From Promethearchaeota archaeon (lineage in GTDB: Archaea > Asgardarchaeota > Lokiarchaeia > Sigyniarchaeales > SOKP01): a stretch of DNA of 64,000 bases. The position numbers and the translations under genes were made by a program. The notes beneath the pieces are model-generated. The model was not told where the DNA came from. It made no database searches and was given only the letters and a program-made list of their open reading frames with translations. The DNA is taken from the NCBI GenBank assembly GCA_016840085.1, contig JAEOTA010000022.1, forward strand, positions 32,001 through 96,000. Direction: 5' to 3'. Positions 1 through 64,000 of this stretch are shown here, piece by piece (position 1 is the stretch's first letter; each line of letters opens with the position of its first letter).

Positions 1-1227
1 TTAAGAGCTCTTGGTGTTGATTTTTTCACTGAAAAATCAAAGCAAAAAGAGAGGATTGAAAGATTTAAAGATGACAATGATCCTCTAAGATTTTTAATAG
101 TGTGTGATATGCTCATTACGGGATTTGATGCTCCAATTGAACAAGTGATGTATCTTGATAAGAGATTGACAGAACACAATTTATTACAAGCTATTGCCAG
201 GGTCAATAGAATTCATGAGGATAAAAATTATGGTCTTATTGTTGATTATTATGGTGTTTCTAATCATTTAGAAAGAGCCTTAGAAATCTTTGATAAACCT
301 GACATTGAGGGGTTTATGAAATCCATTGAGAGTGAGTTGTATCCTTTAGAAGGATATCATAAAGCTGTGCTCTCTTACTTTGAAGAAATAGATATAAATG
401 ATTTAGAAGCGTGTATTTTAGCTTTGGAGTCTGAAAGTGATAGAGCAGATTTTCACAGCGATTTTAAAAAGTTTGCGCAAAGTATGGATGTTGTTTTACC
501 AGATCCCCGTGCTCAACCATATTTAACTGATTTAAAAAGATTTGGTATGATTTTACAAGCTGCAAAAAACCGTTATCGTGAAGAACAATTGAACCTCGCT
601 GGATGTGGTAAGAAAGTCCAAAAGATTATAGATGAACACATAAGATCGACTGGTATTAAAATTTTAGTTGAACCTGTTCCCATTCTTTCAGAAAAATTCC
701 AGGATGCATTAGATAGTCTAAAATCGGAAAAATCAGTCGCAAGTGAAATGCAACACGCTATTCAACATGAAATAAGTGTTAAAATAGATGAAGATCCCGT
801 TTTTTATAGGAGTTTAAAAGAACGGTTAGAAGAAATAATACAGATGTACAATGAAAACAGAATCAATCTGGCCGAAAAAATTAAGAGATTAAGAGCACTA
901 TATAATGAAATTAAAGAAAGACCAAATTTAGCTGAAAAAATGGGACTCAACAGCGCTGAGCTAGCAATTTTCAATTTATTAAAGGAGGATTCTATTAAAT
1001 CGGGGATTGAAGATGAGCGGGAAATTGTGAAATTCACCTATGAGATATTAGAAGCAATTGAACCATATGTAACTCTGATCGATTGGCAAAATAAATCTGA
1101 TATTTTAAGACAAATACGAAAGGCAAGCAAACTGGTCTTTCATCAGAAAGATATTGATAAAAAAAGACAAAATCCTTTAGCACATCAAATTGAAGAACTC
1201 GCTAAAGTACATTTTCCATCAAGATAA
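1..1227 (+). CDS. hsdR: Type I restriction enzyme R subunit, C-terminal part (5'-truncated by window edge)
   Basis: Frame is open from base 1 (LRALGVDF...RFLIVCDMLITGFDAP). It has HsdR helicase motifs MLITGFDAP, YLDK and LLQAIARVNR...GLIVDY. Confidence 0.93.
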   Translation, partial: LRALGVDFFTEKSKQKERIERFKDDNDPLRFLIVCDMLITGFDAPIEQVMYLDKRLTEHNLLQAIARVNRIHEDKNYGLIVDYYGVSNHLERALEIFDKPDIEGFMKSIESELYPLEGYHKAVLSYFEEIDINDLEACILALESESDRADFHSDFKKFAQSMDVVLPDPRAQPYLTDLKRFGMILQAAKNRYREEQLNLAGCGKKVQKIIDEHIRSTGIKILVEPVPILSEKFQDALDSLKSEKSVASEMQHAIQHEISVKIDEDPVFYRSLKERLEEIIQMYNENRINLAEKIKRLRALYNEIKERPNLAEKMGLNSAELAIFNLLKEDSIKSGIEDEREIVKFTYEILEAIEPYVTLIDWQNKSDILRQIRKASKLVFHQKDIDKKRQNPLAHQIEELAKVHFPSR

Positions 1228-1266
1228 AAAATAAGACCAAATAAATATACAAAAAAATAAGTTAAA

Positions 1267-2010
1267 ATGGTTTCTGAAATACAAACGATAAAGTATGGAG
1301 ATATAGAAATTAGTTATTCCATAGACCGAACGTCTCGTAAGACTATAGGTATAGTTGTAGAACCCGATGGGAAAGTAATAATCAAAGCACCTTTAGATTT
1401 AGAACAACAAATAATCCAGGAATCAATTTACAAAAAAAGAAAATGGATTGCTGAAAAAATAAAATTAACAGAGGAAATCGAAAAACCAATTCCGCTTAAA
1501 CATGAACTTGTTAGCGGAGAAAAAATATTATTAAAAAATAGATTAATTAGATTAAAAATACACCCTTATCCAAATAAAAGGTCAAAAATTACATACGCTT
1601 TTAAAATTCTTCATATTTATATTAATGAAACACTTTCTCAAAAGGAACGAGAAGAAGAAATAAAGAGAGTGCTGATTAATTGGTATAAAGAAAAAGCTCT
1701 TAATATTATCACTAATAGAATTGATAAATACTTGGCATTAATTGATTTCAGGCCTCACGGAATTAAAATTAGAAACCAAAAAGTAAGATGGGGCAGTTGT
1801 ACTAAAGATGGAAAATTAATTTTTAATTGGAGAATTGTAATGGCTCCTATATCAGCTATTGATTATATTATTGTTCATGAATTATCACATTTAAAGGAAC
1901 CTACTCATTCTACTAAATTCTGGAGTATAGTTCAATCGCTGTTTCCCAATTTCAAAAAATGTAAAGAATGGCTTAGAATAAATGGATTAAATTTAGAATT
2001 AAGAATTTAA
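1267..2010 (+). CDS. M48/SprT-like zinc metalloprotease (YgjP/DUF45 family)
   Basis: RWGSC...FNWR...IDYIIVHELSH (HExxH). It lies directly after hsdR, a common arrangement. Confidence 0.88.
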   Translation: MVSEIQTIKYGDIEISYSIDRTSRKTIGIVVEPDGKVIIKAPLDLEQQIIQESIYKKRKWIAEKIKLTEEIEKPIPLKHELVSGEKILLKNRLIRLKIHPYPNKRSKITYAFKILHIYINETLSQKEREEEIKRVLINWYKEKALNIITNRIDKYLALIDFRPHGIKIRNQKVRWGSCTKDGKLIFNWRIVMAPISAIDYIIVHELSHLKEPTHSTKFWSIVQSLFPNFKKCKEWLRINGLNLELRI

Positions 2011-2030
2011 CAAAAGGATTATTAAAAAAT

Positions 2031-4763
2031 CTACTCATTATTTAATGGATTTTCAATAAGATTTTGTAGAACTTCATTTTTTTCTAAAATTTCGGGACAT
2101 TGTTCAAAATGATATGAAATCCATCGAACTTTTCCATCTTGAATTTTATTATAGAAATAACAGGCATTTTTATTTTTTCTGGGTTCTAACGAAATTGTAA
2201 AAAATGGCAATAATTTAAGTGGTGTAAGTTGATTTTTTTCGATCATATATATAGTACCTTTATCCATTGGGATTGATGTTATTATTTCTTTTTTTTTAAA
2301 AATCATTGAAGGTCCTTTTAAGTCATGAACAGTATAACTGTATTTACCAAATTCGTAATCATTCTTACCTGGTAGTATAAATAATAAAGAATCAAATTTG
2401 TTAGCCATAACTTCTCTAAAGTTAGTTAATTCTTTTTCTAAAAGAGTTAAACGGTTCGATATTATGTCTGGATTCATAATTCCACTGTGACCTTTCCAAT
2501 CGTTCCGATATCTATTAGTAATTTTTAAAATCTTCATTAATTTATCATTAATAATAGATTCTAGAATTTCTATAGTATTAATATGGTATAAAGAAAGGCA
2601 GAGATTCCTATTTTCAGAACTAAATAGTAAATCATTTGTGATTTTAATAAGAGTAGAATTATAGGTGACCAACTTACCAAATGTACTAAATTTTAAATTT
2701 TTAAATCCCTTCTCATTTGTAAAAATTGTCTTTTTGAAGCGGTCAAATAGTTCTGTTTTCCAATACATAGCACTAATCATTATAGTAAATAAAAATTCTG
2801 CTAAAGCTTCAAAAAAATTGAGTAAATGATCCACTTTTAATTTTGGTTTAATATCCGCATGATATCGTATTAATATTGAAGCCAATGGGTATGGGAGTTT
2901 GTTAATCCATTCTTCAAAACCTTCCTTGCGATTAAACGAACTTAACTTTTGTCTGATGTTATTTATTTCCTTAAGGTTTGACCATAATTTAGAATCGTAT
3001 TCTTTAAGTTGCAGAATAATCTCTCGTATATTTTGATGTAAATCGATAATTATATTTTGAGTATTTATATCTGGAAGATATATTTTTGATGTTATTAAAC
3101 TTTTCTTTGAAATACTTGGAATTACAGATCCAAAAGATATATGTTCTCTCAATTTTAAGCCAAGAGGGGAATTATAAAAACCTGAAGCAAAATCTGCCAA
3201 TAATTTATCTGGATTAAAAACTAACTGAATATAATTATGTGGTTTTAAGCTAATTTCATCTAAATTTACTATTGACTCAGATCTGCCAATTTTTGGTAGG
3301 TATATTGAGTTAGATTTTGACTCAAATCCGTTTAATAAATCTTTAGAACTTAAATTAATTTCACTTATCAAATCTTTCAGATAGTACGAATCTAATCTCA
3401 TTTTAGATGCAATAGAATCAAGATCATTAATATAAATTTTAGGGTATAAATTATAATCATTTTTTTTAATTGTTTCTATATTAATTATAGCAGAAAATTG
3501 CTCAATATTTTCTAATTTTTCATAAGCGCTTAGAATTTTATTTAGATGAAATTCCTGAAGTATATTTTTTCCCTGAAAATGTTCAAATTCATCTTTAGCT
3601 TGAATGAAATAAATATTATTTTTCAATATTTCTGGTTTGTTCTTATTAATTATAATTACACAGCAAGATATATTCGTATTCCAGAATAGATTGGAAGGCA
3701 ACTCTATAATAGTTTCAATTAAATCATCCTTTATGAATGCTTTTCTAATCTTCCTTTCTGATCTACCTCGAAATAATGCCCCATTATCTGTAAGAATTCC
3801 AAATCTTCCATATTCTGAAGTTATTTCTAACATATGCTGCAGCCACATCCAATCACCAGAAGTTTTTGGTGGTATTCCATATTTAGATCTATTATATGGA
3901 TCTCCATTTGTATAATGCTTTCGAGGCCAATCCCATTGATTCATTGGAGGACTAGATATTACAATATCAAATTTCATTAATTCATTATTTTGAAGAAATG
4001 GATTGATTAATGAATTGCCTAATTCTATTTTTGCACTAAAAAATCCACTTAAAAAAAAATATAATTTTGTAATATACCACAAATCATAACTTAATTCTTT
4101 ACCAAAAATCGACAAGTTATCTAAATTATTACCCTTTTCCTTAAGATTATTAACTGATTCTAATAAAAAACTCCCATTACGAGAACAAGGATCACATATC
4201 TTCATACCTTCTTCTGGCTTTAATAGTTTAATTATTAATTTAACAATTTGAGGTGGTGGTAAAAATTCATTATTACTTTCACTACTAATATAGCCCCCAT
4301 ATTTAATGATCAATTCAAACCCAATAAGAATTAATCCAGTATCCATTAGATTTGAATTAGATAAATTATATTTAGGATTGCTAAAATGTTGTATTAATTT
4401 ATTTAATAATCTATCTGGTAAATTAGTAGGATCCATAAATTGAATTGGAGTAAATAAACCTTTCAAAATGGGGTTAAAATCTTCTAAAGCATCAAATGCC
4501 TTATCGATTTCAAAACCAATTCCTTCAGAAACATTACGAATATCCCTCCAATGTGCACCATCTGGAATAAATATCTCATAATTATCCGGATCTTCTGGAT
4601 CACCTTTTAAATGGTTGAATATCTCATCAAATTGATCACTTATCCTTTTTAAAAAAAAGAGTGCACTTAGATAGTAAAACTTCTTTTTTTTAAATTTTAA
4701 TACACTTAAAATTTCTCCTGCTTCCCATAAAAACCTCTCTAAAGTAATTAGATCTATTGTCAT
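2031..4763 (-). CDS. HsdM-like N6-methyltransferase fused to a TRD-like segment and a C-terminal HEPN-like domain; MTase motifs degenerate
   Basis: HsdM_N (LERFLWEA..LFFLKRISDQF), motif I variant DPCSRNGSFL, motif IV variant SSPPM, GALFRG and LPSNLF. TRD-like GSVIPSISKKSL...IYLP..TQ. C-terminal RNDWKGH (Rx5H). Confidence 0.75.
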   Translation of the reverse strand: MTIDLITLERFLWEAGEILSVLKFKKKKFYYLSALFFLKRISDQFDEIFNHLKGDPEDPDNYEIFIPDGAHWRDIRNVSEGIGFEIDKAFDALEDFNPILKGLFTPIQFMDPTNLPDRLLNKLIQHFSNPKYNLSNSNLMDTGLILIGFELIIKYGGYISSESNNEFLPPPQIVKLIIKLLKPEEGMKICDPCSRNGSFLLESVNNLKEKGNNLDNLSIFGKELSYDLWYITKLYFFLSGFFSAKIELGNSLINPFLQNNELMKFDIVISSPPMNQWDWPRKHYTNGDPYNRSKYGIPPKTSGDWMWLQHMLEITSEYGRFGILTDNGALFRGRSERKIRKAFIKDDLIETIIELPSNLFWNTNISCCVIIINKNKPEILKNNIYFIQAKDEFEHFQGKNILQEFHLNKILSAYEKLENIEQFSAIINIETIKKNDYNLYPKIYINDLDSIASKMRLDSYYLKDLISEINLSSKDLLNGFESKSNSIYLPKIGRSESIVNLDEISLKPHNYIQLVFNPDKLLADFASGFYNSPLGLKLREHISFGSVIPSISKKSLITSKIYLPDINTQNIIIDLHQNIREIILQLKEYDSKLWSNLKEINNIRQKLSSFNRKEGFEEWINKLPYPLASILIRYHADIKPKLKVDHLLNFFEALAEFLFTIMISAMYWKTELFDRFKKTIFTNEKGFKNLKFSTFGKLVTYNSTLIKITNDLLFSSENRNLCLSLYHINTIEILESIINDKLMKILKITNRYRNDWKGHSGIMNPDIISNRLTLLEKELTNFREVMANKFDSLLFILPGKNDYEFGKYSYTVHDLKGPSMIFKKKEIITSIPMDKGTIYMIEKNQLTPLKLLPFFTISLEPRKNKNACYFYNKIQDGKVRWISYHFEQCPEILEKNEVLQNLIENPLNNE

Positions 4764-5546
4764 AATAATAATACCAAATTAATTATATACATTAATGGAT
4801 AATTATCAATATTTATAAAAAGAAATATTATTAAAGATTTTATGAAAAATTACCAAATTCGATAAATTAACTTTCTAATTGAATTTTTATGAATTATGAA
4901 GAAATTAATGATAAATTAATTAGAGATGTTTTGAAAGACTTCAAAATCTCTAATTCATTCAGTTTTTAGAGCTTTATTCAAAATTAAAAAAATAAAACAT
5001 AAATAAATATTTAATTAATAAAAGTAAAATAATACAAGATCTCAACATATAGAATTTAATATCATTCTTTCTTACTTATTAAACGATGAATGAACTAACT
5101 GCGAGAGAAATACATTAGATAGAAGCACTTGCTAAAAAACATGAATTTTTCACATCATTCATGCTCCATTACTAAAGTAAAACATTAATTATCGAATAAT
5201 CAGATTTATAGTCAGGCAGAATAGAATGGTTACACACTCTTATCTGCTGAAGAAGTAAAATTTCTGGAAGAGAATTCTAAAAATAATGAAAATATGCAGG
5301 AATTGTTGGAGATTTATGAAATAATATAATATTTAGGAAGCTTTAATTATAAAGAATTCTTAGATCTAAAATTAGAAGTAATCAAAGAGAAAAAAAAATT
5401 GCTGAATCTATAGAGAATCCTTTCAATTATGCTAAATCCTGATAATGTATTACTTAAAATCAAAATTATTTAAATATTTAAATATTAAAAATTAATAATT
5501 TGATATATAAGAGAAATCATACAAGAACGTAAAACCTATAAAAGAA

Positions 5547-7613
5547 ATGAACGTAGTAAAAGTTTTGGGTAAAGAATATCAAATCACTGATGCCTCCCTT
5601 GACTTAAGTGGAATATCTTTAGAAAGTATCTCTGATATAAAAGGATTAGATAATTTTTCTAATCTTAAACTCCTTTTTCTTGATGAGAATGAGATTTCCG
5701 AGATAGCGGGGTTAGAATCTCTTGAAAGTCTCGAAATATTATCATTAGCAGATAATAGAATATCTGAAATTAAAGGACTTAATACTTTAACCAATTTAAA
5801 ATTCTTAGATCTTCGTTTAAATGATCTTTATGAAATAAAGGGATTAGAATTTTTAATAAATTTAGAAGAATTAATTCTTGACGATACTGGCATTTCAGAA
5901 ATAAAAGGACTTGATAACTTAAAAGATTTAAAGATTTTATCGCTAGACTACAATTCTATAAAAGAAGTTAAAAATTTAGATGGATTGTATGACTTAGAAG
6001 AATTATATTTAAATCTTAATGAAATAAGTAAAATAAAGAATCTGGACAACCTAAAAAATCTAAAAACTTTAGGTCTTGAATCAAATAAGATCTCAGAAAT
6101 CATAGGACTTGAACATTTAAAAAGATTAGAATTTTTAAATCTTTCTGATAATCCATTAGAGGGTATAGATGAGTTTTATGTAAGGAGTGAAGTTAATGCA
6201 CAAACTATAGTTGAATATTGTCTGAGAAAAACTCGTGGTGAGCCAGAAAATATTGAATTTTATGATCTAAATAAAATATATGATCAAAATCTAAATGAGT
6301 TTAAACTCTATTTAGAAAAATTAAATTCTGATGATTTTATTAACATAGGAACTCATCGAGAATTTAAAAAGCATAGAATTATACAAAATAGGATATTTTT
6401 TGAATATCCCGTTGAAAGAGTCTTTTTATCAGATGTAGATACTTCATTTAGTAGGCTAAAGATTCATATTATACAACTGCATTCTTTAAAAGGCATTGAA
6501 TATAATGAAAGTGATAAATTGGAATTTTTTAAATATATAATAAGACATTTCTGGGATAATAAAGAAATTGAAGAAAAGAATGTTTTAGTATATAAAGATT
6601 TTAACTATCGAATCTCAAGCAAAATTGATGAAATTCTAGATTTATCGATAATTAAAAATCAATTTCCTCCGAATCTAGTTATATTTCCAGAAAATTCTAT
6701 ACCTTATTCCAAAGTTGAGGATTTAAAAATAATTTCTAAAAATTACAGAGTTATTATGATTGGTGGACTAGAACATCGCATAGATAATATTGGTGAAAAT
6801 TTTACAAATACAGCTTTTATTATTGATAAGGGAAATATCGGTTATCAAATAAAGCAAACACCTGTAAAGATTATTGATTCGAAAAACAATAACATTTTGC
6901 AAGAAAGAATAATTTGTCAAAAAATTCCTAAGATTAAAATTTTCCAAACCTCTATCGGGAGCGTTGCTGTAATTATTTGTAAAGATTTTTTAAGATTAAG
7001 TGATATTATCTCCAATTGGGCGAAAAAGAATGAGGTTGATATTATTGTAATCCCTTCCCTAACAAGTAAAGTTCTTCCTTTCCACTCTAAACTATTCAAT
7101 ATTTTGAATTACTCAACTCACAAAGATTTAATTATCATATTTAGTAATATAGGGGAATATGGGGGTTCTGAATTATTTTCTATTGATACAAATCCTCAAA
7201 TTGAAGCTAAATTTAGAAAAAATGTTTATGATAATATAGGTGAAACCATTATAGTCAGAGAGATTGATTTAAAAACAATTAAATTAATAATGTCTGACAT
7301 AAAATTTAAATTTTTAAAAGATTGGGATAAACTAGAAAAGATCCTTATTCTCAAAATAATGGCAAATATGAATCAAGAAATAACTCCAACTCCTCAAAAT
7401 CATACTTCTATTATGAAATTCCTTCAAAAAAAAAAATTAATATCAGCACAAAATTTATTTGATTTTTATGAATTAAGGAAAATTAGGAATTCCATAGTTA
7501 GTGATAAAATAATTGCCCGAAGAACATTAGAAAATTTCAATAATAGATTAAGTGATTTAATAAGATCTCTTGAGAAAATAACGATAAAAAAAATAATTGA
7601 ACTAAAAATTTAA
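5547..7613 (+). CDS. Leucine-rich-repeat protein fused to a carbon-nitrogen hydrolase (nitrilase-fold) domain and a degenerate HEPN-like tail
   Basis: About 8-9 22-aa SDS22-type LRRs (LxLxxNxISEIKGLxxLxxL). Nitrilase triad motifs VIFPEN, QIKQTP, VIICKDF, then SNIGEYGGS. C-terminal ELRKIRNSIVS. Confidence 0.78.
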   Translation: MNVVKVLGKEYQITDASLDLSGISLESISDIKGLDNFSNLKLLFLDENEISEIAGLESLESLEILSLADNRISEIKGLNTLTNLKFLDLRLNDLYEIKGLEFLINLEELILDDTGISEIKGLDNLKDLKILSLDYNSIKEVKNLDGLYDLEELYLNLNEISKIKNLDNLKNLKTLGLESNKISEIIGLEHLKRLEFLNLSDNPLEGIDEFYVRSEVNAQTIVEYCLRKTRGEPENIEFYDLNKIYDQNLNEFKLYLEKLNSDDFINIGTHREFKKHRIIQNRIFFEYPVERVFLSDVDTSFSRLKIHIIQLHSLKGIEYNESDKLEFFKYIIRHFWDNKEIEEKNVLVYKDFNYRISSKIDEILDLSIIKNQFPPNLVIFPENSIPYSKVEDLKIISKNYRVIMIGGLEHRIDNIGENFTNTAFIIDKGNIGYQIKQTPVKIIDSKNNNILQERIICQKIPKIKIFQTSIGSVAVIICKDFLRLSDIISNWAKKNEVDIIVIPSLTSKVLPFHSKLFNILNYSTHKDLIIIFSNIGEYGGSELFSIDTNPQIEAKFRKNVYDNIGETIIVREIDLKTIKLIMSDIKFKFLKDWDKLEKILILKIMANMNQEITPTPQNHTSIMKFLQKKKLISAQNLFDFYELRKIRNSIVSDKIIARRTLENFNNRLSDLIRSLEKITIKKIIELKI

Positions 7614-7618
7614 ATTAT

Positions 7619-8173
7619 TTATAACGACGGAATTAATTTCGCAAAACTGCAGCGAGTTTTAATTTCTATTGATGATAATTTAAAACTTCTTATAAATTTT
7701 ATGAGTGCACGCTGAAATTTCTTGAAAGTGTCAAAAAAAGTGTTATGCGTGACCTGTTTGCGGAAGAACTTCCAAAACCACTCCATTGGATTTAAATCGG
7801 GGGAGTATGGCGGTAGAAAGAGAAGCTCAAATTTTTCCTTGTTAGCTTCTAAAAATGGTTCTAACTCCTTAGAATGGTGCGCACGGGCATTGTCCAATAT
7901 CAGGAGGATTTTCCCCGAGTTCATATACCTGGCAAGGAGCCCCTCTAAAAAATGTTGGAAATGGGATGCCTTTAACGTGTTAGATAATGCCACATGAACT
8001 TTTCCAGCTAGGGGTTCAACTGCACCAATGAGATGTTGTCGTTGCCGACCGCCGTAGGTTAAGATTTCGGGCTGTTGCCCTTTTAACGACCACATGCGAG
8101 TGATGGACGGCGAAAACTGGATACTCGCCTCGTCTTGGAAAAGAACTACGCCATCTTCTCCGAGAGAGTCCAA
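7619..8173 (-). CDS. IS630 transposase DDE ORF B (probably joined to ORF A by a -1 frameshift)
   Basis: FQDEA, LILDNARAH and LPPYSPDLNPME motifs. The stop codon uses the target TA. Confidence 0.9.
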   Translation of the reverse strand: MDSLGEDGVVLFQDEASIQFSPSITRMWSLKGQQPEILTYGGRQRQHLIGAVEPLAGKVHVALSNTLKASHFQHFLEGLLARYMNSGKILLILDNARAHHSKELEPFLEANKEKFELLFLPPYSPDLNPMEWFWKFFRKQVTHNTFFDTFKKFQRALIKFIRSFKLSSIEIKTRCSFAKLIPSL

Positions 8174-8776
8174 ACTTTTTTAAAATCATTTAGGAATTCT
8201 TTTTGTTTCTCAATATCAGCCTTCGGAAACTTGTATCTCGGACGTTGGAGCGTAAACCCTAGCTTGTGAAGGAGTCTCTGCGCTTGGCGCACGCTTAATT
8301 CCACGCCAAATTTCTGTTTAATGTGATACGACACGCTCTTTCCTTCCCAATTGCTAAACTCATACCCTAATTCACGAGGATGGGTTAACACATCCGCTTT
8401 TAACGTTTCTTTTTCTTCTTCAGAAAGGCTTGAGGGGCGCCCTGGAGGTGTATTTGGAACGATGTTTTCTAATCCACCCTCATTGAACATCTTTACCAAA
8501 GTTTGTATCGTTCTACGAGATTTTTTTATTAGTTCTGCAACTATCGTGCAGTTCATGAACTCATGCATCAAAAAAAGAGCATGATATCGTTCTTTCAGCT
8601 TAGAATTTTTCTCTTTCTTGTAGAGCTCGACCAACTCATCGTGGTTTGGCGAGCTCCTTGTTATTTGAAGTTTTTCCATGAATCTAAGAGCAAAAAATAG
8701 TCTTATTTAAGGGTGTGATATTCAGGCGATATCCAGAAAAAGATACTTAAAGCATGAGAAATTATTTATGTCGTTA
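7622..8776 (-). mobile_element. Complete IS630-family insertion sequence (about 1155 bp)
   Basis: Terminal IRs TAACGACGGAATTAATTTC and (rc) TAACGACATAAATAATTTC differ at 3 positions. TA duplication at 7620-7621 and 8777-8778. It contains a split HTH+DDE transposase. Confidence 0.92.
8146..8679 (-). CDS. IS630 transposase N-terminal (HTH) ORF A
   Basis: ERYHAL...PPGRPSSL...W...I...FGV...RLLHKLGFTLQRPR. It overlaps ORF B in the -1 frame at TTT AAA AAA GTT. Confidence 0.9.
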   Translation of the reverse strand: MEKLQITRSSPNHDELVELYKKEKNSKLKERYHALFLMHEFMNCTIVAELIKKSRRTIQTLVKMFNEGGLENIVPNTPPGRPSSLSEEEKETLKADVLTHPRELGYEFSNWEGKSVSYHIKQKFGVELSVRQAQRLLHKLGFTLQRPRYKFPKADIEKQKEFLNDFKKVWTLSEKMA

Positions 8777-9013
8777 TAAATATAATGGGATGTATTCTCC
8801 AAAAAAAGAAATTCTTGTTAAATTACGTGAAATAACTGCTATTCTTTCAAAATTTTTTTTATTTAATTTTTTTATTTAAATAGAAGGGATAGAATAAATA
8901 TTCAAATTTGAAAAATAAACCACAAATCATGACTCCTATCATCCATCCTTTGGGTTTATCAGGTGCCAAAATTCTTACAATACATTTTAATATACATCTC
9001 TAAATTTTGGGTT

Positions 9014-9403
9014 TTACCTCATAAGTGGGGAGTTCCTGGTAGGAGTCTCCTTATTTTTATATAGATAATTAGAACGGTTTTTTAAAGCTTCAATTACTTC
9101 TTTTTCGAGTGGATCTAATCCCTCGGATAGAATAGCTTCGGCAATATCTAAACCTTTTGGAGTCAGGGAAATATTATGGCGAGATCCTTGATTATTAAGA
9201 TTTGGAACGTACTTCCTGTCAATAAATTGTTTATTAGTTAAAAAAGAAAGGGCTTGAGAAATTCTACTCTTAGACTTATTAAACCTTTTAATAAGATCTT
9301 CTGTGAGTACCTCTTCCTTGCTAAATCTCTGTTGCCGGAGATATAACAGTATTCTCGTGATAAGATGAGGATAAAATTGCTTCCTTTCCTTCTTCGATAA
9401 CAC
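9014..9403 (-). CDS. Winged-helix (MarR-like) DNA-binding protein
   Basis: KSKSRISQALSFLTNKQFIDR...ISLTPKG wHTH pattern; divergent from the 544-aa gene. Confidence 0.6.
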   Translation of the reverse strand: MLSKKERKQFYPHLITRILLYLRQQRFSKEEVLTEDLIKRFNKSKSRISQALSFLTNKQFIDRKYVPNLNNQGSRHNISLTPKGLDIAEAILSEGLDPLEKEVIEALKNRSNYLYKNKETPTRNSPLMR

Positions 9404-9674
9404 AAATATTTTCTAGTTTAATATTTATAAACTACACCATCGTTCGAAATTTGGAGAATGAGCAGATCCATAGGTTTTTGAATTTCAAAATGGAATACAA
9501 AAAGTGAAGTTTAATCAAAAATAAACTAGTTTAATGTTATATAAACTTCATAGAGCGAATATATAGAAGAATAAGTATATATAGTAGATTTTAATATTTA
9601 AATCATGAGATTACGCGTTAATGTAGTCTTATTCATCAGTCTGCGCGAATATAGCGACTGAAAACACCCAAAGG

Positions 9675-11309
9675 ATGGAAAAGAAAATGAAAAAAGAGAA
9701 ATTTAAATCGAAAGAAGAAGAACATTTGTGGGAAATCAGACAAGCATACATAGAACTCGTGGACTATTTAAAAATTATCATGTTTCAACAAGGCATTTTA
9801 GAAAGACCTTCATACATGGAACTTTCAACAAAACTGGGCTTTAATTATAATTGGATTAAAGACAAAAAGGATACTCTAAAAGCACATTTTCCATTGAAAA
9901 AAACATTTGACGACTTCTTTATTAGATTAATAGCGAAAAATATAGATTTATTAAATGGTTCTTGGAATGCCATTGAAAACAAATTTCAAAATCTCTATAA
10001 CATCGCTTTTTCTACAGAAGCAAACTTGCCTTCTTCCCCATCTGTATTCAAGAAATCAATTAAAAGGCAATTCTTTGATGACATAAAGGAAATAATTAGA
10101 TATAATTTTCCAAATGCCAGAATTTTTGACACTGATTTATCTAGGATTTTCTTCAGTAGAGCTAGAGCATTAAAAGATACTCATATTAAGGGAAGTACGA
10201 AATTCAGACGCTTTGATGAATCCACGCTTTTTGCTATGATATACAGAATTCGAATAATAACTAATCAAGATTTTGTAAGAAGAATAAGAGATATTAAAAC
10301 CGTAGATCAAATGACACTTAATAGCATCAAACGCGATATTGAAAGATATATTGAGGACTTCATATTTAGCAATCCCTTTAATAGTAAATACGTAAATGAC
10401 AAGCATGATATAGGAACCAAATATTTCAAGCCTGAATATGATTTAACTTTAAACTTGTGGTTTGTTCTATCTAAAACGAAGAAAACACCAATACTTTTAA
10501 AACACGCTCAAAAGATGTTAAAATTTGATACATTTGGGAAATTTAGGAGAGGATGGGAATATTCATGGGATGGTATTATGAATATGTTGAAAGAATTGGT
10601 TAAGTTATTGCCTAGTGAAGAATATTCAAAAGCTTTTGAGAAAGCTTGGAAATATGTTGAAATACGTAATTTATACCCAGCCTTACCTAGAGTGTATCAT
10701 TCAAGTTGGTATACTAAGAATACTATAAAATATCATGTATTAATGCTAATCATCCGTGATTTAGGACTAGATATTTTAAATCTTGACCGGATTAAACCAG
10801 AAGCTTTTAACAAGACTCAATTTATGGATTCTTACACATTTGAGAGACATCATATCTATATAAATGATAAATACTCAATCGATGTAAATAGACTAGTACT
10901 AGTTATGCATATGTATCACAACGACCTTGAAGGTAAAACTGATTTAGTATTAGAATTAGTCAAAAGAAGAATTGATTTAACTTTAGAATGTCCTCAATAC
11001 TATAAAACTAATCTCAAAGAATGGAAAACTAAGTGGCAAGAATATCTTGAAAGACGAAATTATTTAATAGAAAATGGCATAGAGAATTTCATCGTGAATT
11101 ATTTTACTGATGAACAAGGAAACAATTATGTACTTAATAGATTTTTTAATAATGTTCCCAAAGGTCATATTGAACAAGAAATACGAAGCATGATGCAAGA
11201 TTGGATTAACAAAGGAAGACCAGCACCAATTTTAAACACCCACATCTTAAATAGACTCTTTTTGGGAACGTCCCAACTTTTAAATAGTGGTTATTCACCC
11301 AATATTTAA
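9675..11309 (+). CDS. Hypothetical protein with an HNH-like (His-Me finger) nuclease motif
   Basis: FERHHI...SIDVNRLVLVMHMYH motif at about 10731-10932. It is homologous to the frame at 38949-39782. Confidence 0.55.
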   Translation: MEKKMKKEKFKSKEEEHLWEIRQAYIELVDYLKIIMFQQGILERPSYMELSTKLGFNYNWIKDKKDTLKAHFPLKKTFDDFFIRLIAKNIDLLNGSWNAIENKFQNLYNIAFSTEANLPSSPSVFKKSIKRQFFDDIKEIIRYNFPNARIFDTDLSRIFFSRARALKDTHIKGSTKFRRFDESTLFAMIYRIRIITNQDFVRRIRDIKTVDQMTLNSIKRDIERYIEDFIFSNPFNSKYVNDKHDIGTKYFKPEYDLTLNLWFVLSKTKKTPILLKHAQKMLKFDTFGKFRRGWEYSWDGIMNMLKELVKLLPSEEYSKAFEKAWKYVEIRNLYPALPRVYHSSWYTKNTIKYHVLMLIIRDLGLDILNLDRIKPEAFNKTQFMDSYTFERHHIYINDKYSIDVNRLVLVMHMYHNDLEGKTDLVLELVKRRIDLTLECPQYYKTNLKEWKTKWQEYLERRNYLIENGIENFIVNYFTDEQGNNYVLNRFFNNVPKGHIEQEIRSMMQDWINKGRPAPILNTHILNRLFLGTSQLLNSGYSPNI

Positions 11310-11360
11310 ATTTTTTTTTTTTTTTTTCCATACCTTTTCTTTACTTATGAAAGATGAGTG

Positions 11361-11379
11361 AAGACCCATTATTTAAATA
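11361..11379 (+). promoter_or_regulatory. Putative archaeal promoter (AAGACCC...TATTTAAATA) of the Zn-ribbon gene
   Basis: The same motif occurs before the paralogue at 39799-39820. The TATA-like box is about 29 nt before the ATG. Confidence 0.5.
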
Positions 11380-11407
11380 GTTTTTTTCCTATAAGTCTAC
11401 TATAATT

Positions 11408-11857
11408 ATGAAAGATGAGCGAAGAGTCATTATACGCAATGAACAACTTAAAAAGCTAAGAAATAACCTTAGAGAAATTATAATAAGAGCTGTTTATGAT
11501 GAGATTGAGATATTACGAAATTTTGATAGTTTATACGAAGGATGGCTGGAATTAACACAAGAAGAACAAAAAGAAGTTGCTTATTTACAAGGAACAAAAC
11601 ATAGTCTTTCTAGAGCATTAAATAATTCTATTTGTGTGTGCCCTCTTTGCACTCAAAGCGATAAGGATATGGTATATATCGCTGATCATGAAATTTGGTA
11701 TTGTATCGAATGCCAAGAAAAAGGGCTTATCTGGTACCCCTCACATGGAAGTGAAGAAGACAGAAGACAACATGATTACATAAATTGGTATTATGAACAG
11801 AAAGATAAGTTTACTAAAAAGTATCTCAATAAAGATAAAAAGGCTTCCGGTAAATAG
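11408..11857 (+). CDS. Zn-ribbon protein (CxxC-17-CxxC), partner of the HNH-like protein
   Basis: CPLC...WYCIEC; clear paralogue of 39834-40280. Confidence 0.7.
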   Translation: MKDERRVIIRNEQLKKLRNNLREIIIRAVYDEIEILRNFDSLYEGWLELTQEEQKEVAYLQGTKHSLSRALNNSICVCPLCTQSDKDMVYIADHEIWYCIECQEKGLIWYPSHGSEEDRRQHDYINWYYEQKDKFTKKYLNKDKKASGK

Positions 11858-11889
11858 CTCTTTCAGATCAGCGGATTGGATGGTCTTCT

Positions 11890-12285
11890 TTATACTCTCC
11901 TTCCACGATGCCCACCCTTCCTTCTACAGTGGTCGTGGGATTTAGGGGTTACTTCTTCAATCCTTCCGACTTGGAGGCCAGATCGTGCGAGGGCACGGAT
12001 ACAAGCTTGGGCACCTGGTCCGGGGGTTTGAGATTTATTTCCACCTGGGGCTCTTACTTTTATATGGATACCAGTTATTCCTTTATCCTTAAGTTCGGTG
12101 CTGACACGGAATCCGCACTGCATAGCGGCGTAGGGATTTGATTCATCGCGATCTGCCTTCACAACCATTCCACCAGAGCATTTTGCGAAAGTTTCTGCGC
12201 CTGAAAGGTCGGTAGCTGTCACGATGGTATTGTTATAGCTTGAAAAAATGTGAACAATTGCCCATTTATTTTCTCTCTTTGCCAT
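11890..12285 (-). CDS. rps11: 30S ribosomal protein S11 (uS11)
   Basis: [46 protein letters not shown]. Confidence 0.98.
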
Positions 12286-12303
12286 TTTTTTATCAACCTA
12301 TAA

Positions 12304-12801
12304 TTATTCTTTTACTTGAGCAAAAGGGCTATTGGCCGCAAATCGAATTAGATCTTCCTCCGCTTGTTTTACAATATATGAGGGAGAGTTAACAATTTTA
12401 TCACCAATAGCAATATGTTTATGCACAATTTTCTGACGCGCTTCGTGAATTGTCTGCGCAAGACCTTTTTCATAGACAAGAGTCTGTAATCTTCGTTTTA
12501 AAAGATCTTCAACAGTAATGAGGAGTACATCCTCGAATTCTGCTTGTTCTCCAATTATACCTAGTCGATTCAATTTTTTGATTAATGTTTGTTGAACTTC
12601 AAGAGCTTGCTCTTTCGATAAAGTTCTAGATTGTCGCGCTATATGACGCCAATTTCCTAACGTAGTGCGAGTTTTCCAGAATTCTCGTTTATTCCTTAGA
12701 CCATATTTACCCAAGAATTCAAGTTCTTCCATCATTCTATCTTTTTGAAACGGATGTTTAGGCTTCTTAAATTTCTTTTTTAGCCGTCTAGGATCTCCCA
12801 T
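12304..12801 (-). CDS. rps4: 30S ribosomal protein S4 (uS4)
   Basis: MGDPRR...KPKHP, YGLRNKRE, RRLQTLVY, ARQKIVHKHI, NSPSY. Confidence 0.97.
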   Translation of the reverse strand: MGDPRRLKKKFKKPKHPFQKDRMMEELEFLGKYGLRNKREFWKTRTTLGNWRHIARQSRTLSKEQALEVQQTLIKKLNRLGIIGEQAEFEDVLLITVEDLLKRRLQTLVYEKGLAQTIHEARQKIVHKHIAIGDKIVNSPSYIVKQAEEDLIRFAANSPFAQVKE

Positions 12802-12819
12802 TTCTACACCTTTAGTTAT

Positions 12820-13311
12820 TTACTGTTGTTGTTGTCTTTTTCTCCTCCGCATAACTCCAACAACTAATCCATGACGCCCAGTGCTTTTGGTTCGTTGACC
12901 ACGCACTTTTAATCTTAGGTGATGTCTAACACCGCGGTAGCTTTTTATTTTTTTCATCCGATCTATGTCTCTTTTTATAGTAATATCTAATACGTTTCCG
13001 ATAACATGAAGATCTTCACCAGTGCGTAGATCTTTAGATCTATTTACCATCCAATTAGGGACACCATTTTCAACAGGATTTAAAATGACTTCTTCGATTC
13101 TATTTATGTCTTTTTCTGGAATGGCTCCAATCCTTATATTCGGATTTATTCCAGCCACTTTAACTATTACTTGAGCAAATCTTCTACCAACACCTTTAAT
13201 TTGTGTTAATCCATACTCAACTTTCGCGTTTCCATCCACTTGTGATCTCAGTTTACGGAAGAATACTTTTTCCCGAAAATTTTTTGGTCGAACTGCAGAT
13301 AAAGAACTCAT
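12820..13311 (-). CDS. rps13: 30S ribosomal protein S13 (uS13)
   Basis: LTQIKGVGRRFA, WMVNRSKD, SYRGVRH..LKVRGQRTKSTGR. Confidence 0.97.
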   Translation of the reverse strand: MSSLSAVRPKNFREKVFFRKLRSQVDGNAKVEYGLTQIKGVGRRFAQVIVKVAGINPNIRIGAIPEKDINRIEEVILNPVENGVPNWMVNRSKDLRTGEDLHVIGNVLDITIKRDIDRMKKIKSYRGVRHHLRLKVRGQRTKSTGRHGLVVGVMRRRKRQQQQ

Positions 13312-13489
13312 TTGAACTCAATCAATTAATAGTTTATTTTCTTTTTTAATTTAATGGTAGTAAATATAGAATTTAATATTAAATTTTTGGTTTTCTCAAA
13401 GGAGTGGGAACAAGGTAAGGAAATTTCAATACTTGGGATGTTAACATTTAGGTACTCTTATTTTTTTTTCCATTTTTGACGTTTTTCTT

Positions 13490-14617
13490 TTAAGATGGAA
13501 ATACACTAGTAGCATCATTATCGATAATAGCCCCAAAAAGTCGGTTAAAAAATGCCTTTCCTAGTTCAATTCCCCTTGGATCACTTCTATTTAACCGTGT
13601 AAAACTAAGAGGAGGCAAATACGCGTAAGCCATCAATGATCTTAAGTAACCATCCCATGCCCTATCAAAATCAACACTCGTAATTCCATTCTTTTCCAAT
13701 CGTTTCAAATATAATTTGATCATTTCCTTCTCAATTTGTCGTCTTAAATCAATTTTTATACTTCCTGATAAAAGGTATGCGACATCCAGAATACCTCCAC
13801 TTATTAGTGGCAATTGCCAATCGATAGTTATTATGGGATTTTCACTGTTCTCAGAATCAAAAAACATATTGGCTGCTCGATAGTCAAAATGCACAATAGT
13901 CAAATTTTCATCTTGGGTATTTTTAAGCAGCCACGGAAAATGTTTATATATCTTTTCTCCAACCTCTCGACCACCTTCTGGGAGAAAATTCAGAAAATCT
14001 TCTGATTTTACTGCTAAATCCCATGAATTACGGAAAGTATCGATGAATGACATTCTTATAGTTTTATCCTTAGGTTGAGGTATCCAGTCAAACGAAAAAA
14101 GATCTGGAGCATCCCACCATCGTGCATGAAAATCTGCAATTGAAATTATTGCTTGTTTGGTTTGCTCATAATTTAAACCTTCAACCTGGTCAACCATCTT
14201 ATAACATGAGCAATCTTCAAGAATGAGAATGAATCTTTTAGCTTCTAAATCATAATCTGAATAAATCAGACCTGGAACCCGTATAGGACTTTTTGGTGCT
14301 ACTTCGGTATAAAATCTTATCTCTTTTTCATAAAGGTTATATTGAAGAGCGACGGTTAAAGCTGTTCTAAAGGTTGTAGGCATTTTTACAATCATGGTTT
14401 TTGGTAGTTCAGGAGATTCTTTATCATAAGTATTTGTTAGTCTTGCTATATCACTCACAAATCCTTCCCCCACTCCCCATGGTTCTCTGGAAATGGATTC
14501 AATATTGAAATCCTTAAGATATCCAGAGTTATGAAGAACCTTATTAAGCCATTCTGAAGTGATTCTTTTAGTTCGTTTAGGTATCGTTAATGGTTTAGGT
14601 ATCATTATTAATAACAC
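13490..14617 (-). CDS. Aminoglycoside/ecdysteroid-kinase-like phosphotransferase
   Basis: EIRFY, LILED, HFDYRAAN (HxDxxxxN) and IDWQ. Confidence 0.8.
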   Translation of the reverse strand: MLLIMIPKPLTIPKRTKRITSEWLNKVLHNSGYLKDFNIESISREPWGVGEGFVSDIARLTNTYDKESPELPKTMIVKMPTTFRTALTVALQYNLYEKEIRFYTEVAPKSPIRVPGLIYSDYDLEAKRFILILEDCSCYKMVDQVEGLNYEQTKQAIISIADFHARWWDAPDLFSFDWIPQPKDKTIRMSFIDTFRNSWDLAVKSEDFLNFLPEGGREVGEKIYKHFPWLLKNTQDENLTIVHFDYRAANMFFDSENSENPIITIDWQLPLISGGILDVAYLLSGSIKIDLRRQIEKEMIKLYLKRLEKNGITSVDFDRAWDGYLRSLMAYAYLPPLSFTRLNRSDPRGIELGKAFFNRLFGAIIDNDATSVFPS

Positions 14618-14780
14618 CCTAATTTTACAATAACATAAAAATTATTCAGTGAGAATTTTAGGAATTATAAATCCTTATATCTACTTTTAATTTTTTACAA
14701 ATTTTTAAAAGAGATTCATAAGAAAATGATTCCATACAACATATTCCAATTTTATAATCGACATATACAAACGAACCCAT

Positions 14781-15326
14781 TTAATATTTGCTCCTCCATT
14801 TGTATCTACGATAACCATAGGAAGAAATCAATACAACCGTAACGCCAAGAAAAAAGAGTCCATAACTCGAAGCATAGCGAATATAACTTATTATTATCTC
14901 ACTAAAATATAAAATATCATCTTCTTCACCAACAGGATATTCTTCGGCATGAAATAAAATAAATGTATTGCCCTGAAATGGAGGAATTATTTGAATAGTT
15001 GCTATATATTCAGTTATATTTTCTACTTCCCAGTAAGGTATATACGGTTCTTCATTAAGAAAGCTCTTAAAACCTTTGCTGTCTATTATTTGAAGCGAAA
15101 TAGTTCCACGCTCAACAGAAATGTTTAGAAAGATTTCTTGAGAGTGCGATCTCCATGGAAATTCAAACCAATCTATATAATAAGAATTATGACTAGAAAG
15201 ACCATGTCCAACAGGGTATCCACGATCTAAAGTTTTAGTTTCAGGATAAGGTACAAATAATAGGCATAAACTAACAGTACTAGATAATATTATAAAAAAG
15301 ATAAGCCATGAAAACTTGCGAGGCAT
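14781..15326 (-). CDS. Hypothetical membrane protein (N- and C-terminal TM helices)
   Basis: Hydrophobic termini; co-oriented downstream of the ABC genes. Confidence 0.6.
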   Translation of the reverse strand: MPRKFSWLIFFIILSSTVSLCLLFVPYPETKTLDRGYPVGHGLSSHNSYYIDWFEFPWRSHSQEIFLNISVERGTISLQIIDSKGFKSFLNEEPYIPYWEVENITEYIATIQIIPPFQGNTFILFHAEEYPVGEEDDILYFSEIIISYIRYASSYGLFFLGVTVVLISSYGYRRYKWRSKY

Positions 15327-15377
15327 AATTATTCACTCTCTTTTCATTTTTTTTTTGCCATTCAGTTTAATTTTATC

Positions 15378-16166
15378 TTAATCAACCCTAATATCTAACT
15401 GTTTGAATGCATAAAATGTTATTAACATAATCAGTATAGATAATCCGAAAAATACAATTATACAAATGATTGTTACAGTACTTAAGACAATTTTATCATA
15501 AAAAATTAAATTATAAAAAAAATTGATAACTTTTACTGTGTAAGAACTGTATGAAAGAAGTCCTAATTCTAAATCTTCTAAAAATAGCTCTATAGTTACA
15601 TAAAAAAAAGGCAAAATGAAAGAAAGCACTACGTTCCGAGTTAACGCCGAAATCATGAATGTTAATGATGATATAAATATTAATTGTATAAATACAATTA
15701 AAAATCCCATTAGAAAAATATCGATCGAAACTAATAAATCGGTCCTAATGAAAATCATAATAAGAAAAGTTGAAAAATAAAATAACATCAAAATAAAAAT
15801 GCTTATCACCACACAAAATAACTTTATGGCAAGAATTTTATTTCTAGATTCCGTAGCATAAATTATCATAGCAGATTTATTAGAAAATTCTCCCGAAACC
15901 ATATCACCAACAATTATAATTGGAATAAGTCGGAGAAATAAATATATACTAAATTCTATAATATCTTCCCAATATAGCATCTCATCTAAATCGAATTGAG
16001 TGGTTATATTTCTAAAGTTATATTGATTCAAGATTAGGAATATATCGATCAATGATAAAATAAGGCATACAATAAACTTTATTGAGAGAAGCCTGTGTTT
16101 CAGATAAAAAGAGAACAAATGTTTTTCATAATATAAGGAAGATCGAATTTTATTCTCTCTTTTCAT
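15378..16166 (-). CDS. ABC-2 type transporter permease
   Basis: Multi-TM; VSGEFSNKS..I...SRNKILAIK motif; overlaps the ATPase gene. Confidence 0.8.
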   Translation of the reverse strand: MKRENKIRSSLYYEKHLFSFYLKHRLLSIKFIVCLILSLIDIFLILNQYNFRNITTQFDLDEMLYWEDIIEFSIYLFLRLIPIIIVGDMVSGEFSNKSAMIIYATESRNKILAIKLFCVVISIFILMLFYFSTFLIMIFIRTDLLVSIDIFLMGFLIVFIQLIFISSLTFMISALTRNVVLSFILPFFYVTIELFLEDLELGLLSYSSYTVKVINFFYNLIFYDKIVLSTVTIICIIVFFGLSILIMLITFYAFKQLDIRVD

Positions 16167-17106
16167 AGGATTCTCCCTTTATTATTTGTTTATATAATTT
16201 AATTAAAGTTCCACTAATAGGCGTGAAATTGAAATCTTTATAATCCTTTATTGTGTTATTTACTTTTTCTGGATTATCAGTTCTGAAAATAATTTTATCC
16301 CTTAATATTTTTGGTAAATCAGAAAACAGGTCCTTTTCAGCAGATAATAATTCAGTAAGTTCTTTAAGAGTCACATTATCTTCATAGTTGATTCTAGTTA
16401 TTTCATATTCATTAAATCCGTACATGTGAGCAAGATTGTAGACTATATCTGAAGCTTTTATTATGCCGTCATCAATAAACGCTACATAATCTGCTAATTG
16501 TTCTATTTCAAGAACGATATGGCTTGAAATAATAACTGTGATTCCTTCTTTTCTTTTCATTTGGATTTTTTGAATAAATTCCTCTCTACCTAATGGATCA
16601 ATATTAGATAAGGGTTCATCAAGAAAAACTATTTTAGGTTCTCCAGCAAACGCTTGAGCCAATCCTAAACGCTGCTTCATTCCTCTAGAATATGATTTAA
16701 TAATCTTATTCCAATAGTTTTTATCTATACCGCTCCACACTAAATATGATTCAACATGTTTTTTGTCTCCTCCTTTATTAGTTCTCAAGCCAATAATTAA
16801 TTTAAGAAACTGTCTTCCAGTAAGATTAGGATTAAACCCCACATTTTCAGGTAAAAAACCAATCTTTCTTCTTATTTTACCTGAGCTATTTAGGATATTA
16901 GTTCCGAAAATAGATGCGGTTCCATTTGATGGTTTTACTAAACCTAAGAGCATTAACATTGTTGTTGTTTTTCCTGCCCCGTTTGGTCCTAAAAAGGCAA
17001 AACACGAGTTTAGGATTTCCAAATTAATATTATCTACAACTACTCTATTATAATATTGTTTTGTTAAACCTTGAATTTTAATTATTGGTTCTTTAGTGGA
17101 ACTCAT
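16150..17106 (-). CDS. ABC transporter ATP-binding protein
   Basis: GPNGAGKTT, YSRGMKQR, FLDEP and SSH motifs. Confidence 0.95.
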   Translation of the reverse strand: MSSTKEPIIKIQGLTKQYYNRVVVDNINLEILNSCFAFLGPNGAGKTTTMLMLLGLVKPSNGTASIFGTNILNSSGKIRRKIGFLPENVGFNPNLTGRQFLKLIIGLRTNKGGDKKHVESYLVWSGIDKNYWNKIIKSYSRGMKQRLGLAQAFAGEPKIVFLDEPLSNIDPLGREEFIQKIQMKRKEGITVIISSHIVLEIEQLADYVAFIDDGIIKASDIVYNLAHMYGFNEYEITRINYEDNVTLKELTELLSAEKDLFSDLPKILRDKIIFRTDNPEKVNNTIKDYKDFNFTPISGTLIKLYKQIIKGESYEKRE

Positions 17107-17338
17107 AAGATTAGAGTTTTATTGAGTTATTTTTTAAAAAAAAAGATTGATTGTCTAATTCAAAATCTAATAGGATAAGAATCAATATATATCTATGTTA
17201 ACTGTCATAAAATGCTCACACGAAATATTTTAAATAACTAAATATAAAAATTAGAGTTAACTAAAATTTGATAAAAAGATATTTCTCAATTTTCATCATA
17301 GTCTAATTTTATTTTAAGAAAAAAGATGAAAGAGTGAA

Positions 17339-18043
17339 ATGAAAAGAAAACTGAAAAATGTACTACTAATAATAATTATAATTGGAATTATCCTAACAAG
17401 CTTGATAATTATTAATCATTTTATAATATTAACAAGAATATATTATAAGATAAATTATGAAGCAAACATTCAAAATTTTGAGAGCTTAATCGAAAAAAGT
17501 GAATTATTTGAATATCAAAAGTACTGTAAATATCGAGATTTATCAGGGGAGGTTCAAAACGTAAGTAATTTCGATTATTATTATCATATCGATAGAGATC
17601 TTATAGAATCTCTTAAGTTAAAAGTTGAAGATGATAAAGAGAAATTTCATTTTTGGCCCTTTTATAGTCATAAATTATTTTATTCATTAGAAGCTACTAA
17701 TGAATCTTTGATATATCTGACTTATAACAATAATTCAATTATTAAAGCGGAGTATGCAAACCATACAGAGATATTTGCTGCTTGGAGTGATTATTATGAA
17801 AATAACTCTCTATTTTGGGTGGGAAATTGGTATCTAAATTTTACTTATATCCCCTTTGCTTCTAATATATCATCTACTATTATATTAAATGATATTATTC
17901 TAGTCAAAATGAATCTATATTATGATTATGTTTATGGAAATTTGGGAGTTGAAACTTTAAGAATTGACCAATTCTTATGTTTTAATTCTAATCTCCAAAC
18001 TTTGTTTGTTTATTTTCCTTTAGTAGGTATGATAATGGCATAG
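17339..18043 (+). CDS. Hypothetical membrane-anchored/secreted protein
   Basis: Basic N-terminus followed by a hydrophobic helix; 234-aa ORF. Confidence 0.6.
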   Translation: MKRKLKNVLLIIIIIGIILTSLIIINHFIILTRIYYKINYEANIQNFESLIEKSELFEYQKYCKYRDLSGEVQNVSNFDYYYHIDRDLIESLKLKVEDDKEKFHFWPFYSHKLFYSLEATNESLIYLTYNNNSIIKAEYANHTEIFAAWSDYYENNSLFWVGNWYLNFTYIPFASNISSTIILNDIILVKMNLYYDYVYGNLGVETLRIDQFLCFNSNLQTLFVYFPLVGMIMA

Positions 18044-18256
18044 GAAAAATCTTAAGAGAGATATTTAACATTATTTCTTTTACTAAAAAAATTAAACAAA
18101 AATCATTATAATAAAATTAGTGAGTTGAGAGATAAGATTATGGGGTGGAAAACTAAACTGTTAGATAATTCCACCCTAATATTATAAACTCGCTTATCTA
18201 AATTGATTAATTCTCTTATATTAATATTTTATTCTTGATAAAATGTGATGAAGAAT

Positions 18257-18436
18257 TTAATAAATTGGAATCCATTTATTTTTCTCTTTTTTTTCGTTAA
18301 TATAGTTCTTACAATTATTTTTTTTACTATTAGCAATTATTTTAAGTAAAGATAAGCCTGACTTTACTTCTTCCAGTGGTTTAGTTTCGATTAATTTATT
18401 TGAGATTAAATCATTATAAAAAGTTTTTCCTTTTTC
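18257..18436 (-). pseudogene. Diverged relic copy of the last 59 codons of the adjacent FrhB-family gene
   Basis: Translates to EKGKTFYNDLISNKLIETKPLEEVKSGLSLLKIIANSKKNNCKNYINEKKEKNKWIPIY*, versus EKGKILYNDLISNNLIESKPLEGVKPGLPLLQRIAGSKKNNCKKHINSRLEENKRVPNY*. There is no start codon and an in-frame stop lies just upstream. Confidence 0.85.
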
Positions 18437-18531
18437 TCTTTAATCCTAACTTTATTCTTCTGCGAATAATCTACAAAAAAATGAAGTTTCAATCTATTTC
18501 TTGTTAAAAAAGAACAGGTAGTGTCAGTCGT

Positions 18532-20025
18532 CTAATAATTAGGTACGCGTTTATTTTCTTCTAATCTTGAATTAATATGTTTTTTACAGTTGTTTTTCTT
18601 CGACCCCGCAATTCTTTGTAGAAGGGGTAAACCCGGTTTTACGCCTTCTAAAGGTTTAGATTCAATTAAGTTATTCGAGATTAGATCGTTGTAAAGGATT
18701 TTACCTTTTTCCGTTCTTATAAGTACTGTATTCCAACCAGAAGGAGAACCAATAGATCCAATTGAAATATCAGCAGATTCAGAAGTCAAATCGTAACACA
18801 TTTCACAATCTTCTCGAGCCAAATGTGAAATCTCTTTTATTGGAACGTTTAACTCATCTCCATTTTTAGTATATACAAAGAATTTTCCTTTATTGATATC
18901 CATCTTTTTAGCATCATTAACATCAACATTTAGCTTCTCACAAATCTTTAAAAGGGATTCATAAGAAAAAGATTCCATACAGAATATTCCAATTTTATAA
19001 ATAATATTATTTAAGGAGGGCAATCCAATATCGTAAATCTCGGATTTTAGGATTGCTTGCATTTGACAAGGTACTCCTACTACCGCGATTTTTTTATTTT
19101 TAAGCTCATTTTGGTTTAGTAATTGTAAATTTGGATTGTTTACATATTTTGTTCCGGCTGTTGAGAGGATATCTTCTTTGTTTTTAAGCAAAATTGGTTC
19201 AGGTCTCCATAATGTATTACTCATTTTTGCTCCTAATGCAAAATCAATTTTATTTTTTTCAAGAAGATAATGGAGACATGTACTCGAAATCCCCCCATCT
19301 TGGCAAATTTCAGAAATCTCCTTAATTTTAGTTCTTGCAGAATAAGCTTCAAGAAAATGACCAACATTTGAATAGTCTTTAATTTCTGGAGTATTTTCTT
19401 GAGCCATATTTATAACCTTTACAGGCAAATATGTTCGAGGACACACAAAATAGCATAATCCACATCGAATACATTTATCCTCGTCAATTTTTCCAAATCC
19501 ATTATAGATATGAAGACAATTTACAGGGCAGATACTAGCGCACAGACCACAACCTGAACAATTCTTAGAATCAAATATAACTTTTACTGGCTCGTATATA
19601 GGTTTTAAATTTGAAATATCTTCTTTGGTTATTGAAATAGATAAGTCTTTAAAAATGAGGGTATCAGGATCATCTTCATGACTCTTAATTTTATCGTATA
19701 ATTCTTCTACTGATACCAGTTTTTCATTTTTTAACAAATCTAGTAAACTCAAAGTGTGATATACTTCAATTGAGTTTTGTGTTGAAAACTCTTTAATTGT
19801 ATTAAAGTTGTTATTTGAACTATTGCTAAAAAAATTAAATAGAGAATATTTTAATCGCTCTTGATCAAACATTTGTAAAAGAATAGCTTCATATTGAGAT
19901 TCATCATAAATACCCGTATCTAATATATCTTGTTTAGCATCAATTAGAGCTCGAATTCTATACGAATCTAAAGCATCCGCTACATCCTTTAAAAATTCCC
20001 ATGATAAACTTTCTTCAGAACTCAT
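18532..20025 (-). CDS. Coenzyme F420-binding FrhB/FdhB/FpoF-family subunit with a 2x[4Fe-4S] domain and about 140-aa N-terminal extension
   Basis: CxxCxxCxxxCP x2; QDGG, AGTKY, VGVPCQ, IGIFCMESF, CxxCxD..S..ADISIGSIGSPSGW. Confidence 0.88.
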   Translation of the reverse strand: MSSEESLSWEFLKDVADALDSYRIRALIDAKQDILDTGIYDESQYEAILLQMFDQERLKYSLFNFFSNSSNNNFNTIKEFSTQNSIEVYHTLSLLDLLKNEKLVSVEELYDKIKSHEDDPDTLIFKDLSISITKEDISNLKPIYEPVKVIFDSKNCSGCGLCASICPVNCLHIYNGFGKIDEDKCIRCGLCYFVCPRTYLPVKVINMAQENTPEIKDYSNVGHFLEAYSARTKIKEISEICQDGGISSTCLHYLLEKNKIDFALGAKMSNTLWRPEPILLKNKEDILSTAGTKYVNNPNLQLLNQNELKNKKIAVVGVPCQMQAILKSEIYDIGLPSLNNIIYKIGIFCMESFSYESLLKICEKLNVDVNDAKKMDINKGKFFVYTKNGDELNVPIKEISHLAREDCEMCYDLTSESADISIGSIGSPSGWNTVLIRTEKGKILYNDLISNNLIESKPLEGVKPGLPLLQRIAGSKKNNCKKHINSRLEENKRVPNY

Positions 20026-20079
20026 AATAAACCTTAAATTATTTTTTATTCATAATTTTCCGAAAACCCATACAAAGGG

Positions 20080-20123
20080 ATAGTTCCTTCTCAACTAATA
20101 TTTTCTTGAAAAGATCATTCTAT
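20080..20123 (-). ncRNA. Candidate eukaryote-like SECIS element in the mvhD 3' UTR
   Basis: RNA AUAG-A-AUGA-U-CUUUUCAA-GAAAAUAUUAG-UUGAGAAG-GA-A-CUAU: AUGA/GA core, 8-bp stem, apical adenosine run and a short basal helix. One nucleotide must bulge to keep the GA/GA register. Confidence 0.6.
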
Positions 20124-20548
20124 TTCGGATTAAATTTTGGTAGAGGAGGGAGTGCTTGAATTTTTTTGGTAATATCTTCAACAGAGTTAATGAATCTCTC
20201 AACTTCTGCTGCAGAACAAAAATATTGTTGAACTCGTTCGTCAGAAATTCCTGCATGTCTTAATAATTTTTTCAAAGTTAATATATGATTATATGTATTC
20301 ATATTTCCATTACCAAACTCGCATTCACCTTCCCTTCATGAGATCACAGCTACACCATCAGCACCATTTAAAAAGGCTTCCATGATCAAATGAATTCCTA
20401 TTCGACCAGTGCATCTTACTCGAATTAAATAGAAATCTGTAGAATATGATTTTCTTGTTACTCCTGTTAAATCGGCTACCGAATACCCTCACTTATCACA
20501 GCCGAATGCTATAATCTTTCTAGATTTATCATTTATTACCTTAGACAT
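20120..20548 (-). CDS. mvhD: MvhD/VhuD [2Fe-2S] subunit, selenoprotein with two UGA-Sec codons (142 aa)
   Basis: Read-through translation MSKVINDKSRKIIAFGCDKU(20)GYSVADLTG...IRVRCTGR...GADGVAVISU(71)REGEC...GISDERV. TGAs at 20489-20491 and 20336-20338 fall on conserved MvhD Cys ligands. Confidence 0.9.
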
Positions 20549-20569
20549 TATAATTAACCTCTAAATTGC

Positions 20570-22582
20570 CTATTTTTCAATACTCTCAGCAATTTCATCA
20601 ATAATTTTTATTTCAGTACATCCAATACCTTTTATTTCCTGAATAAATTGTGTGTCTCGATAATATTTTAGGTCAATAGCTCTCGCGGGACAAGAAGATA
20701 CACATACACCGCAGCCTTTACATTTTAAATCGTCAACTTCTGCAATTTCATTCTCATTAACTTTTATTGCTTCATAGTAACATAATTTCTCACATCTATG
20801 ACATCCCATGCATAGTGTTTTATCTACCTCAGCAATAATTAATTCTTGATTAAAAGTATCATGAGATAAAAGAGTTGATGCTTTACTTGCAGCAGCTAAT
20901 GCAGAAGAAACCGAATAAGGAATGTTTTTTGGGCCAGCAGCACATCCAGCTATGTAAATTCCTATATCTTTTGTTTCTTGTGGACTTAAACATCCATGGA
21001 TTTCTGAAAGGAAACCTCCTGGACCCTTACTTAGTCCCATTACATCGATCATTTCTTCAGTTCCTTTTGAAGGGATCATTCCTGTTGACAATACAACTAA
21101 ATCAGCATCAATTTTTATAATCTCACCAGTTAAAGACGAATATGCTCTGACTTTTAAGTTATTCGTTTTAGAGTCTTCGATAATTTCACCTACTTTTCCC
21201 CGAATCATTGTTATACCCGATTCTCTTATTTTTCTATAATATTCTTCATTACCCTTGTCTGTTGTTCGAATATCAATATAGAACATAAACACATCCATAT
21301 TTGGATATTCTTGTCTCAGTAATTGAGCATTCTTAAGTGCAACACTGCAGCAAACGAAAGAACAATACGAATTAGCGTTTATATCTCTGGAACCTACACA
21401 TTGAATTATTACAACCGTTTTTGGTGTTTCTCCATTTGAAATTCGATACACATGTCCACCAGTAGGACCGATAGGACTTAACAACCTCTCTAGTTCTATT
21501 TGTGTAATCACATCAGGATAGTATCCATAATTATATTCATTCGACTCCCATATTGGATATTCATCCCATCCCGTGGCTACAATTGCCGCTCCTACTTTAA
21601 CATCGATATATTCTGTTTCTTGTTCAAAATCAATAGCTTCAGCGGGGCATATTCGTTCACAATTTTTACAATCAATACACACACTTCTATCCATAACCGC
21701 TAATTTTGGTACTGCTTGAGGAAATGGTATATAAATTGCGCTTCTTTCACCAATACCTCTGTCAAACTCGCTAGGAACTTTAATAGGACATTTTGTTGTA
21801 CATAAGCCGCAACCAGTACATTTAGTCTCGTCAACATACCGCGCATTTTTTCTGATTTTAACCTTATAATCTCCAGGTATACCACTAAACTCTATTACAT
21901 CACTATAAGTAAATAAATTAATGTTTGGATGTTTTGATGCATTTACCATTATTGGTGCCAGGACTCATATTCCACAATCATCAGTAGGATATATTCTATC
22001 TAATTGTGCCATTTTCCCGCCAATAGTGGCTTCTTTCTCAACCAAATATACAGGAATGCCTTGGTTCGCAAGATCTAATGCTGCGTTCATTCCAGCAATA
22101 CCCGCACCTACAATTAAAACTGCCTTCTCTACGGGAATTTCTTTTCGTGGTATTGTTTCTAGTTCTCTGGCACGGTTTATACCCGCTTGAACTAATCTTA
22201 TTGCTTTCTGAGTAGCACCTTCTCTGTCCTTAGCATGGACAAAAGAACAATGTTCTCGAAGATTAACCATTTGGAAATAATATGGGCTTAATCCTGCCTC
22301 AGCTAACACAGCTCTATATGTGGATTCATGGATTTGTGGCGTACAAGCTGCAACCACTATTCTATTTAAATCAAGATCAAGAATATCATTTTTTATAATA
22401 TTTTGACCTGGGTCTGAACAGGTAAAATCATTTGTTCTTGCAATAACCACATTATTTATTGCAGCGTTTTTTTCAACATAATCTCTTACAGCATCACAAT
22501 CAACAGCAGCTCCGATATTAACTCCTCATCTGCATACATAAACTCCGATTCTTAGATCATCCTTGGTCTGTTTATCAGACAA
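20570..22582 (-). CDS. hdrA: Heterodisulfide reductase subunit A, selenoprotein with two UGA-Sec codons (670 aa)
   Basis: TTG start after a GGTGA SD. IGVYVCRU(19)GVNI (TGA 22526-22528, CxC motif) and YPTDDCGIU(206)VLAP (TGA 21965-21967, CxxC motif) join the two track ORFs in one frame. Also GAGIAG, IQCVGSRD, YCSFVCC and ferredoxin motifs. Confidence 0.92.
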
Positions 22583-22849
22583 CTAGTTCACCTTTTTGTA
22601 AAACTTCACCATTAATTTTTTGTTAATTTGAAATATTATCTTAAATCTAATTGGTTTATGAAATTATTGAAATAATTTATTTTTTCTGATTAGATTTCAT
22701 AATTTCGAAAACAATAACAGAATTAAAAATAAATTGTAATTTTCAAACATTATTTTTTTAAAGAAGATCTTTATAGTAAATCGTTCTTAATTTAGATTAA
22801 TAATTTGATGCATTTTTAAATTTTATATAAGTGGATTGAGTAGTTTTAG

Positions 22850-23611
22850 ATGAAAGATAATAATGATGAATATTTTTACATTAATGGTCAACATTATGAT
22901 TATATGATCAAAAGCAGACAAGCTCATGATTCTATTCCTTTTTATGTAAGGTATGCAAAAATGTATGGTAGTCCAGTTCTCGAATTAGCTTGTGGGACTG
23001 GAAGAATTACCATTCCAATTGCAAAAGAAGGTTTATCGGTTATTGGATTAGATTTCTCAGAAAAAATGTTAGATCACGCAAAGCGAAAATCTAAAGAAAA
23101 TGATTTAGACATAGAATGGGTACAAGGAGATATGATTAATTTTAGCTTAAATAAGAAATTTTGTACTATAATAATGCCTGGTGCTGCGATGAATTGGATA
23201 GTTGACAATAAAAGTATGGAAAATTGTTTAATAAATGTAAGAAAGCATTTAAAACAGAATGGTCGATTTATTTTCGATGCATTTAATCCCGATTTAGATA
23301 TATTACAAAGAGAGGGTTCTAAAATTTATCCGATGTATGATTATCCAAATCCTGAGGGTGAAGGAACTGTTTTTGTAGCTGGAAGTAATAGTTATGATAA
23401 AGTTTCTCAAATAAACTATTTCAATTCATATTATAAATTTGAAGGCAAGGAAATTGTAAAAGAATTGAAACTTCGAATGTTTTTTCCACAAGAATTAGAT
23501 GCATTACTTTATTATAATGGTTTTATAATTGATAATAAATATGGTACTTTTAAGGAAGAACCGTTTAATTCAGATTCAAACCTCCAAATTATAATTTGTC
23601 ATAAGAATTAA
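22850..23611 (+). CDS. Class I SAM-dependent methyltransferase
   Basis: VLELACGTGR, GLDFS..ML, GDM. Confidence 0.9.
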   Translation: MKDNNDEYFYINGQHYDYMIKSRQAHDSIPFYVRYAKMYGSPVLELACGTGRITIPIAKEGLSVIGLDFSEKMLDHAKRKSKENDLDIEWVQGDMINFSLNKKFCTIIMPGAAMNWIVDNKSMENCLINVRKHLKQNGRFIFDAFNPDLDILQREGSKIYPMYDYPNPEGEGTVFVAGSNSYDKVSQINYFNSYYKFEGKEIVKELKLRMFFPQELDALLYYNGFIIDNKYGTFKEEPFNSDSNLQIIICHKN

Positions 23612-23665
23612 ATAAATAATAACTTACTCGTGAAATTTTTTATTAAAAATTCATTACTACTTTTT

Positions 23666-23851
23666 ATGGCACAACAAGAAGAATCTAAAAAAGAAGAATT
23701 TGCTAAACAGTTTATGACAGAAGAAGGTTTAAAAGGTAAAGCAAGAAGGATTAAAATAATGAAAATTATTGATATGGTCGGTTACGATAAAGGAAAGATT
23801 AAAACAGCCTTAGCGCGCTCTACAATTACGGATAGGATTCAGCATGATTAA
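23666..23851 (+). CDS. Small hypothetical protein (61 aa)
   Basis: The in-frame ATG at 23666 is more plausible than the GTG at 23630; protein-like composition. Confidence 0.6.
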   Translation: MAQQEESKKEEFAKQFMTEEGLKGKARRIKIMKIIDMVGYDKGKIKTALARSTITDRIQHD

Positions 23852-23886
23852 AGAGTATATTTTTAAAAAAAAGAAGGAGTTTTAGT

Positions 23887-25188
23887 ATGCTTGATATTGA
23901 ATTGTTTCGAAATAATTTCGATAAAATATTAGAGTCAGAGAAAAAAAGATTTAAAGATCCATCAAATGCAGAAAAGGTTCTTGAACATGATAGGAAATGG
24001 CGAGGAGCTATAAGTAAATATCAAGAACTAAAGCAAAAACATAATGAAACCTCTCGTCAAATCGGGGAATTTAAAAAAAATGGGAAAACTAAGGAAGCTG
24101 AGGAGGCCATAAGAGCTACAAAAGAATTGAAAGAACAAATAGATGAGTTAGAGCAACTAAAGCAAGAGTATTTTGAACAACGAGAAAAATATCGATATAT
24201 TGTAGGTAACCTGTTGCATGAATCAGTCCCAGTTGCCGAAACAGAAGAAAACAATGAAATTATTAGAACATTTGGGGAATTACCGAAATTTGATTTTACT
24301 CCTTTAAATCATGTCGAATTAATTGAAACTATTGATGGCGCAAACACTAAAAAAGCTGCTGAAGTTGTAGGATCACGATTTTATTATTTAAAAGGAGATT
24401 TAGTTTCACTTAATTTAGCTTTAATGAGATTTGCATTAGATTTTTTGGAAAAAAAAGGATATATTCCGCTATGGACACCCTTTTTCATCAAATATGAAGT
24501 TATAAAAGCTGCTGCGGAATTAGCTGATTTCGAAGAACAATTATACAAAATCCAAGATGAAGATTTATTTATGATTGCAACCTCTGAGCAAACGGTAGCA
24601 GCCTACCATTATGATGAAATTATAGAGCCTGAAAGATTGCCAATTAAATATGCTGGAATCTCTTCATGTTTTAGGAGAGAAGCCGGATCCCATGGTAAGG
24701 ATACACTAGGAATATTTAGAGTGCACAGGTTTGAAAAGGTTGAACAGTATGTTTTTTGTAAACCAGAAGAATCATGGGAATTTCACGAAGAATTAATTAA
24801 AAATGCTGAAGAAATTTACAAAAAATTAGAACTACCTTATAGAATTGTTAACATTGCATCTGGAGAATTAAATGATAATGCTGCAAAAAAATACGACCTA
24901 GAAGTATGGTTTCCCGCTTCAGAAGCTTATCGAGAATTGGTTAGCTGTAGTAATTGTACCGATTATCAAGCAAGAAAATTAAAAATTAGGATAGGAAAAG
25001 TAGGCACTAAGCAACCAAAAGAAATTTTACATACTTTAAATTCAACAGCAATAGCAACTGAACGGACCATTTGTTGTATATTAGAAAATTATCAAAATGA
25101 AGATCATTCAGTATCAATTCCGGTAGTACTTCAGAGATATATGAATGGTAAAAAAGTTATTAAAGCAATAAAACAAGAGGAAAAGTAA
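23887..25188 (+). CDS. serS: Serine--tRNA ligase
   Basis: MLDI, IATSEQ, CFRREAGSHG, YDLEVWFP, ELVSCSNCTDYQAR, HTLNSTA. Confidence 0.97.
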   Translation: MLDIELFRNNFDKILESEKKRFKDPSNAEKVLEHDRKWRGAISKYQELKQKHNETSRQIGEFKKNGKTKEAEEAIRATKELKEQIDELEQLKQEYFEQREKYRYIVGNLLHESVPVAETEENNEIIRTFGELPKFDFTPLNHVELIETIDGANTKKAAEVVGSRFYYLKGDLVSLNLALMRFALDFLEKKGYIPLWTPFFIKYEVIKAAAELADFEEQLYKIQDEDLFMIATSEQTVAAYHYDEIIEPERLPIKYAGISSCFRREAGSHGKDTLGIFRVHRFEKVEQYVFCKPEESWEFHEELIKNAEEIYKKLELPYRIVNIASGELNDNAAKKYDLEVWFPASEAYRELVSCSNCTDYQARKLKIRIGKVGTKQPKEILHTLNSTAIATERTICCILENYQNEDHSVSIPVVLQRYMNGKKVIKAIKQEEK

Positions 25189-25190
25189 GA

Positions 25191-26429
25191 ATGATAGAAA
25201 TTTCTTTAGAAGAATTTGAAGATTTTTTTAAAGACAGAATTAATTCCCAATTTGCTAAAATAAAGAAAGCAGCAAATAAATTCATACTGGATATTAAATC
25301 AAACATGATTGACATTAAAATTTGTATGGATCATTTTCTTGAAGTAGGAGAAGAAAAGATTGATGCGAAAGCTCAAAAGTCATTGCATTTTTTCATTGAT
25401 CGAATTAAAAAAGAGATTGATGAAGTTGAGATTCCTGAAAAAGAAATTAATTATGATAATCTAAATGATTTACTAAATTCTATAAAAAAGTTATTTCCTA
25501 TTATAAATGAAATAGCAAGGAAGTCATTACCTAAGTTTCAAAAAGAAGTTCAGTCCCAAATAAAAGAACTTAATTATATTACACGAAAACTTGGAAGTAA
25601 ACAAAAAACTTTGGATGATTTTTTAAGAAAGAAATATACTGGAGTCAAAGAAGCAGAAGATCTACTAAAAAGAATACCAAAAATATTTACTCTAAGGGAT
25701 AATATAGAAAAAGCGAAGATTGACCTAGATACATTCGAGAGTGAATGTGAACAAAAAAAGGAAGATCTTAATAATTTAAATTCAGAATTAATTAAACTTG
25801 AAAAAAATGAATTGTTTCGAAATCTTGAAACTGAGAAAAACACCTTGTTTCAATTAAGGTTAAAAATTAATGATGAAATAGGTTTTAAGAAAGCTTTAAA
25901 AAAATTAAAATTTGATTTGGAGAAAGGGACATACAATATCCCAAATATTGATTTGAATTATCTTAAAGAGTTTCTCAAAAGCCCTATAAAAATGTTGGTT
26001 GAAGAATCTGATAGAACTGATTTCCCAAAACTTTCCAGTTTAATGGTTCAATTACGTCATGCATTAGAAGAAAATAAATTAACTCTAAAATCTGAGACTA
26101 AAGAAAAGACCATTGATCAAATAAATGTTATTTTTGATGAGAAAAAATTACAGCAAGATATTGAGAATTATTTACAAATTAAAAAACGAATTGAAGAAAT
26201 TGAAAACAAAATTGATGATGCCGGCTTAGCTCGGAAATTAGAAGATATAAAAAATAATATATCTTCTACAACTGTAAAATTAGAACATGTAGAAGCAGAT
26301 TATAATCGAAAAAACAAAGATTATACAAGATATCTTAGTAATTTAAAAAGAGAGAGAGAGGAATTTCAAAGTGCAGTAGAGCAAATATTACAAGAACCAA
26401 TAAAAATTAATATCATTTTTTCGTTTTAA
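25191..26429 (+). CDS. Coiled-coil hypothetical protein
   Basis: 412 aa, K/E/L-rich heptads; starts 2 nt after the serS stop. Confidence 0.7.
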   Translation: MIEISLEEFEDFFKDRINSQFAKIKKAANKFILDIKSNMIDIKICMDHFLEVGEEKIDAKAQKSLHFFIDRIKKEIDEVEIPEKEINYDNLNDLLNSIKKLFPIINEIARKSLPKFQKEVQSQIKELNYITRKLGSKQKTLDDFLRKKYTGVKEAEDLLKRIPKIFTLRDNIEKAKIDLDTFESECEQKKEDLNNLNSELIKLEKNELFRNLETEKNTLFQLRLKINDEIGFKKALKKLKFDLEKGTYNIPNIDLNYLKEFLKSPIKMLVEESDRTDFPKLSSLMVQLRHALEENKLTLKSETKEKTIDQINVIFDEKKLQQDIENYLQIKKRIEEIENKIDDAGLARKLEDIKNNISSTTVKLEHVEADYNRKNKDYTRYLSNLKREREEFQSAVEQILQEPIKINIIFSF

Positions 26430-26451
26430 TGTCTTAGGGTCATCATAGATT

Positions 26452-27183
26452 CTACATTTTCTTTAAAATTTTGAATGCTCTATTATTAGTCGCACTTGTT
26501 TTCTTTATTCGTAATTTTAGATTTTCTTTTAAAAATTTAAATACTTCTTTATGTTTTAAATTAAAGATTTTTAAATATTGGTAAGCGAGAACTAAATCTT
26601 GGGTGATATCAATGTCAAAACCCGCTCGAAATGAATCATATATAGTTATTTTTTCAATACCTTTTTTAGAAGCATTTTCTAATAAAGCAACCAAGGAGGG
26701 AGTGGTTGGATCAGAAAAATAAGATGGAATTATATCGGGGGGATTTCTAGCTAGGATTGATACTCCGGCAGAATGAATGGCAGGACATACAACGAGCTGA
26801 TTTTTTTTTATAAGTGTGTTGATTTCATTAAAATTTTCAGCTGAAATTAAAATTAAATCTAAAAATGAAAAAATAGTTTGTTCAGCATGAAATTTATTAA
26901 TTGCAATATCATTAAGGTCTTTTATAACCATATCAAAAGATTTTGGAGGAGTTGTCAAATCTTCTTTGATTCCAATTAAGCCAAAATCATCTGAGATTTC
27001 CAATATTTCAGGAGTATTACAATATACAATTTTGTGGTCAAAAAAATTCACTTTTGCTAATATAGTGCCAAGATCTTTAAACATCGCAATAGTTAATTCT
27101 TTAAGTTGTTCGACTGTAAAACAGTCTCTAAGACGAGATTTTGTCCTCGTTAAAGGAGCTATAGGTATCAGTAAAGAACTCAT
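26452..27183 (-). CDS. cofC: CofC-like 2-phospho-L-lactate/PEP guanylyltransferase (F420 biosynthesis)
   Basis: LIP.....TKSRL......L...LTIAMFKD and FDIDITQDL match the CofC patterns. Confidence 0.75.
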   Translation of the reverse strand: MSSLLIPIAPLTRTKSRLRDCFTVEQLKELTIAMFKDLGTILAKVNFFDHKIVYCNTPEILEISDDFGLIGIKEDLTTPPKSFDMVIKDLNDIAINKFHAEQTIFSFLDLILISAENFNEINTLIKKNQLVVCPAIHSAGVSILARNPPDIIPSYFSDPTTPSLVALLENASKKGIEKITIYDSFRAGFDIDITQDLVLAYQYLKIFNLKHKEVFKFLKENLKLRIKKTSATNNRAFKILKKM

Positions 27184-27377
27184 ATTCCTTGTATAAATAG
27201 GTTTCTTCTAAATTCTTTATAATAATTTTAACATCAAAAATAAATTGCAATATTTAAGATTATTTAGTATCTATTTAAAACTATTTAAAAGTTGAATTGT
27301 TATACTCTTAAATACTTTATTAATGTTCTCACTTAGTTTTATTGAAGTCTAATAATTACTTTGTTTCGATAATTTCT

Positions 27378-27941
27378 TTATTTTAACTTATTTATAATCT
27401 GAATTGATAAATTCTCAAATGCTTCATTGACATTTTCATTTAATTTTGCAGAAGTTTCTATGTATTTAACTCCATATTTATCTGCTTTTTCCTTTGCTTT
27501 CTCAAAAAGAATTATTCTTTCTTGTTTCCTGTCAATCTTATTACCCACAATCATAAAAGGAATATCTCCACTAAGTTCGGTTAATTTTGTAATCCAAAAA
27601 TCGATATTATTAAATGATTCTGGGTTTAAAATATCATAAATTACAAATGCTCCTACAGCTTGTACGAAATAGTACTCGTTGGCAAATAAAGACTGTCGTT
27701 GCCCCCCAATATCCCAAAAATATAATTTAAAACCTTTTTCTTTAATATCCTTCTTTAGTTTAGGATTTTTAAGGTCTAACTGATCAATAATTTTTGTTAA
27801 ATCAATTTCTTTAATTAAGAAATTTGCCCCAATTGTTTGTTGATATTCCTCACTGAATTTATCATCAACATACCGAGCCAAAAGACTGGTTTTACCTACT
27901 CCCGCATCTCCACACAAGATGCATTTACCGCGGTAAGACAT
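27378..27941 (-). CDS. Ras-superfamily (Rab-like) small GTPase
   Basis: G1 GDAGVGKTS, G2 TIG, G3 WDIGGQ, G4 NKID, G5 ETSAK. Confidence 0.93.
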   Translation of the reverse strand: MSYRGKCILCGDAGVGKTSLLARYVDDKFSEEYQQTIGANFLIKEIDLTKIIDQLDLKNPKLKKDIKEKGFKLYFWDIGGQRQSLFANEYYFVQAVGAFVIYDILNPESFNNIDFWITKLTELSGDIPFMIVGNKIDRKQERIILFEKAKEKADKYGVKYIETSAKLNENVNEAFENLSIQIINKLK

Positions 27942-28063
27942 TTCGCTTTTTCCCCTAATTTACTTTTAAAATAAATTAAATTATAAGTCTTAATTCTGAA
28001 TTTTTCTTTTTTTTATATTTCTAAAAATGTCAATCCAATTTATTTTTAATCATATTAAATAAT

Positions 28064-28909
28064 TTAATTTGTATAGGGTGCCTTTTTAGGTGCTAGTTGT
28101 ATAAGTTTACATTGGCTCGTTATAAAATATTTAAATAAGTGTTCGTAACCGATTAATTGTTTAGGTGCCCCGTTTTCTAACCATAATCCTGAAGTATATT
28201 CTGGAGCTTCTTTTACTTGATCTAAGGTAGTAAGAAGAAATTCGTTATCAGTTATTAATAAACCAAACGGTAAAACATTATCCCCTTCAATAGAATGAAT
28301 TGTGATGGAGATCTTCAGCAATTTTTTTATCTCTTCTTTTAAAACTTCATTATATTTCAATGCAATAACAACTTGAATATTAGATGAAAATTTTTTATTC
28401 CACAGTTCTCTTAATACCCAATCATATCCACCTAGTTCTTGCATGAGTAAATCAGGAGTAATAATAAAAAAAATCCTTACTTCTGCTGAACTAATTAGTT
28501 CCTTAATTTTTTTTCTAATTTTTGATCTCGAATTAATTGCCCAAACACGAGGTTCAGATTCTTCTGTACCTATTTCTAATTCACTTATAACTTTTTCTAA
28601 AACCAAAGTGTCATCTATCTTCTGTTTGTATTCTTCACGTATTACTTTAAAAATTCGCTCTATCGGTATTACCTGATAATTAGCTCCCCTCTTAATAGGT
28701 TCTTTCTGAATGAATCCTTTTTCAATCAACCTATTTAATGAATCATAAACTCGCGCGCGATCTACTCCTGAGTATTTTGCAATATCTGCTGGACTCAAAA
28801 TTTTATATTTACATAATGTTAATAAGACTTTAGAGTCATTTTTTGTGAACCCAAGGGATTGAAGGGCTTCCTCAATTTCCGGTGTTTGAAGTAATTTTTT
28901 GCTTGGCAT
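28064..28909 (-). CDS. TrmB-family transcriptional regulator
   Basis: LGFTKNDSKV...DIAKYSGVDRARVYDSLNRLIEKG wHTH plus an effector domain. Confidence 0.88.
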   Translation of the reverse strand: MPSKKLLQTPEIEEALQSLGFTKNDSKVLLTLCKYKILSPADIAKYSGVDRARVYDSLNRLIEKGFIQKEPIKRGANYQVIPIERIFKVIREEYKQKIDDTLVLEKVISELEIGTEESEPRVWAINSRSKIRKKIKELISSAEVRIFFIITPDLLMQELGGYDWVLRELWNKKFSSNIQVVIALKYNEVLKEEIKKLLKISITIHSIEGDNVLPFGLLITDNEFLLTTLDQVKEAPEYTSGLWLENGAPKQLIGYEHLFKYFITSQCKLIQLAPKKAPYTN

Positions 28910-29336
28910 ATTTGGATTGTGTAAGAAAAATCAAATCCATGATATATATTTTGACTATATTACATTAGTCAAGTAAGTTATATTTTAATCTTTTTTTTTA
29001 GAAAATTTAAAATTTGGATTAAAATGATTGAATCATTTTGATAATATTTTTTATTAAAATCAGTGTATCTTTTAATTGATAGCTAAATACGTATGCAATA
29101 TTAAAAAAAGAATAAATCGAGATTTCATTTAATAGAAGTTGTAATTTCAACAACTCTGTATTCCTTAAAAATTAAGCAATGTGTAATAATGGGCTAATCA
29201 ATTTTCGAAGAAAATATTGAATTATTAATAAAAGTGAAATCTCAAAAAATTAAGGATTCAAGGCTTTATCTAATAAAAATCAACTTTTCGATTTTGTCGG
29301 AAAAATTATTTTAACATTAATAAATCGATCTGATCC

Positions 29337-29402
29337 TCGAATCAATATGATCTCTTATGAGAGATATGATCTCTCCTTGATTCGAATCATAACATTTATA
29401 TA
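29337..29402 (+). promoter_or_regulatory. Cluster of inverted/direct repeats and a TATA box upstream of the histone gene
   Basis: TCGAATCAA/TTGATTCGA IR, ATATGATCTCT x2, GAGAGAT-n3-ATCTCTC, the TGATTCGAATCA palindrome, then TTTATATA. Confidence 0.55.
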
Positions 29403-29473
29403 ATAGAAATGTGTAGTAATACTTAATTAACATTTATTTTACAAAACAATAAAAAAATTGTGGAGGAATAAAA

Positions 29474-29707
29474 ATGGCTAAAAAGAAAGCTCCTGCGAAA
29501 AAATCTGAAGGATACATTGCGAAAGCACCTATAAGAAGATTAATGAAAAAAGAAGGCGCAGATCTAGTTGCTGCTGAAGCACTAGACAAATTGATTAACT
29601 TCTTAGAAACGAGTGCTGCTACAGCAACTAAAGACGCTATAAAGGTATGTAAAGCGGACAAACGGAAGAGAGTAACTGCCGCAGATATTCGCGCCGCAAC
29701 TCGCTAA
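29474..29707 (+). CDS. Archaeal histone with a short Lys-rich N-terminal tail
   Basis: APIRRLMKKEGA..VA..A...RKRVTAADI histone fold, preceded by MAKKKAPAKKSEG; GGAGG SD. Confidence 0.93.
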   Translation: MAKKKAPAKKSEGYIAKAPIRRLMKKEGADLVAAEALDKLINFLETSAATATKDAIKVCKADKRKRVTAADIRAATR

Positions 29708-29713
29708 ATATCC

Positions 29714-29950
29714 TTAGATTTTAAATACTAACGATAAATTCTTTTTTTTTTTTTCTTGATTTTCACCTATGGTGTCAAGCTCGATCTGAAAAGTGGGGGT
29801 AAATGTATCTGAGCTGTCGCTAAATATAGATTCTGGTGTATATTCATGATATTCGACAAATAACAGTTGTATTTGTTCTTTAAGGTGTCTATCAATATCG
29901 CCTTGTTTGGCTATTGTTTCCCAATATTCAGGGATCTTGATCTCAACCAT
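29714..29950 (-). CDS. Small hypothetical protein
   Basis: ATG preceded by an AGGAGG SD; 78 aa. Confidence 0.45.
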   Translation of the reverse strand: MVEIKIPEYWETIAKQGDIDRHLKEQIQLLFVEYHEYTPESIFSDSSDTFTPTFQIELDTIGENQEKKKKNLSLVFKI

Positions 29951-30186
29951 ATTTGTTATTTCCTCCTATTTTTCTTTTGGTAGTATGAATTATAAGAACG
30001 ATTGGGTATTTATATCCTAATAAATTTTGACTTAATTTACTTAAAACGCTCTAAGGTCTATTAGATAAATTTAAAAGTATAAAAAAATAAAGATTTAATT
30101 TGAATTGGAAAATTTTTTTTTCTTACTGATTGACATTCTACCAAGTTATTTTATATTTTAAATTGGAATTTATCTTTTCATGTTTA

Positions 30187-31047
30187 TTATGACTCAAATA
30201 AGTATTTTCTTCGTAATTTTATTTTAGCTTCAATCGCTTTATATATTATAAGGTAAATCCATGAGATAAAGACCCACATAATCCCAATAAGGGCATAGAT
30301 AGAGGGCGTGAACCACCAATATTCAGCTTTAATGAGATTAAGTCCGGGTAAAGTAAGTTGTGATATTAATATCCCAAAGACTATAAATGGTACTACCGTA
30401 AGTATTCCGATCAGAATGCCATATTTGAGGATATATCGTAATAATTCTTTAAGATCTATAGGGGTTCTATAAAGATAATCTATTAGTAATGCTGCGAAGA
30501 TAGGAATTGACACCAGAAATAAAGATAACACAATAAGAAAAATAACATAAAATACATGTAATACGGAATCAAGAATTCCTGGCGATTCTGGAGTTTTCTG
30601 AATATCAAGCACCTTAAACTGTATCATTAGAGGTGTATTGAAAGATTCATCGGTGCTGTTGCCATATGTCAACGCTGGCTTATTGGTAATATCATCAATT
30701 CCATCACGTTCTTGGTCAATACAACTATTCAACCAAATTATATCGCTTTTATAATGTAGTTTTTTTCCAAGTAAATTGTTATACAATCCTAAAATAAGTC
30801 CATCAGTCTGATTCTTTGTGATGGGAATCATTCTAACCCATAAAGTCTCATTATAAATAGGATCTGAGTAGCTATACAGCATACGCGCGTCAGATTCCCA
30901 GATAGTATAGTGAATCTGAACATTATCATATTTTCTAACTTTTTCTGGTATTGGTCTAGCGAAAATAGCAATAATAACGACAACCAAAACAACACTAATC
31001 AATATTATATTTCTAGTTCTTTTTGAAAGAGTAATATTTTTAGTCAT
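30187..31047 (-). CDS. Hypothetical membrane protein (N-terminal anchor, extracellular domain, 3 C-terminal TMs)
   Basis: Hydrophobicity pattern. Confidence 0.65.
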   Translation of the reverse strand: MTKNITLSKRTRNIILISVVLVVVIIAIFARPIPEKVRKYDNVQIHYTIWESDARMLYSYSDPIYNETLWVRMIPITKNQTDGLILGLYNNLLGKKLHYKSDIIWLNSCIDQERDGIDDITNKPALTYGNSTDESFNTPLMIQFKVLDIQKTPESPGILDSVLHVFYVIFLIVLSLFLVSIPIFAALLIDYLYRTPIDLKELLRYILKYGILIGILTVVPFIVFGILISQLTLPGLNLIKAEYWWFTPSIYALIGIMWVFISWIYLIIYKAIEAKIKLRRKYLFES

Positions 31048-31113
31048 TTGGTATATCTTTAGTTATTCTCAATAATATCTAATTAAAAATAAAATAAATA
31101 AAGAAAAAAAAAA

Positions 31114-32901
31114 TTAAGTGATTTTGAATTTTCTCTTTCTTTTCTCTAACACTACTATGAAAGATATGATACCTACAGTTCCAATTAATAACGTGTAATT
31201 ATATCCCGGAATAAAGGGCTTTTTCCCATCAATTTCCTCTTCCACTTCATATTCGTCAAAATAGACCGTAAGTGTCGGATCATGGCGTAACCGTTCTCCG
31301 CTCCATACAGGATAATTTTGCGTCTCTAATCTGAATAGACTATCAGCTATGTTAAATGAAGGGTCTTGTTTGACAATATCTACCAATGTAAAAATAGAAT
31401 TTATAAAAGGTTGTTCATGGTACGAAGACGAGTCCATATACCACATTACCATTGGATGAATGCTTCCGCCTTCAGATTCAAGAACTGTATTTTTATCTGA
31501 TATTGGAAAGTCATAAAGTGTATAATTCTTCTTGTCCGGTCCGCCCATGTTAATTGTTGCAACCAGGGTATCATTTGACTCAAAATCAAAAGTGCTACAA
31601 GGTAGGCTTAATGCTTTAGTGTCAATTTCATCAATATCAAAGGTAGACAGAAAATAATTATATTGAGGCATTACTAATCCATACCCTTGAGATGCGTCAT
31701 ATAAGCTAGCGTTAGTAATTTTTCCAAGTTCCCAAGTAACATCCAAATCTGTTTGATTTTCTCCTACATTATAATCATATTCGAAAGAATAATCAAAAGG
31801 ACAGGAATGAATATATGATGAGTTCCCTTCCGTTCTAAAGAGACCTAATGAATACATTAGCCCTACATCTGTAGGATACCCCGGATATGTTATTCCCCAA
31901 GTTACATTAGCATCTGTAGTGTCTGTAGGAGGAGTGAATTGAATAGTGGAGGCGATTTCACTTACAGATTTATCTATGGGATACAACCAATGTCCCGACC
32001 AATTGAAGACTGTCTCTTCATCTATATATTCAATATAAGTCTCATCATAGTTATAGACTTTTGGTCTTAGCCAACCAAGCCACTCTTTGCTTGTATACAA
32101 GTATGGTGGACCACTGAGATCCTCACTATCAGCTACAGAATAGATCATATTCGAATCTAAATCCTTATAGACGAGAAGATCATAGAACATATTCAGCCAT
32201 GCTATTCTATCGTTGTTTTCTGTAGTAAATAATTGAATAGTTAATATAAGGGGTAAAGAGAATTCCCCAGAAATACCTTGATAAAGGAAATAAGGTTTTC
32301 TAGTTGTATTCCGGATGTAGGAATACTGCTTTTCATCATATATATCATCAGTAGAGCTCCATGAATCCAACAATTCATCAGTTGAAAAATCATATTGTTC
32401 ATATTCACTCTCAATATTTTGGTGGTATTCCTCGTAATAACTGAAATTATGTATAGAGGAAGCCTGATAGTATTCCATTTCCATCGTTCCTTGCTTAAAG
32501 GCTAACCAAATCACTTTCACATTCGATCCATAATCGATATTCACACGATACACAGTAAAATCAAAATCGATCGTTATATTTCCTATTATAGTATATTCTG
32601 AGACATAAGAATAATTTGCCTCATGAAATATGGTATGTTCTCCAATCGTTTTCGTAATATCAGTACTATTATACTCTTCAGTATACGTGTCATAGGTATC
32701 CTTATAGCTTCCAGAGTGATTAATCGCAATCGAGTCTCCAGTCCAGATCTTTTGGACGGAATATGAAAATGTGGTCTCTTCCCATGAGAACTCTAAAGTT
32801 GGTTCTGTTGGTTTATCCGCACGAGTAAATAAATTCATCGAGAATAGATTCAGTGTTAGAAGTGATACCACAACAATAACTACAACATATTTTTTATTAA
32901 T
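31114..32901 (-). CDS. Cell-surface protein with a C-terminal sorting/TM signal (Loki-CTERM-like); start probably ATT at 32901
   Basis: Acidic/Tyr-rich body ending IPGY-TM-KRKRK. The frame is open 10 codons upstream of the GTG (INKKYVVVIVVV), behind GGTGA. Confidence 0.75.
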   Translation of the reverse strand: MNKKYVVVIVVVSLLTLNLFSMNLFTRADKPTEPTLEFSWEETTFSYSVQKIWTGDSIAINHSGSYKDTYDTYTEEYNSTDITKTIGEHTIFHEANYSYVSEYTIIGNITIDFDFTVYRVNIDYGSNVKVIWLAFKQGTMEMEYYQASSIHNFSYYEEYHQNIESEYEQYDFSTDELLDSWSSTDDIYDEKQYSYIRNTTRKPYFLYQGISGEFSLPLILTIQLFTTENNDRIAWLNMFYDLLVYKDLDSNMIYSVADSEDLSGPPYLYTSKEWLGWLRPKVYNYDETYIEYIDEETVFNWSGHWLYPIDKSVSEIASTIQFTPPTDTTDANVTWGITYPGYPTDVGLMYSLGLFRTEGNSSYIHSCPFDYSFEYDYNVGENQTDLDVTWELGKITNASLYDASQGYGLVMPQYNYFLSTFDIDEIDTKALSLPCSTFDFESNDTLVATINMGGPDKKNYTLYDFPISDKNTVLESEGGSIHPMVMWYMDSSSYHEQPFINSIFTLVDIVKQDPSFNIADSLFRLETQNYPVWSGERLRHDPTLTVYFDEYEVEEEIDGKKPFIPGYNYTLLIGTVGIISFIVVLEKRKRKFKIT

Positions 32902-32945
32902 ACTCCATCACCTGAATTTTTATCAAAAATTTTTACTATATATAG

Positions 32946-32969
32946 AGATTCCGAAATTTTTCGGAATCT
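32946..32969. promoter_or_regulatory. Perfect 11-bp inverted repeat, candidate operator next to the TATA box of the surface-protein gene
   Basis: AGATTCCGAAA-TT-TTTCGGAATCT, adjacent to TATATATA at 32937-32944. Confidence 0.55.
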
Positions 32970-33146
32970 ATCTGTTATTCATATTGACTATAAAAAACTT
33001 TAGGATACTTATATTTATAAAGATTGCGTATTATAGCATCTGAATTTATCTCTATAACTATATTAACTATGTCTAAGCTATATAGACGAAATCACAAAAT
33101 TATTTAACGCACGATTATCCCTATCTTTATAATAAGGCAAACTTAA

Positions 33147-33299
33147 ATGGGTGAGGAAGTGAAAAAAGTTAAATTTGATAAAAGGAAAACATTCTCTTTA
33201 TCAAGGAAAAAAGGTTCTAACCGACAAAACGAGGAAGAATCTGATTTAAAAAAATATATGATAGAATTGTTAATACTCAAGTTTAATAGGCGATATTAA
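33147..33299 (+). CDS. Small hypothetical protein (50 aa; below the ORF-track cutoff)
   Basis: MGEEVKKVKFDKRK...KFNRRY*; ends 7 nt before the next ATG. Confidence 0.4.
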   Translation: MGEEVKKVKFDKRKTFSLSRKKGSNRQNEEESDLKKYMIELLILKFNRRY

Positions 33300-33306
33300 G
33301 GGAATT

Positions 33307-33633
33307 ATGAATGAACGTAAAGTATTGAAACACGTAGTGAAATTTGCCACGCGAGAATTTACCGAGAAAAAACCTATGAGTGTTAGGGTGCTACGAAGGA
33401 AAAGAGAAACCTTTTTTACACGGGGAGGTCCTTTAAAAGCAATTAGCATAGGTAAAACTGAAGATCCCTATTTTCTCGTAGCTCTTGATTATGCTCATGC
33501 CCTCAGAATCTACTATTTTTCTAAGAAAGGGATATTTTTAGGGGGTCAAAATTTTGACACATCCTCAGAGTTTCTTAGAGAACTCAAGAAATCTACTATT
33601 ACCGAATTTAAGCTACCAAAGAAGATCAGGTAA
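33307..33633 (+). CDS. Basic hypothetical protein
   Basis: 108-aa ORF in a tight co-oriented cluster. Confidence 0.55.
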   Translation: MNERKVLKHVVKFATREFTEKKPMSVRVLRRKRETFFTRGGPLKAISIGKTEDPYFLVALDYAHALRIYYFSKKGIFLGGQNFDTSSEFLRELKKSTITEFKLPKKIR

Positions 33634-33647
33634 GATACTCCATAAAT

Positions 33648-33866
33648 TTGTCGGAGTCTCTGGATTTATCTTTAGGTTGGACCTTTCCTATCATGATGGA
33701 AAAACCACACTCATATTTTGATTGGGAACTACAATTTCGAAAAAAGAAAAGTGAACGTATGCGAAAACATATTAATTCCTTAGGTATGTACTCCCATGAT
33801 TTTAAGAAATTTATGAATGAGTGGAAAAAAAAGAATATTCCAATCAAGAAGGATAAAAAAAAATAG
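33648..33866 (+). CDS. Small hypothetical protein
   Basis: Co-oriented with the previous ORF; start uncertain. Confidence 0.4.
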   Translation: MSESLDLSLGWTFPIMMEKPHSYFDWELQFRKKKSERMRKHINSLGMYSHDFKKFMNEWKKKNIPIKKDKKK

Positions 33867-34255
33867 TTTATTATTGAGCCATAATCATAGAAGAAACATG
33901 ATTATTATATTGGATAATTACCAAAATAATTGATCTATTTAAATTCCGGATCTCGTATATTGTATTCGCACTTACCCTATAGAGTGAAAATCTATCTAAA
34001 TTAAGCTTAGATCTTTTCCTAAATCAGATCCCTGAGAATAATACATTACAATTTCCATGTATGAATCTACCATGCTAATTTCCTCCCACTCATTTTATGA
34101 GAGGTGATGCACGAAACGAAAAAATTCATCATATTTTAAATTTCAATCTTTGTGAAAGTGTAATAGCACATTTCTTCTCATAAATCCTGATCCAAAGGAA
34201 AAGATTTAAATAGCAAACTCCTTCCCTACCTTTTCTTAAGGTAAGATAAAAGGTA

Positions 34256-35503
34256 ATGGCAATTTGTATGGCAACGCAAAAACCAGAAAATCTTAAATCT
34301 GTTATAGGTACTATTTCTTATTACACCTGTGATTTATGTGATTCCGAAGAAATTATTGAAACTCATGAAGGTTATGTGTGTCAAGGATGTGGTGTTGTAT
34401 TAGAAGCCCAAAAATTACGCTATGATCGTCCCTACAATAATGATCTTGTGCACCATGCGAGACACTTGGGACTAACTCAGATAGGCACTAAAAATGAACG
34501 TCTAAATTCAATACATTCCTCTGAGTTTAATCGATTACATAAATATAATACTCGAGTAAAATATCGTAAAGAAATTGATATCAAAGCTACAGACGAAATC
34601 TCAGCAATTTTTGGAGCTTTGAATCTCCCTCGCACATTCCAAACACCTATATTACAGAAATTTAAAGAAATATATTCAGGATTCAAATGGAAATCAATAT
34701 ATCGAAATGTCGAAAAACTTGTACCAGTTGTGATCTATTATTACTTAAAATTTAATAATATCATATGCTCAGAGATTGAACTATTAGAAGTATCTCAGAT
34801 CACAAAAAAGGAATTTGGACATTTTAAACTGCAAGTCAAGTCCTACTTTCCAAATCATACCAAGATAAAAAGACAAGAATTTATATCTCAAAAACTACTC
34901 TTGGTTAAAGAACATTTTGGATTAGATATGGTTTTCTACCATTTCGCGAGAAAAATCATGTGTAAGCTGTGGGATTCTATACAAAATACTAAAGATGACG
35001 TGATTGCAGGACTGTGTAGTGGAATCGCAGTACTATGTTCTTATAAAGGGGTTGTAACTGTAAATGAAATTTGTAAGAGGTTGGGAATAGGTATGAGTAC
35101 AATCCACGCCCAAGTAAAGAAAAATGTATTCACTCGGCTTAAGATAAAAGGTTATACTAGTCTCGTCGAATCTGCTGAATTACTGCGAAAAGTTGTAATT
35201 AAATTAGGGCTGCTAAAACGAGAAGAACAATTAGAAGAGGAGCTTACATCCCCTGATATTATAGAAATTAAATTAGGAAATGGACGTGCTGTCTATAACT
35301 CCCATAGAAATATAGATCAATATTTCTTCGCACTAAAGGAAAAGAGAGGGAGCATAGTGCTTATCAATCTTGAGATATACAGACCTTACTGGACGCTTGA
35401 ACCAGGGGAACAATCAGGATTACAAGAAATCCCCCTCTTTGATTGTACATTTAATACATTATATCATAATAAAGGACCACCATCATATGAGATGACTGCT
35501 TGA
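34256..35503 (+). CDS. Divergent TFB/TFIIB-like protein (Zn ribbon, cyclin-like repeats, C-terminal extension)
   Basis: CDLC...VCQGCGVVL ribbon; I...LNLP; second repeat ending VTVNEICKRLGIGMSTI (TFB-like HTH). Confidence 0.65.
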   Translation: MAICMATQKPENLKSVIGTISYYTCDLCDSEEIIETHEGYVCQGCGVVLEAQKLRYDRPYNNDLVHHARHLGLTQIGTKNERLNSIHSSEFNRLHKYNTRVKYRKEIDIKATDEISAIFGALNLPRTFQTPILQKFKEIYSGFKWKSIYRNVEKLVPVVIYYYLKFNNIICSEIELLEVSQITKKEFGHFKLQVKSYFPNHTKIKRQEFISQKLLLVKEHFGLDMVFYHFARKIMCKLWDSIQNTKDDVIAGLCSGIAVLCSYKGVVTVNEICKRLGIGMSTIHAQVKKNVFTRLKIKGYTSLVESAELLRKVVIKLGLLKREEQLEEELTSPDIIEIKLGNGRAVYNSHRNIDQYFFALKEKRGSIVLINLEIYRPYWTLEPGEQSGLQEIPLFDCTFNTLYHNKGPPSYEMTA

Positions 35504-35611
35504 TAAGTGGAGATGTGAAAAAAGTTTCTAAAGAGAAATATATAACTATTTGGAGAAATAAATGGATTACTGCTAATGCTTCCAGTATTGATGACTTCTT
35601 CTAGAATTTCT

Positions 35612-36532
35612 TTAATTATGTTCCTCCAAATTAATATTTTTTAAAAAATCTGATATTAATTTTGATATAAATGTCTTATCTACTTTATAATAGAGATTAT
35701 GCTTTAGATCATTGTAATTTTTTCTAATTAAACTTAGCAATTTTCTTTCCTGTTTTGAAATTATCTCGTCAACTTCAGCAAATCTGATGAGATCGTCGTA
35801 TTTTTCTAATGATCGGTACTCTAGTTCATTTTTTAACCATAGTTCAATGATTCTCCCAATATTAAGAAGAGCTGCTTCTGGCCAATCATTAAGGATCTCA
35901 TTAACTTTACGAGCTTGTTCTTTAAGATACTGTAATGAGAGCTTAGTTTCTGGTTTTTTATGATAGAATTCTTCCATGCACACCTTTAGTTCTGTTTTTA
36001 ACCTGTTCCAGAGGAATTTAAATTGCTCTTGGATTTGATAAATAGCGTTTCGACATATCCATTTCTTCATCTCGTCGGAATTTATGGATTTTATCTCAAA
36101 TTGCCTAATTTTCTTATCTCTCCGATAATAACTTAACACGATTTTATTCTTATTTCTCTCTATTAAATAGTCTCCGTAAACCTCATCAGTAGCATATACA
36201 TCTTTTTCCAATAGGAAAATTATAGATTTTTTTGAGGTCCTTCTAAATCTTTGATCAATTAAAGGAATCAAAGTATCGTCATACCAAAAGTAATACTTTT
36301 CAAAGAAAATATATATATTTTGTAAGTGATTATGAAGATCTTTTAGTAAATCTAAAGGCCATTCATATTCTTTTTGTTTAAATCTAGGTCTACCTATAAG
36401 TTTACCATATTCAATCTCCTCTCGATACTCCACCTCTCTTTTTGCAGGAATTTGAATTAGTTTTTTATATAATTCAGCATGATTATTCAATATTTTATTT
36501 CCTTCTTCTTGTATACTCATATAATTCAACAT
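35612..36532 (-). CDS. Hypothetical protein with a C-terminal HEPN/DUF4145-like domain
   Basis: AALLNIGRIIELWL...LI..A....IIS......L..IRKNYNDLKH. Confidence 0.55.
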   Translation of the reverse strand: MLNYMSIQEEGNKILNNHAELYKKLIQIPAKREVEYREEIEYGKLIGRPRFKQKEYEWPLDLLKDLHNHLQNIYIFFEKYYFWYDDTLIPLIDQRFRRTSKKSIIFLLEKDVYATDEVYGDYLIERNKNKIVLSYYRRDKKIRQFEIKSINSDEMKKWICRNAIYQIQEQFKFLWNRLKTELKVCMEEFYHKKPETKLSLQYLKEQARKVNEILNDWPEAALLNIGRIIELWLKNELEYRSLEKYDDLIRFAEVDEIISKQERKLLSLIRKNYNDLKHNLYYKVDKTFISKLISDFLKNINLEEHN

Positions 36533-36844
36533 ATAAATTTAAATTGAAGATTTATCAATTAATAAAATTATAATATAATTCTTTCAAAATTTAATTTTTT
36601 GGAACAATATTTACCTATTATCATGCTCGATGGGTGCGAATTGTAAATGCAATGAAATCTTTAAACTTAGAAATAATCAATAAATATTTTAAGAAGTTAT
36701 TTTGGAAAATCAGCAGGTATTACAATTTACTAATGCATATGACTACATATAAAATAGAAAATTGTGATGATGAAATATTAATAAAGCAATTTTGTCAATA
36801 TATAAGTAAGACAAAAAAACAAATTTGAATAATGAGTAAATCAA

Positions 36845-37207
36845 ATGTCAGAGAGAAGAGAATCTGAACAAAGATATTCAGCATTTTATACAAGTTTGAA
36901 AAATTTTCTTTATAAAAATTCCGGATTACCAGTGAGAGGTGTAGCAAGGTGGGGTTCCCGAACAACAGGAAATCATAGAGATAGGAGTGATTTAGATGTA
37001 ATTTTTTGGATTCAAGCTAATCCTTCGAAAGAGAGTGTCTATCCTGGTTTAGTGGATAAACTTAAATTGGTGTTAAAAGTTAATGCGGATATTGGACGTA
37101 GTTATAATGTCATTAATATATGGAAACCGGGAATTTCTTGTGATTTAGTATTACTTATGGAGAGGGAATATAGAGATCAAATCGCTAGGAGAAGATATGT
37201 AGAATAG
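36845..37207 (+). CDS. Minimal nucleotidyltransferase (Pol-beta superfamily, MNT)
   Basis: WGSRTTG....SDLDVIF...CDLV (GS, DxD, third D). Confidence 0.8.
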   Translation: MSERRESEQRYSAFYTSLKNFLYKNSGLPVRGVARWGSRTTGNHRDRSDLDVIFWIQANPSKESVYPGLVDKLKLVLKVNADIGRSYNVINIWKPGISCDLVLLMEREYRDQIARRRYVE

Positions 37208-37430
37208 AAATTATCTTATATTTTTTATTTAAAGGAAAACAGGTAATCTATAAAATTGTTGATTTCAATTCAATAAATTTATATTTATTGTATATATCAG
37301 ACAATAATTAAAGTTAAAGATTTGATAAATCTCTAACGATATATTCCTTTTTTCTCTGCTTTTTCTGCCGAACATCAAAATCCGGGTAAAATTTAAACCA
37401 ATTTTCAAGAGTAATCAAAGTATTTGTAAT

Positions 37431-37694
37431 TTGGTATTCCGAAATATAATCATCAACAATAGTTATTTGATTTTGAATAAAATCAAATTCAGGTATATTT
37501 ATGAGGGCTATAAGGAAATCTATGATAAGGAAAATGCTGAGGTGGGTGATCCGGGAACATATGAACGATTGTATAATCGAAAAAAATCAAATGGCCCATA
37601 TGGTATATGGGGACATTACTTAGAAGAGTTGTACATCGAAAGTATTAGATATAATCAAGAAACTAAAATAATTCATATGTTTATAGGTTCCTAA
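37431..37694 (+). pseudogene. Probable gene fragment (C-terminal piece)
   Basis: Protein-like 3' half (YNR..SNGPYGIWGHYLEELYIE) with a weak TTG start and an AT-rich 5' part. Confidence 0.35.
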
Positions 37695-37808
37695 CTCTTT
37701 CTGATATTTAATACCTCTCTCCCCCGTGGAGCCCCCTCCTAAAAAAGTAAGTATATAATTATTCAAATTAAAAACAAATTTGATCATTATTTTTTTAGAC
37801 CTTATAAT

Positions 37809-38108
37809 TTACACCCTTAATTTTTCTATGATTTTGGCATAAAGTCTGATTAAATCTTTAAAGAATTCTTCCTGAAGAAACTTTTCTTCATTAACTTTTT
37901 CCTGTAAAAAATAAAAAATCTTATCGATAACAGATTTCAAATATTCTAACTCCCGTTTTTTTGATTCATTTTTTTCAAGCAATATTTCACACATCTTGCT
38001 AACTGATTCTCGATAACTCGATGTCTCAATCTTATACTTTATTTTAATTGTATCGATTTTATCCAATATTTCTGAATTAAGTGCTATTGACACTCTTGGC
38101 TTTCCCAT
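37809..38108 (-). CDS. Small protein with a ribbon-helix-helix-like N-terminus
   Basis: KPRVSIALNSEILDKIDTIK pattern. Confidence 0.45.
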   Translation of the reverse strand: MGKPRVSIALNSEILDKIDTIKIKYKIETSSYRESVSKMCEILLEKNESKKRELEYLKSVIDKIFYFLQEKVNEEKFLQEEFFKDLIRLYAKIIEKLRV

Positions 38109-38132
38109 TTTTCTTCTATTTGGATTTACTAT

Positions 38133-38456
38133 TTAATTTGGAAGAAATTCTTCTCTTAAGATTAGAAGAGCACTTTCCTTATCTTCACATATTAGATTTG
38201 AAAAATTAATACCAATGTTATTAAACCTATCAAGGCGTTGGCTATTAAGATAAGAAAGAACTAGAATCATTGCATTGCTAACTAACTTCCGATTTTTAGT
38301 TCTTTTTAATATACCCATTAATTTGATTAATGTATCACTTGCTCTCATAATGATATAATGCTCAAAATAGTCAATTATTCTCTTATAACAATCTGATCCT
38401 GAAACCATGCCTAATATTCTATTTTCACCCATTCTTATATATTTCAACAATTTCAA
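38133..38456 (-). CDS. Hypothetical protein
   Basis: ORF co-oriented with the RHH-like gene; start may be an internal ATG. Confidence 0.45.
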   Translation of the reverse strand: MKLLKYIRMGENRILGMVSGSDCYKRIIDYFEHYIIMRASDTLIKLMGILKRTKNRKLVSNAMILVLSYLNSQRLDRFNNIGINFSNLICEDKESALLILREEFLPN

Positions 38457-38573
38457 ATTTTGTCTTAATTAATATCTAAATATGAACGCCTGTATATAAA
38501 TATGCCTAAATCGGAACGGTTGGTAATATTTATAAATAATTGATTTCATTATTAAATTAATTAGTTAGAGACT

Positions 38574-38771
38574 ATGGTTGATCTTAAAATGGCGAAAAAA
38601 TACTTAAAAAAGCATATTCCAGAAAATAGTATTACTATCATCCTAAATTTTGAATCTAAAGATATGCTTCAAGCTTTTTTAAATGATGAAGAATACCAAA
38701 AAATCTATGGAAAATTAGATACTTATGCAATTCAAAATGGAGCTAAAGTTGAGCACTTTATAAATAGTTAA
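38574..38771 (+). CDS. Small hypothetical protein
   Basis: 65-aa ATG ORF, divergent from the previous pair. Confidence 0.45.
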   Translation: MVDLKMAKKYLKKHIPENSITIILNFESKDMLQAFLNDEEYQKIYGKLDTYAIQNGAKVEHFINS

Positions 38772-38948
38772 AGGTTAAAGAAAAAAAAATCTTACTAGAA
38801 AAAGCTCGTAACATCTAGATTATTCGACCTCATTAGCCAAAGCTCAATGGTATTTTAATCCTTATTTTAGTATTTAGGAATTTACACAAATTCTATAATC
38901 AACAGGTTAAAAATTCAATCCTTGTTCGTGTGGATAATATGATATTGA

Positions 38949-39782
38949 GTTAGAGTTAGCGGAGGTAACTCTATAGACTCCCAGAAAGCCATTTCATATA
39001 GAGTAGCTCAGAATACTATTGCATTTTATGCTCAGCTCCGTAGTTTAGATATAAGTGGTAAGGGAGATTCCTCGAAAGATCGAGGGAATTTTAATAGTAA
39101 TCAAGCAAAGGTCTATAATGTCATTCTCGGTCTAGGACGCCATTTGGGGTTTGATCCTGCCTTCTTCAGACCTGTTGACGATCAAATGTTCGACATGAAT
39201 GCAGGCGTGAAGGAATTGTTCAAATCCTTAGGGAAGAAGTTATGGATCTTTATCCGGCACCACTTTCGAAATAATCCTAATCGTGCATCGATAGCTATAA
39301 CTGATCAAGTGGTAATTGATTCCAGAAGTCATACTTTCTGGGAGAAAAGTATGTCTGAGGATGATGCACTCGTTGCGACTCAAGTGCTTGAGAGTCTTAT
39401 TAGATATGGTCGTCCCGTCAAGGAAGCTGATATTCGGAATGAATTTGCGAAAGCTGGGAATCAATATTCGTGGATTATGTTTAATTGGTTAAATCAGCCG
39501 AAATTCTCTGAAGCTCTTCAGCTGTTTAATGAAAGAAAGGATGATATAAAATCAATACCGATTGATGAGTTTATTGAACAAAATTTCCCAAAGACTTATA
39601 AGAAGTTTGTTGAGACCATGTTAAAGACCAGCCATGTTAGCATACTGGAAATAATTCAAGCGATGCACCCGACTATTGATGTCACTGAACTTGTAAATCT
39701 TGGAACTAATGACGATCATATCGGTCCTTACTCGACGGTGTTTGCCGAGATCTTGAAAATGTATAGATATCCAGTTTTCTGA
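38949..39782 (+). pseudogene. 5'-truncated (orphan) HNH-like domain cassette homologous to 9675-11309
   Basis: The frame is open from 38949 (after TGA 38946-48) with no start codon until TTG 39144, which lies inside the conserved block YNV.....RHLGFD...FIRHH...SI....VV....H. Confidence 0.6.
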
Positions 39783-39833
39783 CCAAATCACTACTCCCAA
39801 GACCCCCAAATATTTAAATAACAAGAGAGATAT

Positions 39834-40280
39834 ATGATTTATATGAGAGACAAACGAGCAATTATTATTAAAAGTCCAAAGCTACAAAAAATTCGAAATA
39901 ATTTGCGCAACTTAATAATACAAGCTTATCATACTCAATGGAAAGAGATTCATGACAAGTGGAGAAGTTTTTTAGTTGACTCAGAGGGAAGAAGACTCTC
40001 TATAAGAGATTTCTCACCAGATGTGTTAGAGGAGTTCAGAGATCTTCAAGAGAAAGAGAGTCAGCTAAGTGACTCACTCGACAGGTCGATACTCATGTGT
40101 GTAGCGTGCGGGAAAGCAGATCGGGACGTGGTCTATAATAAGGCTTATGATGCGTGGTATTGCACTGAATGTTATGGATTGGAGCGGTTAACCGCTCTAG
40201 AGCGTGCTAAGGCATGGAAAAAAGGAGCAAAATCATGCGAAGAGCAAGCCATTGAAGACCATTCCAAGACTTTTCTTTAA
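39834..40280 (+). CDS. Zn-ribbon protein, paralogue of 11408-11857 (start likely ATG 39843)
   Basis: MRDKRAIIIKSPKLQKIRNNLR...CVAC...WYCTEC. Confidence 0.72.
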   Translation: MIYMRDKRAIIIKSPKLQKIRNNLRNLIIQAYHTQWKEIHDKWRSFLVDSEGRRLSIRDFSPDVLEEFRDLQEKESQLSDSLDRSILMCVACGKADRDVVYNKAYDAWYCTECYGLERLTALERAKAWKKGAKSCEEQAIEDHSKTFL

Positions 40281-40482
40281 TATCCGAAATGCAATGAATT
40301 AATTACTAATGTAAAGTAAATCCAGATATAATGAAATAGTTCATTCAAAACATGCTTTTTTTTCGATTTTAGGAACTTTTTTTTAGAATTATTAAATTTA
40401 CATATTAAATTTTGAGAACAGTTCTTTTTTTTTTTTGAGTCTTATAGCATAAATTAAAGTAAAATGATAATCATATTTTATT

Positions 40483-41229
40483 ATGGAAAGATCTCCTGAT
40501 CGTATTTGGCATTTAGAAAAGAAATTAGAAAAGAAAGGATTAACCTATAGTTATCATACTAAACTTTATCAAACTGAGATAGGAACCATTTTTTTCATGA
40601 CAAGAGATTATGCCTATTTAAGTGGAATGATCGACGGATAAAAATTTTATCCTTTGAACACATTTTTAAAAAGATGTAAATTTATAGAGGCTGATGGCCC
40701 TATAAGTTATTATCACCCTAGAAAAGGTCCTGTGAAACAATATGGGATTCAGTATGGAAAAAATGACTTTTGGAAATTGCGAAATCTTAGAAAAGTATTA
40801 TATCTAATTAAAAATGCAGAATTAGGAAAGCATCCTAAATCAGGGTTGGGACTTGCTGTACAAAATGATAAGTATGTTGCAATAATTGGGGCTACTGATT
40901 CTGGCATTGATGATTTTGAGGATGAATTATCAAGAATTGAATTTGAAAAGACTATTTTCCCGTTTGAAGGATTGGAGATATCAAAACAGCAAATACGATA
41001 TTTCTTAAAACGTTTAGCTGGAGAGGAAGGGTGTCAATACACAGGAATTGAGTGGAGATGTGGTGGAAAGGAGTTTACTTATACAAAGACGATTTTAAAC
41101 TTGATGGAAATACCCCAAAAAGAGCAAAATAAATTCATTAAAATTTGTCAAGAATATGGTGGCTATTGTGATTGTGAGATCCTTATGAACGCTGCTCAAT
41201 TTTTATTAGATGAGGATACTCCTTGGTAA
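40483..41229 (+). pseudogene. Gene interrupted by an in-frame TAA (40639-40641); C-terminal DUF2695-like domain
   Basis: ATG 40483 MERSPDRIWH...GMIDG*KFYPLNTF continues in frame with the track ORF; GGYCDCEILMN motif. Confidence 0.6.
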
Positions 41230-41319
41230 GATAATTCTTCTTAATGTTTTTATAAGACGGAAGATTCTTACACATCCGAACTTATTGCACCGATACAAAA
41301 GGTTTTTTTTATTTGAGTT

Positions 41320-41853
41320 TTAATAATTCTCAAAAAATTCCTTATTCAAATATTTATTAATATTTTCTTCAATTTTTTTCTTTACAGCGTCTAATCCTTC
41401 AGGTAATACTCGTGTTTTTCCTACAATATCAATAAATCCGAGTTCAGAGCCATATCTCGGAATTACATGAAAATGTAAATGCTCAATACTTCCTCCAGCA
41501 TCTCTTCCCTGGTTTATACCTATATTATACCCCTTTGGATTATATAACTCGTCTAATAATAATTGTATTCCTTGAATCGTTCTTGTAATATGAATGAGTT
41601 CTTCTTTAGTAAGCTCAAGAAATTTTGTTATGTGTCTCCTAGTAACAATCATTAAATGTGCAGGATTATAAGGATATAAATTTAAAACAATAAAACACAT
41701 ATCATCACCGTAAATTTTTAGAGATTCAACACGCTCATCATTATCTCTTACAGCACATAGAATACAGTCTACATTAGGTCTTGCCTTTCCCTGTACATAA
41801 TCTAATTTTCCTAATGCTTGCAACCAATCTCTAAAAACCATACTTTTTACCAC
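41320..41853 (-). CDS. HIT-family hydrolase (Ap4A phosphorylase-like)
   Basis: NLYPYNPAHLM, GYNIGINQG..AGGSIEHLHFHVIPR. Confidence 0.92.
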   Translation of the reverse strand: MVKSMVFRDWLQALGKLDYVQGKARPNVDCILCAVRDNDERVESLKIYGDDMCFIVLNLYPYNPAHLMIVTRRHITKFLELTKEELIHITRTIQGIQLLLDELYNPKGYNIGINQGRDAGGSIEHLHFHVIPRYGSELGFIDIVGKTRVLPEGLDAVKKKIEENINKYLNKEFFENY

Positions 41854-41871
41854 TTTTTTATTTTTTTTTAG

Positions 41872-42420
41872 TTATGAATACAAAGAAAAATCTGAATCAG
41901 GTGTAAAGTCTTTAGATTTCATAAAATCTTCTGGTTTTATTTTCCCAATACAATATTCTCCTAACATTATATTACTGTAAGCAGCTCCATCAAATACATG
42001 TCTTATCGATTTAAGAAAGGAATTCTTGGAAATAGTTCCATCTCCTTTCAGAAAAATTTGATCACTTATTTGATATCTATAATTCTGAAGGTCCAATCGA
42101 TAAAATAAATCTTTCATGAGAAAATATTTACGTAGATCCATGAAAAATTTTGTTTTTCTATTTTCTTTCAATGAATTTAACGCATCGATGTGAGGTTGTG
42201 ATATTTGAATTACTAGTGATATTATGATGAAATCTTTGTTTTTTGGTCGAATAACAAGCATGTTTCTACCAAGTTGGCGTCCAGCAGGATCTTTTATAGG
42301 AGGAAACAGAAATTGAAACCCAAAATCTAGTTTTGAATTATTAATTTGTTCTCTTAATAATCCCTCATCTAATAAATATTCTCGAATTAAATGCTTGATT
42401 TTACTTTCTTTAGCAGACAT
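41872..42420 (-). CDS. Conserved hypothetical protein (DUF2299-like)
   Basis: Resemblance by eye (IREYLLDEG...HIDAL...FFMDL...IFLKGDG.ISKN.F). Confidence 0.5.
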   Translation of the reverse strand: MSAKESKIKHLIREYLLDEGLLREQINNSKLDFGFQFLFPPIKDPAGRQLGRNMLVIRPKNKDFIIISLVIQISQPHIDALNSLKENRKTKFFMDLRKYFLMKDLFYRLDLQNYRYQISDQIFLKGDGTISKNSFLKSIRHVFDGAAYSNIMLGEYCIGKIKPEDFMKSKDFTPDSDFSLYS

Positions 42421-42506
42421 AGTTATTCCATAAGGTTAAAAATGATATAATTAATTTATTTTTTTATGTGTAAGCTCAACAATTTAGAAATAGGTTAATC
42501 AGAAAA

Positions 42507-42860
42507 TTAATATTTACCTTTAGGTCTTGGCTCTGGTTCAATACCAGCGGATTTTAATTTTTCAATATTTTCTACTAAAACTTCAACTGGTGTACAATAT
42601 ATTACTTTTAGAGTTTCATGATCTATATAGAGTTGCCCAACAATACCTAAGCCCATCAATCGATTATCATTGTTAATAAATGTGTGATCTAGATTCATTT
42701 TAATCGCCATTCTACCTCCATCAAGTTCTACTAAAGAAGGTTGACATGCGGTATACCCAGGACCTCGGTTTTGGAGAAGAAAATTCATTAATGCGTAGTC
42801 TAACTCATCATTAATCTCTCCCCTTTCTTGAAGGATCTTAACTATAATTGGATCTGACAT
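42507..42860 (-). CDS. Hypothetical protein
   Basis: 117-aa ORF in a co-oriented cluster. Confidence 0.65.
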   Translation of the reverse strand: MSDPIIVKILQERGEINDELDYALMNFLLQNRGPGYTACQPSLVELDGGRMAIKMNLDHTFINNDNRLMGLGIVGQLYIDHETLKVIYCTPVEVLVENIEKLKSAGIEPEPRPKGKY

Positions 42861-42972
42861 GTTAACAGAAATAAAATTATCTTATTTAAATTAAAATGAG
42901 TAGAATTTATTTTTATTTTTTTTGCTAACAATTTATTAGAAAAAAAATAAGAAAGATTTTGGATCTGATTAA

Positions 42973-43227
42973 TTAATCCCTTTCTTCCATTAAAACCTCG
43001 TCAACACTGTGTAATGCACAGTTCATACTTGACAAAGATTCTGTAATATCTTCGAGTGAAAGGTTATTCCCTTCAATATTGATATGTAAAGAGGTTGTTT
43101 TTTGATCTAATTCATCTACTTTAATATTAACTTTTGATACTCCGGTGATTTCCATTAAATTGCGAGCTACTAAATCTATTCCAGGCATATGAGGTTTTAA
43201 AATATCGAGATAATACTCCACTTTCAT
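42973..43227 (-). CDS. DUF211-family protein
   Basis: LDILKPH...V.ELD...I.IEG...ALHSVDEV. Confidence 0.8.
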   Translation of the reverse strand: MKVEYYLDILKPHMPGIDLVARNLMEITGVSKVNIKVDELDQKTTSLHINIEGNNLSLEDITESLSSMNCALHSVDEVLMEERD

Positions 43228-43315
43228 TTTATTTATCTAAACCCTTATATTTATTATTTTAAACTTTATTATATCATTAATAGTTCTAAATAGATTTATA
43301 ATTTTTATGGTATTT

Positions 43316-43999
43316 TTACATTAATTTTTCAATTACATTAATTAATTTTGAGGGGATTTCCTCTAATTCGATTATTTCTTCTGCTTTATTAAAAGATTCT
43401 TGATCAAACAAACCAGCAACATTAGTATTTAAAGCTATTGAGTGAGCCCCAACATTGATAGCTGCTTCAATATCACGGCTAGTGTCTCCAATTACTAAAA
43501 TTTCGTTAGTTTTTACATTTAGTTGATTACAAATGTAATTTAAATGATCAGGATGAGGTTTTAGATTAGAGACATTATCTCTTCCCACAATTAGATCAAA
43601 ATATTGTGATATATTTACCTTTTTAAGTGAGATCTCTGCATTTTTTTTTGTATTAAATGTAAAAATTGCTTGTTTTAGATTTTTAATCCTCGCAAACTCT
43701 AAAACTTCATCGATACCATTTATAAGGGTAGCATTTAATGCAGCTTCATGTTCTATTTTAATGATCTCATTATCTACTTCTGCTATTATTTTTTTTATTT
43801 TTTCTTCAGAAAAACTATTCCTTTCAAAATATTCCCTTGAAAGTCTCACATTTTCCAAAATTGAACTTTTTACAGTAAGAAAATGTTTCGGAACACCAGA
43901 ATTTTTCAATATTTTGATAGCTATTTTGCGTGCTCTTAAGTAGTCAATTTTAAAATGAATGAGGGTGCCATCTAAGTCCCAAATAATTGCACTTATCAT
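43316..43999 (-). CDS. HAD-superfamily hydrolase
   Basis: DLDGTL, KPHP, IGDTSRDI. Confidence 0.92.
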   Translation of the reverse strand: MISAIIWDLDGTLIHFKIDYLRARKIAIKILKNSGVPKHFLTVKSSILENVRLSREYFERNSFSEEKIKKIIAEVDNEIIKIEHEAALNATLINGIDEVLEFARIKNLKQAIFTFNTKKNAEISLKKVNISQYFDLIVGRDNVSNLKPHPDHLNYICNQLNVKTNEILVIGDTSRDIEAAINVGAHSIALNTNVAGLFDQESFNKAEEIIELEEIPSKLINVIEKLM

Positions 44000-44008
44000 A
44001 GGTTTCAG

Positions 44009-44581
44009 TTAAAAAATTAAATCTGTATATATAGGTCCTTTTGGGGTTAATTCTGATTTTTTAAGTCTGATTTGGTCAATATTGAATTCTCCAAATTCTT
44101 TTTTTTTATTCTCTTCTATTATTTTCTTAAAAGAATCAAAAGTTTTGTAATTGATCCTACCTTTCCTCAGCCTTCCAATAGTTAAGTGTGGTTTAAATTG
44201 GGTTCTTTTATCCCGATCAATTTTTAATCTTTCAAATAATAAATCTTCGACAGTATCTTTAATGTTTTGTAAGAATTGAATGTCACCAATAAGTTTTACC
44301 CATAAAACTGAAAATCTATTGAATTGACCAACACCTTTTAAATAATATGTGAATGTTTTCTCATGAAAGTAAGATTCGTTGACTTCTTTTTGTAATATAT
44401 TATAGATTTTAGGTGCTAAGTTCTCAGAAATATTCCCTAAGAACTTTACTGTCATATGTAAATTTATAGGTTCGACTATTTTGAGTTTTGGTTGATTTTT
44501 TTTTAGACGAGAAGTAAAAGTAGTAATATTTTCAATAGTTTGTTTATCTTTTAATTCAAGTGCTATGAATGATCTTATCAT
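44009..44581 (-). CDS. thpR: RNA 2',3'-cyclic phosphodiesterase (2H family)
   Basis: RSFIA, LHMTVKFLG, FKPHLTIGR, S.LTPKGPIY. Confidence 0.9.
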   Translation of the reverse strand: MIRSFIALELKDKQTIENITTFTSRLKKNQPKLKIVEPINLHMTVKFLGNISENLAPKIYNILQKEVNESYFHEKTFTYYLKGVGQFNRFSVLWVKLIGDIQFLQNIKDTVEDLLFERLKIDRDKRTQFKPHLTIGRLRKGRINYKTFDSFKKIIEENKKKEFGEFNIDQIRLKKSELTPKGPIYTDLIF

Positions 44582-45732
44582 TTTTTATCCCAATATTCAA
44601 AAATCCTCCATTTTTTATTATTTAATTGTTTTTGATGATCTGGAATAATGTGAATTTCATTAAGATCATCCAGAGAAGATGACTGTATAATTTTTATTAT
44701 ATCTTGTAGGAACATTATATTCATTTCACCCCGTGTATCTGCATCAGCGGAAGCATTATGAGGAATTAAAAGCATCCTGATTTCTGGATTAATTTCTTTA
44801 ATTTTTTTTAATCGGTCAAGTGATCTGGGATCAATTGGTTCTACTGGAAAAACATCAAAAGCGATATTTATTTGAAGTTCCTTAGTTTCAAGCATATCAA
44901 GTAAAGCATCTAAATCCAACAGTTGACCTCGAGCTGTATTTATTAATAAAGCATTTTTCTTCATTAATTTTAATAAATCTCGATTTACTAATTTTTCTGT
45001 GGACGTATTTAATGGAATATGTAAAGTGATGATATCTGATTCTTTAAATACCTCCTTAATGTTTTCTTTAAACTCGATTAAAGGAAATTCTTTTTCAAAT
45101 TCTTTCATTTGTATAATATCATAATAAAGAATTTTAATATCCCAAGGATATAGTTTCTTAACCAATTCTTTCCCTATTTCTCCCAATCCTATGATGCCAA
45201 GAACTTTATTTGTAATTACTGAAGATAATGATTGATCTAAATCCCATTTATTATCAGTAGTCCATTTCTCTTCCCAAACATAAGTATGAAGATCAATTAG
45301 ATTTCTTAAATTTGCCATAATTATTGCTATAGTATAATCTGCGACAGTTTCCTGAAGAACTCCTGGGGTATGAGTGATTAAAATATCATCTTTTTTAGTT
45401 CTTTGAATATGATTATATCCTGCTGTTGATGTAGAAATAGTAAAGATAGTTGATTTTTCTAAAATTTCTGAAGAGATTAGATGACTAAGATGGCACCCGA
45501 GAATGTCTGGGTTGAAACTTTTAATATCATCTTTTATTTCTTCTTCTGAAGGGAATCTCCCATTAAAAATCTTTAATTCTGAGATTTTATTTAATTCATT
45601 CCAAAGATTTCTTATAGTTTGACGAGAATTTTCAGAAATTTTTTCATTAGAGCCAATTTCCTCGGCGGAGAACACATTAGAGGTTAAATATACTTTAGGG
45701 GTAAAAGTCATTTCCGTATTAAGTAGTATCAA
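44578..45732 (-). CDS. D-2-hydroxyacid dehydrogenase (glyoxylate-reductase-like); start probably ATG 45711
   Basis: GIIGLGEIG, INTARG, DVFPVEP, PHNAS. Confidence 0.88.
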   Translation of the reverse strand: MILLNTEMTFTPKVYLTSNVFSAEEIGSNEKISENSRQTIRNLWNELNKISELKIFNGRFPSEEEIKDDIKSFNPDILGCHLSHLISSEILEKSTIFTISTSTAGYNHIQRTKKDDILITHTPGVLQETVADYTIAIIMANLRNLIDLHTYVWEEKWTTDNKWDLDQSLSSVITNKVLGIIGLGEIGKELVKKLYPWDIKILYYDIIQMKEFEKEFPLIEFKENIKEVFKESDIITLHIPLNTSTEKLVNRDLLKLMKKNALLINTARGQLLDLDALLDMLETKELQINIAFDVFPVEPIDPRSLDRLKKIKEINPEIRMLLIPHNASADADTRGEMNIMFLQDIIKIIQSSSLDDLNEIHIIPDHQKQLNNKKWRIFEYWDKK

Positions 45733-45840
45733 TCATTTGAATTTTATAATTATAAGAATCTATTTGTATTTTTTGCTAATTATCAAGATTTATTAAAATA
45801 AAATATAATTTATTATTAAAAAGCAAAGTAGTGGTAGAAA

Positions 45841-45996
45841 ATGACAAAAGTGAAATGTCAACAATGTGGAAAAGAAATTATTGGAGGAGTAAAAGTTCAG
45901 CATTTCGATTTTGATGAACCTACCACTATTCATGTCTTTTGTTCAGAAGAGTGCAAAAGTAAATGGATCTCAACAGAAGAAAAAAAGAAGAAGTAA
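45841..45996 (+). CDS. TRASH-like small metal-binding protein (51 aa; missed by the track)
   Basis: MTKVKCQQCGKEI...HVFCSEECKSKW. Confidence 0.7.
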   Translation: MTKVKCQQCGKEIIGGVKVQHFDFDEPTTIHVFCSEECKSKWISTEEKKKK

Positions 45997-46009
45997 TTAT
46001 TCTGATAGA

Positions 46010-46972
46010 TTATCTTTCAATTTTACCTGGAAGATAATAGTCATATTTTTTTCTCAGTAATTTGGTCTTTATAAACCTATCAAATAATCTCATTCTTTGG
46101 TAAAGTTCCCAAATGAATTTATCAGATTTATAATATTTCTCAATTTCTTTTATATTTAAATGTTCTATATTAAAATCACTAGCTTCTTCCTCCAAAAATT
46201 TATTAACAGTTTTTACCAAGGATGGAATGAGCTCTCTTTTTTGCTCTTTGAAGAAATTAGCAACAAGATCTATAATTACTAACCTCCAATCATAATATCT
46301 ATCAATTAGATCTTGAAGAAAAATTGCTTTTAATAATCCTCTTATAAACGATGGCATACTTTTAGTTAATAATTCTATTTCCATTGCTTCAACTCCATTT
46401 TTTCGGTAAAATGGTGGAACTGTATCTATATAAATTAGTTTTGAATTCTCATCCACTTTAGGATTTTCTGGATCGTAATCAATCACAGCAAAGTTTGAAA
46501 TTTGACCATCCAATCCTACATCGAGATTTTTATTTTCTCTATTAAAGCTCCAGACTTTTTTCATTTCATATAGTGCTTTAAGAACTAAGATCATTATATC
46601 CTTCTTTCCGACTTGATGAATTATTTTACTCCCAACAGACTCAGGTAAAAGTTTTTCTTGTACAGCATAAAAAATAATTTTTCCTTCGTCATCCTCAAAC
46701 CATACAATATCAAGAGGAGGAGTTTTAATATTTAACTCTTCATTTAGAATTCTATTATATTCTCGAAAAATTTTTTCATGCTTTCGGGCTTGTTCATGAG
46801 TCTCAAAAATAGGTAATCTTTTATAAGCATAATTTTGAGGGTCATTAATTATTTCAAAAACTAACGTTATCTCTCCATAACCGAGAACTTTAATAGGAAC
46901 TTTACCTCTTTCTGGATGGACAGTATCAATTGTTCTTTCTAATTCCTTTAATAAATCAATATCAATTTTCAT
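46010..46972 (-). CDS. Conserved hypothetical protein (DUF6206-like)
   Basis: LGYGEI, AYKRLP, GLDGQISN, YIDT..P, YDYYLPGKIER. Confidence 0.6.
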   Translation of the reverse strand: MKIDIDLLKELERTIDTVHPERGKVPIKVLGYGEITLVFEIINDPQNYAYKRLPIFETHEQARKHEKIFREYNRILNEELNIKTPPLDIVWFEDDEGKIIFYAVQEKLLPESVGSKIIHQVGKKDIMILVLKALYEMKKVWSFNRENKNLDVGLDGQISNFAVIDYDPENPKVDENSKLIYIDTVPPFYRKNGVEAMEIELLTKSMPSFIRGLLKAIFLQDLIDRYYDWRLVIIDLVANFFKEQKRELIPSLVKTVNKFLEEEASDFNIEHLNIKEIEKYYKSDKFIWELYQRMRLFDRFIKTKLLRKKYDYYLPGKIER

Positions 46973-47118
46973 AATTAATCAATAAGATTGAAAAAGATTA
47001 AATATATTTAATTTAACATTAATTTTTTTTAATTTTATATAATTTGTTCTTTTCACATAGTAGTGAAAAAATATATTTTTTTTCTAGGTTTAGAGAGTTT
47101 CACAGAATACACGCAAGA

Positions 47119-48603
47119 TTAAATGTAAATTTCTTTTCTATCAAGGATAATTCTTACTAACTCTCCCCTATCTGATTTTTTTAACCTTTTTAAATAATTT
47201 TCCAACTGGCCACGTGTATGATAAGGACCACCTTCTCCTAAAACAGTTTCCATAGGATCTATTGTAGATGTTGATTTACCCATCATTTCTTTGTGCCAAG
47301 AATTGAGTAAGCTTAATCCTTTTTGTATAATTTCAGGTTTTTCGTCTGCGAGATTATTAAGCATATGAAAATCTTTTTCATAATCAAAAAGCATAATTTC
47401 AGGAAAATTTTTTAGTCCTGTATGATAGGTCTTGATAAGCGTCCAGTTTTTAAATCTTACAGTCCGCTGACAGCTCCATGCATTCTGACTAATAACAAGA
47501 AATTCTCTTCCATATTTCTCGTTATTATCAATCTTATTTAGGAAACTTTTTCCGTCCCAGATTTCAGGCACTTTTAATCCAACCTCCTCTACAATTGAGG
47601 CAGCTATATCTGTTTGGTATATTAATGAATTTTCTTCCTTATTCCATTTTTTATTTGGCCATTTTATTATCATAGGAACCCTATTAGTTATATGACAAGC
47701 AGTTGCATGATCCCCATAAATATTTAATTCTCCTTGATTTTCGCCATGATCTCCACTAACAATTATTAACATATCATCATAAATACCAAGATTTTTCAGT
47801 ATATTTATAATTTTACCGATATAATCATCAGAATATCTGATTCCAACATCATAACCATCAACCCATTGTTTAAAATCGTCTAAATTTCTTATTTCCTTAA
47901 GGTTTTCTAATCTAGAAAACGATTTAGATGGAATTTGTGATGTAAATCCATGTAGTTCACAGGCAGAATGGGGTCCATAGCTTTTTCTATGATTATTTAT
48001 TATTTCTTGAGTTATCCATAAAGGTGGTGACTCATTCTTAAAAGGATTTCCATAAGACATAGGTGTTCGGTAAGGAGTGTGTGGATCCCAAAAATTTATG
48101 TGTAAAAACCAATTTTTCCTAAGTGCATTTTGATTTAACCATTTTTCTACATAAGGAAAAATTTGATCTGCTCTTTCAAACCCACCCCATCCAGGATTAT
48201 ATATTTCTCTCCATCCAGAATAAAACCAGAAAGCAGAATGTCTTTCAGCATATGGGGAAATTGAGACGGGATAAATTCTTGCTCTTCTAAGTAGACTAAC
48301 CCAGCTTTGGTTTAGAAGTTGATCTTGAAATTCTCGTTTTTTTCCAGTTAATCTTAAATCTGCTGCTGTTCCACCATGCCCTACTATTCCTGTATGTATA
48401 CCAAAACGCCCTGTAAAAAGGGAAGCTCTAGAAGGTAAACAGGGTGCATCTGAAACATAACAATTGGTAAATATAGTACCATCTTTTGCTATGCTATCAA
48501 TATTTGGAGATGTATTTCGATGATAACCATAACATCCTAAATGATCTGGTCTTAATGTATCAATATCAATATAGAGAATTCTCATGTTCTTAACATAAAG
48601 CAA
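47119..48603 (-). CDS. Formylglycine-dependent sulfatase
   Basis: DIDTLRPDH, CLPSR (CxPxR), DPHTPY, GDHGE. Confidence 0.92.
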   Translation of the reverse strand: MLYVKNMRILYIDIDTLRPDHLGCYGYHRNTSPNIDSIAKDGTIFTNCYVSDAPCLPSRASLFTGRFGIHTGIVGHGGTAADLRLTGKKREFQDQLLNQSWVSLLRRARIYPVSISPYAERHSAFWFYSGWREIYNPGWGGFERADQIFPYVEKWLNQNALRKNWFLHINFWDPHTPYRTPMSYGNPFKNESPPLWITQEIINNHRKSYGPHSACELHGFTSQIPSKSFSRLENLKEIRNLDDFKQWVDGYDVGIRYSDDYIGKIINILKNLGIYDDMLIIVSGDHGENQGELNIYGDHATACHITNRVPMIIKWPNKKWNKEENSLIYQTDIAASIVEEVGLKVPEIWDGKSFLNKIDNNEKYGREFLVISQNAWSCQRTVRFKNWTLIKTYHTGLKNFPEIMLFDYEKDFHMLNNLADEKPEIIQKGLSLLNSWHKEMMGKSTSTIDPMETVLGEGGPYHTRGQLENYLKRLKKSDRGELVRIILDRKEIYI

Positions 48604-48653
48604 ATTGTTTTTTAAGTTTTTTAGATTTTAATCCACAATTTAAGAATATTTAA

Positions 48654-51821
<3,168 letters not shown>

Positions 51822-51900
51822 TCACTATTTAACAATGTTATTATATTAAATTATATTTACAATTATATTTGGATACTTTTTTAAGGAATTTGGTGTTTAA

Positions 51901-52716
51901 ATGGCTCGTCCTCTATGGTTTGTTAAATTATTAAAAAAAACATTTCCAAATGTAAAATTTATTGCCAAATTGACGAATTTCCCAATCTTAGGCACTATTT
52001 TTGATCATCTCCTTTTTAAAGGCGATGATATTATTTATCTCCCTCAAGATAATGTAATTGATGTTAATAAACCAATAGGAGAATATCAAGAATATGTTTT
52101 GCCATCTCAGGTGTTAGAATATTTTATTAATAAAGCTAACCATCACTGGATCATGAATTTCTGTATTTGTCGGTCAAGCATGAATTGCAAAGACTATCCT
52201 AAAGATTTAGGGTGTTTATTTCTTGGAGATGCTGTTCTTGATATCAATCCGCAATTGGGAAGATTAGCAACTAAAAAAGAAGCCTTAGAGCATTTAAAAA
52301 AATGCAGAGATGCTGGACTAGTTCACATGATTGGGAGAAATAGATTAGATGCGCAGTGGCTTGGAGTTAGCCCAGGAGAAAAACTTTTGAGTATATGTAA
52401 TTGTGATCCATGTTGCTGTCTCTGGCGTGTATCTTCAATACTAGCCCCAAAAATTGGATCTAAGATTAAAAAAATGCCTGGAGTTATAGTGAAAGTAACT
52501 GACAAATGTATTGGATGTGGAACATGTTTAAAAGATATATGTTTTGTTAATGCGATAAGTTTAAAGGATAAACACGCATTTATAAGCGACCAATGTAGAG
52601 GATGTGGTCGATGTGTAAGCATTTGCCCTCAAAATGCAATAGAACTAACAATAGATGATACCCAATATATAAAGAAATCAATACAAGAAATAGATAAAAT
52701 AATAGATGTTACTTAG
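51901..52716 (+). CDS. 4Fe-4S ferredoxin-domain protein
   Basis: CICR, GLVH, ICNCDPCCC, two C-terminal CxxCxxCxxxC motifs. Confidence 0.85.
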   Translation: MARPLWFVKLLKKTFPNVKFIAKLTNFPILGTIFDHLLFKGDDIIYLPQDNVIDVNKPIGEYQEYVLPSQVLEYFINKANHHWIMNFCICRSSMNCKDYPKDLGCLFLGDAVLDINPQLGRLATKKEALEHLKKCRDAGLVHMIGRNRLDAQWLGVSPGEKLLSICNCDPCCCLWRVSSILAPKIGSKIKKMPGVIVKVTDKCIGCGTCLKDICFVNAISLKDKHAFISDQCRGCGRCVSICPQNAIELTIDDTQYIKKSIQEIDKIIDVT

Positions 52717-52795
52717 TAAAATTTATTTAAAAATTAAAATTTGTTTCCTTTTATACAAAAAAGTATATTAGGATAGTTGTATATAAATAAAAGCA

Positions 52796-53104
52796 ATGAA
52801 AAGAGATAAACAAATTTATATTCGCATTACTCTTATTATAATAGGAATCTTAAATCTAATACAAATCCTAATTGCTCTTTTTATTCCAAATTCTCTTTTA
52901 AGTTTGGATTTAGCTGGTGGATTACAAATTATTAATCTCCTCATTATCGATCTACTAATTGCACTTCCCCTATTTATAGTTGCATTTGGCATATTTTCGA
53001 AAAATATTAAAACAAACCTATTCCTCTTATTTAGCGGCATAATTCTTATGATTTTTTACTTTAATTTTACTCTAACACCAAGTATACTAGCACCTTCCTC
53101 ATAA
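52796..53104 (+). CDS. Small membrane protein
   Basis: Three hydrophobic helices. Confidence 0.5.
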   Translation: MKRDKQIYIRITLIIIGILNLIQILIALFIPNSLLSLDLAGGLQIINLLIIDLLIALPLFIVAFGIFSKNIKTNLFLLFSGIILMIFYFNFTLTPSILAPSS

Positions 53105-53234
53105 TGAAAAAGACTTCTTGTAGGAGTTTACTATAACTAATGTGTATCAATTACAATTTATTAAATTGCAAAATCCTAAAAAAATTAAGAAATACAAAAT
53201 AACAGAAGTTTCTTAAAAATAATAAATCCGTTTT

Positions 53235-54683
53235 TTACTCCCAAAAGATATTTTTTAGTTTTAAATTATCTACTCGAGTTCTTTCTTTTAATGCGGATAC
53301 TGCTTGAACACTTTCTTTAATTGAATGAAAAACAGGTATATTCGCAAGTTCTAATGATTCTATTATCAAGGAATATTTTGGAACATATGGAACAAAACAT
53401 ACAACTGGTTTATTTTTAGATGCAATAATATTTGCAATTCTTCTTCCAATTTGAAAGGATATATTCGGGGGATAAGGAAGTAAAAGCAAAATGATGCATT
53501 CGATTCTTTCTATATCAGATAAATATCTAATAATGTTCTCAATATCAGTATCTAATACAGAGCCTGTTAAATCAATAGGGTTATTAAAGGATGCAATTTC
53601 TGCAGCGATAGGATTCATAAGATTTTTTAATTTTCTCTTTTCTTGTTGTGAAAATCGAACAGCATTCAAACCATATTTTTTTAATATGTCAGATGCTAAC
53701 ACAGCATGCCCTCCAGAAACAGACACGATTGCTACATCTCCAAATGTTATAACATTATCACCGAATGGGTTTCTTCGATGGGATAATACATCATATACTT
53801 TTAAACAAGTTAGTAATTCTCGTTCTGAATGCGGTTGAATAATATAATGTTGTCTTAAAGCATCATAAATAATTTTGTAATCTCCTGCTAAACTTGCTGT
53901 ATGTGATTGAGTTGCAATTTTTCCTTCTCTTGTTTTTCCTCCAAAAAATACTATTACTGTATCTTCTGATTCTTTTGCTAATTGCAAAAACTTTCTTGCT
54001 CTCCCTTCTTTAAAACCCTCTAAATAAAAGGCTATATTTGATGTTTCTGGATCCACACGGCTAAAGTATTCTAAAAGCATCACCTCATCCACAACAGCCC
54101 TATTGCCAATTGAAACTGCAGTGGATACACCGATATTTCTTTCATTGAATTTTACAAAAAATTGATCAACCAAGACCCCTCCACTTTGGCTTATAAGCGC
54201 TACAGAGCCTTTTGGTGGTCTTGTAATACGTTCTGTCGGTAGAAATATTGTATCTACAATTGGTGGTGCATATACCCCGAGACAGTTTGGGCCTAATACT
54301 GCAATATCGTTTTCAAATGCGATTTTTTCAAGTTTTTCTTGTCTTTTTTTACCTTTCCCGCCAATTTCAGCGAATCCCCCTCCAATGATTACACTTGAAG
54401 GTATTCCCAGATCTGCACATTCTTGAATGTATTCTATAGTATCATCTGGTCCAACTGCGATAATTAAAAGATCTGGAATTTCAGGAAGGCGTTCTAACCG
54501 TTCATATAATTTTATTCCCTCAATTTCTCCTCCTGTTGGATAAATTCCATAAACTTTCACATTCATCTCGTATTGATTTTTTAATAGAACTATCCTACCG
54601 GGTGATAAAGGATTCTTTTTCGAAATTCCTACAACTGCTATTGATTTCGGTTTAAATAATTTCTCTAAATCCATGTTAACCAA
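53235..54683 (-). CDS. ADP-forming acyl-CoA synthetase alpha-like (CoA-binding) subunit
   Basis: PKSIAVVG, GPNCLG, SQSGG, SHTASLAG (phospho-His), NPIDLTG. Confidence 0.88.
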   Translation of the reverse strand: MVNMDLEKLFKPKSIAVVGISKKNPLSPGRIVLLKNQYEMNVKVYGIYPTGGEIEGIKLYERLERLPEIPDLLIIAVGPDDTIEYIQECADLGIPSSVIIGGGFAEIGGKGKKRQEKLEKIAFENDIAVLGPNCLGVYAPPIVDTIFLPTERITRPPKGSVALISQSGGVLVDQFFVKFNERNIGVSTAVSIGNRAVVDEVMLLEYFSRVDPETSNIAFYLEGFKEGRARKFLQLAKESEDTVIVFFGGKTREGKIATQSHTASLAGDYKIIYDALRQHYIIQPHSERELLTCLKVYDVLSHRRNPFGDNVITFGDVAIVSVSGGHAVLASDILKKYGLNAVRFSQQEKRKLKNLMNPIAAEIASFNNPIDLTGSVLDTDIENIIRYLSDIERIECIILLLLPYPPNISFQIGRRIANIIASKNKPVVCFVPYVPKYSLIIESLELANIPVFHSIKESVQAVSALKERTRVDNLKLKNIFWE

Positions 54684-54861
54684 AATAATATATGGTTTTC
54701 ATTATTGTATATTTGTTAAAAATTTAAGTCATATATATTTTTATTTTAAGTTAGATTAGAAATAGAACTTTAATATAAGAAAATGTTTTAGATTAAGAAA
54801 AAAAATGTAGTTAAATTTTTATTAGGAAAAAATAAATAATATCAATTTAAAAAAAATAAAT

Positions 54862-56271
54862 TTGATTTATATGAGTATTATAGAAAAAAAAGATGAGAGA
54901 GAAAAATTTTCCTATAAAAGGAGTATTTCTTATGGTGTCGGTCAATTATCAGATATAACTGCTTATCAAACATTCACATTCTTAGTATTTACATTTTACT
55001 ATGCTGTTATTGGAATTAATATTATTTCAATTATGGTAGCATTTATAATATGGGCGTTATGGAATAGTTTTAACGATTCTCTAATAGGGTTTGTTTCTGA
55101 TAGGACCCATACGAAATGGGGTAGACGTATGCCATGGATAATGATCTCACTAGCTCCATTAGCGTTAGTTGTTTTTCTTTTATTTACACCGCCTATTTCG
55201 ATTGGTATAACTAATGAGATTGCAAATTTTGTGTATTTTATGATAATTATTGTAATTTTTGAATTGTTTTTTACGATCTATGATTTAAATTTTACAGCTT
55301 TATTTCCAGAGCTTTTTATAACTGTCGAAGAGAGAACAAAAGGTAATAATATTAGACAGATTTTTGCGATATTAGGGTTAATTATGGCATTTGTCTTACC
55401 AGGATTATTTATTTCGGATTATTCAGATCCTGCATCACTAAGAGAATACCAAATTTTTGGGATTATCGTTGCTATAATAATCATTATCCCCGGACTTATC
55501 TTTTTGAAATTTTCTCCAAGAGAGAAAGCAGAATTTCGAGAAGATTATAAAAATGCTCCAAATTTTATTGAATCTGTTAAAATCTGCGTAAAAAATAAGT
55601 CTTTTGCTTGGTATATCCCTGCTGAAGTTGCAAATTGGTTTGTTTATGGTATGCTACCTGCAATTGTACCTCTATATGGGAAATATGTCTTAAATATTAC
55701 AGATACATTGCTTTTATCTTTATTATTAGGAATTGCTTTTATCTCCGCGGCTATTTTTATGACAATATTATGGAAACCTTTGGTCCAAAAAATTGGTCCA
55801 AGAAAATCTTGGTTGATATCAATGTCAATCTGGGCAATAATACTATTTTTCCTTATGGTAATTGGAGATCCAATCTCTGGAATGATAGTATTTTTTCTGA
55901 TGGGTATTGGCTTGTCTGGTTCCTTATACATTATTGATATAATCATTTCTGATATTATTGATGAGGATGAAGTTAATACAGGAACTCGTAGAGAAGGTGC
56001 ATATTATGGAGTCAATATGTTCCTTATGCATTTATCCACTGTAGTAGTGTTTTTAGTTATTGGTCCAGTATTTCTCATCTCTAATTGGTATGAATTTAAT
56101 CCTGCTGACGTTCCAATTTCAAGTCTCCGAATTTTAATTTCAATCTTTCCGATAATTGCGTTGCTAATTGGTATTTTTGTTATCTACAAATATCCTTTAG
56201 ATGGGGCACGATTAAAAAAAGTTAAGGAACAATGTGAAAAATTGCACAAAGAAAAGAAATCAAAATTATAA
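54862..56271 (+). CDS. MFS transporter, GPH (glycoside-pentoside-hexuronide) family
   Basis: ND..IG..SDRT.TKWGRR.PW, DIIDEDE..TG.RREG.YYG, YPL. Confidence 0.9.
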   Translation: MIYMSIIEKKDEREKFSYKRSISYGVGQLSDITAYQTFTFLVFTFYYAVIGINIISIMVAFIIWALWNSFNDSLIGFVSDRTHTKWGRRMPWIMISLAPLALVVFLLFTPPISIGITNEIANFVYFMIIIVIFELFFTIYDLNFTALFPELFITVEERTKGNNIRQIFAILGLIMAFVLPGLFISDYSDPASLREYQIFGIIVAIIIIIPGLIFLKFSPREKAEFREDYKNAPNFIESVKICVKNKSFAWYIPAEVANWFVYGMLPAIVPLYGKYVLNITDTLLLSLLLGIAFISAAIFMTILWKPLVQKIGPRKSWLISMSIWAIILFFLMVIGDPISGMIVFFLMGIGLSGSLYIIDIIISDIIDEDEVNTGTRREGAYYGVNMFLMHLSTVVVFLVIGPVFLISNWYEFNPADVPISSLRILISIFPIIALLIGIFVIYKYPLDGARLKKVKEQCEKLHKEKKSKL

Positions 56272-56547
56272 TTCTATATTCCTTTTTCTAATATATTTTA
56301 ACACGTTTGCCACTTTTAGTCTAATTAGCTAGAATCTTAAAGATATATTTATCTTTCTTTTTACATACAAATCTATATTATCTTATCGAAAATAAAATGA
56401 ATAAATCCACAAATTAAGTATTTTATTTTGATTTCCTAGGTTTATTTAAGATTAATATATTTATTAGGAAAGAAAGAGAAATATTATCAATTTAAAATTA
56501 TATCAAAATTTTAAATATTAAAAAAATATTAAGAGAAAGAAATAATT

Positions 56548-57957
56548 ATGACTGAACAGAGAAATCAAACAGAAGAAGAATTTAGCTTAATAACTGCTGT
56601 AAAGTTTGGTACTGGCCAACTTTCGGATATAGTTGCGTATCAAACATTCTTTTTTTGGATATTTACATTCTATTATACAATTGTAATCCAGAATACAACA
56701 CTTATTGCCATAGCTTTTATAATTTGGAGTGTTTGGAATGCTTTTAATGATCCAATCTTAGGATATTTATCAGATCGTACTCATACTAGATGGGGTCGAA
56801 GAATTCCCTGGATTATCGCTGCGATTGGACCATTATCCTTAATTATGTTTTTATTATTCAGTCCTCCTAAAACTTTTGGCATAGATTCAATATTAGTAAA
56901 TTTCATCTACTTCTTTATAATTATTATTGTTTTTGAACTATTTTATACAATGTTTTCAATAAATCAAACAAGTCTTTTTCCAGAACAGTTCATTAATGAA
57001 GGCGTAAGGGGGAAAGTTAATACTGTGAAACAAATATTTTCTGTACTCGGATTAATAGTTGCAGCTATTTTACCCTCCCTTTTCATGGAAGACCCCATGG
57101 TTGAGGAATCATTGCCTAATTGGTCTATATTTGGAATTTTTCTTGCTGCTTTAACATTTGTTTTTGGGTTTTTCTTTATAAAATGGGGGGCAAAAGAAAA
57201 AAAAGAATTTAGAGAGGATTATAAGGAAGCTCCAAAAATATTTGAGGCAATAAAGTTATGTGTTAAAAGTAAAAGCTTTAGGTGGTACATTCCTGCAGAA
57301 ATCGCGAATTGGTTTGTTTATGGAATGCTTCCAACAATAATCCCCCTCTATGGAAGATACGTTTTAGGGATTGAAGCAGGTTCTATGGAATTATCAATAC
57401 TACTAGGAATTGGTTTTATTTCTGCAGCAATATTTATAAATTTCTGGAGATGGGTGGCTAAAAAGATAGGTCCAAGAAAAGCTTGGATGGCTTCATTGTC
57501 CGCTTGGATATTAACATTATTACCTTTCCTATTTATTAGCTCATTCGAAGAAGGATTAATTTTCTTCTTTATAATGGGTATTGGATTAGCGGGATCAATG
57601 GTTCTTATAGATTTGATTGTTTCTGACATTATAGATGAAGATGAAGTTAATACAGGGACTCGTAGAGAAGGTGCATATTATGGTGTAAATGCCCTATTTT
57701 TACGCTTTTCTACGGTATTTGTATTTATTGCTGTAGGGGTTGTTTTTGCAGGTTTTGGATGGGAAGAGTATGATCCATTAATTAATGACCCAGATGCACT
57801 AGTTATTGCTCTAAAGATTTTGATGGTTGCCTTACCCGCAATTGCAATAGCAATAGGAATAATATCACTTTACAAGTATCCACTAGACGGAGAAAAATTA
57901 AAACAAGTGAAAGAAAAGCTAAAGCAAATTCATCAGGAAAAGAAAATAAAAGTATAA
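56548..57957 (+). CDS. MFS transporter, GPH family (tandem paralogue)
   Basis: Same motifs as the upstream copy. Confidence 0.9.
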   Translation: MTEQRNQTEEEFSLITAVKFGTGQLSDIVAYQTFFFWIFTFYYTIVIQNTTLIAIAFIIWSVWNAFNDPILGYLSDRTHTRWGRRIPWIIAAIGPLSLIMFLLFSPPKTFGIDSILVNFIYFFIIIIVFELFYTMFSINQTSLFPEQFINEGVRGKVNTVKQIFSVLGLIVAAILPSLFMEDPMVEESLPNWSIFGIFLAALTFVFGFFFIKWGAKEKKEFREDYKEAPKIFEAIKLCVKSKSFRWYIPAEIANWFVYGMLPTIIPLYGRYVLGIEAGSMELSILLGIGFISAAIFINFWRWVAKKIGPRKAWMASLSAWILTLLPFLFISSFEEGLIFFFIMGIGLAGSMVLIDLIVSDIIDEDEVNTGTRREGAYYGVNALFLRFSTVFVFIAVGVVFAGFGWEEYDPLINDPDALVIALKILMVALPAIAIAIGIISLYKYPLDGEKLKQVKEKLKQIHQEKKIKV

Positions 57958-58060
57958 TTTTTCATTCTTTTTTTTTATATATGATTGTAAAATACGAAAT
58001 TGTAAAAAATTATTGAAAATAGTATAATTGTTAGAAGTGAAGTTATTGGTACGAATAATT

Positions 58061-59371
58061 TTAAGTTTTTAATTTCTTTAATTTAGCCACTCCACCGCGT
58101 ATTCTTGATAGAATTTCATCAAGTTCTCGTTTTTGAACAACTAAAGGAGGTAAAATTTTGAGAGTATCTTTTTTATTATGGCAATAATCAAGAAGAACTC
58201 CTTCTTTAATGATAGATAACATACCTAACTGGCTATCATCCTCTTTGTAGAATTCTACACCCCACATTAGACCTCTCCCTCTTACATCCTTAATCAAATC
58301 AGGAAATTCATTTTTTATCTTTTCTAATCCTTTCTGGAAAACAGCTCCCATCTCCTTAACATGAGCTAAAAACTTAGGATCTGATTGGATTTCTAACATT
58401 TCTGAAGCGATTGCACATCCGATATCAGAACCACCAGTAGTCGAGATTTGTATAAACGGTTCATCTTTATATACAGCTTTTTCAATAAAAGGTCTGTAAC
58501 TACAGACGGAAAGGGGATAAATTCCCGCACTCATTCCTTTTCCTAATACTATAAAATCAGGAACAACTTTTTCATTTGGATATAATCCTCCATAAACAGC
58601 CCATAATTCCCCCGTTCTACCAAGCCCTGCTTGAACTTCATCTATAATCATCATTGTACCTGTATCATCACAAATCTCTCTTACTTCCGCAAAATATCCC
58701 TCAGGAGCAATTAATATACCCGCTGTCGCTGGAATCGTTTCCAATATTACACACGCAATCTTATTTGTTACTGCTTTTCTCAATGCATTAATATCACCAA
58801 AAGGAATTTGTTTAAATTCTGGAAGATTCCATAGAAAAATATCTCTGAAATCTGGATCTCCTGTCGCTAAAGCAAAACCAGTATGTCCATGATAACCACC
58901 TATAGCAGACACACATCCTTTTCTTTTTGTAACAGCTCTCGAAAACTTAATCGCACAATCTATTGCTTCTCCTCCACTAACTCCAAATGTAGTTTTACTA
59001 ATATCACCCGGCATTAAATCTGCTAATTTTTTTCCTAAAAGAGCTCTTTGCTCAGATAATAGAATATGATCACCTAAATCTAATCCACCATCTAACGCAT
59101 CTTTAAGAATTTGAAGTATTCGTGGATTTCGATGACCTAAATTAAATACTCCTCCAGAAGTACGACAATTATATAATTCTAAGGGAGGTTCACCCACTCT
59201 TGAACCTTCTAACGTTTTTAATTTGACACCCTCTCTTTCACCTGGAATAAAACCTAATCCAAAACCCTTGAAAAATCGTACTTTTGGAGCATTCACATAT
59301 TTTGAATATAATTTTAGTAATTCTTTCTGAGATAAAGTTCCAATAAATTTGTTTTTATGGTTTTCATTCAT
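58061..59371 (-). CDS. Class III PLP-dependent aminotransferase (putrescine/ornithine type)
   Basis: SGGEA, GYHG, DEVQAGLGRTG, LGKGMSAG, VRGRGLM. Confidence 0.9.
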   Translation of the reverse strand: MNENHKNKFIGTLSQKELLKLYSKYVNAPKVRFFKGFGLGFIPGEREGVKLKTLEGSRVGEPPLELYNCRTSGGVFNLGHRNPRILQILKDALDGGLDLGDHILLSEQRALLGKKLADLMPGDISKTTFGVSGGEAIDCAIKFSRAVTKRKGCVSAIGGYHGHTGFALATGDPDFRDIFLWNLPEFKQIPFGDINALRKAVTNKIACVILETIPATAGILIAPEGYFAEVREICDDTGTMMIIDEVQAGLGRTGELWAVYGGLYPNEKVVPDFIVLGKGMSAGIYPLSVCSYRPFIEKAVYKDEPFIQISTTGGSDIGCAIASEMLEIQSDPKFLAHVKEMGAVFQKGLEKIKNEFPDLIKDVRGRGLMWGVEFYKEDDSQLGMLSIIKEGVLLDYCHNKKDTLKILPPLVVQKRELDEILSRIRGGVAKLKKLKT

Positions 59372-59495
59372 GATTGATATTTAAAACTCAAAAATATATT
59401 AAAATTTGCTTATATCATTTTTGAAAATAATTCTATATAAATTTTTAAATATCTAATTATCTAATCTTAAAATATTCTAACAAAATTTAATTAAA

Positions 59496-61115
59496 ATGAA
59501 AATGAAAACTTATAAACAATTTTTTATATCAATTATAATTTTTTGTTTTGCTTTAAATCTCATACTAGCAAATTCTTTTATATTCAACCATTTAGGCAAA
59601 ATTGACACACAAAGAGATTTTCCTAAGTCAGCTACTATTCCAGAACTAAATGATGAATGGTATGTTACATGGAGTAGTCACAGCTATTATGGAGAAGGAG
59701 CTCATGATGTAGCAATAGATTCCTCAGGCGATATATATATAGCAGGCTATACATTTGGTATTGGTGCGGGTCATGCGGATTTAGCATTAGTTAAATTTGA
59801 TAAAAATGGGGGATTATTATGGAATTTAACATATGGATATCCAGAACAAGATCGTGCTCGCGCTGTTGCTGTAGATTCTGATGATTGTGTTTATATGGCA
59901 GGATTTACTGACACGATTATGGGATTTGATAAGGATCATGATTTTTGTATAGCAAAGTATTATAAAAATGGTACTCAAGCATGGAACTCAACATGGGGAT
60001 CATATCTCAGCGAAGAAGCCTATGATATGGTAATTGACTCATCAGATAATATCTATATTGCAGGGTTTAGATATGTTGAACCAAATGATTTTTGTTTTGT
60101 CAAATATGATAAATCTGGACATGATCAGATGGGTAGAGTGTGGGCTTCTGCGGGTTGGGATCAGTGTTATGGTATAGCTGTAGATTCAAAAGGAAATATT
60201 TATTTAGCAGGAGATAAATATGGCGGAGATTCTTTAGGTTATGATATGTGCTTAGTAAAATATAACAGTAGCGGTGATTTCCAATGGTATCAATTATGGG
60301 GTGGTATTGGCTATGAAAGTGGTAAAGCAATTGCAATAGATAGCTCAGATAATATATACCTTGCGGGAGTCACAACTACGTTTAGTGAAGCAAAAGGAGA
60401 TATATGTCTAGTAAAATATAATTCTGGAGGTACTCAACTGTGGAATACTACGTGGGGTGGAGATGAGGAAGAGGTGGTGTCAGATATTGTATTAGATTCT
60501 TCGGGGAATGTTTATCTGGTCGGAAATACAGATCTTGATGGAGATGAATTTACTTCAGTTACTGTAGCAAAATTCAACAATCTTGGCCAATTACAATGGT
60601 ATGATTTATGGGAAGAAGGATGGGCGTACGATTTACAAGGAATCGCATTGGATTCTTCTGGAGACGCTTTCATCGCTAATGATTTTAATGGAATGACTTT
60701 AGTAAAATTTAGCTCAGTTCCGAAGATTGTAATTAAATCCCCTAAAGTAAATGGGACATATAATTCGATTGCCCCAAACTTTACATTATCTATTTCAGAA
60801 CCTGATTTAGATAAAACATGGTATACTCTTGACGAAGGTATTACAAATATTACATTTACGGGATTGAAAGGGCAAATTAATCAAGCTGAATGGGATAAAT
60901 TTGGAAATGGCAGTACCGTTAATATTCGATTTTACGCACAAGATACATTTGATTATATAGGTTCTGCTAATGTAACTGTTATAAAGGAAACTACCGCTGG
61001 AGGAAAAAAGTCACCAATTATTCCAAGTTATCATATTTTTATAATTATTGGGATTATTGGAACAATTTCTATAATCATAACTCGGAGGTTAAAAAAATAT
61101 GAAATCCAAAGTTAA
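59496..61115 (+). CDS. Surface beta-propeller (SBBP-like repeats) protein with a C-terminal sorting TM
   Basis: About 7 repeats of IAxDSSxNIYxAG...D..LVKY...G..W..TWG; ends IPSY-TM-RRLKK. Confidence 0.82.
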   Translation: MKMKTYKQFFISIIIFCFALNLILANSFIFNHLGKIDTQRDFPKSATIPELNDEWYVTWSSHSYYGEGAHDVAIDSSGDIYIAGYTFGIGAGHADLALVKFDKNGGLLWNLTYGYPEQDRARAVAVDSDDCVYMAGFTDTIMGFDKDHDFCIAKYYKNGTQAWNSTWGSYLSEEAYDMVIDSSDNIYIAGFRYVEPNDFCFVKYDKSGHDQMGRVWASAGWDQCYGIAVDSKGNIYLAGDKYGGDSLGYDMCLVKYNSSGDFQWYQLWGGIGYESGKAIAIDSSDNIYLAGVTTTFSEAKGDICLVKYNSGGTQLWNTTWGGDEEEVVSDIVLDSSGNVYLVGNTDLDGDEFTSVTVAKFNNLGQLQWYDLWEEGWAYDLQGIALDSSGDAFIANDFNGMTLVKFSSVPKIVIKSPKVNGTYNSIAPNFTLSISEPDLDKTWYTLDEGITNITFTGLKGQINQAEWDKFGNGSTVNIRFYAQDTFDYIGSANVTVIKETTAGGKKSPIIPSYHIFIIIGIIGTISIIITRRLKKYEIQS

Positions 61116-63009
61116 CAATGTAATATTTATCGTAATTATAGGCATGCTACTTGGATTAACAATGTCAGTAAGCTATTGTTCAACCTTTAATCCAGATTTT
61201 CTTGTTTTAAATATAAAAGTTGATGATCAGACAAATAATTTAATGATTTCAGCACCGTCAGAAAATGGAATACCAATATGTGATAAAGTCCGTACCCAAC
61301 GTGAACCAAAAATAGCCATAGATGGTTCAGGAGGTGCCTTTATTTCTTGGTCGGATCATAGAAATAATGAGTATTATTCTGATTTATATTCTCAACGGAT
61401 TGATTCTGATGGTAATTTTCATTGGCTACAAAGAGGGATACCTGTTGATTTTGGCGCTGCCGCTTATGTTAACATAATTAACGATGATATGGGGGGAGCA
61501 ATCCTTATATGGGAGGATTATCATCAATCTAATTCCGGGATTTTTGGAATGCGAATCGGATCAAATGGTGGGAGATTATGGCCAGGACTTCGTGTTGCTG
61601 TATGTACTGCCGTTAATGGAGGAACAAATTATGGAACTCAAATAATAAATGATGAAACAGGCGGAGTTATTGCCACTTGGGTTGATGAAAGAGTAGAGTA
61701 TACTCTATATATTTATGCTCAAAGAGTGAATGCAACAGGGAATGTCGTATGGAATCCTACCGGGGTTCCTATTTGTACGGCAGCTAATTATCAATATAGT
61801 CCAACAATTTGTAATGATGGAGAAGGAGGCGCAATCATAACTTGGGAGGATACTAGGGGAATAGGAAGTGATAATGATATATATATTCAACATATCAATT
61901 CTACTGGAGGCGGTAATTGGACAGTTAACGGTGAACCTGTTTGTACTGATCCTTATCAGCAAAATAACCCTAAAATTTGTAGTGATAATAATAATGGTGC
62001 GATTGTTGCTTGGATTGATGGGAGGAATTCCTATAATGCTGACATTTATGCTCAGAGGATCGATAAAAATGGACAAGCACAATGGACAACAAATGGAATT
62101 GAAGTCGCTTTAACGGATGGAGACATTTATGATTTTAAGATTTGTAGTGATGGCGCGGGAGGTGCAATAATTGTATGGAATGATCTAACTTCAAACAATT
62201 ATGGTATTTATGCTCAACGAATTGATTCAAATGGAGCTACATTGTGGAATACTGATGGTGAACCTATATGTACAGTAAACACTTCCATACAAAATCTTCA
62301 AATATGTAGTGATGGAGGGGGAGGTGCGATAATTGCGTGGGAGGATGGAAGATCAGAAGAATATTACAGTGATATTTATGCCCAACGAATCGATTCAAGT
62401 GGAAATGTACAATGGACAAAAAATGGTATTCCGATAGTCAAAGCGCTTTATGATCAAAAATACTCAGATATAGTCTCTGACGGTGAGGGTGGAGCAATAA
62501 TCACATGGGAGGATTGGAGAAGTGGCAACGATGCAGATATCTATGCACAAAGAGTTAATTCTGATGGAGAGCTTCAATGGCTGCGTGAAAATGAGGCTCC
62601 AATCTCAAATCATCCTGAAGATATGTCATTTCCAGATTATCACCATGACACTATAAACTGGACAATATATGATGATTCCGAGAGCGGCACTTTTCGAGTA
62701 TTAATAAATAAATCTGCAGATGATTTTTTTGTATGGATGGATTGGTATACTTGGTTTAACGATACACTGATTCAAGTTCCTATCAATAATACTTATACAG
62801 GGATTTATGATTATACTATTGAATATTATGATAATGAATTTGTTTCTGGCGTTTCTGATACAGTTAGAGTCGACTTTGAAACTCGAGATGGGGGAAGGAG
62901 AATACCTTTTAAGATAGCATTTGGTAACTATCATCTATTGTTTAGTTTTCTTGGTATAATTGCAATTGTGATTCTTACAAAACATAGAATTTCATCTAAA
63001 CCTAAATAA
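61099..63009 (+). CDS. Surface repeat (beta-propeller-like) protein with a C-terminal TM
   Basis: About 7 repeats of SDGxGGAIIxWxDxR...DIYAQRI...G...W...G.P(I/V)C; ends FGNY-TM-KHR. Confidence 0.8.
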   Translation: MKSKVNNVIFIVIIGMLLGLTMSVSYCSTFNPDFLVLNIKVDDQTNNLMISAPSENGIPICDKVRTQREPKIAIDGSGGAFISWSDHRNNEYYSDLYSQRIDSDGNFHWLQRGIPVDFGAAAYVNIINDDMGGAILIWEDYHQSNSGIFGMRIGSNGGRLWPGLRVAVCTAVNGGTNYGTQIINDETGGVIATWVDERVEYTLYIYAQRVNATGNVVWNPTGVPICTAANYQYSPTICNDGEGGAIITWEDTRGIGSDNDIYIQHINSTGGGNWTVNGEPVCTDPYQQNNPKICSDNNNGAIVAWIDGRNSYNADIYAQRIDKNGQAQWTTNGIEVALTDGDIYDFKICSDGAGGAIIVWNDLTSNNYGIYAQRIDSNGATLWNTDGEPICTVNTSIQNLQICSDGGGGAIIAWEDGRSEEYYSDIYAQRIDSSGNVQWTKNGIPIVKALYDQKYSDIVSDGEGGAIITWEDWRSGNDADIYAQRVNSDGELQWLRENEAPISNHPEDMSFPDYHHDTINWTIYDDSESGTFRVLINKSADDFFVWMDWYTWFNDTLIQVPINNTYTGIYDYTIEYYDNEFVSGVSDTVRVDFETRDGGRRIPFKIAFGNYHLLFSFLGIIAIVILTKHRISSKPK

Positions 63010-63244
63010 AAAGTAAAATTTAAAAATTTTTTTTTAATATATTATTTCTGTTTGTTTTAGAGTCATTTTAAAAAAGAATATATTATAAATTAAGAGAGTC
63101 TTGAGGAATAAGTATTGAAACTTTTTAATCATGCTAGCTAAAAAGAATGATTATATTATAATTATAATATTAGAAAATAAAAAGGAATATTAAAAAAATC
63201 ATAAATAATATTTTCCAGATTAACGATCTAGAAGTGTTCTTCGC

Positions 63245-64000
63245 TTAAAACTCATAACCACATTTTTTACAAACATGTTTCTTAGCGTACATAGGGATAT
63301 GTCCAACATAGCTTAAGACTTTACTTTTATCTTCAACAGTTTTAATGTCTTGACCAACTGCACCGCACATGGGGCATGTAATTCGCTCATCGCTAATGAA
63401 ACCACCTGCACCTATTTCTGGGGGTTTTAATTCGTCCAATTCAGTTTCAACTTCTTGGAGGTGAGCAGTTGTAGATTCAATTGCTTGGTCCTTTTCTGTA
63501 AGTGCATCATTTAATTCTTGAATTTGAGTATCTCTTTGTAATAAGGTATTATTTAATTCACTTAATTGAGAATTCAAATTGGAAAGCTTCTTACTTAAAT
63601 CTTCATTTTCAGATTTTAATTTATTTATTTCATCTTGATTTGAGGAAATTGAATTATTGGTTTCATTTAGTGTGGATTCTAAATTAGTGATAGTTGATTT
63701 AGCAGCTTCTATCTCTGACATTAAACTATTAATTTTTTCATCTGATTCGCTAATTTTGGTTTTGTGTTTTTCTATTTCTGCATTTAAGTTATTGATTGTT
63801 TGATCTTTTTCAATAACATCTGCTCTAGTTTCTTCTAGTGTATTTTTAGTTTGAATGAGTTCACTTTCAGTATTTTCAAGCTGTATTTTAGTATCAGCAA
63901 GGTCATTTTTAATATTTCCAAGTTCCTCTTTAGTACTTGATAATTCGGATTTTGTATCTGATAATTGTTTTTCTAAATCATTTACTTTATCTCTAAGGTC
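63245..64000 (-). CDS. Long coiled-coil protein with a C-terminal Zn ribbon (5'-truncated by window edge)
   Basis: Frame is open from 64000 (DLRDKVNDLEKQL...) through the track ORF; ends CPMCG...CKKCGYEF. Confidence 0.8.
   Translation of the reverse strand, partial: DLRDKVNDLEKQLSDTKSELSSTKEELGNIKNDLADTKIQLENTESELIQTKNTLEETRADVIEKDQTINNLNAEIEKHKTKISESDEKINSLMSEIEAAKSTITNLESTLNETNNSISSNQDEINKLKSENEDLSKKLSNLNSQLSELNNTLLQRDTQIQELNDALTEKDQAIESTTAHLQEVETELDELKPPEIGAGGFISDERITCPMCGAVGQDIKTVEDKSKVLSYVGHIPMYAKKHVCKKCGYEF

Follow-up and report, generated by a model that had tools for sequence, protein, structure and literature searches.

The question raised by this locus is whether a gene pair that recurs in a Lokiarchaeial genome, an upstream HNH-like open reading frame followed by a small zinc-ribbon gene, encodes a toxin and its immunity protein, as the original prediction had proposed, a selfish homing-endonuclease-like module, as it had offered in the alternative, or something else. 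In the window (the whole stretch of 64,000 nucleotides that was analysed) two such loci are present, as read from the open reading frames, and all the motif strings given in the prediction were found at them; their features are the following.

9675..11309, plus strand: RHH-HNH module protein of copy 1, 544 aa, stand-alone (ORF)
10707..11084, plus strand: predicted HNH (His-Me finger) core of copy 1 (DSSP on models, VIA-align)
11311..11327, plus strand: run of 17 T immediately 3' of the HNH gene stop codon (read from the sequence)
11369..11379, plus strand: TATA-like box TTATTTAAATA, ~29 bp 5' of the copy-1 zinc-ribbon gene start (sequence)
11408..11857, plus strand: zinc-ribbon partner of copy 1, 149 aa (ORF)
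38949..39782, plus strand: 3' remnant of a giant gene (copy 2), 277 open codons, RHH...H core kept (tblastn, profile)
39810-39821: TATA-like box ATATTTAAATAA before the copy-2 zinc-ribbon gene (sequence)
39834..40280, plus strand: zinc-ribbon partner of copy 2, 148 aa (ORF)
40654..41229, plus strand: DUF2695-domain protein, 191 aa (Pfam PF10905, E=1e-7)

The downstream proteins of the two loci are paralogues, as anticipated, with 35% identity over 110 aa (BLASTP, E=4e-19). The upstream proteins, which had been described as very divergent around a common block, show no significant similarity when compared pairwise, their best HSP being precisely that RHH block (E=0.71); a profile of 22 homologues of the 544-aa protein, on the other hand, matches the copy-2 frame with E=6.3e-9, and therefore the homology of the two upstream ORFs, which had been a guess, is real, and the possibility that they are unrelated was rejected.

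The nature of the upstream protein is best appreciated from copy 1. In the AF2 model of the 544-aa protein (mean pLDDT 91.7), a four-helix bundle (aa 1-115) and two helical domains (aa 129-331) precede the C-terminal half, composed of the HNH core (aa ~345-470) and a helical cap. Fold searches with the whole protein were uninformative, the best Foldseek E being 0.07 and the VIA list consisting of four-helix bundles matching aa 1-115; the helical domains weakly resemble the HTH controller protein C.EcoT38IS (Z 5.2). The isolated domain is modelled with pLDDT 91.9 and pTM 0.88 and displays a strand-strand-helix arrangement at the motif: according to DSSP on the AF2 models, strand 1 (aa 389-393) reads F-E-R391-H392-H393, N405 comes before strand 2 (aa 407-411), and the helix (aa 412-418) bears H415, with E419 right after it. 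The signature of the module is R-H-H...H-x3-E, in a core free of cysteines; the spacings read from the sequence (13 between H392 and N405, 10 between N405 and H415) are close to those of the colicin E9 motif. When the isolated domain was compared with 48,161 chains by VIA-align, 38 reached Z>=2 and about 28 of these are HNH nucleases; the best neighbour is Cap5 (7rwk_B, Z 6.0, rmsd 3.0 over 92 aa), whose chains are found at Z 6.0, 5.0 and 4.2, the others including the HNH domains of Cas9 and IscB, McrA, PtuB, a retron HNH, GVE2 and T4 endonuclease VII. The Foldseek list for the domain is weak and made up mostly of Cas9 HNH domains, Cap5 and McrA, and the ESM Atlas provided a weak lead for the module ('putative HNH endonuclease' at 0.78). 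As to sequence searches, the Pfam HNH (PF01844) clan gave no match at E<=1 with four window proteins, nor at E<=0.01 with ten long homologues, and a profile search of PDB sequences with the module returned nothing at E<=10. The Z values being modest (6.0 at most), the structural argument rests on the specificity of the neighbour list.

Indeed, R391-H392-H393 and H415 are retained in every module examined, in proteins otherwise only 14-30% identical, and the fact that these are the most conserved residues points to selection on an active site. N405 is present in the copy-1 branch; T, D, S or a different residue takes its place in copy 2 and other branches, and its loss in the copy-2 branch is a point against a toxin. 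With high confidence, the models predict that the RHH block folds as a beta-beta-alpha unit, which its structural neighbours place with the HNH / His-Me finger (beta-beta-alpha-metal) fold, as had been proposed; nuclease activity is predicted with it.

The zinc-ribbon protein is composed of a basic N-terminal helix (IIIRN..L.K.RNNLR), a helical hairpin and the ribbon itself (SIC.CP.C-x16-WYC.EC); I9, L14, R18, R22, S74, W97, C99 and C102 are invariant in the family, whose members are neutral to basic (pI 5.3-10). The invariant basic helix and this range of pI would also suit a nucleic-acid-binding cofactor or regulator, which speaks against an immunity role. Neither for the module nor for the partner is a family present in Pfam, NCBIfam, PADLOC or PHROGs, the nearest hit of the partner being a weak match to a DksA-like architecture (NCBIfam E=0.026, far below cutoff); a profile search of PDB sequences with the partner gave only chance LIM-type zinc-finger rows, the ESM Atlas only unnamed clusters, and viral contigs searched with the zinc-ribbon profile contained no relatives. 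When the complex of the full-length copy-1 module protein with its partner was predicted from separate alignments of the two chains, the score was 0.01 (mark 0.32), which weighs neither for nor against binding.

Copy 1 is a stand-alone pair, vertically inherited, which adjoins the rpS13-S4-S11 operon at the border of a defence island and is flanked by this island and by an IS630-type transposase; membership of the ribosomal operon was rejected on account of the opposite strand and of the variable presence of the pair. The T17 run, which stands between the two genes, resembles an archaeal terminator, and the TATA-like box that follows it suggests that the zinc-ribbon gene may have its own promoter. 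Homologues of the 544-aa protein (pI 9.5) form 47 clusters among 1.84 billion representatives, and orthologues of the copy-1 zinc-ribbon protein form 72, every one annotated 'hypothetical'; judging from the source names, the close homologues come from Promethearchaeota and Lokiarchaeia MAGs, in keeping with the Asgard host that the prediction had guessed. These orthologues are well conserved (56-82% identity), an observation that does not favour an immunity protein.

Copy 2 has a different history. Its open frame, in which the first in-frame ATG, GTG or TTG is the TTG at 39144, is 63% identical (tblastn) to the last 272 aa (12465-12736) of a 12,736-aa ORF in a related genome (G003:C7), and no further match to the rest of such a giant was found by tblastn within the window; the sequence is that of the 3' end (272 codons) of a giant gene since lost, accompanied by an intact partner. 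That copy 2 might be an intact small gene was considered and rejected, since a start codon is absent before the core and the frame matches the end of the giant. In the zinc-ribbon ORF it is the second ATG (39843) that aligns with the conserved start of the family; the gene is the orthologue of those that follow the giants G003:C7 and G067:C48 (65-68% identity), and the TATA-like box before it may act as its promoter. The DUF2695 gene is likely the third member of this cassette: G021:C146, G018:C185 and G049:C3 encode fusions of this domain with the zinc-ribbon partner, and the domain ends a 519-aa gene located 3' of the module in G138:C103. LRR-DUF2695 proteins also occur in place of the zinc-ribbon partner. 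The literature on DUF2695 yielded nothing useful.

In related species, the whole module of ~490 residues is the C-terminus of giant proteins of 11,376-14,833 residues, so that the position at the end of huge surface-type proteins foreseen in the original prediction was indeed found. The G003:C7 giant carries the module at its C-terminus with the zinc-ribbon gene next to it, and the same layout is seen in G049:C3 (14,833 aa), G061:C135 (12,456 aa) and G067:C48; G221:C69 encodes an 11,376-aa giant that also ends in the module. Overall, at least seven genomes have the module in an open frame of about 2,000 aa or longer, and four of these frames are giants of more than 11,000 aa. According to a hydropathy scan, the giants have several TM segments in their first ~1,200 residues, followed by a long Ser/Thr/Asp/Tyr-rich region with lectin domains; Pfam recognises Laminin_G_3 and H_lectin in the 12,736-aa protein and nothing else. 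The search brought to light neither a secretion signal nor a releasing peptidase, nor a pre-toxin domain or any known delivery machinery, which counts against the toxin interpretation, but archaeal secretion routes are poorly catalogued. The giants are 43-51% identical over the 1,000 aa before the module and only 21-28% identical in the module itself; homologous giants with other ends diverge at about query residue 620, and four of them (G021:C5, G021:C37, G023:C13 and G045:C47) have unrelated C-termini and no zinc-ribbon gene after them.

Among the features of bacterial polymorphic toxins (Zhang et al. 2012), which also include a trafficking or secretion domain or a releasing peptidase, and toxicity that the downstream protein neutralises, three are found here: a C-terminal module on a large carrier (in the giants), homologous carriers with different C-terminal ends, and a small downstream gene together with orphan cassettes. 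Copy 1 lies at the end of no large carrier and lacks a delivery part, and in G000 a giant of this family is absent (0 matches with the pre-module region, the largest ORF being of 5,927 aa), both of which count against the toxin interpretation, as does the extent of the conserved cassette, which spans all ~490 aa and is not limited to a short tip with the toxin.

The two protein families are confined to one taxonomic family of the phylum, where they occur in 24 and 41 of the 68 genomes, and are found in 0 of 232 elsewhere. Among 301 genomes of the phylum, the zinc-ribbon gene follows the module in 32 of 46 cases, linkage being counted when a zinc-ribbon match followed the module on its own strand at a distance of at most about 750 bp; because a ~4-Mb genome holds 3-4 copies, chance would produce such a pairing for less than 0.1% of module matches, and the pairing, far beyond chance, confirms that the neighbours of the module are not random. 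One further module is followed by a zinc-ribbon remnant; stand-alone modules without the gene, an observation unfavourable to a toxin with a dedicated antidote, are seen in G067:C22, where the module is apparently intact, and in G208:C4, where it has an internal TGA. Partner and module diverge together (Mantel r=0.89 over 12 pairs, which as kin are not independent).

Zinc-ribbon matches, many of them with stop codons, number about 150 compared to the 46 module matches; most paralogues are orphans among unrelated neighbours, at a ratio to modules of about 3:1, and these would fit orphan immunity genes and equally an independent function. Orphans, tandem arrays and truncated remnants are frequent: six zinc-ribbon genes lie in tandem with one truncated module in G014:C35, arrays and truncated modules are also present in G012:C61, and orphan copies occupy fixed sites next to actin, histone and rpS11 genes. 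The pair beside rpS11 is present or absent depending on the species of the genus, and in G000:C25 one zinc-ribbon paralogue lies within a disrupted carboxylesterase gene. The module family, for its part, is patchy and multi-copy, with pseudogenes.

Since in sister species the module caps giant surface proteins, the likeliest identity of the pair is that of a toxin acting between cells and its antidote; on balance, we regard it as probable that it is a lineage-specific polymorphic toxin-immunity cassette of one Lokiarchaeial family. The toxin-immunity interpretation of the original prediction is supported, and nuclease activity, toxicity, neutralisation, outside orientation and delivery are all predicted parts of it. 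According to this scheme, the giant would display the nuclease module at the cell surface; on contact, the nuclease would enter the neighbouring cell and degrade its DNA, one His of H392/H393 acting as the general base and H415, on the helix, as a metal ligand. Kin cells would be shielded by the cognate cytoplasmic zinc-ribbon protein, the putative immunity protein, which would bind and block the nuclease and which would be made from the gene directly downstream, apparently from its own promoter. Copy 2 is what is left after loss of the giant, i.e. 272 codons with an intact putative immunity gene and the DUF2695 gene. Copy 1 is a stand-alone form that could function as a toxin-antitoxin pair in addiction or defence.

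A purely intracellular role has also to be considered: the pair could be a two-component nuclease that serves defence or aborts infection, or else an addiction module of the toxin-antitoxin type, in which a cytoplasmic HNH effector is restrained or activated by the zinc-ribbon protein and the giant fusions are a secondary recruitment. The properties of copy 1 (stand-alone, basic, with weak HTH likeness, located between the transposase and the defence island) agree with it, and so do the patchy, multi-copy distribution with pseudogenes and the best structural match, Cap5 being a CBASS effector; however, a cytoplasmic sensor-effector fails to explain the modules in very long frames of at least seven genomes, orphan zinc-ribbon genes outnumber modules about threefold, and no PADLOC model matched, and we consider this account unlikely. 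A role of the zinc-ribbon protein as cofactor, as nucleic-acid-targeting subunit or as transcription regulator, in which it would also act alone at the orphan loci, is likewise rather unlikely. Such a role would be in line with the invariant Arg-rich N-terminal helix and C4 zinc ribbon of a neutral to basic protein, with the weak DksA-like match, with the orphans kept at fixed sites and with the clear purifying selection on copy-1 orthologues; on the contrary, arrays of six paralogues, pseudogenes and truncated modules characterise immunity repertoires rather than cofactors, the zinc-ribbon gene is missing after giants that end differently, and the fusion to DUF2695 and the LRR-DUF2695 replacement suggest interchangeable binding modules.

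The absence of a Pfam HNH match, the loss of the motif Asn in one branch and Z values of at most 6.0 could also mean that the HNH-like fold has no catalytic activity and serves surface proteins as a terminal binding or structural piece, the zinc-ribbon protein then being a chaperone or helping in assembly; given that conservation among such divergent modules is strongest at R-H-H and at the helix His, this is quite improbable. The homing-endonuclease-like alternative, a selfish free-standing HNH endonuclease with an accessory gene that invades conserved sites, would account for the variable presence of the pair beside rpS11 and for the paralogue in the carboxylesterase gene. It is nevertheless poorly supported and very improbable: neither an intron or intein context nor terminal repeats were seen, the profile search of viral contigs gave nothing related to the partner, giant membrane proteins carry the module as an in-frame fusion and, in the sole insertion seen, the mobile part is not the HNH gene.

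The preferred reading, that of a toxin-immunity cassette, can tentatively be extended to the giants: it is conceivable, though less than probable, that the giant (10,000-20,000-aa) Loki-type membrane-anchored proteins are contact-dependent weapons or kin-recognition devices with exchangeable C-terminal cassettes, RHH-HNH with the zinc-ribbon and DUF2695 proteins as putative immunity proteins being the first recognisable one. [quoted passage not shown] The Asgard archaea concerned grow in close consortia and serve as models of how eukaryotic cell biology arose. Two unnamed families are newly defined, an RHH clade of the HNH fold and its zinc-ribbon partner, and the parts (a 210-aa predicted nuclease domain and the 149-aa partner) are small and clonable; both families are tied to Asgard giant genes, whose function is open (PMC8813620; bioRxiv 10.1101/2023.11.21.568195).

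ORFs of more than 10,000 aa had been noted earlier in Asgard genomes, and the papers on these giant genes make no mention of a nuclease at the C-terminus accompanied by a partner gene (PMC8813620; bioRxiv 10.1101/2023.11.21.568195); aloposon giants, unlike the module-bearing ones, are tandem genes of 3,000-6,000 aa located by tRNA sites. Polymorphic toxins are well studied in bacteria; in archaea they are rare and predicted only (PMC3482391; PMC8416519), such systems having been predicted by Makarova et al. 2019, as cited in PMC8416519. VARTIG of Thermococcales shares with the present system large archaeal surface proteins, hypervariable C-termini and variable downstream genes; as far as that account goes, conflict or recognition roles are predicted for VARTIG and for the archaeal polymorphic toxins alike (PMC8416519). 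VARTIG, however, has Ig domains at its end and no assigned nuclease (PMC8416519), whereas the present system, restricted to one Lokiarchaeial family, has a recognisable nuclease fold and just one partner family dedicated to it. Cap5 of CBASS (PDB 7rwk, 8fm1) is the best structural neighbour of the module core, to which it is only 13-17% identical in sequence; it joins SAVED and HNH in one protein that cyclic nucleotides activate, and here both the SAVED domain and a cyclase are absent.

HNH-fold toxin clades are named by their xHH motif (AHH, LHH, WHH, SHH, GHH and HHH; Zhang et al. 2012, PMC3482391) and diversified chiefly within polymorphic toxins (PMC3482391). With them and with colicins E7/E9 the module shares the beta-beta-alpha-metal core, the x-His-His that ends strand 1, the helix His and the lack of structural zinc-binding cysteines in the core; it differs in that its sequence matches neither Pfam HNH nor a solved structure, in its R-H-H...H-x3-E signature, in its long helical N-terminal extension and in its C-terminal helical cap. 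Neutralisation by a downstream-encoded protein, shown for colicins (Im7/Im9), is predicted for the zinc-ribbon protein, which is unrelated to Im proteins and resembles none of the Imm families listed for bacterial polymorphic toxins (PMC3482391); archaea lack most immunity superfamilies (PMC3482391). A further close parallel is provided by CdiA-CT/CdiI: although the host is here an archaeon, analogues of CdiB, T5SS, T6SS and T7SS and the boundary motifs VENN, PT and HINT were not found, and the carrier is of 11,000-15,000 aa, anchored by its own N-terminal TM segments and ending in a cassette of ~490 aa, both CdiA-CT/CdiI and the bacterial polymorphic toxins have in common with it a huge surface protein with a swappable C-terminal nuclease and a small downstream gene, together with C-terminal remnants, orphan or tandem partners, patchy spread and rapid divergence (PMC3482391).

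Two gene pairs of the same layout lie in the window (G000:C9:32001-96000) of the source genome (G000; 4.68 Mb in 89 contigs), together with neighbouring features:

7619-8173 (-): DDE_3 domain of an IS630/Tc1-type transposase
8146-8679 (-): HTH domains of the same transposase
9675-11309 (+): copy 1, upstream ORF, 544 aa (ORF call)
11408-11857 (+): copy 1, zinc-ribbon ORF, 149 aa (ORF call)
38949-39782: copy 2, upstream open frame
39834-40280: copy 2, zinc-ribbon ORF, 148 aa
40654-41229: DUF2695 gene, next after the copy-2 pair (domain match)

The ORFs at both loci and the paralogy of the zinc-ribbon proteins (35% identity, E=4e-19) confirm the paired loci of the original prediction. The two upstream products show no significant pairwise similarity, the top HSP being the block singled out in that prediction (E=0.71); the copy-2 frame is matched at E=6.3e-9 by a profile from 22 homologues of the 544-aa protein, so that their homology is real and the common origin proposed for them is borne out. 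Close homologues belong to MAGs of Promethearchaeota and Lokiarchaeia, as expected of an Asgard host.

The gene of copy 1 is complete and stands alone, and its position next to rpS13-S4-S11 is conserved in G012, G002 and G014; in G013 the same site holds the partner without the module. The T17 run after the stop codon of its HNH gene and the TATA-like boxes upstream of both zinc-ribbon genes suggest that the partner is transcribed independently of the HNH gene. A 12-nt direct repeat, ATGAAAGATGAG, occurs at 11347-11358, where it starts a four-codon mini-ORF closing with TGA 61 nt upstream of the true zinc-ribbon start, and at 11408-11419, where the copy-1 zinc-ribbon gene opens with it; it may be the relic of a duplication or recombination junction. 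The nearby transposase (7619-8679, -) is split into two overlapping ORFs, and is probably either frameshifted or subject to programmed frameshifting. A gene for a small winged-helix protein (9014-9403, -) diverges from copy 1 on its upstream side, and a gene for a different small winged-helix protein lies upstream of the G003 giant gene described below (L041 9196-9528, -); both proteins are possible local regulators.

The 544-aa protein is recognised by none of Pfam, NCBIfam, PADLOC and PHROGs, and only 47 relatives emerged when 1.84 billion representatives were searched exhaustively with phmmer, some being the C-terminal ends of longer proteins (1,099 and 1,630 aa) that have no Pfam domain either. 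The conserved core reads LRDLG.D..L..P..F.K...F.RHHI..NDK.SID.NRL.L....H..LEG. The AlphaFold2 model (43-row alignment, mean pLDDT 91.7) comprises:

aa 1-115: four-helix bundle
aa 129-331: two helical domains
aa 389-393: strand 1, FERHH
aa 407-411: strand 2
aa 412-418: helix of the HNH core, with more helices C-terminal to the core

Residues 335-544 modelled alone give the same fold (pLDDT 91.9, pTM 0.88), and a structural search with them reached Z>=2 for only 38 of 48,161 representative chains, ~28 of which are HNH nucleases; the strand-strand-helix arrangement predicted for the RHH block is thereby recovered. The best match is Cap5 (Z 6.0, rmsd 3.0 A over 92 aa; other Cap5 rows Z 5.0 and 4.2), further ones being the HNH domains of Cas9 and IscB, McrA, PtuB, a retron HNH, GVE2, Gme, T4 endonuclease VII, ZRANB3 and PacI; the Foldseek rows, each weak (E>=0.46), are largely Cas9 HNH domains, Cap5 and McrA. 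R391-H392-H393 and H415 are present in all modules examined, at an overall module identity of only 14-30%, and N405 is retained in the copy-1 branch only. We conclude that the module core is a predicted cysteine-free HNH/His-Me-finger domain with the signature R-H-H...H, assigned to this class by fold and not by membership of a Pfam HNH family.

In a survey of 301 genomes sampled across the phylum, module and zinc-ribbon matches were compared by coordinates. The zinc-ribbon family occurs in 41 of 68 genomes of the own family (f1) and the HNH module in 24 of 68, both being found in 0 of 232 genomes of the other 29 families. The neighbourhood is non-random, as anticipated: 32 of the 46 module matches have a same-strand zinc-ribbon match no more than ~750 bp downstream, and in the own genus nine of ten profile matches are directly followed by a zinc-ribbon paralogue. 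Six matches lacking the usual partner were inspected individually: a 44-aa zinc-ribbon remnant is left in one (G202:C56), the contig of another (G202:C127) ends ~190 bp or less past the frame end, a 519-aa protein with zinc-finger, repeat and DUF2695 parts (G138:C103) or a 560-aa repeat protein (G221:C69) follows in two, and G067:C22 and G208:C4 have no partner, the G208:C4 match containing one internal TGA. Divergence of module and partner is correlated (Mantel r=0.89, 12 pairs), a result driven by two orthologous groups, and kin pairs are non-independent.

The module was expected at the C-termini of large proteins, and it is indeed seen as the tip of huge surface-type ORFs. In G003:C7 it occupies the C-terminal ~490 residues of one 12,736-aa ORF, with a zinc-ribbon gene coming next; hydrophobic, TM-like segments are confined to the first ~1,200 residues, and the Ser/Thr/Asp/Tyr-rich body (Cys 0.5%) contains one Laminin_G_3 and one H-type lectin domain. 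The same layout recurs in G067:C48, in G049:C3 (14,833 aa), where DUF2695 is fused to the partner, and in G061:C135 (12,456 aa), whose module is divergent (matched by hhalign at probability 94.8%, E=5e-8), other module matches sitting in open frames of 11,376, 2,990 and 1,963 aa. The giants are 43-51% identical over the 1,000 residues preceding the module, versus 21-28% between modules, and homologous giants with unrelated ends (G021:C5, G021:C37, G023:C13 of 20,619 aa, G045:C47 of 14,557 aa) have no zinc-ribbon gene downstream; the carriers are therefore conserved, the ends variable, and the partner tracks one type of end. Genus-wide, many open frames of 9,000-20,619 aa share a homologous region (for example G023:C13, G049:C3, G045:C47, G061:C95, G069:C7 and C8), with no Pfam domain over most of their sequence and with differing C-termini; some precede other genes, such as an Arf-family small GTPase (L052 6351-7220) after G023:C13. 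In G000 itself, a 933-aa protein with hydrophobic segments at both termini (G000:C78:2158-4959, L040) aligns to the module profile only over the profile's N-terminal helices (positions 47-204, E=6e-10), the HNH core being absent; the product of a small gene located upstream (L040 547-807) is similar to that of window ORF 38574-38771, which immediately precedes copy 2.

Copy 2 corresponds, at 63% identity, to the final 272 residues of the G003 giant; the remaining parts of that giant are absent from the window and from G000, which has no ORF above 5,927 aa, and the copy-2 frame has no start codon ahead of TTG 39144. Together these observations mark copy 2 as a 3' remnant of a giant gene with its partner intact. 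The DUF2695 domain, encoded next to it, is fused to the zinc-ribbon partner in three other genomes. Zinc-ribbon matches outnumber module matches (~150 versus 46, ~3:1), and many contain stop codons; six genes stand in tandem in G014:C35, where a single truncated module lies among them; a comparable small array exists in G012:C61, and orphan copies occupy conserved sites beside actin, a histone gene and rpS11. The lokiactin-type actin gene is adjoined by zinc-ribbon paralogues in four genomes (G021 L013, G016 L028, G022 L029, G067 L050), and since the G067 site additionally contains the end of a giant gene bearing the HNH module, the actin-side orphans are probably a residue of giant gene loss. 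A 176-aa paralogue (G000:C25:20778-21131; L005 1483-2013) is an insertion or replacement disrupting a type-B carboxylesterase gene; it lies between the N-terminal part (L005 527-1299, itself frameshifted) and the C-terminal part (2135-2695) of the esterase, ~60-70 codons of which are missing. About 30 kb ahead of the window, 31 codons at G000:C9:2025-2117, 81% identical to the copy-1 zinc-ribbon tail (aa 115-145), are what is left of a third copy on this contig.

On balance we lean towards reading the pair as a new polymorphic toxin system specific to Asgard archaea, with the HNH module as nuclease toxin and the zinc-ribbon protein conferring immunity, both roles being putative; fold, linkage and giant C-termini support the original interpretation as far as computation reaches. 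Several features weigh against it: the searches turned up no domain for secretion or release, the cassette, at ~490 aa, is large, copy 1 comes without a delivery part, and G000 lacks any giant of this family. An intracellular defence or addiction system, in keeping with a stand-alone copy 1, is rather unlikely given the modules at the tips of surface-type ORFs. The neutral to basic character of the partners, their invariant Arg-rich helix and the few modules that lack a partner also speak against the toxin-immunity reading; that the zinc-ribbon protein serves as cofactor or regulator instead of inhibiting the module is improbable. Quite improbable is a dead HNH-like fold in structural use, the restriction of N405 to one branch speaking for it and the conservation of the R-H-H...H residues against it. 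A homing element, the other proposal originally made, we consider very improbable.

The organisation matches that of polymorphic toxin systems as defined by Zhang et al. 2012 (PMC3482391), in which a nuclease-fold domain likewise tips a huge surface-type protein, C-terminal ends are exchangeable, a dedicated small gene lies directly downstream, truncated remnants and orphan or tandem partner genes occur, and distribution is confined to a lineage with rapid divergence. Several xHH-motif HNH clades are specific to polymorphic toxins, and archaea have few such toxins and few of the matching immunity families (PMC3482391); where PMC8416519 cites Makarova et al. 2019, archaeal systems appear as predicted only. 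Giant Asgard genes are on record without assigned function (PMC8813620; bioRxiv 10.1101/2023.11.21.568195), and the main interest of the pair lies in tying to such unexplained proteins a testable conflict function.
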